NCBI GenBank assembly: GCA_963516025.1
Contig: CAUPZU010000012.1
Coordinates: forward strand, 11,749 to 75,748
Direction: 5' to 3'
Origin: Acinetobacter lwoffii
Lineage (GTDB): Bacteria; Pseudomonadota; Gammaproteobacteria; Pseudomonadales; Moraxellaceae
DNA length: 64,000 bases
Shown here: positions 1-64,000 of the stretch, one piece after another
Layout of the letters: each line of letters starts with the position of its first letter
Numbering within the stretch: the stretch's first letter is position 1
Notes under the pieces: generated by a model
What the model saw: the letters and a program-made list of their open reading frames with translations, nothing else
Told to the model about the DNA's origin: nothing
The model's database searches: none
Made by a program: the position numbers and the translations under genes

Positions 1-1
1 C

Positions 2-1468
2 TCATTATTAAATAATCTCCTTTCTGGAAGCAGCCTGAGTACGACAAATCTCAGCAATTTATTAACTCAATTTTCTGGTTCGAATGCCTCAAGTTTAAAT
101 ATTCAAAGCCTGATCAGTAGCTTAACCCAATCCAATGGCGGTAGCTTTAATATTACCCAGGTCACCAACTTATTAAAGAGCTTAATGGGGAGCAATAGCA
201 GCAGCCTGGATCTTGAGGCTATTTCTAAACTGGTGGGCGGCTTATTGGGCGGCAGTACGGGCAATATTGATATTGGTAAAATTTCTCAACTGGTCGGTGG
301 CCTGATCGGCGGTTCAAGTAATATTGATATTGGTGCCATTGCGGGTCTGGTCAGCAACCTCATCGGTGGTAATGGTGATATCGATATCGCGAAAATTGCT
401 CAACTGGTTATTGGCTTAATCGGTGGTTCAAGCAATATTGATATCGGTGCGATTGCTAGTCTAGTCGGCAACCTGATCGGCGGTAATGGCGAGATTGATA
501 TCGCACAAATCGCTCAACTGGTTGGCGGCCTGATTGGTGGGCCTGGCGGCCTAGGTGGCGTGGAAATTGGTGCGATTGCAGGTCTGGTCGGCAACCTGAT
601 TGGTGGCAATGGCGAGATTGATATCGCACAAATTGCTGAATTGGTCGGTGGTCTGATCGGCGGTTCTGGCGGTTTAGGTGATATAGATATTGGAGCAATT
701 GCAGGTCTGGTGGGTGGCTTAATCGGTGGCAATGGCGAGATTGATATTGCGCAAATCGCTCAACTGGTTAGTGGCCTGATCGGCGGTTCTGGCGGATTGG
801 GCGGTGTAGATATTGGTGCCATCGCAGGTCTGGTCGGCAACCTGATTGGCGGTAATGGTGAAATTGATATCGCACAAATTGCTGAATTGGTCGGTAGTCT
901 GATCGGTGGTTCTGACGGTTTAGGTGATATAGATATTGGAGCAATTGCAGGTCTGGTGGGTGGCTTAATCGGTGGCAATGCAGGCGGTGATTTTGATCTT
1001 GGTGCTATTACCGATTTAATTAGCGGCTTTGTAGGCGGAAATGCAACAGGTGGTTTTGATGTCGGTGGCTTCACTGACTTACTGAGCGGTCTGATTGCGA
1101 ATGGTTCAAATGGCATAGATTTAGGTGGATTATTAGGCAATCTCAATCTCGGTAGCGATCTGGATCTGGGTGGTATGATCGAAGGTATTTCCTCTGCTTC
1201 AAACGGCTTTGACTTAGGCAGTATTGCCGAAGGTGTTGGTCAGTTGGTTGGTAGTGGCTCTTCGATTGAATTGCCTGACCTCGGTGATCTTGTCCAAGGT
1301 GTGGGTACGACTGATTCCAATATTGATCTGTCTGCTATCCTGCCGGGCATTAAAGATACAATTCAGAATATCGGCAGTGGCGGTTCTTCATCCGGATTTG
1401 ATTTTGGTTCACTCCTCAATAATTTTACTAAAAATATTGATATCGACCAGACTAATCCTTGGGGTTAA
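2..1468 (+). CDS. C-terminal part of a large Gly/Ile/Leu-rich tandem-repeat protein (5' end outside the window); possibly secreted or surface-associated
   Basis: The frame of track ORF 185..1468 is open back to base 2 (SLLNNLLSGSSLSTTNL...). Repeats IDIxxIAxLVxxLIGG. Followed by a terminator. Confidence 0.8.
   Translation, partial: SLLNNLLSGSSLSTTNLSNLLTQFSGSNASSLNIQSLISSLTQSNGGSFNITQVTNLLKSLMGSNSSSLDLEAISKLVGGLLGGSTGNIDIGKISQLVGGLIGGSSNIDIGAIAGLVSNLIGGNGDIDIAKIAQLVIGLIGGSSNIDIGAIASLVGNLIGGNGEIDIAQIAQLVGGLIGGPGGLGGVEIGAIAGLVGNLIGGNGEIDIAQIAELVGGLIGGSGGLGDIDIGAIAGLVGGLIGGNGEIDIAQIAQLVSGLIGGSGGLGGVDIGAIAGLVGNLIGGNGEIDIAQIAELVGSLIGGSDGLGDIDIGAIAGLVGGLIGGNAGGDFDLGAITDLISGFVGGNATGGFDVGGFTDLLSGLIANGSNGIDLGGLLGNLNLGSDLDLGGMIEGISSASNGFDLGSIAEGVGQLVGSGSSIELPDLGDLVQGVGTTDSNIDLSAILPGIKDTIQNIGSGGSSSGFDFGSLLNNFTKNIDIDQTNPWG
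374..979 (+). repeat. Intragenic tandem repeats: one 114-bp unit, then four 123-bp (41-aa) units arranged as a 246-bp A-B-A'-B' duplication
   Basis: G(D/E)IDIA unit starts at 374, 488, 611, 734, 857. Units 1/3 and 2/4 share diagnostic residues. Confidence 0.85.
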
Positions 1469-1480
1469 TCATAATCTCAT

Positions 1481-1510
1481 TAAAAAACGCGCTTCATGCG
1501 CGTTTTTTTA
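1481..1510. terminator. Bidirectional rho-independent terminator
   Basis: AAAAAACGCGC-TTCAT-GCGCGTTTTTT between convergent genes. Confidence 0.85.
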
Positions 1511-1532
1511 ATTCTTGGATTAGCATTTAAAC

Positions 1533-2297
1533 TTATACACCACGCCAGTCTACCCGTGCATTGCGTTCGGTTCGGTAAATACGGCAAATATATTCACCCA
1601 GTGGTAGCTCATTCAAATACTGCTGATAGTCGCGATATTCTTCGGACAAGGTTTCAAAATTTTCTTTTTCCCACGGCGTACCTGGAATCGCCAGAAGCGG
1701 TGCCAACATGGAACAGACTGCAATATCCGCCAGACCTAAACGATTTCCGACAAAATAATGCCCACCTTGGCTGACCAGCATCTGATTAAGCTGCTGTACA
1801 GCAACATCGATGTGTTGTTTAGATTCCGCCACGGTTTCCTCATTCAATGCATACCCCTTGGCCACCATCGCTTTCAATAAAGGTTTAGAAAATTTTTCAA
1901 ACTGGCGCAGATAGCCCTGCTCACCAATTAAAATATCCAGAGATTCATGATCAGAAGTCAGTGCTTGAGAGAGCATCCAGCGACGGACATGACGACCCAA
2001 TTCCAAAGTAATTTCATTAATTTCTAAAGCTTTATTTCGAAAATATCCTTCCGCGTGCAGTAAACGATGTTCTGGATAAGTATCATCCAGATACAGAGCA
2101 ATCTGGGTGGAATCTGCGATCCATCGATCCTGATCACGCAAAATAGGCAGACGATTCTGTCCTGTTTTCAGGCGGGCAAAAGCGCGGTGTACCCCGGGTA
2201 TCAGATTATGAGCAACATAATACAACTCTTTATGGTCCAGCATCCAACGTGCTTTTTCGCAAAAGTGAGATAAAGGAAACTGGTATAAAGTTCGCAT
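1533..2297 (-). CDS. Glutathione S-transferase family protein
   Basis: N-terminal LYQFPLSHFCEKARW, LPIL...DSTQI and C-terminal GNRLGLADIAV motifs. Confidence 0.88.
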   Translation of the reverse strand: MRTLYQFPLSHFCEKARWMLDHKELYYVAHNLIPGVHRAFARLKTGQNRLPILRDQDRWIADSTQIALYLDDTYPEHRLLHAEGYFRNKALEINEITLELGRHVRRWMLSQALTSDHESLDILIGEQGYLRQFEKFSKPLLKAMVAKGYALNEETVAESKQHIDVAVQQLNQMLVSQGGHYFVGNRLGLADIAVCSMLAPLLAIPGTPWEKENFETLSEEYRDYQQYLNELPLGEYICRIYRTERNARVDWRGV

Positions 2298-2591
2298 GTA
2301 TGCTCCATGTTTATCGTTATTGGATCAGGGCGTGTAGGCCGCTGTTTTATTCAGATACTTTAGTCACTCACTTTTAGAAAAACAATGTGATTTTTATTCA
2401 AAAGTAAAATACTGGCTGATTATTCCTCTATGGTTGGTGGACTCACTACACATCCCGGAAAGCTCAGCGAGTCATTTTAGGTCGCCAGAAGCATTTGATT
2501 GCAATAAACCACAAGCACATGACCTGACTTTAGTCATGCTTTCATGTAAAATCGGGGGCAATTTTTATATAACGCTTTTGTGAGTTATTTC

Positions 2592-3683
2592 ATGGGTTTT
2601 AATTGCGGTATTGTCGGCTTGCCGAACGTTGGTAAATCTACACTTTTCAATGCCTTAACCAAAGCTGCTATTGCTGCAGAAAACTTCCCTTTCTGTACGA
2701 TCGAACCAAACACCGGAATTGTACCTGTTCCTGATCCACGTTTAGACAAATTGACTGCAATTGTTAAACCGCAACGTGTTATTCCGACTTCTATGGAGTT
2801 TGTAGACATCGCAGGTCTGGTAGCAGGTGCTTCTAAGGGTGAAGGCTTGGGTAACCAGTTCCTGGCCAACATTCGTGAAACTGATGCAATTGCTCACGTT
2901 GTGCGTTGTTTTGAAGATGAAAACGTGATTCATGTGAATGGTCGTATTGATCCACTGGATGACATCGCTACGATTAATACCGAACTTGCGCTCGCAGACT
3001 TAGATGCTGTAGCCAAAGCAATTACGCGTTTGACTAAATCTGCTAAAGGTGGTGACAAAGAAGCGCTAGCCACTAAAGCTGTATTGGAAAAAATCCAGCC
3101 TTTACTGGATGAAGGTAAACCGGCTCGCGCAGCAGACCTAGATGATGACGAACGTAAACTGGTTCGTGGTTTTGGCTTAATGACCCTTAAACCAACCATG
3201 TATATTGCCAACGTTGCTGAAGACGGTTTTGAGAAAAACCCACATTTAGATGCAGTGAGAAAATTGGCTGCTGAAGAAAATGCGATTGTAGTTCCACTGT
3301 GCAACCAGATTGAAGCTGAAATTTCATTGCTTGAAGATGAAGACCGTGCTGAATTCCTTGAAGCAATGGGCATGGAAGAACCTGGCTTAAACGTGGTGAT
3401 TCGCGCGGGTTATTCACTGCTTGGCCTAAAAACTTACTTCACCGCGGGTGTACAAGAAGTTCGTGCCTGGACCGTAAAAGTTGGCGCAACTGCACCACAG
3501 GCAGCAGGCGTGATTCATACCGACTTTGAAAAAGGCTTTATCCGTGCAGAATGTATCGCTTATGATGATTTCGTGCAGTACAACGGCGAAGCCGGTGCGA
3601 AAGAAGCAGGCAAATGGCGTCTAGAAGGTAAAACTTACATCGTTCAGGATGGCGATGTTTTACACTTCCGTTTTAACGTTTAA
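2592..3683 (+). CDS. ychF: Redox-regulated, ribosome-binding ATPase YchF
   Basis: [46 protein letters not shown]-terminal TGS domain. ATG at 2592. Confidence 0.97.
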
Positions 3684-3694
3684 GTCATTGCTGT

Positions 3695-3724
3695 TAAAAA
3701 AAGCCCCTTCTTGGGGTTTTTTTA
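3695..3724 (+). terminator. Rho-independent terminator after ychF
   Basis: AAAAAAAGCCCC-TTCTT-GGGGTTTTTTT. Confidence 0.8.
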
Positions 3725-3794
3725 TTGCTTATAAAAAGAGGATTCATACGTATAACAGGCTTTCTGGAAGCGCATAAGATCAACACATATTAAC

Positions 3795-3813
3795 AATAAT
3801 GATAACTATTCTC
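3795..3813 (+). promoter_or_regulatory. Putative Fur box upstream of Mn-SOD
   Basis: AATAATGATAACTATTCTC matches GATAATGATAATCATTATC at 15/19. Fur repression of MnSOD genes is well established. Confidence 0.75.
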
Positions 3814-3893
3814 ATATATGAATATTAAATTAGAGTGTATCTTAAATCTAATGAAAAATAACCTAACTCCATTCTCCCCAAGGAATCCTGCCA

Positions 3894-4511
3894 ATGAGCT
3901 ACACCTTGCCTGTACTGCCTTATGCTTATGATGCGCTAGAGCCTCATATCGATAGCAAGACTATGGAAATTCATCATAGCAAGCATCATCAAACCTATAT
4001 CAATAATATTAATGCAGGAATAGCAGGCACTGAATGGGAAGATTTATCAGTCGAAGCCTTAATTAGCAAATTCAATGAAGTGCCCGAGCAACTCAGACAG
4101 AACGTGATGAACAATGCCGGTGGACATGCCAATCATTCCCTGTTCTGGACAGTGATGAGTCCAGACGGCGGTGGTCATCCCGAAGCTGAAATTGCCAAAG
4201 CGATCGAACATGAATTAGGAGGATTCGAGGCATTTAAAGAAGCGTTTACCCAAGCAGCGCTTAGCCGTTTTGGTAGTGGTTGGGCCTGGTTAAGTATGGC
4301 GCCAGATCAAACGCTTATTGTAGAAAGTAGCGCCAATCAGGATTCTCCGCTGATGCATCGCAATATTCCCCTTTTAGGTCTGGATGTCTGGGAACATGCC
4401 TATTATTTACAGTATCAAAACCGTCGTCCGGAATATATCTCAGCTTTTTTCAATGTCGTGAACTGGAAAGAAGTAAATCGTCGTTATCTGGAAGCGTTAA
4501 ACGCACTTTAA
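3894..4511 (+). CDS. sodA: Superoxide dismutase, probably Mn-type
   Basis: [22 protein letters not shown] (GGH, Mn-type), [15 protein letters not shown]. Confidence 0.9.
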
Positions 4512-4530
4512 ATCTTTGAGGAGATCTGCC

Positions 4531-4632
4531 ATGTCTACACGTATGCTGATTCAACGCATGATTGGCAGCACCCTGCTGATCTGCGGTGTCATGGTGCTTT
4601 TATTAGAACATGTGTGGATGCCCTATTTTTAA
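4531..4632 (+). CDS. 33-aa hydrophobic small protein MSTRMLIQRMIGSTLLICGVMVLLLEHVWMPYF (not in ORF track)
   Basis: GAGGAG at 4518-4523, 7 nt before ATG. Starts 19 nt after the sodA stop and before the terminator. One TM-like segment. Confidence 0.6.
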   Translation: MSTRMLIQRMIGSTLLICGVMVLLLEHVWMPYF

Positions 4633-4645
4633 AGTTTATTTTGCT

Positions 4646-4676
4646 AAAAAAGCCAGTCTAAATGACTGGCTTTTTA
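4646..4676. terminator. Bidirectional terminator
   Basis: AAAAAAGCCAGTC-TAAAT-GACTGGCTTTTTT. Confidence 0.85.
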
Positions 4677-4701
4677 TAGGTACATTTAAATGGGCAAAGG
4701 T

Positions 4702-5199
4702 TTATTGCATATTGGCAATTGCAGTACCTTTTTGCTTAGGATCGGTATTTCCGAGTGCAGGATGGGCAATGGCATTCTGACATTGCAGTTTATCCCGCTC
4801 ATAATCCGCCTGTTTTTGTTGCAGGCTGTTGCCATTTTCCATGGTCGTCCGCGCCCAGATTTCCAGACTGGTCAAAGCTTTACGACACAGAGCATATTTG
4901 CCTTCGGTCACCGAATCGGTCATTTTGACATTAATACGCCAGTCTGTACTCAATTTACGTGCTGGTTGACGTACCTGTGTTTCCAGCTGATCCACTTCTT
5001 TATTATAGACCAGTGGATCCACTTCATTGATCAGTTGCCATGCGGCATTGGCATAAGTCGTCGCATCATTAGTCAATTTAGGTGCCGGTTTAATTTCTGG
5101 CTTATCAGTCGATTGACTGTCATTCCCACACGCTTGTAACAATATTGCCGTGCTTATTAAAGCAGCAGTCAGCATCGCACGTGTCTTGAACATCCACAT
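4702..5199 (-). CDS. Hypothetical lipoprotein
   Basis: Signal peptide with lipobox LQAC; helical domain with two further Cys. Confidence 0.7.
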   Translation of the reverse strand: MWMFKTRAMLTAALISTAILLQACGNDSQSTDKPEIKPAPKLTNDATTYANAAWQLINEVDPLVYNKEVDQLETQVRQPARKLSTDWRINVKMTDSVTEGKYALCRKALTSLEIWARTTMENGNSLQQKQADYERDKLQCQNAIAHPALGNTDPKQKGTAIANMQ

Positions 5200-5302
5200 A
5201 TCAGGCTCGCCAATTTAAACATTTCGGCACTATGCTATTAAATTCACGTAGAATACACAATCTTCATTTGACCCATCGTTCAACTCTCCTTCAAGGTGTG
5301 TC

Positions 5303-6055
5303 GTGTCTGAACCGAATCAACTCGCTACGCAACCTGCTGGCTTCTGGCAAGGTGCAAAAGATAGCCAAGCGATTATCTTCACTTATTTACCAGTGTCGTT
5401 TGCTTTTGGTGTTTCAGCCACTCAGTTTGGCTTTACCGCCTGGGAAGCACTGTTCCTGTCCTGCTCGATGTATGCAGGTGCCAGCCAGTTCCTGGTGGTC
5501 GCTCTCTTAGGTAGTGGAACATCTATCTGGATGACGGCATTAACCGTGATTGCCTTAGACATTCGTCATCTGCTTTATGGCCCTGCGTTACAAAATCTGA
5601 TTCAAGACCGGCTGAATTTAAAGAAAACGGCAATCTGGTCTTGGGGTTTGACCGATGAAGTTTTTGCCTCCGGCATGATCAAGCTCTCGCAACGGCGACA
5701 GGAATGGTCAGAATCCTGGATGCTCGGTTTAAGCCTGTTTAGCTGGATGTCCTGGGCACTCGGATCTTTCCTCGGTGGATTGTTTGCCGATCAGGTCAGC
5801 AACCTGCCGCAATTCTTACAGGCTGCGCTGGATTTCTTGTTACCTGCGCTGTTCCTGAGCTTCTTGTTAGCCGCTTTTGAGAAAAAACATACTTTTGTTG
5901 TAGCTGTCACAATTCTGGTGTCTGCGATTGCCTGTTATTTTATCGACCTGTCTGCCGCGATCTTTATCGGTATAAGTTCTGGTATTTTCGCCGGCTTGTT
6001 TAAGCACTATATTTTGAAACAGCCAGATCCTGAACACGCAGGAGATCAAGCATGA
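5303..6055 (+). CDS. AzlC/YgaZ family branched-chain amino acid exporter, large subunit
   Basis: FAFGV, MYAGASQF, DIRHLLYG, GLTDEVFA motifs. Confidence 0.88.
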   Translation: MSEPNQLATQPAGFWQGAKDSQAIIFTYLPVSFAFGVSATQFGFTAWEALFLSCSMYAGASQFLVVALLGSGTSIWMTALTVIALDIRHLLYGPALQNLIQDRLNLKKTAIWSWGLTDEVFASGMIKLSQRRQEWSESWMLGLSLFSWMSWALGSFLGGLFADQVSNLPQFLQAALDFLLPALFLSFLLAAFEKKHTFVVAVTILVSAIACYFIDLSAAIFIGISSGIFAGLFKHYILKQPDPEHAGDQA

Positions 6056-6399
6056 ATCTAGAGATTATTCTGGTCGGGATTTTAGTCGGGATTGCCAATT
6101 TTGCCTCGCGCTTTGGTCCTTTTTTTGTCATTCAAAAATTTCAGCAAGGTTCGCAAAAACGCGGAGCGTTGTGGCTAAAAATTGCCTTGGGTTCAATTGG
6201 CATCGCTGCGATCAGCTCCATGTTGGTAGTTGCTACCCTGCCACCTTTATTAGAAACGCCGAATAAAAGTTTTGCGATGCTGGTTGGCTTTATTGTGCTC
6301 ACGGCTTTGTACTTTAAGTTTAAACGGATCGTGATGGCGACACTGACCGCAGCACTGACCTATGGGTTGGTTTACACCTATGTTGCAGTACCCTTTTAA
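6052..6399 (+). CDS. YgaH/AzlD-like exporter small subunit
   Basis: ATGA overlap with the AzlC gene; hydrophobic; LGSIGIAAI motif. Confidence 0.8.
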   Translation: MNLEIILVGILVGIANFASRFGPFFVIQKFQQGSQKRGALWLKIALGSIGIAAISSMLVVATLPPLLETPNKSFAMLVGFIVLTALYFKFKRIVMATLTAALTYGLVYTYVAVPF

Positions 6400-6487
6400 G
6401 CTTTAACTCGTTGATCAATTGAAACAAAGACTTATGCTAAACTCATAGTATAGGTCTTTTTTTATATAACAATAAAAACAAGGAAGG

Positions 6488-7138
6488 ATGCGCATGTTTG
6501 AAGTCAAACAGGTGATTGAAGGCAAAATCTTTATTCATCATCGGCGCGATGAAATGTTAACCGTATTCCATCGACATGAAGTGCCGGCACAATATTTTGA
6601 ATGTTTTATCAATGCTCAGAATTTTACCGGACATTTTGTTGAAGTACATGTGCAGCCGGCGGATCAAGTTCGTGTGGTTTATATTGAAAAGAATGGCACT
6701 CATCAAATTATTGCCATGCTTAATCAGAGCCAACACGTGCTGCATCTTCATCCCTTGACATTGGTCTTAGGTAAGTGGAGCTTCATACATCGTATCCTGC
6801 CGAATGCTCTAAAAATTTTTGCTAGTTTATTTGCGCTCCTTATTATTCTTTTTTCAGCTACCGCCTTTTCAGCAGATCAGTTCCAGCTCGTCGCCGTCTT
6901 GCGAGACAGCATTCAATTCACAATTTTTGGACTACTGTTATTTTTGCTGTGCTTGGTACTGCCTTTTGTATTGCCCTATGCCTATTTCCTGCATGTTCGT
7001 ACATTGCGTCTGTTAAAGATGTTGAATATCAATGCTGAACACGTTGCACAAATAGAAAAGCTCAAGTCTCAAAGCGGGATTTATCTTCTGCAAACGCAGT
7101 CTGACAGCGATGTGAAAATGACAGCGCCTCCTTATTAA
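6488..7138 (+). CDS. Hypothetical membrane protein
   Basis: AAGGAAGG RBS; two hydrophobic segments in the C-terminal half. Confidence 0.65.
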   Translation: MRMFEVKQVIEGKIFIHHRRDEMLTVFHRHEVPAQYFECFINAQNFTGHFVEVHVQPADQVRVVYIEKNGTHQIIAMLNQSQHVLHLHPLTLVLGKWSFIHRILPNALKIFASLFALLIILFSATAFSADQFQLVAVLRDSIQFTIFGLLLFLLCLVLPFVLPYAYFLHVRTLRLLKMLNINAEHVAQIEKLKSQSGIYLLQTQSDSDVKMTAPPY

Positions 7139-7262
7139 AATCTAGAAAAACTTTATAAATAAAACTGTTGGTCAATATCACAATTTTGTATGAATCTTGG
7201 CTTAACTGTCGGCTCAGTTCTGCTATGCTAAAAGTCCATAAAATCAAGCATGGATGATCCAC

Positions 7263-8468
7263 ATGAGCGTGACTATTGGTACTCCCCTTCAATCTTCTGC
7301 CTATAAAGTTCTATTATTGGGTTCTGGTGAACTGGGCAAGGAAGTGGTGATTTCACTACAACGCCTTGGAGTCGAAGTTCATGCTGCTGACCGTTATGAT
7401 CATGCCCCTGCCATGCAGGTTGCGCATTATTCCTATACCTTGAATATGGCAGATGCTGTAGAACTCAAACAACTCATCAATCAAATCCAGCCACATTTAA
7501 TTGTTCCTGAAATTGAAGCGATTGCGACCGAAGTTCTGCTTGAAATAGAAGCCCAGAACATTGCTACAGTCATTCCTTCTGCTAAAGCCGTCAATCTGAC
7601 CATGAACCGTGAAGGTATTCGTCGTCTGGCTGCGGAAGAACTCGGTCTGCCAACTTCAGCTTACCGTTTTGCCGACAGTTTAGAATCCTTCCGCGCGGCC
7701 TGTGACGATGTCGGCTATCCAAACTTTGTGAAACCGGTGATGTCATCTTCAGGCAAAGGGCAGTCTCGTGTTACCCGTTTTGATGAAGTCGATGCTGCCT
7801 GGGAATATGCGCAAACCGGTGGCCGGGTCAATCAGGGTACTGTGATTGTAGAATCACAAATTGACTTTGATTTTGAAATTACCTTATTGACTGTTCGTGC
7901 AAAAAATCCAGAAACCGGCGAAATCGAAACGTCTTATTGCGACCCGATCGGACATCGTCAGGACTCAGGTGATTATGTGGAAAGCTGGCAGCCTCAACCG
8001 ATGACTCCAGCCGCGCTGGAAGAATCCAAGCGCATTGCCAACAAGGTCACTACAGCACTTGGTGGCTGCGGAATCTTTGGAGTGGAACTCTTTGTAAAAG
8101 GCGACAAAGTATGGTTTAGTGAGGTTTCCCCACGTCCACACGATACTGGACTGGTGACTTTAGCCTCCCAATTTCAAAGTGAATTTGAGCTGCATGCACG
8201 TGCTATTTTAGGCTTGCCGGTGAATACTGCACGACATAGTGTGGCTGCCAGTGCGGTAATTTATGCTGGAGTAGATGGCCGTAATCTTTCATTTTCTGGC
8301 CTGAATCTTGCTTTAGCAGACGGCAATACCGATTTGCGCCTGTTTGGCAAACCTGAAGGTTTTAAACGTCGTCGTATGGGCGTTGCCACAGCACGTGCGG
8401 AAAACATTGAACAGGCACGTGAACTGGCCCTCCAGGTCGCCAACCAAGTTAGCGTCAACCAAAACTAA
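7263..8468 (+). CDS. purT: Formate-dependent phosphoribosylglycinamide formyltransferase
   Basis: [40 protein letters not shown]. Confidence 0.96.
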
Positions 8469-8494
8469 GCTGAAATACCAACGGACGACTGTAC

Positions 8495-11167
8495 ATGATC
8501 AACACCCATCCACTGCTGAATTACGCTAAAAGTAACCATGACATTAAAGCCATCAATCAATGGCGCAGTGATGTCGAAAATCAGCTTCAGGAAAGTTTTG
8601 AAAATGGGCAGTCGATTCGGGATATTATTCTGGCGCGTTCCAATCTGATCGATGAAGCCCTGCAGTTTCTCTGGCAGCATGCCGAACTGGCTCAAACTGA
8701 TTTGGCCCTGTTTGCTGTCGGGGGCTATGGCCGTCGTGAAATGCTGCCTTATTCTGATGTCGATATCATGATCTTGTCGGAAGACGAGATTAACCCGGAA
8801 CAGGAACAACTGATTTCTACATTTATTTCATCGCTTTGGGACGTGGGGAATTTCAAACCCGGTATCAGTGTCCGCACCATCAATGAATGTGTTAATCAGG
8901 CCAGCAGTGATCTGACCGTCGCCACCACCCTGATCGAAGCCCGCCTGATTATTGGCAATGAAAACCTGTGCAAATGGCCACGTCGTATCGTGTCACGTAC
9001 CTGGACTGACAAAACTTTTTTTGATGCCAAGATGGATGAGCAGCATAAACGCTATGCTCAGCACAACAATACCGAAAGCAATCTGGAACCGGATATTAAA
9101 AATGCGCCGGGTGGCATCCGTGATATCAACCAGATTGGCTGGATTGCCAAACGGCATTTCCGCGTCAATCGCATTTATGATCTGGTACATCTCGGTTTTA
9201 TTTCAGAATTTGAACTCGGTGTGCTTGAGGAAGCCGAAAGTTTCCTCTGGGAAATCCGTCATCACCTGCACCGCCTGACCAAGCGCGATGAAAACCGCTT
9301 ATTGTTCGATTATCAGCGTGATATTGCTGCCAAATTTGGCTATGTACGTGAAGAGGCGCATCATCCGAACTATCCAATTGAACAGTTCATGAAGCGCTAT
9401 TATCGCAGTGCACAGCAAGTGTCTACGCTGAACGAAATGCTGCTGGCCTATTTTAATGAATCGGTCATTACGCCACGTTTACCGCAATATGAACGCCAGA
9501 TCGAAGAAATCAACCAGAACTTTAAACTGGTCGATGGCAAACTGGCTGTGCAGCATCACAAGATTTTCTCGGAAAATCCAAACGCAATTCTGGAAATTTT
9601 CTATTTACTAGCCAATCGTCCTGAGATCGAAGGTATTCGTGCGCGTACTTTACGCCTGCTGACCCTAGCTGGAAAACGCATTGATCAGGATTTTCGTGAT
9701 AATCCGGTGCATCAGGCGCTATTTATGGCGATTATCCGTTCACCGCATCGACTCTACGATACTATGGTCGCGATGAAGCGTTATGGTGTGCTTGGAAATT
9801 ACATCCCGGCCTTTGGACAGATTCTGGGACTGATGCAATATGACCTGTTCCATATCTATACGGTCGATGCGCATACCTTATTGCTACTGCGGAACTTAAA
9901 CCGCTTTAAAGAACCTGAATTTGCCAAGGAATTTCCGGTGGTCAGTTCAGTGTTTCAGCGTCTGACCCGTCGTGACATCGTCTATCTGGCAGCAATTTTC
10001 CATGATATTGCTAAAGGTCGTGGCGGTGACCACAGTGAACTCGGTGCCAGCGATGCGATTAAATTCTGCCGTAGCCATGGCTTTACTGAACGCGAAAGCA
10101 ATCTGGTGGCGTGGCTGATCCAAAATCATCTGATGATGTCGGTGACTGCCCAGAAAAAAGATATTTCCGATCCGGATGTGGTCAAAGAATTCGCCGAAAA
10201 AATGGGTGACATGGAACATCTGGATTATCTGTACACCCTGACAGTCGCCGATATTAACGCCACCAATCCGAAGCTGTGGAATACCTGGCGCGCTTCGCTG
10301 ATGCGTCAACTATATACTCAGGCACGTGACGTAATCCGTTCTGGTCTGGGCCGTCCGGTTGATTATCAAATGCTGATTGAAGATACCAAATTTGCGGCCA
10401 GCGAACTTCTGGTTCAGGACTTTTCATTGGATGAAGTGGAAAAAGTCTGGCAGGAACTTGGTGATGACTATTTCCTAAAAGAAACAGCAGATGAAATTGC
10501 CTGGCATACTCGTGCCATTTTACAGCACGGCGACAATCCTGCCCCACTGGTGCTGATGCGGGCGCACCGTAAATATGCGCAGGATGCGGTACAGATCTTT
10601 ATTTATACGCAGGATCAACCCAACCTGTTTGCCACCACCGTGGCTATTCTGGATCGTATGAATCTGGATGTACAAGACGCACGGATTATTACAGCGACTA
10701 AAGCCTTCAGTCTGGATACCTATGTAGTACTGGACCGTTTTGGTACCTTATTGACCGATCCGGAACGCGAAGCCACCGTGATTGAAGCTCTAAAAGATGC
10801 CTTGAGTCATTCTGATGAATATCCGGGCCTGATGCAGCGCCGGATTCCGCGTCAATTACGTCATTTCGATATTGAAAATACAGTCGATATTAGTATCAAT
10901 CCTGCCTTGAATCAAAATATGGTCGAAATCGCTACTCTCGATCATCCTGGTTTACTTGCCAAAATCGGTGGTTTATTTATGATGCAAGGCCTGGATATCC
11001 ACTCTGCCAAAATTGCTACACTTGGCGAACGTGCCGAAGACATATTTTTTGTCACCAAAAAAGATGGCAACCCTATGACACCTGAAGAATCTGCTGAATT
11101 TGCAGCTGCACTTAAAACTGCACTGGATGAAGCCTCTCATCAGGTTTGTAGTCAACACTCACATTAA
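8495..11167 (+). CDS. glnD: [Protein-PII] uridylyltransferase/uridylyl-removing enzyme
   Basis: [37 protein letters not shown], two ACT domains. Confidence 0.96.
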
Positions 11168-11184
11168 AACGCGGTTACTTATTC

Positions 11185-12354
11185 ATGAACTCTAGCTTGT
11201 CTCTACTGCATCCTTATCCGTTTGAAAAGTTAAATCAGCTTTTTGCGGATATCCAGCCTGCAAATATGCCCTTAATTCCCCTGTCGATTGGTGAACCGAA
11301 GCATCCTGCACCGGAGTTTGTGAAACAAGCGATTATTGATAACTTTAAACATTTGTCGACCTATCCAAACAGTAAAGGCTTGCCGGAACTACGTGAAAGT
11401 ATTGCTCACTGGCTGACGCGCCGTTTTCACCTAAATAGCATCAGTGCAGACAGCAATATCCTGCCTGTTTCTGGTACACGTGAAGCGATTTTCTCGTTTG
11501 TACAGGCTTTGGTGAATCGTGAAGATGCACCTTATGTGGTGATGCCAAATCCGTTTTATCAGATTTATGAAGGCGCAACACTGCTCGCAGGTGCCAAACC
11601 TTATTTCATCAACTGTACTGAGGAAAATAACTACCTTGGTGATTTTGATGCGGTTCCAGCAGAAGTCTGGGAAAAAACAGCATTGCTATTTGTCTGTACC
11701 CCGGGCAATCCAACCGGTGCAGTGCTATCCAAAGAACAGTTTAAAAAACTGATTGCCCTGTCGGATCAATACAACTTTGTGATTGCTTCAGACGAATGCT
11801 ATTCGGAATTGTGGTTTGATCAGGCACCTGTAGGTTTACTGGAAGTTTGTGCTGAAATCGGCCGGGATGACTATAAAAACTGTGTGGTGTTTCATTCACT
11901 GTCTAAACGCTCTAACCTTCCGGGTATGCGTTCAGGTTTTGTTGCCGGTGATGCCAGCCTGTTAAAACCTTATTTGCAATACCGCACTTACCACGGCGCA
12001 GCAATGCCGGTACAACATCAACTGGCATCGATTGCTGCCTGGGATGATGAAGCGCATGTGGAAGAAAACCGGGTACAATACCGTGCCAAGTTTGATTTAT
12101 TTCAACAAGAACTGGGACATTTATTGCCATTGAAAAAGCCAGATGCGGGCTTCTACTACTGGTTAAAAGTCGACAACGATGAAGCCTTTGCCAAGCGCCT
12201 GATGGAAGAAGCACATATTAAAGTTCTTCCAGGTCGTTATTTATCTCGCGATACCGAACAGGGTAATCCGGGTGAAAATCATGTACGTCTGGCACTCGTA
12301 GCCGATCTGGCGCAATGTGAAGAAGTTATTCAACGCCTGAAAACCATCCTCTAA
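11185..12354 (+). CDS. dapC: N-succinyldiaminopimelate aminotransferase
   Basis: YPFEKL, IGEPKH, SLSKRSNLPGMRSGF, YRTYHG; adjacent to glnD. Confidence 0.92.
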   Translation: MNSSLSLLHPYPFEKLNQLFADIQPANMPLIPLSIGEPKHPAPEFVKQAIIDNFKHLSTYPNSKGLPELRESIAHWLTRRFHLNSISADSNILPVSGTREAIFSFVQALVNREDAPYVVMPNPFYQIYEGATLLAGAKPYFINCTEENNYLGDFDAVPAEVWEKTALLFVCTPGNPTGAVLSKEQFKKLIALSDQYNFVIASDECYSELWFDQAPVGLLEVCAEIGRDDYKNCVVFHSLSKRSNLPGMRSGFVAGDASLLKPYLQYRTYHGAAMPVQHQLASIAAWDDEAHVEENRVQYRAKFDLFQQELGHLLPLKKPDAGFYYWLKVDNDEAFAKRLMEEAHIKVLPGRYLSRDTEQGNPGENHVRLALVADLAQCEEVIQRLKTIL

Positions 12355-12370
12355 GTTTTAATCATGATTT

Positions 12371-12401
12371 AAAAAACCCACTGATTTAAAGTGGGTTTTT
12401 T
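12371..12401. terminator. Bidirectional terminator
   Basis: AAAAAACCCACT...AGTGGGTTTTTT. Confidence 0.8.
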
Positions 12402-12457
12402 AGTTAACATTAGATGAGCTCTACTTTTATCTCATACTGAGAAAATGACGCTGATTC

Positions 12458-12934
12458 TTACAAGACTTTGGCAATTTCATCTTCAAGATCTTCAGGCTTG
12501 GTGGTCGGAGCAAAACGGTTCAATACCTTGCCATCACGCCCGATCAGGAATTTGGTAAAATTCCATTTAATTCCATTGCCTAAAATACCTTTGGAATTGT
12601 TAGTCAAATAGCGAAAAATGGCGTGCGCTTCAGGGCCTTTGACATCCACCTTGGAAAACATCGGGAAAGATACCCCGTAATTCTTCTGGCAAAATTCACC
12701 AATCTGTTCATTGGAACCTGGATCTTGACCACCAAACTGATTGCATGGAAATCCCAAAATTTCCAGACCTTGATCTTTATATTTTTCGTAAAGTTTTTCT
12801 AATCCTGAAAATTGTGGGGTAAAACCACACTTACTCGCTGTATTGACGATCAAAAGTACCTTGCCTTCGTAATCTGCAAGTGGCTTGCTTTTGCCATCTA
12901 ACAATTCAGCTTCAAACTGATAAATGTTAGTCAT
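12458..12934 (-). CDS. Glutathione peroxidase (BtuE/Gpx family, Cys-type)
   Basis: [35 protein letters not shown]. Confidence 0.95.
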
Positions 12935-13350
12935 GGATAGGTTTCCTCATCATTTTTTTCTTGTGTTTCTAAGTCCAAAGAAGCCGAGTTGACACAATAA
13001 CGCAAACCGGTCGGTTCTGGGCCATCCGGGAAAACATGCCCTAAGTGTGCGTCACAATGATGACAAACAATCTCAGTTCTGACCATTCCGTGTGAAGTAT
13101 CAGGTAATTCTTCTACCACCGAACTGCTGACGGGACGGTAGAAACTTGGCCAGCCACAGCCGCTGTCATACTTGGTTTCAGATGAGAACAGTGGCGTGCC
13201 GCAGCAACGGCATACATAGGTGCCATCTTGCTTGGTATTCCAGTATTTTCCAGTAAATGCCGGCTCGGTTCCCTTCTCGCGCGTAATGCGAAACTCCTCA
13301 GGTGATAACTCTCTTTGCCATTCCCGGTCTGATTTATTGAGTTTTCCCAT
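12931..13350 (-). CDS. msrB: Peptide-methionine (R)-S-oxide reductase
   Basis: [36 protein letters not shown]. Confidence 0.96.
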
Positions 13351-13528
13351 GATCACATACCTTTTTATCTTGCTATTTAAAATAGGATAATCCTATATTT
13401 ACGTGATTCATTTTAAAAATTCTAGTCTTTATTCAACATTTTACAAAAGACATATAATGCCTAAAAAAGCAAAAAGAAAGCAAATATAGAAATAAAAGTA
13501 AGCAATTTTTACATTAAATGTTTTTTAG

Positions 13529-13568
13529 TGAGCAAATTTAATGGTATTCTTGGCTCTAAATTTGCTCA
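13529..13568. promoter_or_regulatory. Perfect 12-bp inverted repeat (candidate operator) enclosing an extended -10 box and touching the alaA RBS
   Basis: TGAGCAAATTTA-N16-TAAATTTGCTCA; TGgTATTCT at 13542-13550; AGGA at 13568-13571. Confidence 0.6.
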
Positions 13569-13578
13569 GGATTAAAAA

Positions 13579-15009
13579 ATGTCGCAAAAAAAGAGCGTAA
13601 TTTTTAAAAATCTGCTGCCTGTGATCAAACAATATCAGCAGCTTGGATTTACGCATGAAAAAATTGTTGCACTACTTCGAGATGAACATGATCTCGATCT
13701 AGTCACAACTGAGACATTTAAAAGTTATTTATATCGTTATGCAAAAGTGACCTCCACTCCTTCCGAGAACATCAAAATGCCGAACACTTTCCAAACCCCT
13801 CGCGAGATCAAGAAATCATCTAAGCTCGAGCATGTGTGCTACGACATTCGCGGACCTGTGTTACGAGCGGCCATCGAGATGGAAGAAGCCGGTCACAAAA
13901 TTATCAAATTAAATATTGGCAACCCTGCCCCATTTGGTTTTGAAGCACCACAAGAAATTATCAACGATGTGGCTTTAAACCTGCCAAATGCGATTGGCTA
14001 CACGGATTCCAAAGGGATTTTCCCGGCGCGTAAGGCGATCTGTCAGTATTATCAGCAAAAAGGCATTCTGGATATGCACGTCAATGACGTTTATATCGGC
14101 AATGGTGTGTCTGAACTGATTGTTATGGCCATGCAGGGTCTGCTGGATGATGGCGATGAAATGCTGATTCCAATGCCAGATTATCCACTCTGGACGGCAG
14201 CAGTGAATCTGTCTGGCGGTACTGCGATCCATTATAAATGTGATGAAGAAAATCACTGGTATCCAGATATTGCTGATATGGAAAGCAAAATCACGCCAAA
14301 TACCCGCGGTATTGTGATTATCAACCCGAATAACCCGACTGGTTCGGTTTATCCACGTCATGTGTTGCAACAAATCGTCGACTTGGCCAAGAAATATGAC
14401 CTGATTTTATTTGCTGATGAAATCTACGACAAAATTATTTACGATGGAATCGAGCATGTTGCTGTAGCAGCTCTGGCTGGCGATCAGCTCTGTGTCTCGT
14501 TTAACGGTTTATCTAAAGCCTATCGTATTGCTGGTTTCCGTTCCGGCTGGATGGCCATTACCGGCGATAAAGCACGTGCAGCAGACTATATCGAAGGTCT
14601 GGATATGCTGGCGTCGATGCGTCTGTGTGCCAACCATCAGGCACAATATGCGATTCAGACCGCACTGGGCGGTTATCAGTCAATTAACGACCTGATTCGT
14701 CCGGGCGGGCGTTTATATGAACAGCGCAACATTGCCTGGGAAATGCTGAACGAGATTCCAGGTGTGTCTTGTGTCAAACCTGAAGGTGCGATGTACTGCT
14801 TCCCGAAACTGGATCCGAATGTGTATCCAATCCAAGACGATGAAAAGCTAATGCTGGATTTGTTACGTGCCGAGAAAGTGCTTCTGGTTCAAGGTACAGG
14901 CTTTAACTGGCCGACACCGGATCATTTCCGTGTAGTATTCCTGCCGGCTGAAAATGAACTGCGTGAAGCCATTACCCGTGTTGGCCGTTTCCTGGCCAAG
15001 ATACGTTAA
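13579..15009 (+). CDS. alaA: Alanine aminotransferase AlaA/AlaT (PLP class I) with an extra 66-aa N-terminal domain
   Basis: KSSKLEHVCYDIRGPV, KLNIGNPAPFGF, NPNNPTG, FNGLSKAYRIAGFRSGW. The enzyme core begins near Met67 (13777). Confidence 0.92.
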   Translation: MSQKKSVIFKNLLPVIKQYQQLGFTHEKIVALLRDEHDLDLVTTETFKSYLYRYAKVTSTPSENIKMPNTFQTPREIKKSSKLEHVCYDIRGPVLRAAIEMEEAGHKIIKLNIGNPAPFGFEAPQEIINDVALNLPNAIGYTDSKGIFPARKAICQYYQQKGILDMHVNDVYIGNGVSELIVMAMQGLLDDGDEMLIPMPDYPLWTAAVNLSGGTAIHYKCDEENHWYPDIADMESKITPNTRGIVIINPNNPTGSVYPRHVLQQIVDLAKKYDLILFADEIYDKIIYDGIEHVAVAALAGDQLCVSFNGLSKAYRIAGFRSGWMAITGDKARAADYIEGLDMLASMRLCANHQAQYAIQTALGGYQSINDLIRPGGRLYEQRNIAWEMLNEIPGVSCVKPEGAMYCFPKLDPNVYPIQDDEKLMLDLLRAEKVLLVQGTGFNWPTPDHFRVVFLPAENELREAITRVGRFLAKIR

Positions 15010-15027
15010 TTCTTGAAATAGACAATA

Positions 15028-15058
15028 TAAAAAACCGCGTTGAGACGCGGTTTTTTAT
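15028..15058 (+). terminator. Rho-independent terminator after alaA
   Basis: AAAAAACCGCGT-TGAG-ACGCGGTTTTTT. Confidence 0.85.
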
Positions 15059-15210
15059 TTCTATGAAAAAATTCAGGCTTTTGACTGATGAAATCTTAAA
15101 AATCTTACCGGTTTCTTTGAGCAAATTTCTGCACTCAATGGTTTCTTTTCAGGCAATTTTTCCCTTTATTATGAAGATTCATGTTATTTTTTGACCAAAC
15201 ATAAAATTCC

Positions 15211-16434
15211 ATGAGTACACGGATGTCCTCAAACACAATCAAGCTCAGCCTGTTTCTTTGTCTTAGTATGTGCTTGGGCATTGGCATTCTTCGCTTTTCT
15301 TATACCGCACTGTTACCTGGCACACGCGAAGCCTTTGGCTGGAGTACAGATTTTGCCAGTCTCTTGGGCAGTGCCAATTTGCTGGGTTATTTAATCGGTG
15401 CATTTACGGCCATGCGTCTGCCTCAAGACCGCAGCATGAGTACCTATATTCAAATTTCAGCCTTTGCCGGTATGCTCAGCCTGATGTGCTGTGCATTTTC
15501 TGGTTTTTCTGAAGTATGGTATATCGCTTGGCGGATTATTTCCGGGATCAGCGGTGGACTGATGATGATCTTATCGCCGAGTGTGGTTGCACAGTGCTGT
15601 GAACTTCAAGACCGTCTTAAAATCAACTTTATTGGTTTTAGCGGAATTGGACTAGGCGTTTTAATTGCGACCCTGTTTCTGCCTTATCTGGATCAAATTT
15701 CCATACAGACGGCCTGGCTAATCTTATGTGGTTTTGCTTTGCTTATCTGTATCGTTTTAAGTTTACTGATTCAGAAATTTAAGCCGTATTTGTCCGCACA
15801 AGCCCCTTCGGTTATCTCTACTCTATCTTTGAATAGCGTCTTTTATAGTTTATTGACGGTTTACGCCTGTAGTGCTTTCGCCTATATACCACATTCACTC
15901 TTCTGGATTGATTATTTAAGCCAGCAGTTGGGATTGAGCTTGTTCTGGATTAATTTCAACTGGATTCTGTATGGACTAGGTAGTGCTTTAGGCGCCTTGA
16001 GTGCTTATGCACTGGCCAGAAAATGGGGTAATTTTGCTGCCCTGAAAATTCTTTATAGTCTTTATATTGTGGCTATTTTTATTGCAACCCTAGATGCCAG
16101 CCCATTGCTTACTTTTAGCTCTTCCTTTTTTACCGGGATGCTAAATCCGGCTGTGGTCTTCCTGACCTCCTATACCATTTTGCAACTGTATGGACTGGCT
16201 TATAAAAAGCTCTGGAGTATTGCCACCTTGTGTTTTGCCTCGATTCAGCTAATCGGTGGGCTCAGTTTTAGTGCGCTGCAATATTTTGGATTGAGCTATC
16301 ATCAACAGTTCATACTGGCCACATTTGTTCTTTTATTAGGAACGTTACAATTGTTCTGGTACACACGTCCTGTCAGACTCAAATCTGAACAACAAACTCT
16401 GCCAATTTCTGCTCATGGAGAAGGGACTAAATAA
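15211..16434 (+). CDS. MFS transporter (YbfB/YjiJ-like)
   Basis: [24 protein letters not shown]; about 12 hydrophobic segments. Confidence 0.85.
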
Positions 16435-16970
16435 GGATAAGGATTGGTTGCTCCTTGCCCACCTAAATAAATCCCATAATGTAAATGCGGCGGGGTATTT
16501 TTGGCATTACCTGTATTCCCCACATAAGCGATGACTTCACCTGCCTCAACCCAGTCGCCTTCCTGAATATGTTCTGCATAGTCATCCAGATGTGCATAAT
16601 AATGTTGGCTCATATTTGGACCGGTCACCCAGATGATTTTTCCACCCAGATTGTTGGTGCCAATCCTACGCACAATACCTGGGGTCGCGCTAAATACTGG
16701 CGTACCGCGTTTGGCAAAAATATCCGTACCTTCGTGTTTACGACCGTCACTACGCGCTGCTCCCCAAGTATCATTAATCTGACCAACTCTGACGCCTTCA
16801 ACCGGAATCTGTAGCGGAGCTTCTAACTGGGCTCTCTGTAATTGCCAATACAGATAAGGGCTTTTCCAACCTGCTGCTTCACCTGAAGGCGGTGGCTGAC
16901 AGGCAGTTAGTAGAAAACCTATAGATAACAGTAAGCTTATAATCCGAAGAAATTTCACCAATATTCGCAT
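16413..16970 (-). CDS. M23 family metallopeptidase, probable lipoprotein
   Basis: HEGTD, YYAHL, PPHLHYG; lipobox LTAC. Confidence 0.9.
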
Positions 16971-17062
16971 TAAATTAAATAGATGACTTTTATCTTAATC
17001 ACAACCGCCTAATTTAAAGTCACAATCCTGTTATTTTTAGTGATGATTTTATACAAGCGTTC

Positions 17063-17098
17063 AAATAACAAAACCCTCAAATGAGGGTTTTGTTATTT
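17063..17098 (-). terminator. Rho-independent terminator after the poly-Q small ORF
   Basis: AAATAACAAAACCCTCA-AA-TGAGGGTTTTGTTATTT. Confidence 0.8.
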
Positions 17099-17113
17099 TA
17101 GGTGGATAGGAGA

Positions 17114-17245
17114 TTATCTACGTTTTTTAGCACGAGATGGTTTCGATGGTTGTTGCTGTTGTTGCTGTTGCTGCTCTTCATTCTGAGCATTGTCCTGCTT
17201 GTCTTTTTGTTGGACCTGCTTATGTCTCGCTTTAGCTTTAGCCAT
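17114..17245 (-). CDS. 43-aa hydrophilic, basic poly-Q small protein MAKAKARHKQVQQKDKQDNAQNEEQQQQQQQQPSKPSRAKKRR (not in ORF track)
   Basis: AAGGAG RBS 6 nt before ATG; terminator just downstream; sits alone in the gap between the icd terminator and the M23 gene. Confidence 0.7.
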   Translation of the reverse strand: MAKAKARHKQVQQKDKQDNAQNEEQQQQQQQQPSKPSRAKKRR

Positions 17246-17491
17246 GATTTACTCCTTTGGAGAAACGTCTCTATATCACTGGAAGTTCCATTCATCACTG
17301 TAACGTTTATACAAAATAAGCCAATCGCTGAGCTGTATCCAAATACGTCAATGTAATACAGTGTTTACTAAGTTATTCAGCTTAGAACGAATCATTTCTA
17401 GGCTCATTACACTTCTTACATGATCTTGCAGCCTGATACTTATTTTAACGTTTAACCTTAAACCGTTCAGCCTTTGCTTCCCAATAAAGTG

Positions 17492-17526
17492 ATAAAAAAA
17501 CCCGCCGTAATTGCGGGTTTTTTTAT
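17492..17526 (-). terminator. icd terminator
   Basis: AAAAAAACCCGC...GCGGGTTTTTTT. Confidence 0.8.
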
Positions 17527-17546
17527 TCATAAATTGCATCGCAATT

Positions 17547-18803
17547 TCAGGCATCCATATTGGCAATAATCGCTTCACCAAACTCGGAACAACGCAGCAA
17601 GGTCGCCCCTGGCATTAAGCGCTCAAAATCGTAGGTCACCGTTTTTGCCGCAATCGCACCCGAAATCCCCTTGATGATCAAGTCGGCAGCTTCTATCCAG
17701 CCCATATCACGCAGCATCATTTCTGCTGACAGAATAATCGAACCCGGATTTACTTTATCTTGTCCAGCATATTTAGGCGCTGTACCGTGGGTTGCTTCAT
17801 AAACTGCAATCGAACCGCCGATATTGGCACCCGGTGCAATCCCGATCCCGCCGACTTCCGCAGCCAGCGCATCAGAAATATAATCACCATTTAAGTTCAG
17901 TGTCGCAATTACAGAATAATCCGCCGGACGCATCAAGATTTGCTGCAAGAAGGCATCAGCAATGACATCTTTAATAATAATGTCTTTGCCTGTTCTTGGA
18001 TTTTTGATTTTAACCCATGGACCACCATCTAAAAGCTCACCGCCGAAACGTTCCAATGCGACCTCATAGCCCCACTCTTTAAATGCCCCTTCGGTGTATT
18101 TCATGATATTGCCTTTGTGCACCAAGGTCACACTCGGCTTGTCATTCTCAATGGCAAATTGAATCGCTTTACGTACCAGACGCTGGCTACCTTCTTTGGA
18201 GACAGGTTTGATTCCGATTCCACAATTGTCTTCAAAGCGGATGTTGGTTACACCCATTTCTTCTTTCAAAAACTTGATAACCTTTTTCGCTTCCTGAGAA
18301 TCTGCTTTCCATTCAATACCGGCATAAATATCTTCTGAATTCTCACGGAAAATCACCATGTCGGTCAGTTCCGGATTATGTACTGGCGAAGGTACCCCTT
18401 CAAACCAGCGCACCGGACGTAAACAGACATATAAATCCAGTTCCTGACGTAAAGCCACATTCAAGGAACGAATACCACCACCGACTGGCGTGGTCAGTGG
18501 ACCTTTAATCGATATCACATAATCGCGCAGTGCTTCGAGAGTTTCTTCAGGCATATAGGTGCCGTAAATTTTGTCAGCTTTTTCACCGCAGTAGACTTCC
18601 ATCCATTCGATGGAACGCTTCCCGGCGTATGCTTTTTGCACAGCAGCATCTACCACAGTTCGCATTGTTGGTGTAATATCTGCACCAATTCCATCCCCTT
18701 CGATAAATGGGATAATTGGATTATTTGGTACGTTGAGTGACAGGTCTGCATTAACGGTAATTTTGGTACCATCCACAGGTACTACGATTTTTTGATATCC
18801 CAT
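17547..18803 (-). CDS. icd: NADP-dependent isocitrate dehydrogenase (dimeric)
   Basis: [43 protein letters not shown]. Likely start MGYQK. Confidence 0.96.
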
Positions 18804-18997
18804 TATTAGTATTCTCCCGGATGCCGCTGACAAATCTAAAATAATTGCCAATTAGGCAATACTTTCAACTGTTCTTAACGCATAATATTCTAATCCAGAT
18901 TTGTTGTTTTTGAGATTTATACGGGAAATAACTAAATTTCCCTTTTAAATAAACCTCTACATTTTTTAAATTAATGTAATTATAGAAGTTATTTCCT

Positions 18998-19786
18998 ATG
19001 AAAATCGTCATTCTAAACAAACCTTATGACGTCCTCTCCCAATTCCGTGCGGATGAAAAGCACCCAACCATGGCTGATTTTGTCAACGACAAAGATTTAC
19101 GTCTTGCGGGTCGTTTGGACATGGACTCAGAAGGTCTGGTTTTCCTCACCGATCACGGTGGTCTCAACCAATATATCACCAATCCTGCCAATAAAAAGTT
19201 TAAAACTTATATGGTGCAAGTGGAAGGTGATGTGACCGAAGAAGCACTTGAACAGCTTCGTAAAGGCGTTGAACTGAAAGATGGCATGACGCTTCCTGCA
19301 CGTGCTGAAAAAGTGTCTGAACCGGAATGGTTGTGGGAGCGTAATCCTCCTGTACGTTTCCGTGCCTCTGTTCCGACGTCTTGGGTTGAGATTTCAATCT
19401 GTGAAGGTCGTAACCGTCAGGTTCGTCGTATGACATCTGCTGTCGGCTTCCCTACACTGCGTTTGATCCGTACCAAAATTGGTGAGATTGATTTGGTTCG
19501 TATGGGATTGCAACCGGGTGAAACCAGAGAAATTGAACCATTACTTTATCCAGACTTCCAGAATGTTCCTGCGGAAGAACCATACCGTTCACGCTCTTAT
19601 GTGAAAAAGCCGGGTGGTACGGGTGGTAAGCCAATGGTTCGCAAGAACAAAGATGGTTCTGTGAAAAAGTCTGGCACCAAACGTATCTGGCAAATGGATG
19701 AAAGTGAAAAGCCGCGTCGTAAGACCAATGGCACAACTCGTCCAAATACCAAAGCACCTCGTGGTCGCGGACGCGGTCGTGGTTAA
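18998..19786 (+). CDS. rluE: 23S rRNA pseudouridine synthase E with a long basic C-terminal tail
   Basis: LNKPYDVLSQF, AGRLDMDSEGL, EGRNRQVRRMT; divergent from icd. Confidence 0.88.
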   Translation: MKIVILNKPYDVLSQFRADEKHPTMADFVNDKDLRLAGRLDMDSEGLVFLTDHGGLNQYITNPANKKFKTYMVQVEGDVTEEALEQLRKGVELKDGMTLPARAEKVSEPEWLWERNPPVRFRASVPTSWVEISICEGRNRQVRRMTSAVGFPTLRLIRTKIGEIDLVRMGLQPGETREIEPLLYPDFQNVPAEEPYRSRSYVKKPGGTGGKPMVRKNKDGSVKKSGTKRIWQMDESEKPRRKTNGTTRPNTKAPRGRGRGRG

Positions 19787-21168
19787 AACCCAGTCTGCTC
19801 ATCAGGTAGGGACAGGCTAAAGATCACGCCAGACGGTGTATTTTCTACAGTTGTCTGCCCCTGATGGAGCTGCATGATCGACTGTACAATGGCAAGGCCC
19901 AGACCACCCGTCTGGGCTTTTTCGTGCCGGCTGTCATCGATCTGATAAAAACGCTCAAATAAATGCGGATGGTGCTGCTCTGCAATCCAGACTTCTGGCG
20001 TCAACACTGATATTTTAATCCTGTGGTTGAGTCGCTGTGCAGACACAATAATCTCACTCCCAGGCTGACCATAAGTAATGGCATTGCTGATCAGATTGGC
20101 GACTGCGCGCTGTAACAATACGGTGCTGGCTGTCAGACTTAAATCTGGCGGAACATCCACTTTTAAATGCATCTGCTTCTCTTCGGCCAGAAAGCTGAAG
20201 TACTCAAGCAATTCTTGCAGCATGTCATTTAGATTGAAACGCTGTTTTTCAATCGCATATCCGCCATGTTCTACCCGGGCGATAAACAGCATACTTTCAA
20301 TCATCTGGCTCAGGCGTTCGTATTCTTCCAAGTTGGAATAGAGCAGATTTTCCAGCTCAGCAGGTTCGCGCGACCGCGATAACAGAATCTGTGTCTGCCC
20401 GATTAAATTGTTTAATGGGGTGCGAAGTTCGTGTGAAATATCCTCAGAAAAACGTGCCAGCTGCTGATACGCAGCCTGAATATTAGCGAGCATATCGTTC
20501 ATGGCCTGACGCAGCTCTTGAACCTCAAGCGTATTACTCTGAACATCGATGTGCTGATTGGGCTGCTGAATATTGACCTGTGCTGTAGCCAGCATCAACT
20601 GGCGCATGGACTTGAGAATATAGCGTCCTGCCAGCCAGGCCATCAAGGTCGAGAGCAGTATGCCAAGCAGACTATAGAGCACCAGTTTTGATAAATAGCT
20701 TGCCAGTATCCTTTGTCCCTCTGCCAGCTGCTTGCCGGCCACCAACTGATAACTGCGACCATCAAACTGCACCTGTTTAAAAGCCAGTCGTGTCGAAGGC
20801 TGTTCGGCCTGATTATTCTGAAACTGTAATGCGGAGCTATAGTGCAATGCCGGAATATGAACCTGCAAAGGATTGATTTCAATCAAGCGATTATTCTGAT
20901 GTTGCAGCAGCAGTAGATTATCTTCTTGCCCCAGCATGTTTTCATATAATTTGGGATGCTGAACCAAAAGCTCGAAACTCTGGGCATCTTCAAGAAATAT
21001 TTCAATTCGGGAAATACGCGCAGCCAAGGCCTGATCCTGCTGAGCCTGAATCATCTGTTGCATATTTTGATAAGACAGTAACGCCACACTCAAAAAAACC
21101 ACGCAGGACACCAATGCAAACGCAATACTCAAGCGTGTTGCCAGCGGTAATAAGATAGGATTGTTCAT
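19783..21168 (-). CDS. CusS/HprS(YedV)/IrlS-like sensor histidine kinase
   Basis: Two TMs, HAMP, H-box FSEDISHELRTPL, NLISNA, GGLGLAIV. Confidence 0.9.
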   Translation of the reverse strand: MNNPILLPLATRLSIAFALVSCVVFLSVALLSYQNMQQMIQAQQDQALAARISRIEIFLEDAQSFELLVQHPKLYENMLGQEDNLLLLQHQNNRLIEINPLQVHIPALHYSSALQFQNNQAEQPSTRLAFKQVQFDGRSYQLVAGKQLAEGQRILASYLSKLVLYSLLGILLSTLMAWLAGRYILKSMRQLMLATAQVNIQQPNQHIDVQSNTLEVQELRQAMNDMLANIQAAYQQLARFSEDISHELRTPLNNLIGQTQILLSRSREPAELENLLYSNLEEYERLSQMIESMLFIARVEHGGYAIEKQRFNLNDMLQELLEYFSFLAEEKQMHLKVDVPPDLSLTASTVLLQRAVANLISNAITYGQPGSEIIVSAQRLNHRIKISVLTPEVWIAEQHHPHLFERFYQIDDSRHEKAQTGGLGLAIVQSIMQLHQGQTTVENTPSGVIFSLSLPDEQTGF

Positions 21169-21836
21169 GGGTATTCATCAAGTTTATAACCCATACCGCG
21201 TACGGTATGAATCAGTTTTGGCGTGTAATGATCATCAATTTTGCTCCGCAGCCTGCGAATGGCCACATCCACCACATTGGTATCGGTATTAAAATTGATA
21301 TTCCAGACCATGGAGGCAATCTGGCTCCGTGTCATCACCTGCCCCTGATGCTCCATCAACAGTTGCAACAGCGCAAATTCTTTCTGGCTTAATTCGATCT
21401 TTTGTTCATTACGATATACTTCATGCTTTAGGCGGTTCAATACCAGACCTGCAACCTGATAGGCCTCCTGCTCCAGTCGCGGCACACGGCGCAACAGACT
21501 TTTGATCCGGGCCAGTAACTCAATATAGGAAAAAGGTTTGGTCAGATAATCATCGGCGCCAAGCTCCAGGCCTTTCACCCGATCCAGCACATGATCGCGT
21601 GCAGTGAGCATCAATACCGGAATCTGGCTAAAAGTTCGCAAGGTTTTCAGCACCTGCCAGCCGTCCAGATCTGGCAGCATTACATCCAGCAGTACCAGAT
21701 CAAATGACTGTTGCTGCAAACAGGCCAATGCCAACACGCCATTTTCAGCAATGGCCGTGCTATAACCTGACTCACTCAGTCCTTTTGCCAGATATTCAGC
21801 AATCTTGACTTCATCTTCTACAATTAAAATATGCAT
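21165..21836 (-). CDS. CusR/HprR(YedW)/IrlR-like OmpR-family response regulator
   Basis: LDVMLP, GADDYLTKPF, WNINFNTDTNVVDVAIRRLRSKID. Confidence 0.92.
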   Translation of the reverse strand: MHILIVEDEVKIAEYLAKGLSESGYSTAIAENGVLALACLQQQSFDLVLLDVMLPDLDGWQVLKTLRTFSQIPVLMLTARDHVLDRVKGLELGADDYLTKPFSYIELLARIKSLLRRVPRLEQEAYQVAGLVLNRLKHEVYRNEQKIELSQKEFALLQLLMEHQGQVMTRSQIASMVWNINFNTDTNVVDVAIRRLRSKIDDHYTPKLIHTVRGMGYKLDEYP

Positions 21837-21868
21837 GTCAGTAGTTTAGCTGTTTTTACCTATGCCTA

Positions 21869-21886
21869 GATTACAAATTGGTAATC
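21869..21886. promoter_or_regulatory. CusR/HprR-type palindromic binding box
   Basis: GATTACAAATTGGTAATC near-palindrome, similar to the ATNACAAnnTTGTNAT box, between divergent genes. Confidence 0.7.
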
Positions 21887-21947
21887 TGATTGTCATGCTG
21901 CACTGGCGTATTTCTTTCTACAATAGCAACAGTATTCAATTGCATGA

Positions 21948-22454
21948 ATGACAAGTATGAAAAATTCAATCGCCAAAACAACCCTAGCCTTGTTCAGCAG
22001 CTCATTACTACTCAGCTCACTGGCACATGCAGAATTAAAAACAGCACCAGTCATGTCGCTAGAAGCAGCAAAGCTTATGGCCAGCAATGTCATGTTGGCC
22101 TGCCAGAAACAGGCCAAGCCCGCAGCAGTCGTGGTTCTGGATCAGGGTGGTAATCTGCTGGCTAGTCAACGCCATGAATCTGTCGGCATTCACAACCTGA
22201 TCGCAGCAGAACGCAAGGCCTTTACCGCGTATTCAACGAAAACCAGTACGCTGGATTTTATGCGCAATGCCCAGAACAATCCGGACGCACAGAACCTGAA
22301 TAGTTTGCCTGAACTGCTGTTACTGGGCGGCGGTGTACCTGTTATGTACCAGAATCATATTTTAGGTGCTGTAGGTGTTGCGGGTGCAGGCGGTTCGGAA
22401 CAGGATCATCAATGTGCCAATAGCGGCATTCAAAGCACTTTAAAACAGCTTTAA
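21948..22454 (+). CDS. Secreted GlcG/HbpS family heme-binding protein
   Basis: Signal peptide ending AHA; AERKAFTA, LLGGGVPV, GAVGVAGAGG..DHQCA. Start may be 21957. Confidence 0.88.
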   Translation: MTSMKNSIAKTTLALFSSSLLLSSLAHAELKTAPVMSLEAAKLMASNVMLACQKQAKPAAVVVLDQGGNLLASQRHESVGIHNLIAAERKAFTAYSTKTSTLDFMRNAQNNPDAQNLNSLPELLLLGGGVPVMYQNHILGAVGVAGAGGSEQDHQCANSGIQSTLKQL

Positions 22455-22523
22455 TCTATTTAAATAAGTCTTATTGGTTTCTTTTATTCAATATTACTTC
22501 ATCCATCTACTGAGGAATACAAC

Positions 22524-22922
22524 ATGAAAAAAATCCTGCTAGCAACCCTTGCGAGCACCGCAGCCACGCTTTCCTTTGCACAGAATCCACTTAGTGTGCA
22601 TGTTCTGAATCAGGAAACAGGTTTACCTTCCGCAAATATTGCAGTTACTTTGGAAGCACAGCAAGGTGAGAAATGGGTCAAGCTCAATGAAGCTGAAACA
22701 GATCAAAATGGCCGTATTAAAGAGCTATATCCAAAAGATACCAATCTGCAAAAGGGTATTTATAAAGTGACCTTTAAAACGGGTGACTGGTTTAAGGCCA
22801 ATAATCAGCGGACATTCTTCCCTGAAGTACCGGTGGTCTTTATGATTGATGGTGCTTTAGAGCATTATCATATTCCACTGTTATTGAGCTCTTATGGTTA
22901 TTCGACTTATCGCGGTAACTAA
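22524..22922 (+). CDS. hiuH: Periplasmic transthyretin-like 5-hydroxyisourate hydrolase
   Basis: Signal peptide; LSVHVLN, TDQNGRI, FFPEV, HYHIPLLLS.YGYSTYRGN. Confidence 0.9.
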   Translation: MKKILLATLASTAATLSFAQNPLSVHVLNQETGLPSANIAVTLEAQQGEKWVKLNEAETDQNGRIKELYPKDTNLQKGIYKVTFKTGDWFKANNQRTFFPEVPVVFMIDGALEHYHIPLLLSSYGYSTYRGN

Positions 22923-23051
22923 GCTCTTTCACTTAAGGCCCATCTTATTGGGCCTTATTCTTTTACTTGTTATTCTTGTGCTGGAATGCTATTCATGACT
23001 CATATTAAATGAATTTAAAAATAAAACGTATCTCAAACAAGGAGCTTTGCA

Positions 23052-23444
23052 ATGGATCAGCAAGTCAACCAGATGTTTAATCAGGATCGATTAATCCAGC
23101 ATCTTGGTGCACACCTTGTTGCTTATAGTCACAATCACGCAAAAATTTCGCTGAAAGTCACTGAACAACATTTACAGGGTCACAAGACCTGTAACGGCGC
23201 AGTGATTTTCGCGCTTGCAGATGCGGCATTTGCCATTGCCTGTAATACAGGTGAACATCCGGCTGTTGGTCAGCATTGTGGAATTCATTATTTAAAATCA
23301 GGAGTTCTTGGCGATACATTGACTGCTGTAGCAGAACATAGGGCCAGCAGTGGCCGTAGCGGAATTTACGATATTCAGGTGATAAATCAGCATGATCAAA
23401 TTGTGGCAGAGTTCCGCGGTACGTCTCGACTGATCATCAGATAA
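23052..23444 (+). CDS. paaI: PaaI-like hotdog thioesterase
   Basis: GHKTCNGAVIFALADAAFAIACN, GRSGIYDI, VAEFRG. Confidence 0.8.
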   Translation: MDQQVNQMFNQDRLIQHLGAHLVAYSHNHAKISLKVTEQHLQGHKTCNGAVIFALADAAFAIACNTGEHPAVGQHCGIHYLKSGVLGDTLTAVAEHRASSGRSGIYDIQVINQHDQIVAEFRGTSRLIIR

Positions 23445-23463
23445 TTTTCAAAACTTGATGCAA

Positions 23464-23494
23464 TAAAAAACCGATGCCTAAGCATCGGTTTTTA
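23464..23494. terminator. Bidirectional terminator
   Basis: AAAAAACCGATGC-CTAA-GCATCGGTTTTT. Confidence 0.85.
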
Positions 23495-23509
23495 AAGTTT
23501 GAAATTTAA

Positions 23510-25213
23510 TTAAGCTTTCAACCACTTTTCAGCTTTAGTCTGATCTTCAATTTTCAGTTCAACTTCGGTCAGTTCAGAACCAGCTGCCTGAACTTCAAAG
23601 CTCATCAGCTCGTCACGACGAAAAGCATGCATGGTATAAACACCTTCCTGTTTTGCATAACTTTCCATTAACTTCATCGTTGCTTTTAAACCATCAACGG
23701 CAATAATCACATCATTGGCAGAAAGGCCAACTACTACAGCAGTACTATCACGACGCGCCGACTGAACCAGTACACCTTCCGGCTTATCTACCAGTTTTAA
23801 ACCGAAAGGCAATGACTTGTCATTTTTCAGGTTATAACCGATACCAAACTCAGGCAATAACTGATCCAGTGGCAATTCATCTGTGGTATTAATCAAGTGA
23901 TTAATCTGCTCTGACCAATCATCACCGGTCAGCTCTTTGCATAATTCAAAGATCGTCCGCTCATGTACCTGAACACCCTTTTGTGCATTTTCATACAAAC
24001 GGCGCATCAAGGCATCCAGACTTGAACCGCGTAAACGCAAACCTAAGTCTAGGCACAATGCAACCAAACAACCTTTGTTGTAATAGCTGGTGCCGGCATT
24101 ATTCGAGTTTTCATCCTGACGGTAGAATTTCACCCAGGCATCAAAACTGGATTCAGACACCGACTGAATCGCACGACCCGGATTCTGCAAGTAACGATCA
24201 ATCTGCGCTTTTAATAAAGCAATATATGATTCCTGGTTAATCACGCCACTGCGTAGCAAAATCAAATCATCATAATAAGAAGTGAAGCCTTCAAAGATCC
24301 ACAGCAAAGACGTATAGCCTTCACGGTTCAAATCATAATTGACAAAATTTTCAGGGCGAATAAATTTCACCAACCAAGAATGGAAATATTCATGGCTACA
24401 TAGGCCGAGGAAACGCTGATAATCTTTGGAAGGTTCTTCAGGCTCATTGGCCTTAGGCAAGTCATCACGCGGTGAAATCAAGCTGGTAGAATTTGGATGC
24501 TCCAGACCGCCATAGCTATTGCCGGTTGCCATGGTCATAAAGGTATAGTCTGTAAACGGCGCTGAACCAAACATGGAAATTTCTGTAGCACAGATTTTTT
24601 CAATATCTTGCTGCATACGCGCGGCATTCATGGCATGTTTACCGGACACCACAAATTCATGCGGAATGCCATTTGCTTCAAAACTGAAACGGGTTTGTTC
24701 TGCTAGCTCAAATGGCGCATCAATCAATTCGGCATAGTTTTTGGCTTTCAGGGTGAAACGGCCTTTGACCAGACTTTTGGCTTGCAGGCCGGTTGCCAGC
24801 TGAAAATGCTTTAATTCATCTGGCAGGAAGATTTCCAGTTCAATTTCTTTATTTTCCTGACCTTCTAGCCCTAAACATGCACAAGCGGGATTCACATAGA
24901 GACGATTTTGATCCACATATGCACCACGAACGGACAGATCATAGGCATACACATCATATTCCACCGTAATCAGCTCATGATCGGTATTGAATAAACGCCA
25001 TTTGTTCTTTTCAAATTTCTGGATCTGTAACTGGCGCCCATCTTCATCATAGGCTTTGACCGCTTCAATGTGCTTGGAAAACTCTCGAATCAGATAGCTT
25101 CCCGGAATCCAGGTCGGTAATGACAAGACTTGAGTCGGGTCCGCAAGAAAACGAACAGTCACGTGAATAAGATGCTGACGATAATCGTCAAATTCAATTT
25201 GATAATGCAACAT
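23510..25213 (-). CDS. M61 glycyl aminopeptidase family protein with PDZ domain
   Basis: PTWIPGSYLIREF, GGLEH, HEYFHSW, EGFTSYY, SYYNKG. Confidence 0.9.
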   Translation of the reverse strand: MLHYQIEFDDYRQHLIHVTVRFLADPTQVLSLPTWIPGSYLIREFSKHIEAVKAYDEDGRQLQIQKFEKNKWRLFNTDHELITVEYDVYAYDLSVRGAYVDQNRLYVNPACACLGLEGQENKEIELEIFLPDELKHFQLATGLQAKSLVKGRFTLKAKNYAELIDAPFELAEQTRFSFEANGIPHEFVVSGKHAMNAARMQQDIEKICATEISMFGSAPFTDYTFMTMATGNSYGGLEHPNSTSLISPRDDLPKANEPEEPSKDYQRFLGLCSHEYFHSWLVKFIRPENFVNYDLNREGYTSLLWIFEGFTSYYDDLILLRSGVINQESYIALLKAQIDRYLQNPGRAIQSVSESSFDAWVKFYRQDENSNNAGTSYYNKGCLVALCLDLGLRLRGSSLDALMRRLYENAQKGVQVHERTIFELCKELTGDDWSEQINHLINTTDELPLDQLLPEFGIGYNLKNDKSLPFGLKLVDKPEGVLVQSARRDSTAVVVGLSANDVIIAVDGLKATMKLMESYAKQEGVYTMHAFRRDELMSFEVQAAGSELTEVELKIEDQTKAEKWLKA

Positions 25214-25388
25214 AATGAACGATATAAAATTAAAATAAATGAGATATAGCTTAGCTTAGCATTTTTTAAGCCAGTATGGTTTAGCTGTCTTATTTGTCTA
25301 CATTTACGACTAGCTATCTGTATAAAAAAGGCATAGCATGCGTGAAAATTAAATCGTTCAACACCCGCCGGGTTATCAAGGAACACCA

Positions 25389-26702
25389 TTGAAATACATC
25401 ATCTCACTGATTGCGGTTTTCAGTTTATTTATTTCTGCATTTTCACATGCTGCCCTACTCAATATTGTGCCTGAAAGCGTTGAAGCTGAAGCCTGGACCA
25501 TTCTGGATTCACAGTCTGGTCAAGTCATTGCAGAGCATAATGCCGATGTGCAACGCGCTCCGGCTTCGCTGACCAAAATGATGGTGGCTTATATTGCCTT
25601 AAAGGAAATTGAGGCCGGAAAATTAGATAAAAATGAAGTTTTAACCGCGACCTCTGTGGTGAAAACTGTGATGTGGGATGAGTCACAAATGTACCTGAAA
25701 GAAGGTGATCAGATTTCAGTCGATCAGCTTCTGGCGGGCTTAATTATCATGTCTGCTAATGATGCCGCGGTGACGCTGGCTGAGAAAATTTCGGGTGGTA
25801 TTCCGCAGTTTGTTGAACGTATGAATCAGGAAGCCAAAGCACTGGGCATGCAACATACCAATTTCCAGAATCCGGCCGGTATTACCATGCCTGAGCATTA
25901 TTCGACTGCCGCCGATTTAGCCAGACTGTCTATGGCGGTGGTGAATGAAACTCCGGATTATCTGTATTATTCCAAGCAGCCAAGCTTTACCTACAATCAG
26001 TATTTTCATCGTGCGACCAACCGTGTGCTTCAGGTCGATCCTACAGTAGATGGTTTAAAAACCGGTTTTACCCGTGCAGCGGGCTATAATCTGGCGCTGA
26101 CAGCCAATCGCGTCACCACAGATTTTGAAATGCCAAATCGCCGTCTGATTGTGGTGGTACTGGGTACTAAAAGTGCAGCAAAACGCGCTGAAGTATCACA
26201 TAAGCTGATGAATCTGGCTTATACCTATACCCGCAATGAGGTAGCGATCAAAGATCAACAGCTACTGGCTGAATTGCCTGTGATCAAATCCACCTTAAAA
26301 ATGTTTAAGGTACAAACCAAACAACCGCAGATCATTACCACTTCTTTATATGATCAGGGCTACAGTATTGACCTGAATCAGTTTGACCAGGCGCATCAGC
26401 GTGTCATGCTGAATACTGGTGATGGCGTTTTAAAAAGTATCGAGCCACTTCAGGAAACTCAGACTCATATCAATGTTGAAGTGAAGGCTTCTGAACTTAT
26501 TGCGCCTTTGGCCACCATGATGCCTTTGGCCACCATTCAGGTTTATCAGAATAATCAGTTGATTCGCACCATTCAAATTGAAGATCATGTCGAAATTGAA
26601 GAAGCCAACCTGTTTCAGAAATTCTTTAGCTGGCTACAAGGCTTGTTCAGTTTGTTTTCAGACAATACGCCAAGCGTAAAGCTTTATCCTTTAGATAGAT
26701 AA
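25389..26702 (+). CDS. D-alanyl-D-alanine carboxypeptidase (PBP5/6 family)
   Basis: Signal peptide; SxxK (ASLTK), SxN (SAN), KTG. Confidence 0.9.
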   Translation: MKYIISLIAVFSLFISAFSHAALLNIVPESVEAEAWTILDSQSGQVIAEHNADVQRAPASLTKMMVAYIALKEIEAGKLDKNEVLTATSVVKTVMWDESQMYLKEGDQISVDQLLAGLIIMSANDAAVTLAEKISGGIPQFVERMNQEAKALGMQHTNFQNPAGITMPEHYSTAADLARLSMAVVNETPDYLYYSKQPSFTYNQYFHRATNRVLQVDPTVDGLKTGFTRAAGYNLALTANRVTTDFEMPNRRLIVVVLGTKSAAKRAEVSHKLMNLAYTYTRNEVAIKDQQLLAELPVIKSTLKMFKVQTKQPQIITTSLYDQGYSIDLNQFDQAHQRVMLNTGDGVLKSIEPLQETQTHINVEVKASELIAPLATMMPLATIQVYQNNQLIRTIQIEDHVEIEEANLFQKFFSWLQGLFSLFSDNTPSVKLYPLDR

Positions 26703-26940
26703 TCTACATCTCAAGTAACTTCCCTTTAAGCTAGAAGATCTCCTCTCTGATCTTCTGGCAGATTTTCCTTTCTTCCTGCATCACGCCCTCAAGACAGGGA
26801 AACTTACCTGCCCTCACAGAATTGCTACGTTTTGTAATGTGTATAACAATTTTAATCAAGACGCGTTTTAGCGCATGCCATAGTATATTTTCTCTCTATT
26901 TCTCTTATTTTTATTAAAAAAATAAACAGGTTAATCATAT

Positions 26941-28227
26941 ATGACAGCACATAAAATCGTGATTGTGGGTGGTGGTGCCGGTGGTCTGGAACTGGCGACT
27001 CAGCTGGGTGAGAGCTTGGGTAAAAGCGGTAAAGCCCGGATTATTCTGGTCGATCAAAAATTGACGCACATCTGGAAGCCACTGCTGCATGAAGTTGCTG
27101 CGGGCACCTTAAATCCACATGAAGAAGAAACCAATTATTTTGCCCATTCAGCCGCACATCATTATGAATTTGTCTTGGGCACATTTACCGGTCTGGATCG
27201 TGAAGCGAAACAGATTGTGGTCGAAACAGAATATTTTTCCAAAACATCCCAGTCCAAGAAAAACCAGCGCATCGACTATGACACCCTGGTACTGGCCTTG
27301 GGTTCTACCTCGAATGACTTTAATACCGAAGGCGTCAAACAGTTCTGTCATTTTCTCGACAGCCGTCCACAAGCTGATATCTTTCAACAGGATCTGTTAC
27401 ATCTCTACCTGAATGCTCAACATGAAGCTTCGAGCCGTGAACTGAATATCGCGATTATTGGCGCCGGTGCGACTGGAGTAGAATTGGCTGCCGAGTTGGT
27501 GGAGGCCAAACACAATTTCTTTAAATATGGCTTAAACAAGGTCGATCCAAATAAGGTCAAAATTACTTTAATTGAAGCGGCGGATCGTATTCTGACTGCC
27601 CTTTCCCCTAAAGTTGCCGAACATACCATGCAACAGCTGGAAAAATTCGGTATTGAAGTCTTGACCAGTCACCGTGTAGCCAAGGTCGATGAAGACAAAA
27701 TTTATTTTGCAGATGGCTCAAGTCTGGATGCCGAGATTAAAGTCTGGGCCGCAGGCATCAAAGCACCTGAAGTCTTGGCACAACTGCAAGATATGGAAAA
27801 GGACAATATTCACCGCTTGAAAGTCTACTCCACCCTGCAAACCAAATCTGATCCAGACATTTTTGCTTTTGGTGATTGTGCACACTGCCAGCCTGCTGCA
27901 GATGAACCGGTCTTGGGTCCACGCGCACAAGTGGCCAGCCAGCAGGCCAATTTTCTGGCCCATGCCTTGAAAGCGCGTGTCAATGAAGAAAGTTATTTAC
28001 CGATGTTTAAATTTTCTGACAAAGGTTCACTGATTTCCTTAAGCCAGAATAAAGCCGTCGGCGAGTTGCTCGGTCAGGTCAATGTTCAAGGCTTTGTTGC
28101 CAAGTCAATGTACGTTTCCTTATATAGAATTCATCAGGCGACCATTCATGGTTATGCGCATGCGGGCATTCTGACTGCAAAAGATTTTGTTACACGAAAA
28201 ATTTCTCCAAAGCTGAAATTGCATTGA
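26941..28227 (+). CDS. ndh: Type II NADH dehydrogenase
   Basis: GGGAGGLELA, HIWKPLLHEVAAG, GAGATGVELAAE, C-terminal PKLKLH. Confidence 0.92.
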   Translation: MTAHKIVIVGGGAGGLELATQLGESLGKSGKARIILVDQKLTHIWKPLLHEVAAGTLNPHEEETNYFAHSAAHHYEFVLGTFTGLDREAKQIVVETEYFSKTSQSKKNQRIDYDTLVLALGSTSNDFNTEGVKQFCHFLDSRPQADIFQQDLLHLYLNAQHEASSRELNIAIIGAGATGVELAAELVEAKHNFFKYGLNKVDPNKVKITLIEAADRILTALSPKVAEHTMQQLEKFGIEVLTSHRVAKVDEDKIYFADGSSLDAEIKVWAAGIKAPEVLAQLQDMEKDNIHRLKVYSTLQTKSDPDIFAFGDCAHCQPAADEPVLGPRAQVASQQANFLAHALKARVNEESYLPMFKFSDKGSLISLSQNKAVGELLGQVNVQGFVAKSMYVSLYRIHQATIHGYAHAGILTAKDFVTRKISPKLKLH

Positions 28228-28363
28228 AATTCCAGAATTTGGCCCAATCAATGAAAAAATCGTCAACAAAATTGTCAAATTGCGTTTTTTTGCTAATTTT
28301 AGTCTACAAAAATGCAATTTCACTTTATGATGTACCCTTAAAAAATTGAATGGATCAATTAAC

Positions 28364-28846
28364 ATGACTGCTATTGCAAATAACCTCGTGGTTTCTTTCC
28401 ACTACACATTGACTAACGCAGAGGGTGAAACTCTCGACCAATCTCAAGGTGAACCACTTGCCTATTTGCACGGTGCAGGTAACATCATCCCAGGTTTAGA
28501 AAATGCGTTAGAAGGCAAAACTGTAGGTGAAAAATTCACTGTAAACGTTCCTGCTGCTGAAGGTTATGGCGAATACAACCCTGACCTAGTTCAAGAAGTT
28601 CCTGCGCAAATGTTCCAAGGCGTAGACAACATTCAGGCAGGTATGCAGTTCCAAGCTCAAACTGATGACGGCGTGCAAATCGTAACTGTTAAAGCAGTTG
28701 AAGGCGACAATGTTGTTGTTGATGCTAACTTCCCACTTGCTGGTCAAGACCTGACTTTCGAAGTTGAAATCGTATCTGTTCGTGAAGCTTCTCAAGAAGA
28801 ATTAGATCACGGCCACGTACACGGTGTAGGCGGTCACCAGCACTAA
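28364..28846 (+). CDS. slyD: FKBP-type peptidyl-prolyl isomerase SlyD
   Basis: PLAYLHGAGNIIPGLE, PLAGQDLTFEV, ELDHGHVHG. Confidence 0.92.
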   Translation: MTAIANNLVVSFHYTLTNAEGETLDQSQGEPLAYLHGAGNIIPGLENALEGKTVGEKFTVNVPAAEGYGEYNPDLVQEVPAQMFQGVDNIQAGMQFQAQTDDGVQIVTVKAVEGDNVVVDANFPLAGQDLTFEVEIVSVREASQEELDHGHVHGVGGHQH

Positions 28847-28865
28847 GATCTTCTGATCTTGAGTG

Positions 28866-28897
28866 AAAAAAGGCAAAGTCAGACTTTGCCTTTTTTA
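28866..28897 (+). terminator. Terminator after slyD
   Basis: AAAAAAGGCAAAGTC-A-GACTTTGCCTTTTTT. Confidence 0.8.
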
Positions 28898-29012
28898 TTG
28901 CCTGAAAATAGCCCGCAGAATATTAACCATCCAATTAGCTATAAAAAAAGCAGAGCCATTGCCCTGCCTTTTCAATCCGATCAAGATCTCCTTTTACTGG
29001 ATGATCAGTGGA

Positions 29013-29786
29013 TTATTTTTTTTGGTTATAAATCTGCATCGCTGCTGGCAACTGTTGACGCATTTGCCCAATACGCTGGCTATTCGATGGATGCGTAGAC
29101 AGGAAGGTTGCACCACTGCCGCCACCGAGTTTGTTCATTTTTTCCCACAGGGTAATGGCTGCATTCGGGTTATAACCTGCGCGCGCCATCAGCATTAAAC
29201 CGCCTTGGTCAGCACGGCTTTCCAGATTACGCGAGTATGGCAAGCCAATACCGATCTGACTACCCAATTGTGCTGCTGCAGCGCCACCTTGACCCACACC
29301 TGCTGCATTTAAGCCAATACCCAAAGCCAGATCAGTCAGGGCTTGAGCACCGATTTTCTGCTTAGAATGCTCTTCTAAGGCATGCACCATTTCATGACCC
29401 ATAATCGCTGCAATTTCAGCATCGGTCAGATTCAGTTTATTCACGATACCGGTATAGAATACAACCTTACCACCTGGTGCAACAAAGGCGTTGACCTGAT
29501 CAGATTTGAGCACAGCCAATTGCCACTGGAATGCTGTACCGGTTTGATTCATCTGGTTAGCAACTGGCTTCAAACGATTAAATACATTATTAATCCGTTT
29601 ATAGGTGGCTGAACTGGTATCCAGTTGGCCTTTATTGCGCGCATCATTGACCATGGCATTATAGCTTTGGCTCGCAGATGCATTTAAGGTCGCAGTATCT
29701 GCCCCTGCCATATCGGCAATGGTGGTACAACCTGATAATGTTACGACTGTAGCAGCCGCCATACTCAATAAAAGTTTATTCTTCAT
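29013..29786 (-). CDS. M48 family zinc metallopeptidase lipoprotein
   Basis: Lipobox LSGC; NAFVAPGG, HEMVH, YSRNLESRAD, FLSTHP. Confidence 0.9.
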   Translation of the reverse strand: MKNKLLLSMAAATVVTLSGCTTIADMAGADTATLNASASQSYNAMVNDARNKGQLDTSSATYKRINNVFNRLKPVANQMNQTGTAFQWQLAVLKSDQVNAFVAPGGKVVFYTGIVNKLNLTDAEIAAIMGHEMVHALEEHSKQKIGAQALTDLALGIGLNAAGVGQGGAAAAQLGSQIGIGLPYSRNLESRADQGGLMLMARAGYNPNAAITLWEKMNKLGGGSGATFLSTHPSNSQRIGQMRQQLPAAMQIYNQKK

Positions 29787-29898
29787 TATAATTTACTCCA
29801 CCTTGGCTTAAGGGCAATTTACATTGTAAAAATTATAAGTGAAAGCACGCAGCAGCTAAACGCTTAATTCATTCATCTTCTTATAAATTATGTAATTT

Positions 29899-30219
29899 TT
29901 AAGCCAAATACTGTATCGCCAACCAATAAATCAGACAGATGATATTTAAGCCCAAGTAAACCTGACTCAGTGGTTTGATTTTCTGTTCAAGCATTTCGTC
30001 TTTACGTTTGAAATATAAAAAAGCATTTTGCAATAAAATAATAGGCACTAATACACAGGCGATAATGACACTCAGACCAATCAGCGCCGCATAAATCACT
30101 TCGGGATTTTGGGTTTGCGCACGAATAATCATCATGGCCATTGTTGGCGCCCCGCCCATCGCGAATAACAATGAATAAAACATGGTCGCCGATATATTTT
30201 TTTGCATCCTGCTGCTCAT
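29899..30219 (-). CDS. Hypothetical membrane protein
   Basis: Three hydrophobic segments; start uncertain. Confidence 0.6.
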   Translation of the reverse strand: MSSRMQKNISATMFYSLLFAMGGAPTMAMMIIRAQTQNPEVIYAALIGLSVIIACVLVPIILLQNAFLYFKRKDEMLEQKIKPLSQVYLGLNIICLIYWLAIQYLA

Positions 30220-30367
30220 TTTTCTTTCTTTATATACCGCTATGTTAAAGCACATCACGTGGTATTACCGATGCAACTTTAGTCTTGAAATACCTGCATA
30301 AATTCAGCATATAAAAAAACCCATCCGGAGATGGGTTTTCATCATTCAAGCTTTAATCTAATAAAGA

Positions 30368-31702
<1,335 letters not shown>

Positions 31703-31757
31703 TCATGCTGTTAAAGTTGAAAGCCCCGCTCAGCGACATGAACACTGAGCCAAGCAG

Positions 31758-32924
31758 TTAAATCGTTTTGACTGTCCACTCACCATTCGCATTCACCAGC
31801 TGGTGCGTCGCATATGGAATCGAGTTTAAATCATCATTACCCAGTAACTGAATTACACTTAAGCCTTGTGCGCGAATGTTCTGAATCGCATTCAGAAGTT
31901 CTGCATCAGTGCCTTTAGGTGCAACCACGACCTGTACCGCATCAAACTGACCTGCGCTTAAAGCATATAAGTCACAAGAGAAACCGGTTGCCGGACGCGC
32001 GCGGCCAAAATGCTCACCAATGCCATCATAACGGCCACCTTGTGCCAGTGCAGCTGCACGGTTCGGTGCATAGACTGCATACATCAGGCCAGTATGATAA
32101 TGGTATGAACGTAATTCAACCACATCAATCCCAATACTCAAGTTTGGCCAACGGGTTTGAACTTCGTCTTTGGTCGTTTGCAAGACATTAAAAGCCTGAG
32201 TGAATGCTGGATTTGCCAACACTTCAGCACTTAAATGCGCTTGTAATGCATCCAGGTCGCTGGCATAGCGTCCAAGTGCATAGAAATCTTGACCAAATTT
32301 CAGGTCTGCCGTGAATTCTTCTAATTCTGGCAAAGCCTTGCGTTGGTATAAATCAGATAATTGCTGTTCAGCGACTTTGTTCAAGCCTGCTTGAGCCACC
32401 AGACTGCGGAATAAACCGACATGACCTAAGTCCAGATGGATACCATCTGCCAGACCTGTCTCCTGAATCAGACTTATCATCAAGTCGACCATTTCTACAT
32501 CGGCATCGATGCTGTCTGAACCAAATAGCTCCGCACCTAACTGTAGTGGCGCACGCGAAGTGTTAAAACCGCGAGGCTTGGTATGCAGAACGGTTCCTGC
32601 ATAGCAGTAACGTGCTACACCTTCCACTGGATGTACATGCGCATCAATACGAGCCACTTGTGGTGTCATATCGGCACGCACACCAAGCAAACGACCAGAA
32701 AGCTGATCGATGACTTTAAAAGTGGCTAAGTCTAAATCTTGATTCGATTCTGAGAGAGAAGATAGAGATTCGATGTATTCAATGAATGGCGTGTACACCA
32801 ACTGATAACCTCGAGATGCAAGGAAATCCAGTGATTTACGGCGCAGACTTTCAATAACTTGCGCTTGTTCTGGTAATACATCAGCTACACCATCAGGTAA
32901 TAACCATGTCTCTGAAATGGGCAT
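31758..32924 (-). CDS. hisZ: ATP phosphoribosyltransferase regulatory subunit
   Basis: WLLPDG, RADMTPQVARID, QLGAELFG, GGRYD, RPATGFS; upstream of purA. Confidence 0.95.
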   Translation of the reverse strand: MPISETWLLPDGVADVLPEQAQVIESLRRKSLDFLASRGYQLVYTPFIEYIESLSSLSESNQDLDLATFKVIDQLSGRLLGVRADMTPQVARIDAHVHPVEGVARYCYAGTVLHTKPRGFNTSRAPLQLGAELFGSDSIDADVEMVDLMISLIQETGLADGIHLDLGHVGLFRSLVAQAGLNKVAEQQLSDLYQRKALPELEEFTADLKFGQDFYALGRYASDLDALQAHLSAEVLANPAFTQAFNVLQTTKDEVQTRWPNLSIGIDVVELRSYHYHTGLMYAVYAPNRAAALAQGGRYDGIGEHFGRARPATGFSCDLYALSAGQFDAVQVVVAPKGTDAELLNAIQNIRAQGLSVIQLLGNDDLNSIPYATHQLVNANGEWTVKTI

Positions 32925-33130
32925 GTTGTAAACCTAAATTCTTGTCAGCGCGGAACGAATCCGCATAAAAAAATCGGGAGCACACCCGATTTCTCCTAGT
33001 CTAGCACGATAGTTTTGGCTGTGCATCGCAAATTTTATAATTTTCGCTACCTGATGAAATCAACAACAATTGTGTCAACTATCAGCGTTTTAATGCACAT
33101 TTAAAACAAATAGCATGACAAAATCCGGCA

Positions 33131-33586
33131 TTAAACCAAAGGCAATGCAGTCGTGCTTTTAACCGTTTGCAATGGAATTTCAGTTTTTACACTTTGAATG
33201 CAGGGAATTTGGGTTAAATGATGAATCTGAAATTTACGATAGGCATCCAGATCAGCCACCACAATTCTTAAAAAGAAATCACAATCGCCTGCCATTAACT
33301 GGCACTCGACGACTTCTGGCATTTCCTTGATCGCTTCGACAAATTGATCGACCACAGCAGCTTCTTGAGACTTGAGCCAGACGCGTGCAAACACGCTCAT
33401 CGCCAAATTGACCTTTTGTGGATTCAGCAGTGCGACATATTGCTCAATCACGCCATCATCTTCCAGCTGTTTTACCCGTCTTAAACAGGGTGATGGCGAC
33501 AAGCCAATCAGTTGAGCCAGTTCATTATTTTGCAGTTTTCCATTCTTTTGCAGCTCATTCAGAATGCGTTTATCTATTTGATCCAT
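33131..33586 (-). CDS. Lrp/AsnC family transcriptional regulator
   Basis: DQIDKRIL..LQ, GLSPSPCLRRVKQLE, MAGDCDF; divergent from azlCD. Confidence 0.92.
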   Translation of the reverse strand: MDQIDKRILNELQKNGKLQNNELAQLIGLSPSPCLRRVKQLEDDGVIEQYVALLNPQKVNLAMSVFARVWLKSQEAAVVDQFVEAIKEMPEVVECQLMAGDCDFFLRIVVADLDAYRKFQIHHLTQIPCIQSVKTEIPLQTVKSTTALPLV

Positions 33587-33733
33587 ATCTATGCTTTGGC
33601 ATTTAAAACCTCTTAAACTTAATTTAGCGCAATTTAATTTCAAATAAAACTCAAACCTCTTTCACTACAACAGCAAATAGCCTGAATATCGCCATAAAAT
33701 ATGGTTTAGTTTTGCAGTACCCAGGTCATTTCC

Positions 33734-34483
33734 ATGCTTTTGTTCAGACAAAGCACCGCAGCAATAGTTGCCCCTACCGATTTCAGTGAATTTCAACGTG
33801 GCATGAAAGATTCTATTCCCATGCTTTTAGGGATTATCCCCTTTGCGCTGGTGTTGGGTGCGACGGCAGTACAGAAGAATTTCAGCTTGCTCGAAGTGCC
33901 TTTACTGACAGGATTAAACTTTGCCGGCGGTTCTGAATTTGCCATTCTGGAAGTCTGGAGCAGTCCACCAAATTTACTCATGCTGATGTTCATTACCTTT
34001 CTGGTAAATAGCCGGCATCTGTTGATGGGCGCCAGTTTGGTGCCGTATTTAAAGCATCTTCCGAATCGTAAAGTTTTTCCGGCGCTGTTTTTTATGGTCG
34101 ATGAAAGCTGGGCACTCGGTCTGGCTGATGCACAAAGGAAACAGGCGCAACTGGGTTATCGTGCTGCGTTTAGCATGCCTTATTATGCCGGCCTGTGTTT
34201 TTGCCTGTACTTGATGTGGGTCGGATTTACCACACTCGGGGCCATGCTTGGACCTGTATTAGGCGACATCAACCGTTTTGGTTTTGATATGGCCTTTCCT
34301 GCTGTATTTCTGGTGTTACTAAGAAGTATGTGGAAAGGTTTTGAGGCTGCCCGGCCATGGCTGGTCAGTTTAGTCTGTGCGGCTTTGGCTTATTTATATT
34401 TACCTGCGGGCTGGTATGTGCCGATTGGCGCCTTGTCTGGAATCACTTCGGCATTTTTCCTGATTCAAGAGGATCAAGCATGA
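33734..34483 (+). CDS. AzlC family amino acid exporter
   Basis: NFAGGSEFA, VNSRHLLMG, DESWA, DMAFPAVF. Confidence 0.88.
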   Translation: MLLFRQSTAAIVAPTDFSEFQRGMKDSIPMLLGIIPFALVLGATAVQKNFSLLEVPLLTGLNFAGGSEFAILEVWSSPPNLLMLMFITFLVNSRHLLMGASLVPYLKHLPNRKVFPALFFMVDESWALGLADAQRKQAQLGYRAAFSMPYYAGLCFCLYLMWVGFTTLGAMLGPVLGDINRFGFDMAFPAVFLVLLRSMWKGFEAARPWLVSLVCAALAYLYLPAGWYVPIGALSGITSAFFLIQEDQA

Positions 34484-34779
34484 TCCAGATAAATACCTTG
34501 GTGGCCATTATTCTGATTGCTGTGACCACCTATTTAACCCGGCTCTTGGGCTATGTCTTATTAAAAAATAAAACGCTGACACAGCGCCAGCGAAAAATTC
34601 TGGAAGTAGTTCCCGGCTGCGTGCTGATTTCAGTGATTGCACCCTATTTTGTTCGAGACCATCCTGCAGACCTGATCGCCTTGGCTTTAACGCTATTTGC
34701 CGCTACGCGTTTTGGATTATTACCAACCGTCGCCATCAGTATGGTTTCTGCCGCAGTTTTAAGAATTTTAATCGTCTAA
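34480..34779 (+). CDS. AzlD family exporter small subunit
   Basis: ATGA overlap; TYLTRLLG, PGCVLISVIAP. Confidence 0.85.
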   Translation: MIQINTLVAIILIAVTTYLTRLLGYVLLKNKTLTQRQRKILEVVPGCVLISVIAPYFVRDHPADLIALALTLFAATRFGLLPTVAISMVSAAVLRILIV

Positions 34780-34823
34780 TACTCAAACAAAATCCCTTTA
34801 AATAATTTCTAAAGGGGTTTGGA

Positions 34824-35120
34824 TTATTTCTGTGGATCGACCACTTTGGTCAGCAAACTGACCAGTTCGGCATTTTGCAATTCAACCTGCTGAAGTTTGG
34901 CTGTGGTCTGATCCAGCACTTCCTGCTGCACATGCATTTTTTTGGCTAGATCCTGCATAATTTCCAGGGTCTTTTTCAAATTTTCTTCCAGATGCAAGAT
35001 TTTTTCTTCGACTGGCACGCCTTCCACGCTACGTGGTTCATCATTCTGATTAAACTGCAGCCAGATCAGAAAAATCACCGCCAAAGTCAGCAGTATAATA
35101 AATCCCCAAACTACCATCAT
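34824..35120 (-). CDS. Hypothetical membrane-anchored coiled-coil protein
   Basis: N-terminal TM followed by a heptad-rich helix. Confidence 0.7.
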   Translation of the reverse strand: MMVVWGFIILLTLAVIFLIWLQFNQNDEPRSVEGVPVEEKILHLEENLKKTLEIMQDLAKKMHVQQEVLDQTTAKLQQVELQNAELVSLLTKVVDPQK

Positions 35121-35312
35121 GTGCTTGCTCTTATTTCATTTTATTGTCTTTATCTTAACGAAAAATGCTGCGGATAACGTAAATAATTCAGCCTCGATTC
35201 CTGATTTTCGATCAATTACCGGCAAATTCTCTTAAAACATGGCTTGTAGAATATTTACAGGCAAGAAAAAAGCACCGTATCTTGGTGCTTTTGAGGTTTA
35301 GATGACCCGAAC

Positions 35313-36335
35313 TTAATGAAATGATTCACATAAATCCAGTAGACGGTTGGCATAGCCCCACTCGTTATCGTACCAGGCAAAGACTTTAGCTTGATGCCCG
35401 ACCACCAGAGTCTGGGTCAAATCCACAATCAATGAATATGGGGAATGATTAAAATCACTCGATACCAATGGCTCATCCGTCACAGCCATGATTTCCGCAA
35501 AATCCTGCTGGGCAGCCTTGATCAACACTTCATTCAGCTTGTGATCGGTAATCGGTGACTGGGAGACAAAGGTCAAATCAATCGCGGCCACATTAATGGT
35601 CGGCACCCGAATCGAATAACCATCAATACGATCTTCCATTTTAGGCATGACACGCTTTAAAGCACCGAGTGCGCTCGAAGTCGTAGGAATGATGTTATGG
35701 CCTGAAGCACGTGCACGACGTAAATCACGATGTGCATGATCCAGTACCGATTGATCCGCCGTGACAGCATGGATTTCAGTCATCAGGGCGCTACTGATCC
35801 CAAAAGCATCATCGACAATTTTGACCAGTGGCACCAAAGCCTGAGTGGTACAAGACACGCTGGAAATGATTTGATCCGATGCTTTGACTTCATGATGATT
35901 GATACCATAGACAATCGCGGCATCGACCGTATCAAAAGGCGCGGCACCGATAATCACACGTTTCGCTCCTGCCACAATATGCTGGGTCGCGGCTTCACGA
36001 GAACGGAACAGTCCGGTACATTCAAGCACTACATCTACCGTCAAGTTTTGCCAAGGCAACTTAGCCGGCTGCGACTCACACAAAACCTGTACTTTTAAAG
36101 CGGCATCCTGATAGCTGATATGCATATAGATATGTTCAGCATCATAGCTGAGATCCACCTGCCCCGGAAAACGGCCATGGGTCGAATCATATTTAAACAG
36201 ATGAATTAGGGTTTCAACATCAGCAATATCGTTAATGGCAACGATTTCAAAATTAAAATCTTTCGGATTTTCAAACCATGCACGCAGTACATTCCGCCCA
36301 ATACGCCCAAATCCATTGATTGCCACTCGTTGCAT
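35313..36335 (-). CDS. epd: GAPDH-family dehydrogenase, likely erythrose-4-phosphate dehydrogenase-like
   Basis: INGFGRIGR, YDSTHG, SCTTQ, HRDLRRARA, WYDNEWGYANR. Epd versus GapA is not resolved. Confidence 0.6.
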   Translation of the reverse strand: MQRVAINGFGRIGRNVLRAWFENPKDFNFEIVAINDIADVETLIHLFKYDSTHGRFPGQVDLSYDAEHIYMHISYQDAALKVQVLCESQPAKLPWQNLTVDVVLECTGLFRSREAATQHIVAGAKRVIIGAAPFDTVDAAIVYGINHHEVKASDQIISSVSCTTQALVPLVKIVDDAFGISSALMTEIHAVTADQSVLDHAHRDLRRARASGHNIIPTTSSALGALKRVMPKMEDRIDGYSIRVPTINVAAIDLTFVSQSPITDHKLNEVLIKAAQQDFAEIMAVTDEPLVSSDFNHSPYSLIVDLTQTLVVGHQAKVFAWYDNEWGYANRLLDLCESFH

Positions 36336-36738
36336 GACTCGACCTTTTATATGCCTATTTTAAAACTCTTCTATGTTAAAGGATTTCTGGCGCCGTACAT
36401 TAAAAAACTTCAGAGAAAATACTGATTTTCGATTATTTTATTTCTGATCCATCCGTCTGTATCTGGGTCATTTAAAATTCCAGTTATTTTTAATGTGATG
36501 GATATCCACGAATTCTACTGTGGGAAAATTCAATTTAATTATTCAGCGAAAAACCTGAGTAAATAAATCCTTCGCAATTGGTTTTAAAATGATTGGTGCC
36601 TACTGCTTTTTCCGTTATAATTTGGCGTTTTAAATTTTTAAGCCCCGCATTGCAGCAGAGCTCTTGTATGCTTGTCAGACTGTGGTGTTTTAGCCAAATC
36701 GGAAATTATGGAGTGACTTGGTTGTGAGTACTCGTTTT

Positions 36739-39417
36739 ATGACATCAGCTGAAATTCGTGAAGCATTTTTGCGTTACTTTGAATCGCAAGGGCATACACG
36801 TGTCGCGTCGAGTTCTCTAGTACCTGCCAATGACCCAACTTTGCTGTTCACCAATGCTGGTATGAACCAGTTTAAAGATTGCTTCTTAGGTCTAGAAAAA
36901 CGCGATTATGTACGTGCAGTGTCATCACAAAAATGCGTGCGCGCAGGTGGTAAGCACAACGACTTGGACAATGTGGGTTATACAGCACGTCACCACACTT
37001 TCTTTGAAATGTTAGGTAACTTTTCATTTGGTGATTACTTCAAACGTGATGCGATCAAATTTGCCTGGGACTTTTTGACTAACGAAGAATGGCTTGGTCT
37101 TCCTAAAGATAAACTCTATGCAACCGTTTACCACACCGATGATGAAGCCTTTGACATCTGGAACAAAGAAATCGGTCTAGACGCTTCACGCATTATTCGT
37201 ATTGGTGACAACAAAGGCGGTCAATACGCATCAGATAACTTCTGGGCAATGGGTGACACCGGTCCTTGTGGTCCATGTTCTGAAATCTTCTTTGACCATG
37301 GCGATCATATCTGGGGTGGCTTACCGGGTTCTCCTGAAGAAGATGGCGACCGTTTCATTGAAATCTGGAACAACGTTTTCATGCAGTTCAACCGTACTGC
37401 GGATGGCGTATTACACCCTCTTCCAGCGCCTTCTGTGGATACAGGTATGGGCTTGGAGCGTATTTCTGCCGTTTTACAGCACGTCAACTCAAACTACGAA
37501 ATTGACTTATTCCAGCATTTACTTAAAGCTGCGGCTGAAATTATTGGTCTGGATACTACAGCGCTTGAAGCTGAAGCTGCTGAGAAAGGCACACCAGTTC
37601 AGTATCCTGCTTCATTGAAAGTCGTTGCTGACCATGCACGTTCATGTTCATTCCTGATTGCTGATGGCGTAAACCCATCGAATGAAGGTCGTGGTTATGT
37701 ACTGCGTCGTATTATCCGTCGTGCAGTACGTCATGGTAACAAATTAGGCGCAACAGGTTCGTTCTTCCACAAAATGTTGAAGCCACTGATCGAAGTGATG
37801 GGCGATGCATACCCTGAACTTGCTGCTCAACAAGCACGTATCGAAGCACAACTTCTTAAAGAAGAAGAACAATTTGCCAAAACACTTGAGCAAGGTTTGA
37901 AATTGCTTGAAGGCGAATTGGCACAGTTAAAAGGTTCTGTGATTCCGGGCGAAGTGGTATTTAAACTTTACGACACTTATGGTTTCCCGACTGACTTGAC
38001 TGCTGACATCGCACGTGAACGTGACTTAACCATTGATGAAGCTGGTTTCGAAACTGAAATGGCTGCACAGCGTCAACGCGCACGTGATGCAGGTAAATTC
38101 GCGATCGACTACAACAGCGTAGTTAAAGTTGAAGGCGAAACTCAGTTTGATGGTTATGACGCAACTGCAGGTGAAGGTCAAATCATCGCAATCTACAAAG
38201 ATGGCGAGCAAGTTGATGAAGTGTTTGAAGGCGATGAAGCACTGATCGTACTCAACCAAACACCTTTCTACGCAGAAAGCGGCGGTCAAATCGGTGATAC
38301 AGGTATCTTTAAAAACGATACTGGTATTTTCGAAGTTCAAGATACCAAGAAATCTGGTGGTGCATTTGTACACCAAGGTATCGTGACTATGGGTAACTTG
38401 AAAGTTACTCAAAATGTAGAAGCAACGGTTAAAGCAGACATTCGTGCAGCAACGGCACGTAACCACTCTGCGACTCACCTGCTACATGCTGCATTACGTC
38501 AAATTTTAGGTTCACATGTACAGCAAAAAGGTTCATTGGTTGCATCTGACGTGTTACGTTTTGACTTTGCCAACGACCAGCCTGTAAGCTTTGAACAGCT
38601 GCAAGAAATTGAACGCTTGGTCAATGCTGAAGTGATTGCCAATACTGCGGTGTCTACTGAACTTCTGGATATCGAGTCTGCGAAGGCTAAAGGCGCGATG
38701 ATGCTGTTTGGTGAGAAATATGGTGACGAAGTACGTGTACTGTCTATGGGTTCAGTGATTGAAGAGAAAAACTTCTCAATCGAACTTTGCGGTGGTATTC
38801 ACGTAAAACGTACCGGTGATATCGGTCTGTTCAAAATCACCTCTGAAGGTGGTGTGGCAGCCGGTGTACGTCGTATTGAAGCAGTAACAGGCACTAAAGC
38901 AGTTGAAGTTGCGCAAAAAGCCGATCGCGATATCAATACGATTAACGGTTTGCTCAAAGCACAAAAAGACCAGACTTTAGAAAAAGTTGAAGCGTTGGTT
39001 GATACTGCATCGAGCTTGCAGAAACAGATCGAACAACTCAATCAAAAACTTGCTAGCCTGCAAGCCGGTGAACTTCTAAGCCAAGTTCAAAGCATTGCAG
39101 GTCGTGCAACCTTGATTACAACTGTTGAAAACATGGATGCGAAAGCACTTCGCAACCTGCACGACGGTGTGAAATCAAAATTAGAAAATGCAGTGATTGT
39201 TCTTGCAGGTGTAGAGGGTGACAAGGTGAGCTTGATCGCATCTGTGGCAAAAGACTTTACTGCTTCTATTAAAGCAGGTGACATCATCAAACATTTGGCA
39301 ACTGAGCTAGGTGGTAAAGGTGGTGGTAAACCTGACTTGGCACAAGGTGGCGCGCCACTTAACGAGAAGTTTGCTCCAGTGATGGCAGATTTAACTGCCT
39401 GGCTTGCAGCAAAATAA
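36739..39417 (+). CDS. alaS: Alanine--tRNA ligase
   Basis: [56 protein letters not shown]. Confidence 0.98.
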
Positions 39418-39481
39418 AACTTCAATTTTGTGTAACTGACCCTGATAGGTATATCAGGGTCATGGCTTATATGGAACAACT

Positions 39482-40762
39482 ATGGCATTAATCGTTCAAA
39501 AATATGGCGGTACCTCTATGGGTACTCCCGAGCGCATTTTAAATGTTGCTCGTCGTGTAAAGCGCTGGCATGACCACGGCCACAAGGTAGTGGTAGTGGT
39601 ATCAGCAATGAGTGGCGAAACCAATCGTCTACTTGCTTTAGCGAAGGCCATTACCGAAACCCCTGACCCACGTGAACTAGACCAAATGGTATCTACGGGT
39701 GAACAGGTTACGATTTCTATGTTAGCAATGGCGCTGAACTCAATTGGAGTTGAAGCAAAATCACTAACAGGTCGCCAGGTTGGCATGAAAACCGACAGCT
39801 CATTCAATAAGGCACGTATCGAATCCATTGATACTGAAGTCCTGAACTCAAATCTGGATGCAGGCCGCGTACTTGTCGTTGCCGGTTTCCAGGGTTTTGA
39901 TGAACATGGCAATACCACTACTTTAGGGCGTGGCGGTTCTGATACTTCAGGTGTTGCAATTGCTGCCGCCCTCAAAGCAGATGAATGCCAAATTTATACC
40001 GACGTTGACGGTGTATATACCACCGATCCACGTGTTGCACCAAAAGCAAAAAAAGTTGATCGTATTTCATTTGAAGAAATGCTTGAGATGGCGTCACTCG
40101 GTTCGAAAGTCCTGCAAATTCGTTCAGTTGAATTTGCTGGCAAATACCAAGTGCCTTTACGCGTATTATCAAGCTTCGACAATGACAACGATGGCGCATT
40201 CGACGAAGAGTTTAAGCAAAACGTTGGTACACTTATTACGACTGAATTGGAAGACAATATGGAACAGCCAATTATCTCCGGTATCGCATTTAACCGTGAC
40301 GAAGCAAAATTAACTATTTTAGGCGTGCCTGACGAACCGGGTATTGCTTCTAAAATTTTGTGCCCGATTGGTGATGCCAATGTTGAAGTGGATATGATTA
40401 TCCAGAACGTTGAAGAAGATGGTACAACTGATTTCACTTTTACTGTGAACCGTGGCGAATTAAATAAAGCCAAAGCTATTCTTGAAGCAACTGCTCAAGA
40501 AATTGGTGCACGTGAAGTTGCGACCCGTTCAGATATCGTGAAAGTATCGATCGTAGGTGTCGGTATGCGTTCACATGCCGGTGTAGCGAGCAAAATGTTT
40601 ACAGCATTGGCAGATGAAGGTATTAACATCCTGATGATCTCGACGTCTGAAATCAAGATTTCTGTGATCATTGAAGAAAATTATCTTGAACTTGCGGTTC
40701 GTTCATTGCATACCGCATTCGGTTTAGACCGTGAACAAGGCGAATCTAGCGCACGTGCTTAA
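39482..40762 (+). CDS. lysC: Aspartate kinase
   Basis: VQKYGGTS, TLGRGGSDTS, TDVDGVYTTDPR, two ACT domains. Confidence 0.96.
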   Translation: MALIVQKYGGTSMGTPERILNVARRVKRWHDHGHKVVVVVSAMSGETNRLLALAKAITETPDPRELDQMVSTGEQVTISMLAMALNSIGVEAKSLTGRQVGMKTDSSFNKARIESIDTEVLNSNLDAGRVLVVAGFQGFDEHGNTTTLGRGGSDTSGVAIAAALKADECQIYTDVDGVYTTDPRVAPKAKKVDRISFEEMLEMASLGSKVLQIRSVEFAGKYQVPLRVLSSFDNDNDGAFDEEFKQNVGTLITTELEDNMEQPIISGIAFNRDEAKLTILGVPDEPGIASKILCPIGDANVEVDMIIQNVEEDGTTDFTFTVNRGELNKAKAILEATAQEIGAREVATRSDIVKVSIVGVGMRSHAGVASKMFTALADEGINILMISTSEIKISVIIEENYLELAVRSLHTAFGLDREQGESSARA

Positions 40763-41012
40763 GCGTTAAGATAGAATATTGTCATTGTTTGACAGTATTT
40801 TATAAAAGTCTACAAAAATGCAGAGCCACTATAGTTTTTTTTATAGTGGCTCTGTTATATTAAGCCTGAGGATTTTTAACCAGCTGAGATAGATTAAAAT
40901 CTTTCACCCAGATGACAGAATTTCTATCCAGATCTTATTTTGTAATTTTTGGTTGTGCTTTTTGTTTTATATTCAATAGATTGCAGGTTTTGCATTTTGC
41001 AAGGAGAAAAAC

Positions 41013-41267
41013 ATGCTGATTCTGACTCGACGCGTCGGGGAAACTTTAATGATTGGTGATCAAGTCAGTGTGACTGTGCTTGGTGTAAAAGGTAACCAGG
41101 TTCGTATCGGGGTAAATGCTCCGAAAGAAGTCTCTGTGCACCGTGAAGAGATTTACCAGCGTATCCAGCATGAACGTGCAATGCATGAACATCTTCAACA
41201 TATCGATCAAGATTACCAACCTTCTTATGAAGACGATAGCCAGACACAAAATAACTTTAACCGTTAA
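41013..41267 (+). CDS. csrA: Carbon storage regulator CsrA with a C-terminal extension
   Basis: [16 protein letters not shown]...[19 protein letters not shown]. Confidence 0.97.
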
Positions 41268-41283
41268 TGTTTGTGCGAAGAAT

Positions 41284-41306
41284 AAAGCGGCTTTTGAGCC
41301 GCTTTA
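41284..41306. terminator. Terminator between csrA and rnhB
   Basis: AAAGCGGCT-TTTG-AGCCGCTTT. Confidence 0.7.
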
Positions 41307-41362
41307 AATTTGTCTAAATTTTATACAAAAATATTAAATACTTAGATAATTTAAAATAAAAC

Positions 41363-41950
41363 TTAAAGTTCTGCACCCTGCTGTAATGCTGCAATCACCT
41401 TTTTTACCGGCCCAAAACTGCGACGATGCTCATCAATCAGGCCATGTAAGGCAATCGCTTCAAAATGTGCCTTGGTCGGATAACCCTTGTGCTTGGCAAA
41501 GCCAAATTGCGGATGCTTCTGGTCCATCTCGATCATCTGATGATCACGGGTTACTTTCGCCAGAATACTGGCTGCTGAAATTTCAGCATGCAGTGCATCA
41601 CCACCCACCACGGCATCACAGCTCATAGCAAGGCCCTGTGGAATCTTGTTGCCATCGACCAATACATGCTCAGGCTGAACTGGCAAAGCTTCTACAGCAC
41701 GGCGCATGGCCAGCAAAGAAGCTTGCAAAATATTATGTTCATCAATCTCTGCCGCAGAAGCCTCAGCAATGGCCCATGCCAGCGCTTTTTCCTGAATCTC
41801 GATAAAAAGTTTTTCACGCTTCTTTTCAGTGAGTTTTTTAGAATCATTTAAACCCTCAATCGGGTTGTTCGGATCCAAAATAACTGCCGCAGCGACCACC
41901 GAACCCACTAATGGCCCACGCCCTGCTTCATCTACACCAGCAATCTTCAT
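41363..41950 (-). CDS. rnhB: Ribonuclease HII
   Basis: [37 protein letters not shown]. Confidence 0.97.
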
Positions 41951-42009
41951 GTCTATTTTTCCATAAAAAATAGGCTGAACCAGTCAGCCTATTTCAATTT
42001 AATCTTGGC

Positions 42010-42381
42010 TTAGTTTACAGCTTCAGCTACACAAGCGTTAATGGTTTTTGCAACCACATTGCCGACAATCGTCGCACGTGCTGCCGGGTCAATCGCTGCA
42101 GTCGCCAAATCTACCGCTGTTACGCTTTGGGGTGCTTTTTCGCTGACACAGCCACAAATTTCAGTCTGGATATTCTGCTTTTGGGTCGTAGTCATTAGAC
42201 GTGTAGCTGTTTGCCATGCTGGAATATTATTCAGCTCAGTCGTACATTTTGCATTGATCGCGATTTTAAGCGCAGCCCCACCCAGCTGTTGAGTCGTGGT
42301 TTGCGTTTCAGGGCTGCCTGTTGTTGCACAAGCCGATAAAACCAAAGTAAGCGGAGCAAGTGCAGCCAATAATTTTTTCAC
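42010..42381 (-). CDS. Hypothetical four-Cys lipoprotein (paralog of 43206..43559)
   Basis: Lipobox LSAC; C..EL, W, CGCV.E.A, C-terminal C. Confidence 0.75.
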   Translation of the reverse strand: MKKLLAALAPLTLVLSACATTGSPETQTTTQQLGGAALKIAINAKCTTELNNIPAWQTATRLMTTTQKQNIQTEICGCVSEKAPQSVTAVDLATAAIDPAARATIVGNVVAKTINACVAEAVN

Positions 42382-42598
42382 AGATCTGTTCCTTGTTTAT
42401 TCATATATGAAGCGTGACGCTATTGTGCCGAAATTCACCTGAATAAGAAATCTATAAATCATCCTGAATGTTTAATCTGCACCCAGCAATTTCAATAGAT
42501 GTTGCATGAAAGCCACCATAGCGTTGCAGATTTGGAATTGCTGAGTTGATTCGCCCTTTGCTAAGGTGCATTCATCTTTGAGGGCAATCGAAAATCAC

Positions 42599-43162
42599 AT
42601 GGAAAAAGTACAATATTACACGCGCACGGCACAATGGCTGCACTTGATCATGGCAGTTATCTTTATTGCGGCCTGGCTGATTGGTTTTTATAGTGGGAAT
42701 TTTTTAAGTTATGAAGTCGATGGCAGCTTTAAAGGCGATGTCATCACCCTGCATAAAAATATCGCCACCACCATTATTTTCCTACTGGTTGTGCGAATTT
42801 TCTGGCGTTATACCCACCCTGCCCCTGAACTACCGGACACTATGTCACCCCGGATGAAAACTTTGGCACATGCAGGTCATCTGGCTTTGTATTTTATGCT
42901 GATTGCCCTACCTGTCACCGGCTGTTTATATAGCTGGAGTCTGGGCTATCCAGCACCAGTGCTATATTTATTTAACCTGCCGGCACTGATTTCAGAAAAT
43001 CCGGCTGTAACCGCGATCGTAAAACCCCTGCATATCTGGCTTTCCTGGGCAGTTGGCTTACTTTTAGTTGGACATATTTTCGCAGCACTGAAACATCATT
43101 TTATCGATAAAGATCATGTACTCAACAGCATGACCCGACAATCCAAATCTTCTAAAAAATAA
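42599..43162 (+). CDS. Cytochrome b561 (CybB/YceJ family)
   Basis: WLHLIMA, LHKNI, GHLALY, LHIWL, GHIFAALKHHF. Confidence 0.9.
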   Translation: MEKVQYYTRTAQWLHLIMAVIFIAAWLIGFYSGNFLSYEVDGSFKGDVITLHKNIATTIIFLLVVRIFWRYTHPAPELPDTMSPRMKTLAHAGHLALYFMLIALPVTGCLYSWSLGYPAPVLYLFNLPALISENPAVTAIVKPLHIWLSWAVGLLLVGHIFAALKHHFIDKDHVLNSMTRQSKSSKK

Positions 43163-43205
43163 TCTGCAAAACCACACTCAATCAGCTTTCATTGCAAAGC
43201 TGATT

Positions 43206-43559
43206 TTATTTTAAGAACTCGGTCATGCAGCCTTTCAGACTGTTTGCAATAGCCTGTTGCGTGAGTTTTGACTTTACTTCTTCATCCAGAGTCGCTTTCA
43301 GTAAAGTACTGGCTGGAATATCCTTGAGTGCATGCTCACCTACACATGAACAGACATTCTGTTCAAGTTCAGCTTTATTTTTGTCCTGCATAAAATAGGT
43401 CGAGGCGGTCCAGAATTTAGACGCTTTCAACTCTTTTGCACATTGGTATTCAATCACGGGTTTTAAAGTACCCTGTGTCAAAGTCATATCCGTATTTGAG
43501 CAAGCGGCAATCAACAAGGTACTGATGAGCAGAATTACATGTTTCAATTTCATATCCAT
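43206..43559 (-). CDS. Hypothetical four-Cys lipoprotein (paralog of 42010..42381)
   Basis: Lipobox IAAC; C..EL, W, CSCV.E.A, C-terminal C. Confidence 0.75.
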   Translation of the reverse strand: MDMKLKHVILLISTLLIAACSNTDMTLTQGTLKPVIEYQCAKELKASKFWTASTYFMQDKNKAELEQNVCSCVGEHALKDIPASTLLKATLDEEVKSKLTQQAIANSLKGCMTEFLK

Positions 43560-43605
43560 CTATAAAAAACAAAGGCAGAGCGTACCCTGCCTGTTATCTA
43601 AAAAC

Positions 43606-44616
<1,011 letters not shown>

Positions 44617-44683
44617 TCATGAAACCTAAAATAATAAAAAAAGGGTGCAAACTGAGTTTACACCCTTTCCAAATCTAGAAAAA

Positions 44684-46006
44684 TTAGCCGCCAAATAGTG
44701 CGAATTTAAGCGTCCATAGTACTGCAATAATCCAGACCATATACGGTACAGTTGATGCCTTACCGGTTAACAATTTGATCAGTGCATAGCTGATGAAGCC
44801 CATCGCAATACCATCAGCAATTGAATAGGTAAATGGCATAAATACAATGGTTAAAAATGCAGGAACTGCTTCTGTAATATCTTCCCAGTCAATATGCACG
44901 ATACCTTGAATCATTAAGACACCGACAAATAACAGCGCTGGTGCTGTTGCAAAGCTTGGTACAGACTGTGCCAATGGTGCAAGGAACAAACAGGCAACAA
45001 ACAGGATACCGACTACAACAGCAGTTAGACCTGTACGGCCACCGGCTGCTACGCCCGCAGAAGATTCAATGTATGGCGTAGTTGAAGATGTACCCAGCGC
45101 TGCACCTGCAACAATTGCAGAAGAGTCCGCAAAAAGTGCTTTTTTCAAACGCGGCAGTTTGCCATCTTTCAACAAGCCTGCACGGTGTGAAACACCTACA
45201 AGCGTACCGGTTGAGTCGAATAAATCGACCAGGAAGAAGACAAAAATCACGCCAATTAAACTGGCAGTGAACAGACCTTCAAAGCTCATTTGCATAAATG
45301 TGGGTGCAATCGATGGCACTGCGCCAACCACACCTTTAAATTCACTCAGACCCAATGCTGCTGAAATACCGGTTAACACCAAAATACTGATGATGATCGC
45401 ACCGCGCACTTTAAAGTGATGCATCACAACAACCAGAAGGAAACCAAATAATGCAAGCAAAACCGATGGTTGTTTTAAATCGCCCAAACCTACCAACGTA
45501 GCAGGATTATCCACAATCAGGCCGGCATTTTTCAAAGCAATCAGCGCAAGGAATAAGCCAATACCACCACCGATGGCCAGTTTCAGCGACATTGGAATCG
45601 CATTGACAATGGCTTCACGGATTTTGAACATGCTAATCGCAATAAACACAAGACCCGAGATAAACACAGCCCCGAGTGCTGTTTGCCAAGGCACACCCAT
45701 TCCCAAACAGACGGAATAGGTAAAGAAGGCATTTAAGCCCATGCCTGGTGCAAGTGCAATTGGATAATTTGCAATCAAACCCATAACTAAACAGCCAATC
45801 GCGGCTGCAAGACAAGTTGCTACAAAGACAGCCCCATGATCCATCCCCGTTTCGGACAAAATCATTGGATTGACAATAATGATGTAACACATCGTTAAGA
45901 ATGTAGTTACACCGGCAAGAACTTCTGTACGGAAACTGGTTTTGTTTTCACTCAGTTTAAACAGACGTTCAAGCATACTTTCTGAAGATGGATTAGGAGT
46001 CGTCAT
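44684..46006 (-). CDS. NCS2/AzgA family purine permease
   Basis: APGMGLNAFF, DLFDSTGTL, YIESSAGVAAGGRTGL. Confidence 0.93.
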   Translation of the reverse strand: MTTPNPSSESMLERLFKLSENKTSFRTEVLAGVTTFLTMCYIIIVNPMILSETGMDHGAVFVATCLAAAIGCLVMGLIANYPIALAPGMGLNAFFTYSVCLGMGVPWQTALGAVFISGLVFIAISMFKIREAIVNAIPMSLKLAIGGGIGLFLALIALKNAGLIVDNPATLVGLGDLKQPSVLLALFGFLLVVVMHHFKVRGAIIISILVLTGISAALGLSEFKGVVGAVPSIAPTFMQMSFEGLFTASLIGVIFVFFLVDLFDSTGTLVGVSHRAGLLKDGKLPRLKKALFADSSAIVAGAALGTSSTTPYIESSAGVAAGGRTGLTAVVVGILFVACLFLAPLAQSVPSFATAPALLFVGVLMIQGIVHIDWEDITEAVPAFLTIVFMPFTYSIADGIAMGFISYALIKLLTGKASTVPYMVWIIAVLWTLKFALFGG

Positions 46007-46116
46007 GACCTAGCCCCTATTGAGTAAACTTTATGCTTTAAGCAAGCCGTCAAATAAATGAAATTTTATAAAAAAAATTCATCAATTTTAAGGATGTGTT
46101 AGCAACGAATATGCCA

Positions 46117-46172
46117 GCATAGCCATTTGACGGGTTAAAATGTTGGAACAGCTTACAGCCCCAGGGCTATGC
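46117..46172 (-). ncRNA. Candidate cis-regulatory RNA (NMT1/xanthine riboswitch-like) in the permease leader
   Basis: GGCUGU-AAGC-UGUUCC...CCCGUC-AAAU-GGCU; competing pairings with the downstream leader; purine gene context. Confidence 0.5.
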
Positions 46173-46199
46173 TATAAAAACCCAAAAAAAAATCTAAAC

Positions 46200-46231
46200 A
46201 AAAAAGCTGCATAACCTTTATGCAGCTTTAT
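46200..46231 (-). terminator. Terminator upstream of the permease promoter region
   Basis: AAAGCTGCATAA-CCT-TTATGCAGCTTT with a U-tract on the minus strand. Confidence 0.7.
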
Positions 46232-46446
46232 TTTCTTGATTTAAACCAAATGCTTAACAAGATGAATTCTGCTTCATCCTGATCGTTGGCAAATTATAAC
46301 ACATTGATTTCTTATTGCTTCTTAGATTTTACACTTTATTAGAAATTAATATATCTTAAATGAATACTTTAAATTTTTATTATATTTATTATTGATTTAA
46401 TTTTATCATTTTAGCCCAATCAACGAAAGAAGATTGTCTAGCCTGC

Positions 46447-46608
46447 TTAATGTCGATGCCGATTGGATTCCAGCAATTTGCTTGAATCACGTCCATCGTT
46501 CAAGACATGACGGATCTTTTCATATTTTCTGATTTCGGACTGTTTATGGACACAAAATCCTAATAAACTGATCATTAAGGCAAAAACAGGGATAGCATAT
46601 ATTTTCAT
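46447..46608 (-). CDS. Possible 53-aa membrane-anchored small protein (MKIYAIPVFALMISLLGFC...)
   Basis: Hydrophobic N-terminus and charged tail; less AT-rich than its flanks; no clear RBS. Confidence 0.4.
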   Translation of the reverse strand: MKIYAIPVFALMISLLGFCVHKQSEIRKYEKIRHVLNDGRDSSKLLESNRHRH

Positions 46609-47221
46609 TTTTATTATGCTGCTTTGTAACACTATGCAATTATGCTAACAAAAAACCTAACAAACTTGTGACATAGTTTACATTTAACCCGATAGAAGGC
46701 ATTTATTTATCCTATAAATATTAATTTTATGTCGTTTTATTTATTAATACTTAATTAATTTATAATTCTTTTTTCAAAAAATCGATCCTATTAAAAATCC
46801 TTTTAAAAAAAACTAAATAATTGAATTTAATATATTTTTTAAACCACCTAAAAGAAGTTTATTCAAAATTAAAATATGTAGATAAATGAAATCTAACCTA
46901 TTCAATAGAACTTATTTCGGTTTATTTTATCGGCCTTTTCCAAGAATGCTCAACTTTAATTTTTAAAATAAAATGATCTAAATAAGGGAGATTTTGCGAG
47001 GGATTTCAAAGTGTTTAACGATATTTTTTATTTTTAATTATCTTGAAACTCTGCCTGATATTCAAAAATTACAGATCTTGAAGTTTTCATTATGCAGTTC
47101 ATCCACACTTCACTCATCATAGAGTCAAATCGTTGAACACTATTTAAGAACCTAACCATGATAAAGACATCCCAATATCCGGCATACATATCCTCATGCT
47201 GGATACTGGGAATCATCTCAT

Positions 47222-48004
47222 TTATGCACTCAGTTGTTCATCACGCTTGAACACCAGTTCTCCTTTGAGTGAACTGTCTGCATCAAAATAATAGCCATCA
47301 GTATTAAAAGCTTTTAGCCCCTCTATACGATCAATTTTATTTTCAATCATAAAACGCGCCATGAGACCGCGTGCTTTTTTGGCATAGAAACTAATCACTT
47401 TATATTTGCCATTTTTCTGATCCAGAAATACCGGCTTGATAATGTCTGCCTGAATTTTGCACTCGTTGACTGATTTGTAATATTCATCAGAGGCGATATT
47501 CACCAGGATTTCAGAATTTGCTGCTGCTAGATCCTGATTAATCAGATCAGTAATGTGATGAGCCCAGAACTCATATAGATTATGCCCACGGGAATTGGCT
47601 AACTTGGTTCCCATTTCCAGACGGTACGGCATCATTAGATCCAAAGGACGTAACAGTCCATATAATCCAGACAACATACGTAAACGGTCTTGTGCATAGT
47701 GCAGATCTTCGTGCTTCAAACTATAGGCATCCAGTCCGGTATAGACATCACCCTTAAATGCAAAAATCGCCTGACGGGCATTGGCTAAATTAAAATCTGG
47801 CTGCCAGTCATTGAAACGTGCGGTATTTAAACTGGCAATTTTTTCACTGACACTCATTAAGCTGGAAATTTCTGTTGCAGAAAGTGTGCGACAAACTTTA
47901 ATCAAGTCCTGTGAATGTTCTAATAATCTCGCTTGAGTAAATTGGTCAGTCGGTAATGGAGTATCGTAATCGAGAGTTTTGGCTGGAGAAATTAAAGCGA
48001 GCAT
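47222..48004 (-). CDS. yaaA: Peroxide stress protein YaaA
   Basis: [44 protein letters not shown]. Confidence 0.95.
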
Positions 48005-48127
48005 GGCAACCTGGTCAAAAAATGATTAATCAAACTATATCAGTCTGCTTATTTTAATTCCAATTCATGTTTTTATTCACCATAATCGTTAAAATGCACG
48101 ATTCTCCTGTTAATCATCGGTTTTTAT

Positions 48128-48760
48128 ATGCCCGAGCAAATTTTTCTTCAAGGGCCTGCGGGTCAGATTGAAGTTTTTGTGGATTATCCTCAGGGTGAAG
48201 TGAAAGGATTCGCGGTAGTTTGTCACCCCCATCCATTGCAAGGCGGTACACCACAACATAAGGTTCCGGTTTTACTGGCACAAATGTATCTGGAACGTGG
48301 CTGTATTGTGTATCGTCCAAGTTTCCGTGGTTCTGGTCAAAGTGAAGGTATACATGACGAGGGCTTCGGTGAAACGGATGATGTATTAGAAGTCATTCGG
48401 TTCGCTCGCAACCAGCATATTGCCCTGCCTTTTTATGCAGGTGGTTTTAGTTTTGGTGCGCATGTCATGGCAAAAAGCTATGCAGCCTTACCCGTAGAAC
48501 TGCAACCAAAGCAAACCATTTTATGCGGTCTGCCAACTGCAACAGTGGCTGGTATTCGCCATTATGTTACGCCTGCAATTAAAGGCGACATCCTGTTCAT
48601 TCATGGTGAAGCCGATGAAGTGACTTTGCTCTCAGATATGATTGAATGGGCAAAACCACAACGCCATTTAGTGACCGTATTACCTGGTGCCAACCATTTC
48701 TTTACCGGCTATTTAAAGCAATTGCGGATCGCAATGACCCGATATTTAGCGCTCGGCTAA
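48128..48760 (+). CDS. Alpha/beta hydrolase
   Basis: CHPHPLQGGT, GFSFG nucleophile elbow, HGEADE, ANHFF. Confidence 0.9.
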   Translation: MPEQIFLQGPAGQIEVFVDYPQGEVKGFAVVCHPHPLQGGTPQHKVPVLLAQMYLERGCIVYRPSFRGSGQSEGIHDEGFGETDDVLEVIRFARNQHIALPFYAGGFSFGAHVMAKSYAALPVELQPKQTILCGLPTATVAGIRHYVTPAIKGDILFIHGEADEVTLLSDMIEWAKPQRHLVTVLPGANHFFTGYLKQLRIAMTRYLALG

Positions 48761-48762
48761 AT

Positions 48763-48793
48763 AAAAAAACCCATCAGATGATGGGTTTTTTTA
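48763..48793. terminator. Bidirectional terminator
   Basis: AAAAAAACCCATCA-GA-TGATGGGTTTTTT. Confidence 0.8.
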
Positions 48794-49336
48794 TTAAAAG
48801 ACAAAATCTTCTGCAAAAATTTCATACATCACAGCCCGATATTTAGGCTTATCGATGTAACGGAGAATTTTTCCACCCAAGCGTTCTGCAATTTTACGGC
48901 TAGCCCAGTTTTCTTCTGCTACCGGGTAGCTTAAGACTTGAATCCCTAATGTATTAAAAGCATAGGCCACAACACAATGCACTGCCTCATGTCCATAATG
49001 ATGACCATGCGCAGTTTCACGAATCCAAATACCGACTTCAGGTATTTCATCATGAAGTCGATGCAAACCACATAGCCCAATAAATTCTTGTGTTTCAATA
49101 TGACGGATCACAAATACATATTCTTTATAATCAGTCATATTTTCCAGCCAATTTTGCCAGACTGTTGCAAATCCCTGTTCAGATTGTGGTGGGTCCCACG
49201 CCATAAAACGTGTCAAACTCGGCGTAATTGAAGCATAAGTTTCTTTGGCATCGGCTGATTTAAAACAATTCAGGATCAAGCGTTGACTTTGCAGTGTAGG
49301 CAAAGCTGATTGATTCTGTTGAATTAGCTCTTCCAT
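48794..49336 (-). CDS. GNAT (RimJ/RimL-like) N-acetyltransferase
   Basis: PEVGIWI...HGHHYGHEA, NWASRKIAERLGG. Confidence 0.85.
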   Translation of the reverse strand: MEELIQQNQSALPTLQSQRLILNCFKSADAKETYASITPSLTRFMAWDPPQSEQGFATVWQNWLENMTDYKEYVFVIRHIETQEFIGLCGLHRLHDEIPEVGIWIRETAHGHHYGHEAVHCVVAYAFNTLGIQVLSYPVAEENWASRKIAERLGGKILRYIDKPKYRAVMYEIFAEDFVF

Positions 49337-49686
49337 TCAAACTCGCTAAAGCTTTCCTGCTCTTTTAGAGAGGTTTCCACTGCCTGTGCAAGCTGATTAA
49401 GCAAACTTCTTTCGGTGATACGATCCAGCCAGTCCTGTTCTTCTTCAGGATATGAGGCAATTTCACAGACCAGATGCCCTTGTTCATCTCTGGTTTCACA
49501 ACTCACCGATAAAGGCAGCGCATGTTCTTCCACGCTGACGGCAACCTGAGCTCCACTTTGGCTTAAGGTCTGAAAACCATATTTGCCTAATTTTTCGGCA
49601 AGCAAATGTGCTACATATTCCTGGGTTTCCTGACCATCCCGTGGTGTTTGGCTCTGGGTATTGGCCATGAATTTTAATTTTCGCAT
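49324..49686 (-). CDS. Hypothetical protein
   Basis: Protein-like composition; overlaps the GNAT start. Confidence 0.65.
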   Translation of the reverse strand: MRKLKFMANTQSQTPRDGQETQEYVAHLLAEKLGKYGFQTLSQSGAQVAVSVEEHALPLSVSCETRDEQGHLVCEIASYPEEEQDWLDRITERSLLNQLAQAVETSLKEQESFSEFEWKS

Positions 49687-49785
49687 CGCTACTTCCAAAT
49701 GGCTTTTTTCTTATATGGGTTTAGCATAAGCAATATAAACAAAACAGCCAAGCAAAAGCTTGGCTGTTTCACATAATTTTAAAAA

Positions 49786-52032
49786 TTATTCTGACACTTG
49801 AATTGGCAATCCTGCGATTGAGGTTAATTCTGTGAAGGTCGGGAAACTGGTTGCGACCGTTTCAGTACCGACAATCTTGATCTGCTCCGAATTACGCAAA
49901 CCGGCAATTGAAAAACTCATCGCGATACGGTGATCATGATGCGATTCAATTTCACCACCGCTAAAGATTGGCGACCAGTCACCGGACTTGCCCTTACCTT
50001 CAATGATGATGCCATCGTCCGTTGGGGTACAGTCAATACCCATGGTTTGAAGACCATCTGCCATGACCTGAATACGATCCGATTCTTTTACGCGAAGCTC
50101 GGCAGCGCCGGTCAAAATCGTCTGACCTTCAGCACATGCAGCTGCAATAAATAACGCCGGGAATTCATCAATTGCCAATGGTATCTGATCTTCTGGCATA
50201 TGAATGCCTTTGAGCGTACGTGTACCACGAATACGAATATCTGCAATCGGTTCACCGCCCGCAATACGCTCGTTTTCAACTGTAATGTCCGCACCCATTT
50301 GCTTGAGGATTTCAATCACACCAGTACGGGTCGGGTTAATGCCTACCGCTTCAAGGGTGACGTCCGAATTTTCAGTAATGGCCGCACCCACCATAAAGAA
50401 GGCTGCTGAAGAAATATCTGAAGGCACTTGAATATTGGTACCCACTAACTTGCCGCCACCTTGCAGGGAAATTCGGTTGCCTTCTGTTTTCACTTCATAA
50501 CCAAATGCACGTAGCATACGTTCAGTATGGTCGCGTGTTGGTTCTGGTTCAGTCACCGAAGTTTCACCTTCCGCCCATAGACCTGCAAGTAGAATCCCTG
50601 ATTTCACCTGAGCAGAGGCCATTGGCAAATCGTACTGAATCCCTTTAAGGTTTTGATTGCCGGTGATGGATACAGGTGGTGTACCGCGTTCACCTGTGGT
50701 CTGAATTTGCGCACCCATTTCACGTAAAGGCTTGGCAATACGCTCCATTGGACGCTTGGATAAAGATGCGTCACCAGTCATGACTGAATCAAATTTTTGT
50801 GCAGCCAGCATACCCGACAACAAACGCATTGAAGTGCCCGAGTTGCCCATATAAATGGCAGACTGTGGCGCTTTAAGGCCATGCATGCCAACACCATGAA
50901 TGGTCACTTCACCATTTTTAGGGCCTTCAATGCTCACACCCATATCACGGAAAGCTTGCAGTGTCGCTAGAGCATCCTCACCTTCCAAAAAGCCGGTCAC
51001 ATGTGTGGTACCTTCTGCAATCGCACCAAACATGATCGAGCGATGTGACACAGATTTGTCACCTGGCACGGTAAATTTACCCTGAAATTTCTTGGCACCC
51101 GGCTGAATGGTAAATTGTTGTGTCACTTTATTTTTCTCCATGAAAGGTTTCTTGGCGAGCATATGGTTGAAATGCTGGCGAGCTGCCTGCGCATGACCCA
51201 ATAAGCCCATCAATGCGTGGGAATCTTCATCTTCAATCAATTTGCGGATAATCGCGAGCTGCTGTTCAAAGCCATCAACAGCATTCAGAACTGCTTTTTT
51301 ATTAGCAAAAAAGATGTCATGCCACATTTGTGGATCGCTGGCGGCAATTCGCGAGAAATCCCGAAAACCACCCGCAGCATAACGAAATATATCTAAATTG
51401 TCTTCACGCTTGGCCAATTGTTCAACCAAGTTGAATGCCATAAGATGCGGAAGATGACTGGTATGCGCCAGCACTTCATCGTGCTTGTCGACATCCATGC
51501 AAATCACTTCGGCTTTCGCCGCTTGCCACAGCTGAATCAGTTTATCGACGGCCCAGTCTGCACTGCTTGGCAGTGGCGTCAAGATCACCTTGTGATTGGC
51601 AAATAAATCAACTTTACCTGCATGCACCCCGGTATGCTCGGCACCTGCAATCGGATGGCCCGGTACAAAACCTTCAGGCAGTTCATCGCCAAAAACCGCT
51701 TTCGCTGCATCGACCACATTACCTTTGGTACTACCCACATCAGTAATAATGGTATTGGCAGATAAATAAGGCTTGATAGCTTCCAGCACCTTTTGCGTGG
51801 CACGTACCGGCAATGCCAGTACCACCAGATCAGCGCCTTTGACCGCCTCTACAGGATCGGCATAGCCTTCGGAAATCAGGCCAAGAGATTTAGCATCTTC
51901 CAAAGTCTTTTGTGAACGTGTCGATGCAACGATGTCATTGGCCAAATGCTCGGCTCGAATGACACGCGCCAGACTTGAACCAATCAGTCCAAGCCCGATA
52001 AATGCAACTTTTTCAAACAGTGGCTGCGACAT
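49786..52032 (-). CDS. aroA: Bifunctional prephenate dehydrogenase / EPSP synthase (TyrA-AroA fusion)
   Basis: GLGLIGSS, DVGSTK, GHPIAG, then PGDKSVSHR, GNSGTSMR, RVKESDRI, DHRIAM. Confidence 0.95.
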   Translation of the reverse strand: MSQPLFEKVAFIGLGLIGSSLARVIRAEHLANDIVASTRSQKTLEDAKSLGLISEGYADPVEAVKGADLVVLALPVRATQKVLEAIKPYLSANTIITDVGSTKGNVVDAAKAVFGDELPEGFVPGHPIAGAEHTGVHAGKVDLFANHKVILTPLPSSADWAVDKLIQLWQAAKAEVICMDVDKHDEVLAHTSHLPHLMAFNLVEQLAKREDNLDIFRYAAGGFRDFSRIAASDPQMWHDIFFANKKAVLNAVDGFEQQLAIIRKLIEDEDSHALMGLLGHAQAARQHFNHMLAKKPFMEKNKVTQQFTIQPGAKKFQGKFTVPGDKSVSHRSIMFGAIAEGTTHVTGFLEGEDALATLQAFRDMGVSIEGPKNGEVTIHGVGMHGLKAPQSAIYMGNSGTSMRLLSGMLAAQKFDSVMTGDASLSKRPMERIAKPLREMGAQIQTTGERGTPPVSITGNQNLKGIQYDLPMASAQVKSGILLAGLWAEGETSVTEPEPTRDHTERMLRAFGYEVKTEGNRISLQGGGKLVGTNIQVPSDISSAAFFMVGAAITENSDVTLEAVGINPTRTGVIEILKQMGADITVENERIAGGEPIADIRIRGTRTLKGIHMPEDQIPLAIDEFPALFIAAACAEGQTILTGAAELRVKESDRIQVMADGLQTMGIDCTPTDDGIIIEGKGKSGDWSPIFSGGEIESHHDHRIAMSFSIAGLRNSEQIKIVGTETVATSFPTFTELTSIAGLPIQVSE

Positions 52033-52035
52033 GGT

Positions 52036-53127
52036 TTAAGCTTTTGCCTCTAAACCGAGTACTTTAGCCAATGCGCTCAAGAATTTCGCATTTTCTGCTT
52101 CAGTACCAATCGATACGCGAATGTGATTTGAAATACCAACCGGACGCACAATCACCCCTTGTTTGAGCAAACCATTGAAGGTTGCTGATGGGTCTGCCTG
52201 TACATCTACCAGAATAAAGTTGGCACGTGAAGGCACATAGTTAAGACCCAAAGCCTTAAAGCCAGCTTCAAGTTGCGCCATACCGGCTTTATTCACTTCA
52301 CGAGAACGCGCGATAAAGTCTTCATCTTTCAGTGCAGCCACCGCAGCGACCATCGCTAAATGGTTGACATTAAATGGTTGACGAATACGGTTCAGGTAAT
52401 CTGTCACTTCAACTGAAGCCAGAGCAAAACCAACACGTAGTGCAGCCAAACCATAACACTTCGACAAAGTACGGCTAACGATCAGGTTTGGATATTGCGC
52501 AAGGAATTTCAAGCTGTTGAAGTTTTCCGGGAAATATTCCACATAGGCTTCATCCAGAACCACGATGACATTAGCAGGAACTTTTTGCATGAAAGCTTCA
52601 AATTCAGCTTCTTCGAACCAGGTTCCCGTCGGATTATTCGGGTTTGCAATGAAAACGAGTTTGGTGTTGTCCTGAATGGCAGCCGCCATTGCTTCCAAGT
52701 CATGCGAGAAGCCTTTAGCTGGTACTTCAATCGCTTGCGCATTAATGGCTTGAGTTACCAATGCATAAACCGCAAAAGCATGCTGGCTATACACCACCGA
52801 ATCATTTTCTGAAACGAATGCACGGGCAAACATTTCCAGTAAGTCGTTTGAACCATTCCCCAAGGTAATCTGATCATGATTAAAACCAAACTGGGTTTTG
52901 ATCTGATCTTTCAGGATAAAACCACCACCATCTGGATAACGGCCAATTTCAGCAATTTCCGCAGCGACCGCTTCTTTGACTTTATCTGAACAACCCAGCG
53001 GGTTTTCATTTGAAGCCAGTTTAACGATATCAGTAAGACCCAACTCGCGCTCAAGTTCACTGATCGGCTTACCCGGTTGATATGGCTTTAATTTTGAGAT
53101 GCCTGAATTAGCTGGAACAAACGACAT
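52036..53127 (-). CDS. hisC: Histidinol-phosphate aminotransferase
   Basis: PYQPGKP, KLASNENP, NPNNPTG, RTLSKCYGLAALRVG. Confidence 0.93.
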   Translation of the reverse strand: MSFVPANSGISKLKPYQPGKPISELERELGLTDIVKLASNENPLGCSDKVKEAVAAEIAEIGRYPDGGGFILKDQIKTQFGFNHDQITLGNGSNDLLEMFARAFVSENDSVVYSQHAFAVYALVTQAINAQAIEVPAKGFSHDLEAMAAAIQDNTKLVFIANPNNPTGTWFEEAEFEAFMQKVPANVIVVLDEAYVEYFPENFNSLKFLAQYPNLIVSRTLSKCYGLAALRVGFALASVEVTDYLNRIRQPFNVNHLAMVAAVAALKDEDFIARSREVNKAGMAQLEAGFKALGLNYVPSRANFILVDVQADPSATFNGLLKQGVIVRPVGISNHIRVSIGTEAENAKFLSALAKVLGLEAKA

Positions 53128-53193
53128 TTTAGACTTCCAATTTTAAATATAAAACAGTGGTCAGCACCCTCGCCCTGACCACGGATAGCTGAC

Positions 53194-54303
53194 TTAAAGT
53201 ACAGCTGCAGGATATGAACCGAGTACGCGAACCTCTTTGACCAAAGGACGAATTTCTTCAATGGCTGCTTTCACGTGTTCCTGCTCAATATGGCCTTCAA
53301 GATCAATGAAGAACACATAAGCCCATTTTTCAGGAAGTGCAGGACGGGTTTCAATGCTGGTCAGACTGATATTATGCTTGGCAAATGGCGCCAGAATTTC
53401 CAGCAAAGCCCCGGCACGATCATGTGCTGAAATCAGTAATGAAGTCTTGTCATTACCGCTTTGTGGCACTTTTTCACGGCCAATCACCAGGAAGCGTGTG
53501 GTATTTTCCGGATTATCCTCGATATTGCTATGCATGATTTCGAGATCATAAATGCTCGCAGCAATTTCAGAGGCAATCGCGGCAGAATGCCATTCATTAC
53601 GAATACGGCGCGCTGCTTCCGCATTGGAACTTAAAGCGACACGTTCCACACCTGGATAATGCGCATCCAGCCACTTACGGCACTGTGCCAAAGTCTGCTG
53701 ATGCGCATAAATCTGTTTGATGCTGTCTTTACGGGTATTTTCAGAAATCAGGAACTGATGGTGAATCGGTAATTCAACTTCGCCAATCACATTCAGGTTT
53801 GAGGTTTTGAAACAGTCTAAAGTATGGTTAACCACGCCTTCAGAGGAATTTTCTACCGGCACCAGACCATAATGGGCACTACCCGCTTCCACGTCACGGA
53901 AAACTTCATCAATGGTCGGTAAAGGACGAACCACAGCATCATGGCCAAAGTGCTTGAGTACCGCAGAATGAGTATAGGTCCCGACTGGTCCCAAGAAAGC
54001 AATGCTTTGCGGCGCTTCGAGTGCAAGACAGGCCGACATGATTTCACGGAACAGACGTGCCATGGTGGTATCAGACAATGGCCCTTCATTACGTTCCATG
54101 ACATTACGCAAAACCTGAGCTTCACGTTCTGGACGGTAAAACAGCGGATTCTCTTCTGAGGCAAACTTTGCTTTTGCCACAGCTTCAGCCAAACGTGCCC
54201 GACGGTTAATCAATTGCTGAATTTGCTGATCAACAGAATCGATATCTTCACGAATTTTTGCCAAATCAAGAGAAGTCGTGGTGTTTTGATCGTCGTTGAT
54301 CAT
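53194..54303 (-). CDS. pheA: Chorismate mutase / prephenate dehydratase (P-protein)
   Basis: IREDIDSVD, RPEREAQVL, PVENSSEG, NTTRF, IETRP. Likely start MIND. Confidence 0.94.
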   Translation of the reverse strand: MINDDQNTTTSLDLAKIREDIDSVDQQIQQLINRRARLAEAVAKAKFASEENPLFYRPEREAQVLRNVMERNEGPLSDTTMARLFREIMSACLALEAPQSIAFLGPVGTYTHSAVLKHFGHDAVVRPLPTIDEVFRDVEAGSAHYGLVPVENSSEGVVNHTLDCFKTSNLNVIGEVELPIHHQFLISENTRKDSIKQIYAHQQTLAQCRKWLDAHYPGVERVALSSNAEAARRIRNEWHSAAIASEIAASIYDLEIMHSNIEDNPENTTRFLVIGREKVPQSGNDKTSLLISAHDRAGALLEILAPFAKHNISLTSIETRPALPEKWAYVFFIDLEGHIEQEHVKAAIEEIRPLVKEVRVLGSYPAAVL

Positions 54304-54791
54304 TGTTCTGTCGCCCTTCATAAACCTTATCTGTTCAGTATAACAATAGTGAGCTTTCAAATGTTACGCAATATGACATTGGTAGATTAAGTCTTAAAAA
54401 CATACAGTTGATTTTAACCGTTTATCGCTTTTGGTCATATCTGGTAACATTTACTTCAGCTTTTCTGCTTGATTTACATTATTAAATTGTAAACTTTGCC
54501 TCTCCATATTAACTGATTTTAAGGAAGATGAAATATCACTATTTCTTAATCTATATAGCGGTTTTAAGCATAAGAAAATTAAAATAATTGCTTTTCAAAC
54601 GTCATTTTTGAACCATTCATATCTAAGATAGATTTCACAATAAAATGCACACTCTGTAACCCCATTTTTATCGACTTCTCTTTGATTTCACTTATTTTTT
54701 TACATTAAATCACTACTCAATTACAAAGCAGAGACGATTTTTTAACCAATCATAGATAGTCTAACTTAAAACAAGCGTTTGGGTGTCAGTC

Positions 54792-55310
54792 ATGCCAAAA
54801 AGAATAGCTGTACTTTTGACGAATAATTTTGAAGATCAGGAATATCTTGAACCCGTTGCAGCCTTGCTGGAAGCAAAGCATAGCATCTGTAATATTGAGT
54901 TTAATGCAGGAAAAGTGGTCTATGGTCTGCATGGCTGTTCTGCAGTGACGATTGACCGGGACATCGAACAAATCAGTATTGATGATTTTGATGCCTTGCT
55001 GATTCCTGGCGGTGAATCTGCAGTTTCTTTATCTACCGATCTCCGGGTGCTTCAATTTATCCAAGCTTTTAACCAGGCCAAGAAAACCATCTTTAGTTTA
55101 TGTGATGCATCATTATTACTGTGCGAAGCGGATGTACTAAAAAATCGAATTATTACCAGTATTCGCGCGCATGCCAGTCGCGTACAACGTGCCGGTGGAA
55201 CGTATTATGATGCAGAACTGGTGAATGACAATAATCAGTTGATTTCATCGCGTCTACCCAATGATTTACCCATTTTTATTCATGAATGTTTGGATGTTTT
55301 AAAATCATAA
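54792..55310 (+). CDS. DJ-1/PfpI family protein
   Basis: FEDQEY, DALLIPGG, nucleophile Cys in SLCDAS, ISSRLPNDL. Confidence 0.85.
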   Translation: MPKRIAVLLTNNFEDQEYLEPVAALLEAKHSICNIEFNAGKVVYGLHGCSAVTIDRDIEQISIDDFDALLIPGGESAVSLSTDLRVLQFIQAFNQAKKTIFSLCDASLLLCEADVLKNRIITSIRAHASRVQRAGGTYYDAELVNDNNQLISSRLPNDLPIFIHECLDVLKS

Positions 55311-55352
55311 AGTCTTAAAAAATATTTCCCATCTTGGCCATGTTCTCCCCTA

Positions 55353-55382
55353 TAAAAAAGAGTCCTTCGGGACTCTTTTTTA
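55353..55382. terminator. Bidirectional terminator with a UUCG loop
   Basis: AAAAAAGAGTCC-TTCG-GGACTCTTTTTT. Confidence 0.88.
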
Positions 55383-55393
55383 TGGTTGAGCTA

Positions 55394-56560
55394 TTAACGC
55401 CCTAACAGACCGCGGGCCACAATCTCCTTCATGATTTCATTGGTACCCCCATAAATCCGCTGGATCCGCGCATCAACGAAGAAACGTGAAATTGGATATT
55501 CAGTCATATAGCCATAACCCCCAAATAATTGCAGGAGATTGTCCGCGATTTTCATCTGCATATCGGTAGAAAAGCTCTTCAATGCCGCTGCAGTTTCTAC
55601 ATCCAGTTTCCCTTGCATATAAAGCTCAAGATTCTGGTTATAAAATGCTGCGGTCGCCAATTCATCAATTTTCGCTTGCGCAAGCACAAAACGGGTATTC
55701 TGGAATTGACCGATCGCCTGACCAAAAGCCTGACGCTCTTTCACATACTGTGTGGTCACATCAATAGATCCACGAATGGCGCCTAGAGCGGTGGCAGCAA
55801 TGGCGGTACGCTCACGCGGCAATTCCTGCATCAGGTAAGCAAATCCCTGTCCCGGCTGACCCAGTAATTGCTCCTTTGGCACTTTGACATTGTCGAAGAA
55901 CAGTTCAGACGTATCCTGAGCATGCAGACCAATCTTGTCCAAATTGGTGCCTTTTTTAAAGCCTTCCAGATGGGTATCGACCAGCAACAATGAAACGCCT
56001 TTGGCACGGGCTTGCGGATCGGTTTTGACGGCAAGCACCACTAAGTCAGCATGCTGACCATTGGAAATGAAGGTTTTTGAGCCATTTAACAGATAATGTT
56101 CATCCTGCAAGATGGCACTGGTGCGCATAGCTTGCAAATCTGAACCAGCACCCGGTTCAGTCATGCCGATCGCACCGACCACTTCACCGGTGACCATTTT
56201 TGGTAACCAGTATTTTTTCTGTTCTTCGGTACCGATATGCAGGATATACGGTGCTGCAATATCAGAATGGCAAGACAGACCTGTGGCAATGGCACTGTAT
56301 CCGGCACGTGCAGATTCTTCGATCAGCATCAATGAATAATCGGTCGGCACCCCATAGCCACCATATTCTTCCGGAACATCCACACACAAGAAGCCATTTT
56401 CACCGAGCGCATTCCAGACTGAACGCGGCATCAAACCTTCACGTTCCCACTGGTCATAGTACGGCACGACATGTTCGTTCATAAAGCGTTTAAAATTATC
56501 GCGGAATAATTCTAGATCGGCATCGTAGGCAAGCATTCTATTGTCCTTGTTGTTTATCAT
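55394..56560 (-). CDS. Acyl-CoA dehydrogenase (long-chain type)
   Basis: MTEPGAGSDLQ, GSKTFISNG, QDTSELFF, IYGGTNEIMK. Alternative start 56536. Confidence 0.93.
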   Translation of the reverse strand: MINNKDNRMLAYDADLELFRDNFKRFMNEHVVPYYDQWEREGLMPRSVWNALGENGFLCVDVPEEYGGYGVPTDYSLMLIEESARAGYSAIATGLSCHSDIAAPYILHIGTEEQKKYWLPKMVTGEVVGAIGMTEPGAGSDLQAMRTSAILQDEHYLLNGSKTFISNGQHADLVVLAVKTDPQARAKGVSLLLVDTHLEGFKKGTNLDKIGLHAQDTSELFFDNVKVPKEQLLGQPGQGFAYLMQELPRERTAIAATALGAIRGSIDVTTQYVKERQAFGQAIGQFQNTRFVLAQAKIDELATAAFYNQNLELYMQGKLDVETAAALKSFSTDMQMKIADNLLQLFGGYGYMTEYPISRFFVDARIQRIYGGTNEIMKEIVARGLLGR

Positions 56561-56644
56561 TTTAGTTTCCTTTTCACAGACTATCGACTTTCATGATCCC
56601 TGTCATGTGCCGGCATTCATCTTTTTACTAACTTCACAGTCAAT

Positions 56645-56672
56645 AAAAAAGGGAAGCCGAAGCTTCCCTTTT
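56645..56672 (-). terminator. dctA terminator
   Basis: AAAAAAGGGAAGC-CGAA-GCTTCCCTTT. Confidence 0.8.
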
Positions 56673-56695
56673 AGACACTAAAAACAGACTCAAAC

Positions 56696-58039
56696 TTAGT
56701 GAGCGTTATTGCCTTCTTGCGCCATTTTTTCATCAATTTCTGCAGGATTTGCTAAAGCATAGTTCAGCTTGTCCATATCTAACTGGCCCACCCATTTCGC
56801 AACCACTAAAGTCGCCAAAGAGTTACCGACCAGATTGGTCAAGGCACGAGCTTCAGACATGAAACGATCGATACCGAGAATCAATGCCAGACCTGCAACA
56901 GGAATATTCCCTACAGCAGCCAAAGTTGCCGCCATCACAATAAAGCCTGAACCAGTCACGCCTGCCGCACCCTTAGATGAGATCAGAAGTACCAGAAGCA
57001 GGGTAATTTGATGAGACAAGTCAAGTTGCGTATTGGTTGCTTGCGCAATAAAGATTGCAGCCATCGTCAAGTAAATCGACGTACCATCCAGGTTAAATGA
57101 ATAACCAGTTGGAATCACCAGACCTACCACCGACTTCTCTGCACCGGCAAGTTCCAGTTTCTTCAACATACGTGGCAGTACTGATTCTGAAGATGACGTC
57201 CCCAGTACAATCAGAAGTTCTTCGCGAATCAGGCGGATCATCTTCATGATGCTGAACCCTGCGAAACGCGCAATTGAGCCCAATACGATGAAAATAAACA
57301 GTACGCAGGTAACATAGAAACAAATGATCAACTGTGCCAGCTGAGCAAGAGAACCAATACCATATTTACCAATTGTAAACGCCATTGCACCAAATGCACC
57401 AATTGGAGCAAGTTTCATCACCATGTTCACGATGTTGAAAAACACATGTGAAATCTGGTCGATGAGTTTCAGGACTGGCTTGCCTTGATCACCGAGCTTA
57501 TGCAGTGCAAAACCAAAGATGATCGCGAACAATAGAACCTGCAGGATTTCGCCTTCCGCAAATGCGCCCACAACCGTATTTGGAATAATGTTCATCAGGA
57601 AGTCGATAGTCGATTGTGACTCACCTGAAGCAACATATTTACTGATGCCACTAGTATCCAGTGAAGCAGGATCAACGTTCATGCCCACACCAGGCTTGAC
57701 GATGTTAATCACGACCAGACCGATGACCAAAGCAATCGTGGATACGATCTCGAAGTAAAGTAAAGCCACACCACCAGTTTTACCGACTGATTTCATGCTT
57801 TCCATACCTGCAATACCGCTCACTACGGTACAGAAAATTACAGGTGCGATAATCATTTTAATCAGACGGATAAATGCATCACCAAGCGGTTTAAGCTGTT
57901 CGCCCAAGCCAGGGACATGCTGTTCTACGCCATTGATAATTTGCGTACCACTAGGCGAAAAATGCCCGACCAGAATACCTGCGATAATGGCCACAATCAC
58001 TTGAAAATACAGTGACTTATAAATTGGTTGTTTCGCCAT
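56696..58039 (-). CDS. dctA: C4-dicarboxylate:H+ symporter DctA
   Basis: [53 protein letters not shown]. Confidence 0.95.
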
Positions 58040-58448
58040 AATAAATCTACTTGAACGATATCAAAAATAAGAAAGACCATTTTGAGAAATATACTGACCT
58101 CTTCATCCCTTCTCAGGATGAACCGGATCAAGTCTCAAAAGGCTCAAGAGAATGTTCAAAAATGATAATCAGCCATGCATTGAATCTGACACTCAAGTAT
58201 CAGACCAAAGTATTAAATGGGAGAAAGAGATTAAGAAAAATTAAACAGACTCTAAAAATTGCCTAAATTTTACCGAATATTCAGACTAAATGTGCATAAC
58301 TTATTATGCGCTTGTTTATGTTTTAACCAGAATAGATTAGACATTAGTCGATAATCAGATTTAACTGATTGTTTTACGTATACTGAAATGTTTATGGATT
58401 TTCACCCTCTCCCTTGACATTAATATTTTCTGCAAGCTGTAAAAAGTT

Positions 58449-59450
58449 ATGAATACCAAAAGAAATATTTATAAAGATTTCGAACATCCCTTTGCCCAAT
58501 ATGTACGCATTGTGGGTAAAGGGAAAAATGGCGCCCGCTCTCTCTGCTATGATGAAGCCTATCAAGCCTTCAGTATGATTTTGAAAAATGAAGTGCTGGA
58601 TGTGCAGTTAGGTGCATTCTTGATGTTATTGCGGGTCAAGGAAGAATCTGTAGATGAGTTGGCCGGTTTTGTACAGGCGACACGTGACCAGCTGAGTTTC
58701 AAAAAACTGGATGTCGATCTGGACTGGTCTTCATATGCGGGCAAGCGCAAGCATTATCCATGGTTTATTCTGGCAGCCCTGACACTGGCCAAGCATGGTT
58801 ATAATATTGTGATGCATGGTGCCTCGGGCCATACCATGAACCGCGTTTACACCGAACAGGTGCTGACTTACTTAGGCTATCCAATCTGTCAAAATGATGC
58901 CGAGGTTGAACAGCAACTTCTACAACAAAATTTTGCTTACATACCGTTAGAAGTAATTTCTCCGATTCTTGCGGACTTGATTGCGCTGCGTAATGTCATG
59001 GGCTTACGCTCCCCAATTCATACCCTGGCGCGTCTGATCAATCCCTTTAATGCCAAAGCAACCCTGCAAGCCATTTTCCATCCAGCATATCGTGGTTCGC
59101 ATCAGCAAGCAGCTTTCCGCTTGGGCTATAAAAATAGTGCCGTGATTAAAGGTGAAGGGGGCGAATTCGAGCGTAATCCGGATGCCAAAACGCTCATCTG
59201 TGGCATTAAAGATGGCCTGCTCTATGAGCATGAATTGCCAAAGCTCACTGACAACCGCAGTCCAATTGAAGAAGAACTGGATCTGGCGCTATTTAAGGCT
59301 GTCTGGGACGGTCAGCAAAGCCATGATTATGGCGAGATTGCAGTGATAGAAACTATGGGCATTGCGCTATATACCATGGGCGTGTGTGACAGCTTTGAAG
59401 CTGCGATGCAAAAAGCCAAAATCTTATGGGCGAATCGCCACACGGTTTAA
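58449..59450 (+). CDS. TrpD-like glycosyltransferase family 3 protein (YbiB-like)
   Basis: GKGKNGARSL, QLGAFLMLLRVKEE, SYAGKR, RNVMGLRS, KGEGGE. Confidence 0.85.
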   Translation: MNTKRNIYKDFEHPFAQYVRIVGKGKNGARSLCYDEAYQAFSMILKNEVLDVQLGAFLMLLRVKEESVDELAGFVQATRDQLSFKKLDVDLDWSSYAGKRKHYPWFILAALTLAKHGYNIVMHGASGHTMNRVYTEQVLTYLGYPICQNDAEVEQQLLQQNFAYIPLEVISPILADLIALRNVMGLRSPIHTLARLINPFNAKATLQAIFHPAYRGSHQQAAFRLGYKNSAVIKGEGGEFERNPDAKTLICGIKDGLLYEHELPKLTDNRSPIEEELDLALFKAVWDGQQSHDYGEIAVIETMGIALYTMGVCDSFEAAMQKAKILWANRHTV

Positions 59451-59463
59451 TCTTGTGCAAAAG

Positions 59464-59501
59464 AAAAAAGCATTGTTCAGTGAATGAACAATGCTTTTTT
59501 T
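59464..59501. terminator. Bidirectional terminator
   Basis: AAAAAAGCATTGTTCA...TGAACAATGCTTTTTT. Confidence 0.85.
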
Positions 59502-59532
59502 AATTGTATTGCTATTGGCTGGGAATTAAGCC

Positions 59533-59805
59533 TTAAACAAAACGAATCGGCTTGAATTCAGGTTCATTCTTGTGATGATCATCATCACACTCTTCACCCT
59601 CTTCTTTAGTACCGCGATCGATATAACCGCTGCGCTCATTTTCAGGCAGGTTTTTCATTTCCCAGGCATACACTGCCTGCATACAGGTCTGACGTTGTTC
59701 TGGTGTCAAGGCTACACCGTTTGGCCACTTTCCAATTTCGACTGCTGTTCTTAGGCGTTCAACAATCTCAGGATTGAGTACGGCAAGCATTTGTTCAATA
59801 TTCAT
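59533..59805 (-). CDS. YeaC (DUF1315) family protein
   Basis: PEIVERLRTAVEIGKWPNGVALTPEQRQTCMQAV. Confidence 0.85.
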   Translation of the reverse strand: MNIEQMLAVLNPEIVERLRTAVEIGKWPNGVALTPEQRQTCMQAVYAWEMKNLPENERSGYIDRGTKEEGEECDDDHHKNEPEFKPIRFV

Positions 59806-59808
59806 GAT

Positions 59809-60711
59809 TTAATCCTGCTTAAAATAATCAAAGTCCTGATTCCACCCCAGTTTGGTTCGACAGGCATTATAAAAGTCATAACCCGGTGGATGCAGAAGAT
59901 TCAGTTTAAAGGGATGCTTGCGAATATGGACGCTATCACCCACATTCAAAGACACACTGTGTTGTCCATCCGCACTAACCATCGGCAGTACGCGATTTTC
60001 ACGAATCAGTAATTTAATTTCACTATGTCCACCGACCACAATCGGGCGTGAAGACAAGGTATGCGGATGCATCGGTACCAAGGCAATCGCATCCATACTT
60101 GGATGTACAATCGGGCCACCACCAGAAAGCGCATAAGCCGTAGAACCAGTCGGCGTAGAGACTATCAGGCCATCGCTGTGCTGACGATAGACATATTGTC
60201 CATCAATATTCAGTTCAAAATCGATCATATGTACCGATTTCCCTGAATGTAGCACCACATCATTTAGAGCAATGGCATCGTAAATCACTTCACCTTTGGA
60301 GCGAATTTCGACTTCGAGTAAAAAGCGTCGCTCAGTCTGAAAGTCACCCTTTAATACCTGATCCAGCTTGAATATCACTTCAGTCGGCTTGATATCCGTT
60401 AAAAAACCCAGACGACCACGGTTAACCCCGATCACCGGGGTATTGTACTTGACCAAGGCGCGTGCTGCATGTAATAGCGAGCCGTCACCGCCCACGACAA
60501 TCACCAGATCCACCACCTCACCCAATAAGGCACGACTGACGGTTTGGGTATTTTGATAGGGAACAAGTTCAGCTGTCGCTGCATCAAAAACTGGGTGTAG
60601 GCCTAAATTGAGAAGATGATCGTGAATAAGGCATAAGGTTTCAACCACCGACGATTTATCAGGACGTCCTATTAACCCGATATTTCGAAAGGTCTTATGG
60701 GAAATTTGCAC
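59809..60711 (-). CDS. nadK: NAD+ kinase
   Basis: GGDGS, GRLGFLTD, LND, STPTGSTAYALSGGGP. Probable GTG start with GGAG RBS. Confidence 0.93.
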   Translation of the reverse strand: MQISHKTFRNIGLIGRPDKSSVVETLCLIHDHLLNLGLHPVFDAATAELVPYQNTQTVSRALLGEVVDLVIVVGGDGSLLHAARALVKYNTPVIGVNRGRLGFLTDIKPTEVIFKLDQVLKGDFQTERRFLLEVEIRSKGEVIYDAIALNDVVLHSGKSVHMIDFELNIDGQYVYRQHSDGLIVSTPTGSTAYALSGGGPIVHPSMDAIALVPMHPHTLSSRPIVVGGHSEIKLLIRENRVLPMVSADGQHSVSLNVGDSVHIRKHPFKLNLLHPPGYDFYNACRTKLGWNQDFDYFKQD

Positions 60712-60938
60712 CAGTGTCGTCGCTCCGCTACGAATCCTGCTTATCATAACATTAAGCTATACCTGGATGACAATTTATAACAGTGCTTCATAGGTAGGAA
60801 ATTATTTGAAATATATTCGAATTAAGGAGAAATTGTGGGGTTTCATTTTAATTTTAAGCGCATTTCTTGATTAAATATTGCAAAATAATGAAAAGCTTCG
60901 CATGATTAGCACAATTTCACAGGATCTTATAAGTATTT

Positions 60939-63329
60939 ATGAAATCTGAACGTGGCATGGGGTTTCTTGCCTTAATTTTTTCTATTATTGTCATTTCTAT
61001 CTTTGTAGCATTTAGTATCTATTTGATTAGATTAGACAATATTGTACGCGACAAGTTTGAAGGTCAGCGCTGGGATATTCCGGCCAAGGTCTTCGCACGT
61101 CCGATGGAAGTGTACGTGAATGCCCCAGTCAGCCTGCAGGATTTCCAACAAGAATTAAAATTACTCGGTTATAAAAATTCGGATAGTTATACTAAATCAG
61201 GCAACTTTGTCACCACGGGTAATACCCTGTATGTGCATACACGCGGCTTTGATTTTGGTGACCGGGTTGAACCGGAACAAATATTGAAAGTCAGTTTCAG
61301 CGGTGAACAGATTGCAGAAGTCAGCGCAACCAAACCGTCTTCAAGCGGGATTGCGCGTTTAGAACCTTTATTAATTGGTGGGATTTATCCGCAGCATAAC
61401 GAAGACCGTGTGCTGATCAAGCTAAATAAAGTGCCTAAGCCCTTGATCGAAGCGCTGATCGCGACCGAAGACCGTAAGTTCTATGAGCATCATGGGGTTT
61501 CACCGCGTGGTATTGCACGTGCCGTAGTCAGCAATATTACCGGTGGTAAACGTCAGGGTGGCTCAACCTTGACCCAGCAGCTGGTCAAAAATTTCTATTT
61601 AACCCCTGAGCGCACCTTAAAACGTAAAGTGAATGAAGCCTTTATGGCGATGCTGATTGAATTGCATTATGACAAGAATGAAATTCTAGAAGCTTATCTG
61701 AATGAGGTAAATCTCGGCCAGAATGGTAACTACTCCATTAATGGTTATGGTCTGGCATCGCAGTTTTATTTTGGCCTGCCACTGCGTGAACTGAATATTT
61801 CCCAGCAAGCATTTTTGGTGGGTTTAGTCCAAGGCCCGAGTCTATACAATCCATGGCGCAATCCTGAAAGTGCGAAAAAACGCCGTGATATCGTCCTGAA
61901 TAATATGCTGGTGATGGGCTATCTGACTCAGGAACAATATGAAAAAGAAACCGCACGTCCGTTAAATGTTATTTCAAAACCGACTTTAGGCCCTGCCCGC
62001 TTCCCGGATTTTCTGGATATCGTACGTCGTCAATTACGTACAGATTATCAGGAAACCGATCTGACCAATCAGGGTCTGCGAATTTTCACCACTTTAGATC
62101 CTTTAGCCCAAACCAGAATTCAGGACAGCTTTAAAGAGACGGTGGCGCGTTTAAGTAAATCCAATCCGGGTCGCCTGAAAGATTTACAAGGTGCGGTATT
62201 GGTATCGCATCCGGAAAATGGTGAGCTGGTAGCCGCAGTAGGTTCTACTCAAGATTTTACCGGCTTTAACCGTGCAGTCGATGCCAAGCGTCAAGTCGGT
62301 TCCCTGCTAAAACCGGTGATCTACCTGAGTGCCCTGGAATCGAACCGTTATCACTGGGCAAGCCCAATTGAAGACAGTGAAATCAGCATCAAGAGTGATG
62401 GCAAAACCTGGACGCCGAAAAACTATAGTGGTCGCGGACATGGTGTCATTCCAATGTCACAAGCCTTATCGCAATCTTATAACCTGTCCACTGTGCGTTT
62501 AGCACAAGAATTTGGTCTGTCCACCTTTATTAATCATCTGAAAAAATTTGGTGTGACCTCAGATATTCCATCTTATCCATCGATTTACTTGGGTGCGGTA
62601 GATATGTCCCCGATGGAAGTGATGAATATTTACGGCAACTTTGCTACAGGCGGCTTTAAATACCCAACCAAAGCCATCCGCTCTGTGGTGGATGCCAACG
62701 GCCGCTCTCTGGATCGTTATAGCCTGAGTGTACAACCGACCATTGATCCAGCTTCTGCTTATGCCCTGAATTATGGCTTACAAGAGGTCATGTCGAATGG
62801 TACAGGTCGTGCAGCCTATAACAGCTTACCACGCAGTCTGAATCTTGCTGGTAAGTCAGGTACTACGAATGACAGCCGTGACTCATGGTTTGCCGGATAC
62901 TCAGGTAATTATATGACCGTGGTTTGGCTCGGTCTGGATGACAACAAAGTCACTGGCTTAACCGGTTCTTCAGGTGCCCTGCCCGTTTGGACCAATGTCA
63001 TGAAACAGTTGCGCCAGAAACCGGTGAATCTGCCACAGCCGAATGAAATCGAATGGCATTGGCTAGATCGTCATACGGGTTTATTGTCTGCACAAGGCTG
63101 TGAAGGCGCCATGTATATCCCGATTTCGCGTCATGCCCTGCCAAATCAGGCGACTGCCTGCGGCATCTCGCATTATGCGACGGAACCTTATGATATTGAT
63201 TCAGAACCTGCGCCATCTGATGCTGAACAGGATGATATGAGTCGCTACATACAAGAAAGTGAAACAGAAATAGAACGCGATCTTGAGAGCGAAACCCGTA
63301 TTATCGCCAGTGGAAGTTATAGCCATTAA
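60939..63329 (+). CDS. mrcB: Penicillin-binding protein 1B
   Basis: TM, UB2H region, EDRKFYEHHG, QGGSTLTQQLVKN, SLLK, SYN, KSG. Confidence 0.95.
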   Translation: MKSERGMGFLALIFSIIVISIFVAFSIYLIRLDNIVRDKFEGQRWDIPAKVFARPMEVYVNAPVSLQDFQQELKLLGYKNSDSYTKSGNFVTTGNTLYVHTRGFDFGDRVEPEQILKVSFSGEQIAEVSATKPSSSGIARLEPLLIGGIYPQHNEDRVLIKLNKVPKPLIEALIATEDRKFYEHHGVSPRGIARAVVSNITGGKRQGGSTLTQQLVKNFYLTPERTLKRKVNEAFMAMLIELHYDKNEILEAYLNEVNLGQNGNYSINGYGLASQFYFGLPLRELNISQQAFLVGLVQGPSLYNPWRNPESAKKRRDIVLNNMLVMGYLTQEQYEKETARPLNVISKPTLGPARFPDFLDIVRRQLRTDYQETDLTNQGLRIFTTLDPLAQTRIQDSFKETVARLSKSNPGRLKDLQGAVLVSHPENGELVAAVGSTQDFTGFNRAVDAKRQVGSLLKPVIYLSALESNRYHWASPIEDSEISIKSDGKTWTPKNYSGRGHGVIPMSQALSQSYNLSTVRLAQEFGLSTFINHLKKFGVTSDIPSYPSIYLGAVDMSPMEVMNIYGNFATGGFKYPTKAIRSVVDANGRSLDRYSLSVQPTIDPASAYALNYGLQEVMSNGTGRAAYNSLPRSLNLAGKSGTTNDSRDSWFAGYSGNYMTVVWLGLDDNKVTGLTGSSGALPVWTNVMKQLRQKPVNLPQPNEIEWHWLDRHTGLLSAQGCEGAMYIPISRHALPNQATACGISHYATEPYDIDSEPAPSDAEQDDMSRYIQESETEIERDLESETRIIASGSYSH

Positions 63330-63337
63330 TTGAGTCT

Positions 63338-63889
63338 ATGTTTATGTTAAGAAAAATCCTCCCTGGTTTGCTCATCCTCAGTCTGGTGGGCTGCCAAAGT
63401 ATCTCTGAGCCAGAAAAGCCAGTTACCCCAGTCAAGCCTGCGACGGAAAAACCTAAGGCAAAAACGCCAGACAGCGTAGTGATTACGCCTTATGACCGTC
63501 CTGACATCAAACGTCAGAAAATTGTCATTCCTGAACAGAAGCCGAAAAGCCAAAAGTTTGATGATGGCCGTAATCTGCCGGCTTTCAAAAGTCTGATGCA
63601 GCAAACCCAGCAGGCCTATACCAAGCAGCAGTTCGCTCAAGCTGAAGCGTCTGCAACTCAGGCACAGCGACTGGCCCCTCAGGCACCGGAAACCTATTTA
63701 TACTTGGGTATGATTGCTAACCGTAAAAATCAGCCAGCAAGCGCCGATGCTTTTGCCTTACGTGGCCTGAGTTATGCACAATCTAGTGCCATGAAAAAGC
63801 AGCTTTGGCAAGTGCGCCTTAAATCTGCTCAGTTGCGGAAAAATGCCAAAGCGATTCAGCAAGCCCAACAGGCACTCAAAAAGCTTTAA
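63338..63889 (+). CDS. lpoP: TPR-containing lipoprotein, probable LpoP-type PBP1B activator
   Basis: Lipobox LVGC, Pro/Lys-rich linker, TPR-like C-terminus; 8 nt downstream of mrcB. Confidence 0.7.
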   Translation: MFMLRKILPGLLILSLVGCQSISEPEKPVTPVKPATEKPKAKTPDSVVITPYDRPDIKRQKIVIPEQKPKSQKFDDGRNLPAFKSLMQQTQQAYTKQQFAQAEASATQAQRLAPQAPETYLYLGMIANRKNQPASADAFALRGLSYAQSSAMKKQLWQVRLKSAQLRKNAKAIQQAQQALKKL

Positions 63890-64000
63890 GATAATTTTCT
63901 ATAGAAACTGACTTACCAATAGAAAGTTTATTTTCTAAATAAAGTGTTTAAATATAGCGAATGCCGGCAATGCCATAAGCATGCTGGCTTTTTGCATAAT

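Follow-up and report, generated by a model that had tools for sequence, protein, structure and literature searches.

An StbA-family domain fused to the aminotransferase AlaA of Acinetobacter and its predicted operator

Organization of the alaA locus

The window, the whole stretch of 64,000 nucleotides of Acinetobacter lwoffii DNA analysed here, carries a chromosomal alaA gene that sits between the divergent msrB and an MFS gene. The gene is a single open frame (13579-15009, plus strand) encoding a fusion of 476 aa, and the junction between its N-terminal extension and its aminotransferase core contains neither a stop nor a frameshift. The locus comprises the following features:

12931..13356, minus strand: msrB (Pfam SelR, E 3e-54), divergent neighbour by which the orthologous locus is recognised; context, outside the proposed circuit
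13467..13483, plus strand: tandem direct repeats R1 (AAGCAA, 13467-13472) and R2 (13478-13483) with an 11-bp period; predicted high-affinity operator
13500..13505, plus strand: repeat R3 (AAGCAA), 22 bp after R2, near -79 from the ATG in most Acinetobacter fused loci
13530..13535, plus strand: repeat R4 (GAGCAA) in the -35/-10 spacer; predicted repressing site (A. baumannii copy at -27 to -22)
13542..13550, plus strand: extended -10 element TG-n-TATTCT, aligning with -15 to -7 of the ACX60_10800 primary start site
13561..13567, minus strand: inverted fifth repeat copy beside the ribosome site, lwoffii-type alleles only; read directly from the sequence
13568..13581, plus strand: ribosome-binding site AGGA and first ATG (long form); read directly, with anti-SD pairing
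13579..13746, plus strand: StbA-family three-helix HTH domain, residues 1-56 (7pc1 profile match, model, dN/dS 0.077)
13747..13806, plus strand: variable linker, residues 57-76 (47% mean identity, dN/dS 0.48, pLDDT below 50 at residues 57-71)
13765..13779, plus strand: internal ATG (Met67) behind a weak ribosome site, GAGAA; predicted plain-enzyme start, from Met conservation in the linkers
13807..15009, plus strand: AlaA glutamate-pyruvate aminotransferase core, residues 77-476 (4cvq match, 67% identity, 11/11 residues)
15029..15056, plus strand: terminator-like hairpin with a T run after alaA; read directly from the sequence

One RNA contig stops at 15027, just before the terminator-like hairpin. 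Elsewhere in the window, positions 19783-22922 hold what we take to be a two-component pair, encoded on the minus strand, and, transcribed divergently from it, genes for a heme-binding GlcG-like protein and a transthyretin-like hydrolase.

The aminotransferase core

Core residues 76-473 match E. coli AlaA (PDB 4cvq) collinearly with an E value of 1.7e-185, and an ungapped alignment of the core with an enterobacterial AlaA shows 67% identity. K313 (14515-14517) is the PLP lysine. Eleven plug, PLP-binding and substrate residues, taken from the available part of the E. coli AlaA paper (Y15, I17, R18, G41, Y68, Y129, N179, D207, Y210, K240 and R378 in E. coli numbering; PMC4094517), are all kept in 35/35 fused genes; position 276 was left out of this check because the residue name in the paper and the alignment disagree. 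A reading of the DNA made earlier from the sequence alone (the sequence-only reading) had claimed extra N-terminal residues before an intact AlaA core with its PLP lysine, and the peptide, the open frame, K313 and the 11 kept residues bear it out. The fused gene is also the only AlaA of its genome, the next-best tblastn match having 27.5% identity; from the sequence and this sole status we infer alanine transaminase activity.

The N-terminal extension resembles plasmid StbA

The folded part of the extension, hereafter the head, spans residues about 1-56 and is followed by a low-confidence stretch (residues 57-71). Searched alone, the extension scores 18.2 bits (E 0.003) against NCBIfam StbA_2 (NF041290), which has a cut-off of 100. 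A profile of 12 rows, seven fused and five free, matches the domain by which StbA from plasmid R388 binds DNA (PDB 7pc1) with an E value of 5.1e-11; the other top profile rows are designed repeat proteins, with no stretch passing alone. Residues T59, F60, S62, L64, R66 and K69 of R388 StbA are kept in the head profile, R61 is replaced by Lys and R68 by Ala, and the turn Gly is not conserved. The recognition helix is T46-FKSYLYRY-K56, of which T46 to Y54 are invariant in all 35 fused genes.

The AlphaFold model of the head (112 rows, pLDDT 88) consists of helices only (residues 5-22, 26-37 and 44-58), without a wing. In a fold comparison with 48,161 chains, 7pc1 ranks first, with a Z score of 7.3, which lies below the tool's caution level of 8, and an rmsd of 2.1 over 57 residues at 32% identity; the next-best fold has a Z score of 5.9. 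Foldseek with the same model gave no match at E ≤ 0.001, and 7pc1 was not among its matches. The helix-turn-helix-like fold that the sequence-only reading had proposed to check is thus consistent with the all-helical model and its first-ranked match, though Foldseek did not return one. That reading had likened the extension to both StbA and TraK: the StbA half stands on the 7pc1 profile match and the first fold match, while profile scans of Pfam and NCBIfam at E ≤ 1 found no TraK family match. Nor does the fused protein match a GntR domain in Pfam, the head being of the wingless StbA type. By these profile and model comparisons, the extension belongs to the plasmid StbA HTH family. A whole StbA partition protein, which is free, about 135-175 aa long, encoded beside oriT and stbB and includes a C-terminal half, was rejected as a description of the 476-aa fusion, given the 18.2 bits against a cut-off of 100. 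The full-length model of the fusion is poor (pLDDT 61, pTM 0.52) and shows no contact between head and core.

The fused protein is the sole StbA-family match in its own genome. Free StbA relatives are proteins of 117-162 aa on small contigs or plasmids; several are the first gene of stbA-stbB modules beside mobilisation genes, others lie near rep or mob genes, and A. baumannii, A. pittii and A. nosocomialis all have records of plasmids with free StbA. Genome G154, whose alaA is head-less, has on a 12-kb contig a free StbA (locus L031, 7917-8267) that belongs to the type most similar to the fused head, at 50-53% identity. A tree of the 54-column head domain had too low a resolution to name a donor. 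In a profile search of proteins of 313-2000 aa, 30/30 StbA-head matches were AlaA fusions, a weak result because it comes from an incomplete search in which 7998 candidates were scored; the best 150 of 322 representative StbA-type matches are mostly 40-300 aa long.

Distribution and selection of the fusion

Matches to the extension occur in 43 of 251 family genomes, six as free proteins and 37 as fusions, the latter answering the survey of Moraxellaceae that had been proposed from the sequence alone. The 37 fused genomes show 73-100% identity and open frames of 477-506 aa without stops. They comprise 32/49 genomes of the same genus and 5/6 genomes of the Alkanindiges type (g15), and the remaining 17/49 own-genus genomes carry a head-less AlaA with 86-95% core identity. 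Records of A. baumannii hold the fusion. The loci of 35 of these 37 fused genomes were fetched. Phage records that hold the fusion gene look like host DNA, and NZ_CP039931.1, deposited as an A. baumannii plasmid of 85 kb, holds the chromosomal dapC-gpx-msrB-alaA block and is likely a misfiled piece of chromosome.

Across the 35 fused genes, dN/dS is 0.077 for residues 2-56, 0.48 for the linker and 0.019 for the core (163, 247 and 85 pairs, respectively, within the saturation filter, of 595), and 33 of the 56 head positions are invariant. Purifying selection on the extension, another check set by the sequence-only reading, is present. Fused genomes are interspersed with unfused ones in an rpoB tree (29 genomes), with six changes, three of them forced by well-supported branches; headed and head-less genes also interleave in the AlaA core tree, with weak support. 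The unfused alleles mostly share one N-terminus and a palindrome (11/17), which points to a single alternative cassette moved by recombination and not to many deletions, and they were therefore not counted as independent losses. Since domain and promoter travel as one cassette, the co-occurrence of head and repeats described below amounts to few independent events.

Direct repeats upstream of alaA

The promoter region holds four direct copies of the repeat with one contiguous pair, not two arrays of five. Neither these repeats nor the other heads described below figure in the sequence-only reading. Relative to the inferred start site, the R1-R2 pair occupies about -90 to -74; R4 is single, 30 bp from R3 and out of the 11-bp phase. 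TTGCT is found just 5' of AGGA in 9 of the loci L001-L011. In lwoffii-type alleles, R4 and the fifth copy form a perfect 12-bp inverted repeat around the -10 element (13529-13568 of the window).

The pair AGCAA-N6-AGCA is present in 34/35 fused loci, compared to 0/20 head-less and 0/6 XRE loci (see below). In a later set of named records with duplicates removed, it occurs in 12/12 fused loci, 0/4 head-less Acinetobacter loci and 0/54 distant AlaA loci. The motif columns are 96% conserved over 29 distinct upstream regions, compared to 69% for the remaining columns. The genome itself contains 1105 matches to the monomer but a single cluster, which is the alaA promoter. An operator matrix built from chromosomal sites only (training range 28-36.6) scores 33.5 at the alaA promoter and 17.8 at the next-best site, and in scans of this genome for a wider regulon, matrix and cluster searches gave only the alaA promoter. 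As the sole strong site is its own promoter and no other target was found, the motif argues for a single-target autoregulator and not for a MocR-like multi-target one. This qualifies the analogy with MocR/GabR drawn earlier.

The repeat cluster is nearly identical to the arrays before two plasmid stbA genes, which score 32.5 (L216, a Moraxella bovis plasmid) and 30.3 (L032). Both loci come from outside Acinetobacter, whereas arrays on Acinetobacter plasmids score 0-15. Among the free relatives, the closest ones (L031, L069 and L220), which have the same recognition helix, score just 7.7-15.3, and the high-scoring L032 has a different recognition helix. Phased WGCAW arrays are found in 10/16 free stbA loci (p 0.002 against dinucleotide shuffles), the other six having none.

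Promoter and transcription start

For the A. baumannii ATCC 17978 gene ACX60_10800, the accessible dRNA-seq table lists one start site, a primary one with a 5' UTR of 22 nt (PMC6182133, Table S2). The upstream sequence of this gene aligns with the window, which would place the start site of the window at about 13557. The mapped start precedes the first ATG, so the possibility that the extension goes unused, raised earlier as a refutation, does not agree with this listed site. The A. baumannii copy of R4 lies at -27 to -22 of the mapped start, between the -35 and -10 elements. The -35 element of alaA is weak, and a consensus promoter scan did not call the alaA promoter. In the same listing, the A. 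baumannii msrB start site is 175 nt from the alaA start, clear of the repeats and about 85 nt from R1, and the msrB promoter elements are common to fused and unfused alleles. In one study, the RNA contigs of two runs start at 13574 and 13569 and leave 13370-13563 uncovered, which is only a weak hint, as two other runs cover the gap.

Two translation starts

The first start has AGGA at 13568-13571, 7 nt before the ATG at 13579, and a second in-frame ATG (13777-13779) follows a weaker GAGAA (13765-13769); the AGGA and the second ATG were both read correctly from the sequence in the earlier account. The anti-SD duplex is -4.1 kcal/mol at the first ATG and -3.0 kcal/mol at the internal one. An internal Met is found at position 67/68 in 13/35 fused genes and at 61/65 in the other 22, and the 13 genes without Met61/65 all have Met67/68. 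A Met lies 10-25 residues before VCYDIRG in 36/36 distinct StbA linkers, 23/24 XRE linkers and 9/9 third-type linkers (68/69), a range that was chosen after looking, in linkers that are kin. Elsewhere in the linkers, Met occupies 0/222, 11/768 and 0/181 residues, respectively. Anti-SD pairing before the internal Met averages -2.3 to -3.5 kcal/mol, compared to 0.1 to 0.8 kcal/mol for neighbouring codons. Because both the internal Met and the ribosome pairing are conserved, a head-less short form is likely also made from the internal start, and the idea of two starts put forward earlier gains support.

Other heads and head-less alleles

AlaA carries a different head, of the XRE type, in 115/250 family genomes from 10 other genera, including 47/48 genomes of Psychrobacter (g19). 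Among these 250 genomes, none of our own genus or of the Alkanindiges type has it, and XRE and StbA fusions never occur in the same genus in this sample. The frames with an XRE head are at least 477 aa long in 113/115 cases. Fusion to AlaA was confirmed in 6 + 18 loci (L060, L064-L068 and L183-L202), two of the 20 loci fetched for the second set not being parsed, and msrB adjoins alaA in XRE-type loci as well. The XRE head corresponds to Pfam HTH_3/HTH_19 and is unrelated to the StbA head. Its loci have a palindrome of their own, TGCAA-N7-TTGCA, in 6/6 of the defining set and in 8/18 out of sample, where 0.04 were expected; its half-site shares GCAA with the StbA repeats, and its length and TGCA ends recall what we take to be the form of NtrC sites.

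A third head is fused to AlaA in 10/12 Aquirhabdus (g16) genomes (L126, 859-1227, and L203-L213), with the conserved upstream motifs ACTATC...GATAG and GACAGATA. Searches of Pfam, NCBIfam, PDB and Atlas gave no match for this head, which is weakly similar (E 2e-3) to a protein facing mobC on IncQ plasmids. Head-less Acinetobacter alaA genes (L043-L055) have the palindrome TAGATT-N13-AATCTA about 57-61 nt before the ATG. It was found in 11/17 head-less loci and then in 4/4 new ones, compared to 0/41 fused loci. As the unfused allele has a conserved palindrome without a head, regulation of alaA in trans likely exists.

A model for self-repression and its alternatives

StbA of R388 is a repressor of its own promoter; it binds to 9-bp repeats with 2-bp spacers, of which two neighbouring copies are required, and its residues 1-75 account for specific binding and for part of the repression, according to the available part of the study (10.1101/2022.04.29.490116). 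Given an StbA-type head together with plasmid-like repeats in its own promoter, we consider it probable that the fusion represses its own gene, a dimeric AlaA with two heads binding R1-R2 and, cooperatively, R3 and R4. AlaA is a dimer. We propose that a common ancestor of Alkanindiges and Acinetobacter acquired, in front of alaA, the 5' end of a plasmid stbA together with its autoregulated promoter. The AlaA dimer would present two heads on flexible linkers, standing in for the lost C-terminal half of StbA. This two-headed dimer would bind the R1-R2 pair, and further dimers on R3 and R4 would block RNA polymerase. The internal start would yield the head-less enzyme, so that the ratio of long to short form sets bulk catalysis against repression. 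The least certain step, to which we give somewhat less than an even chance, is that the substrate or cofactor state tunes DNA binding by the head, which would make the fusion the trigger enzyme suggested by the sequence-only reading. AlaA's N-terminal arm forms the dimer interface and moves in catalysis, as described in the accessible text of PMC4094517, and the head hangs on this mobile arm, so the substrate state may tune binding.

Alternatively, a separate trans-acting regulator might use the repeats while the head does another job, such as non-specific tethering of the enzyme to the nucleoid, which we regard as unlikely. StbA has been linked to confinement of plasmids to the nucleoid, but nucleoid positioning in R388 needs the C-terminal half (10.1101/2022.04.29.490116, available part), which the fusion does not have. 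The palindrome kept by unfused alleles without a head would suit a regulator in trans, as would the GCAA half-sites shared with the XRE-type palindrome. However, there is almost letter-for-letter agreement between the repeats and plasmid stbA arrays, the cluster occurs once in the genome, and the repeats are missing wherever the head is missing; nor does the genome contain another StbA-family match besides the fused protein.

Less probable still, binding of the fusion to the repeats might activate alaA or might serve mainly to control the divergent msrB-gpx. The strongest tandem site, at about -90 to -74, is upstream of the promoter in a position from which activators can work, the -35 element is weak and the consensus scan missed the promoter; against this, R4 sits between -35 and -10 and R388 StbA is a repressor. 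Although msrB and alaA share an intergenic region, from which msrB is transcribed in the opposite direction, the msrB promoter elements do not differ between fused and unfused alleles and the msrB start lies about 85 nt from R1.

It is very improbable that the head is a host mimic of StbA directed against stbS-like arrays of incoming plasmids, with the promoter repeats limiting its level. Two plasmid stb promoters do score like the chromosomal operator, but those loci lie outside Acinetobacter, where the plasmid arrays score far lower, and plasmids with free StbA are on record from three Acinetobacter species. A second, free match was seen in 0/37 fused and 1/17 unfused genomes, numbers too few to count for it. 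An XRE head with a parallel job in other genera also fits autoregulation rather than plasmid defence. Least probable of all, and largely refuted by the selection on the head, is an inert relic with only the internal start in use: head-less alleles are common and the internal Met keeps its weak ribosome site, but dN/dS is low, more than half of the head positions are invariant, the frame is open in 37/37 genomes and the single start site listed for A. baumannii precedes the first ATG.

Self-repression by the fusion can be joined with the other heads into a broader, tentative reading that we would not yet back over its negation. The StbA head and its centromere-like repeats would have been domesticated as a ligand-gated self-repressor of AlaA, as one of three unrelated mobile-element heads fitted to one and the same AlaA socket in Moraxellaceae, every one of which has an operator of its own and an internal start for the plain enzyme. 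The AlaA dimer would then act as an allosteric platform through which the status of alanine, pyruvate or glutamate controls DNA binding by whichever head is attached.

If true, this would be a clear case in which a plasmid partition protein, together with its binding site, has become a regulator of central nitrogen metabolism on the chromosome. The genus concerned includes A. baumannii, and databases name the gene only as an aminotransferase. The alaA locus is a natural domain swap, with an StbA, an XRE, a third or no head, each with a different upstream motif, which makes it directly testable by what route enzymes become fused to regulators and if an active fold-type-I transaminase is able to signal to DNA. 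The short predicted operator may also be useful for studying how StbA-family proteins read DNA.

Comparison with known systems

None of the papers returned by our searches, which covered literature outside subscription, describes the StbA fusion, the operator in its promoter or the exchange of heads. In their available parts, a proteomics paper gives A. baylyi AlaT in a table only (PMC6971185), and a review of aminotransferases makes no mention of HTH or MocR (PMC9309667).

The fusion and R388 StbA share the three-helix HTH family and direct repeats with an 11-bp period before their own gene, and a GCA core is likewise present in the opposite strand of the R388 repeat. They differ in that the fusion has the N-terminal half only, placed on a chromosomal enzyme, and lacks stbB, oriT and the ten-copy stbS. 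Compared to E. coli AlaA, the core is collinear and keeps the 11 named residues, whereas E. coli-type enzymes have no N-terminal head and the repeat pair is absent from the 54 distant loci. The XRE-HTH-AlaA fusions have a similar architecture, with a DNA-binding-type head, a variable linker, an internal Met, an intact AlaA and a motif in their own promoter. However, their head is unrelated, and their site is a palindrome in place of the direct repeats of the StbA fusion. PRK13355, which we take to be an XRE-AlaA fusion of Actinobacteria, presumably provides a precedent for such heads.

PutA, BirA and NadR are active enzymes with an N-terminal DNA-binding domain that represses genes of their own pathway, and in them both DNA binding and ligand control are proven. 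We propose by analogy that StbA-AlaA may work in a similar way, although both enzyme and head differ, and to our knowledge none of the three uses a plasmid partition domain with its site. MocR/GabR proteins consist of an N-terminal GntR HTH, a linker and a fold-type-I PLP domain. The StbA-AlaA fusion likewise joins an HTH domain, a linker and a fold-type-I PLP domain, but it has no GntR domain, its core is a true AlaA and not a diverged sensor, and it has one predicted target. For the MocR regulators, an origin by way of an active fold-type-I transaminase that signals to DNA is generally assumed.
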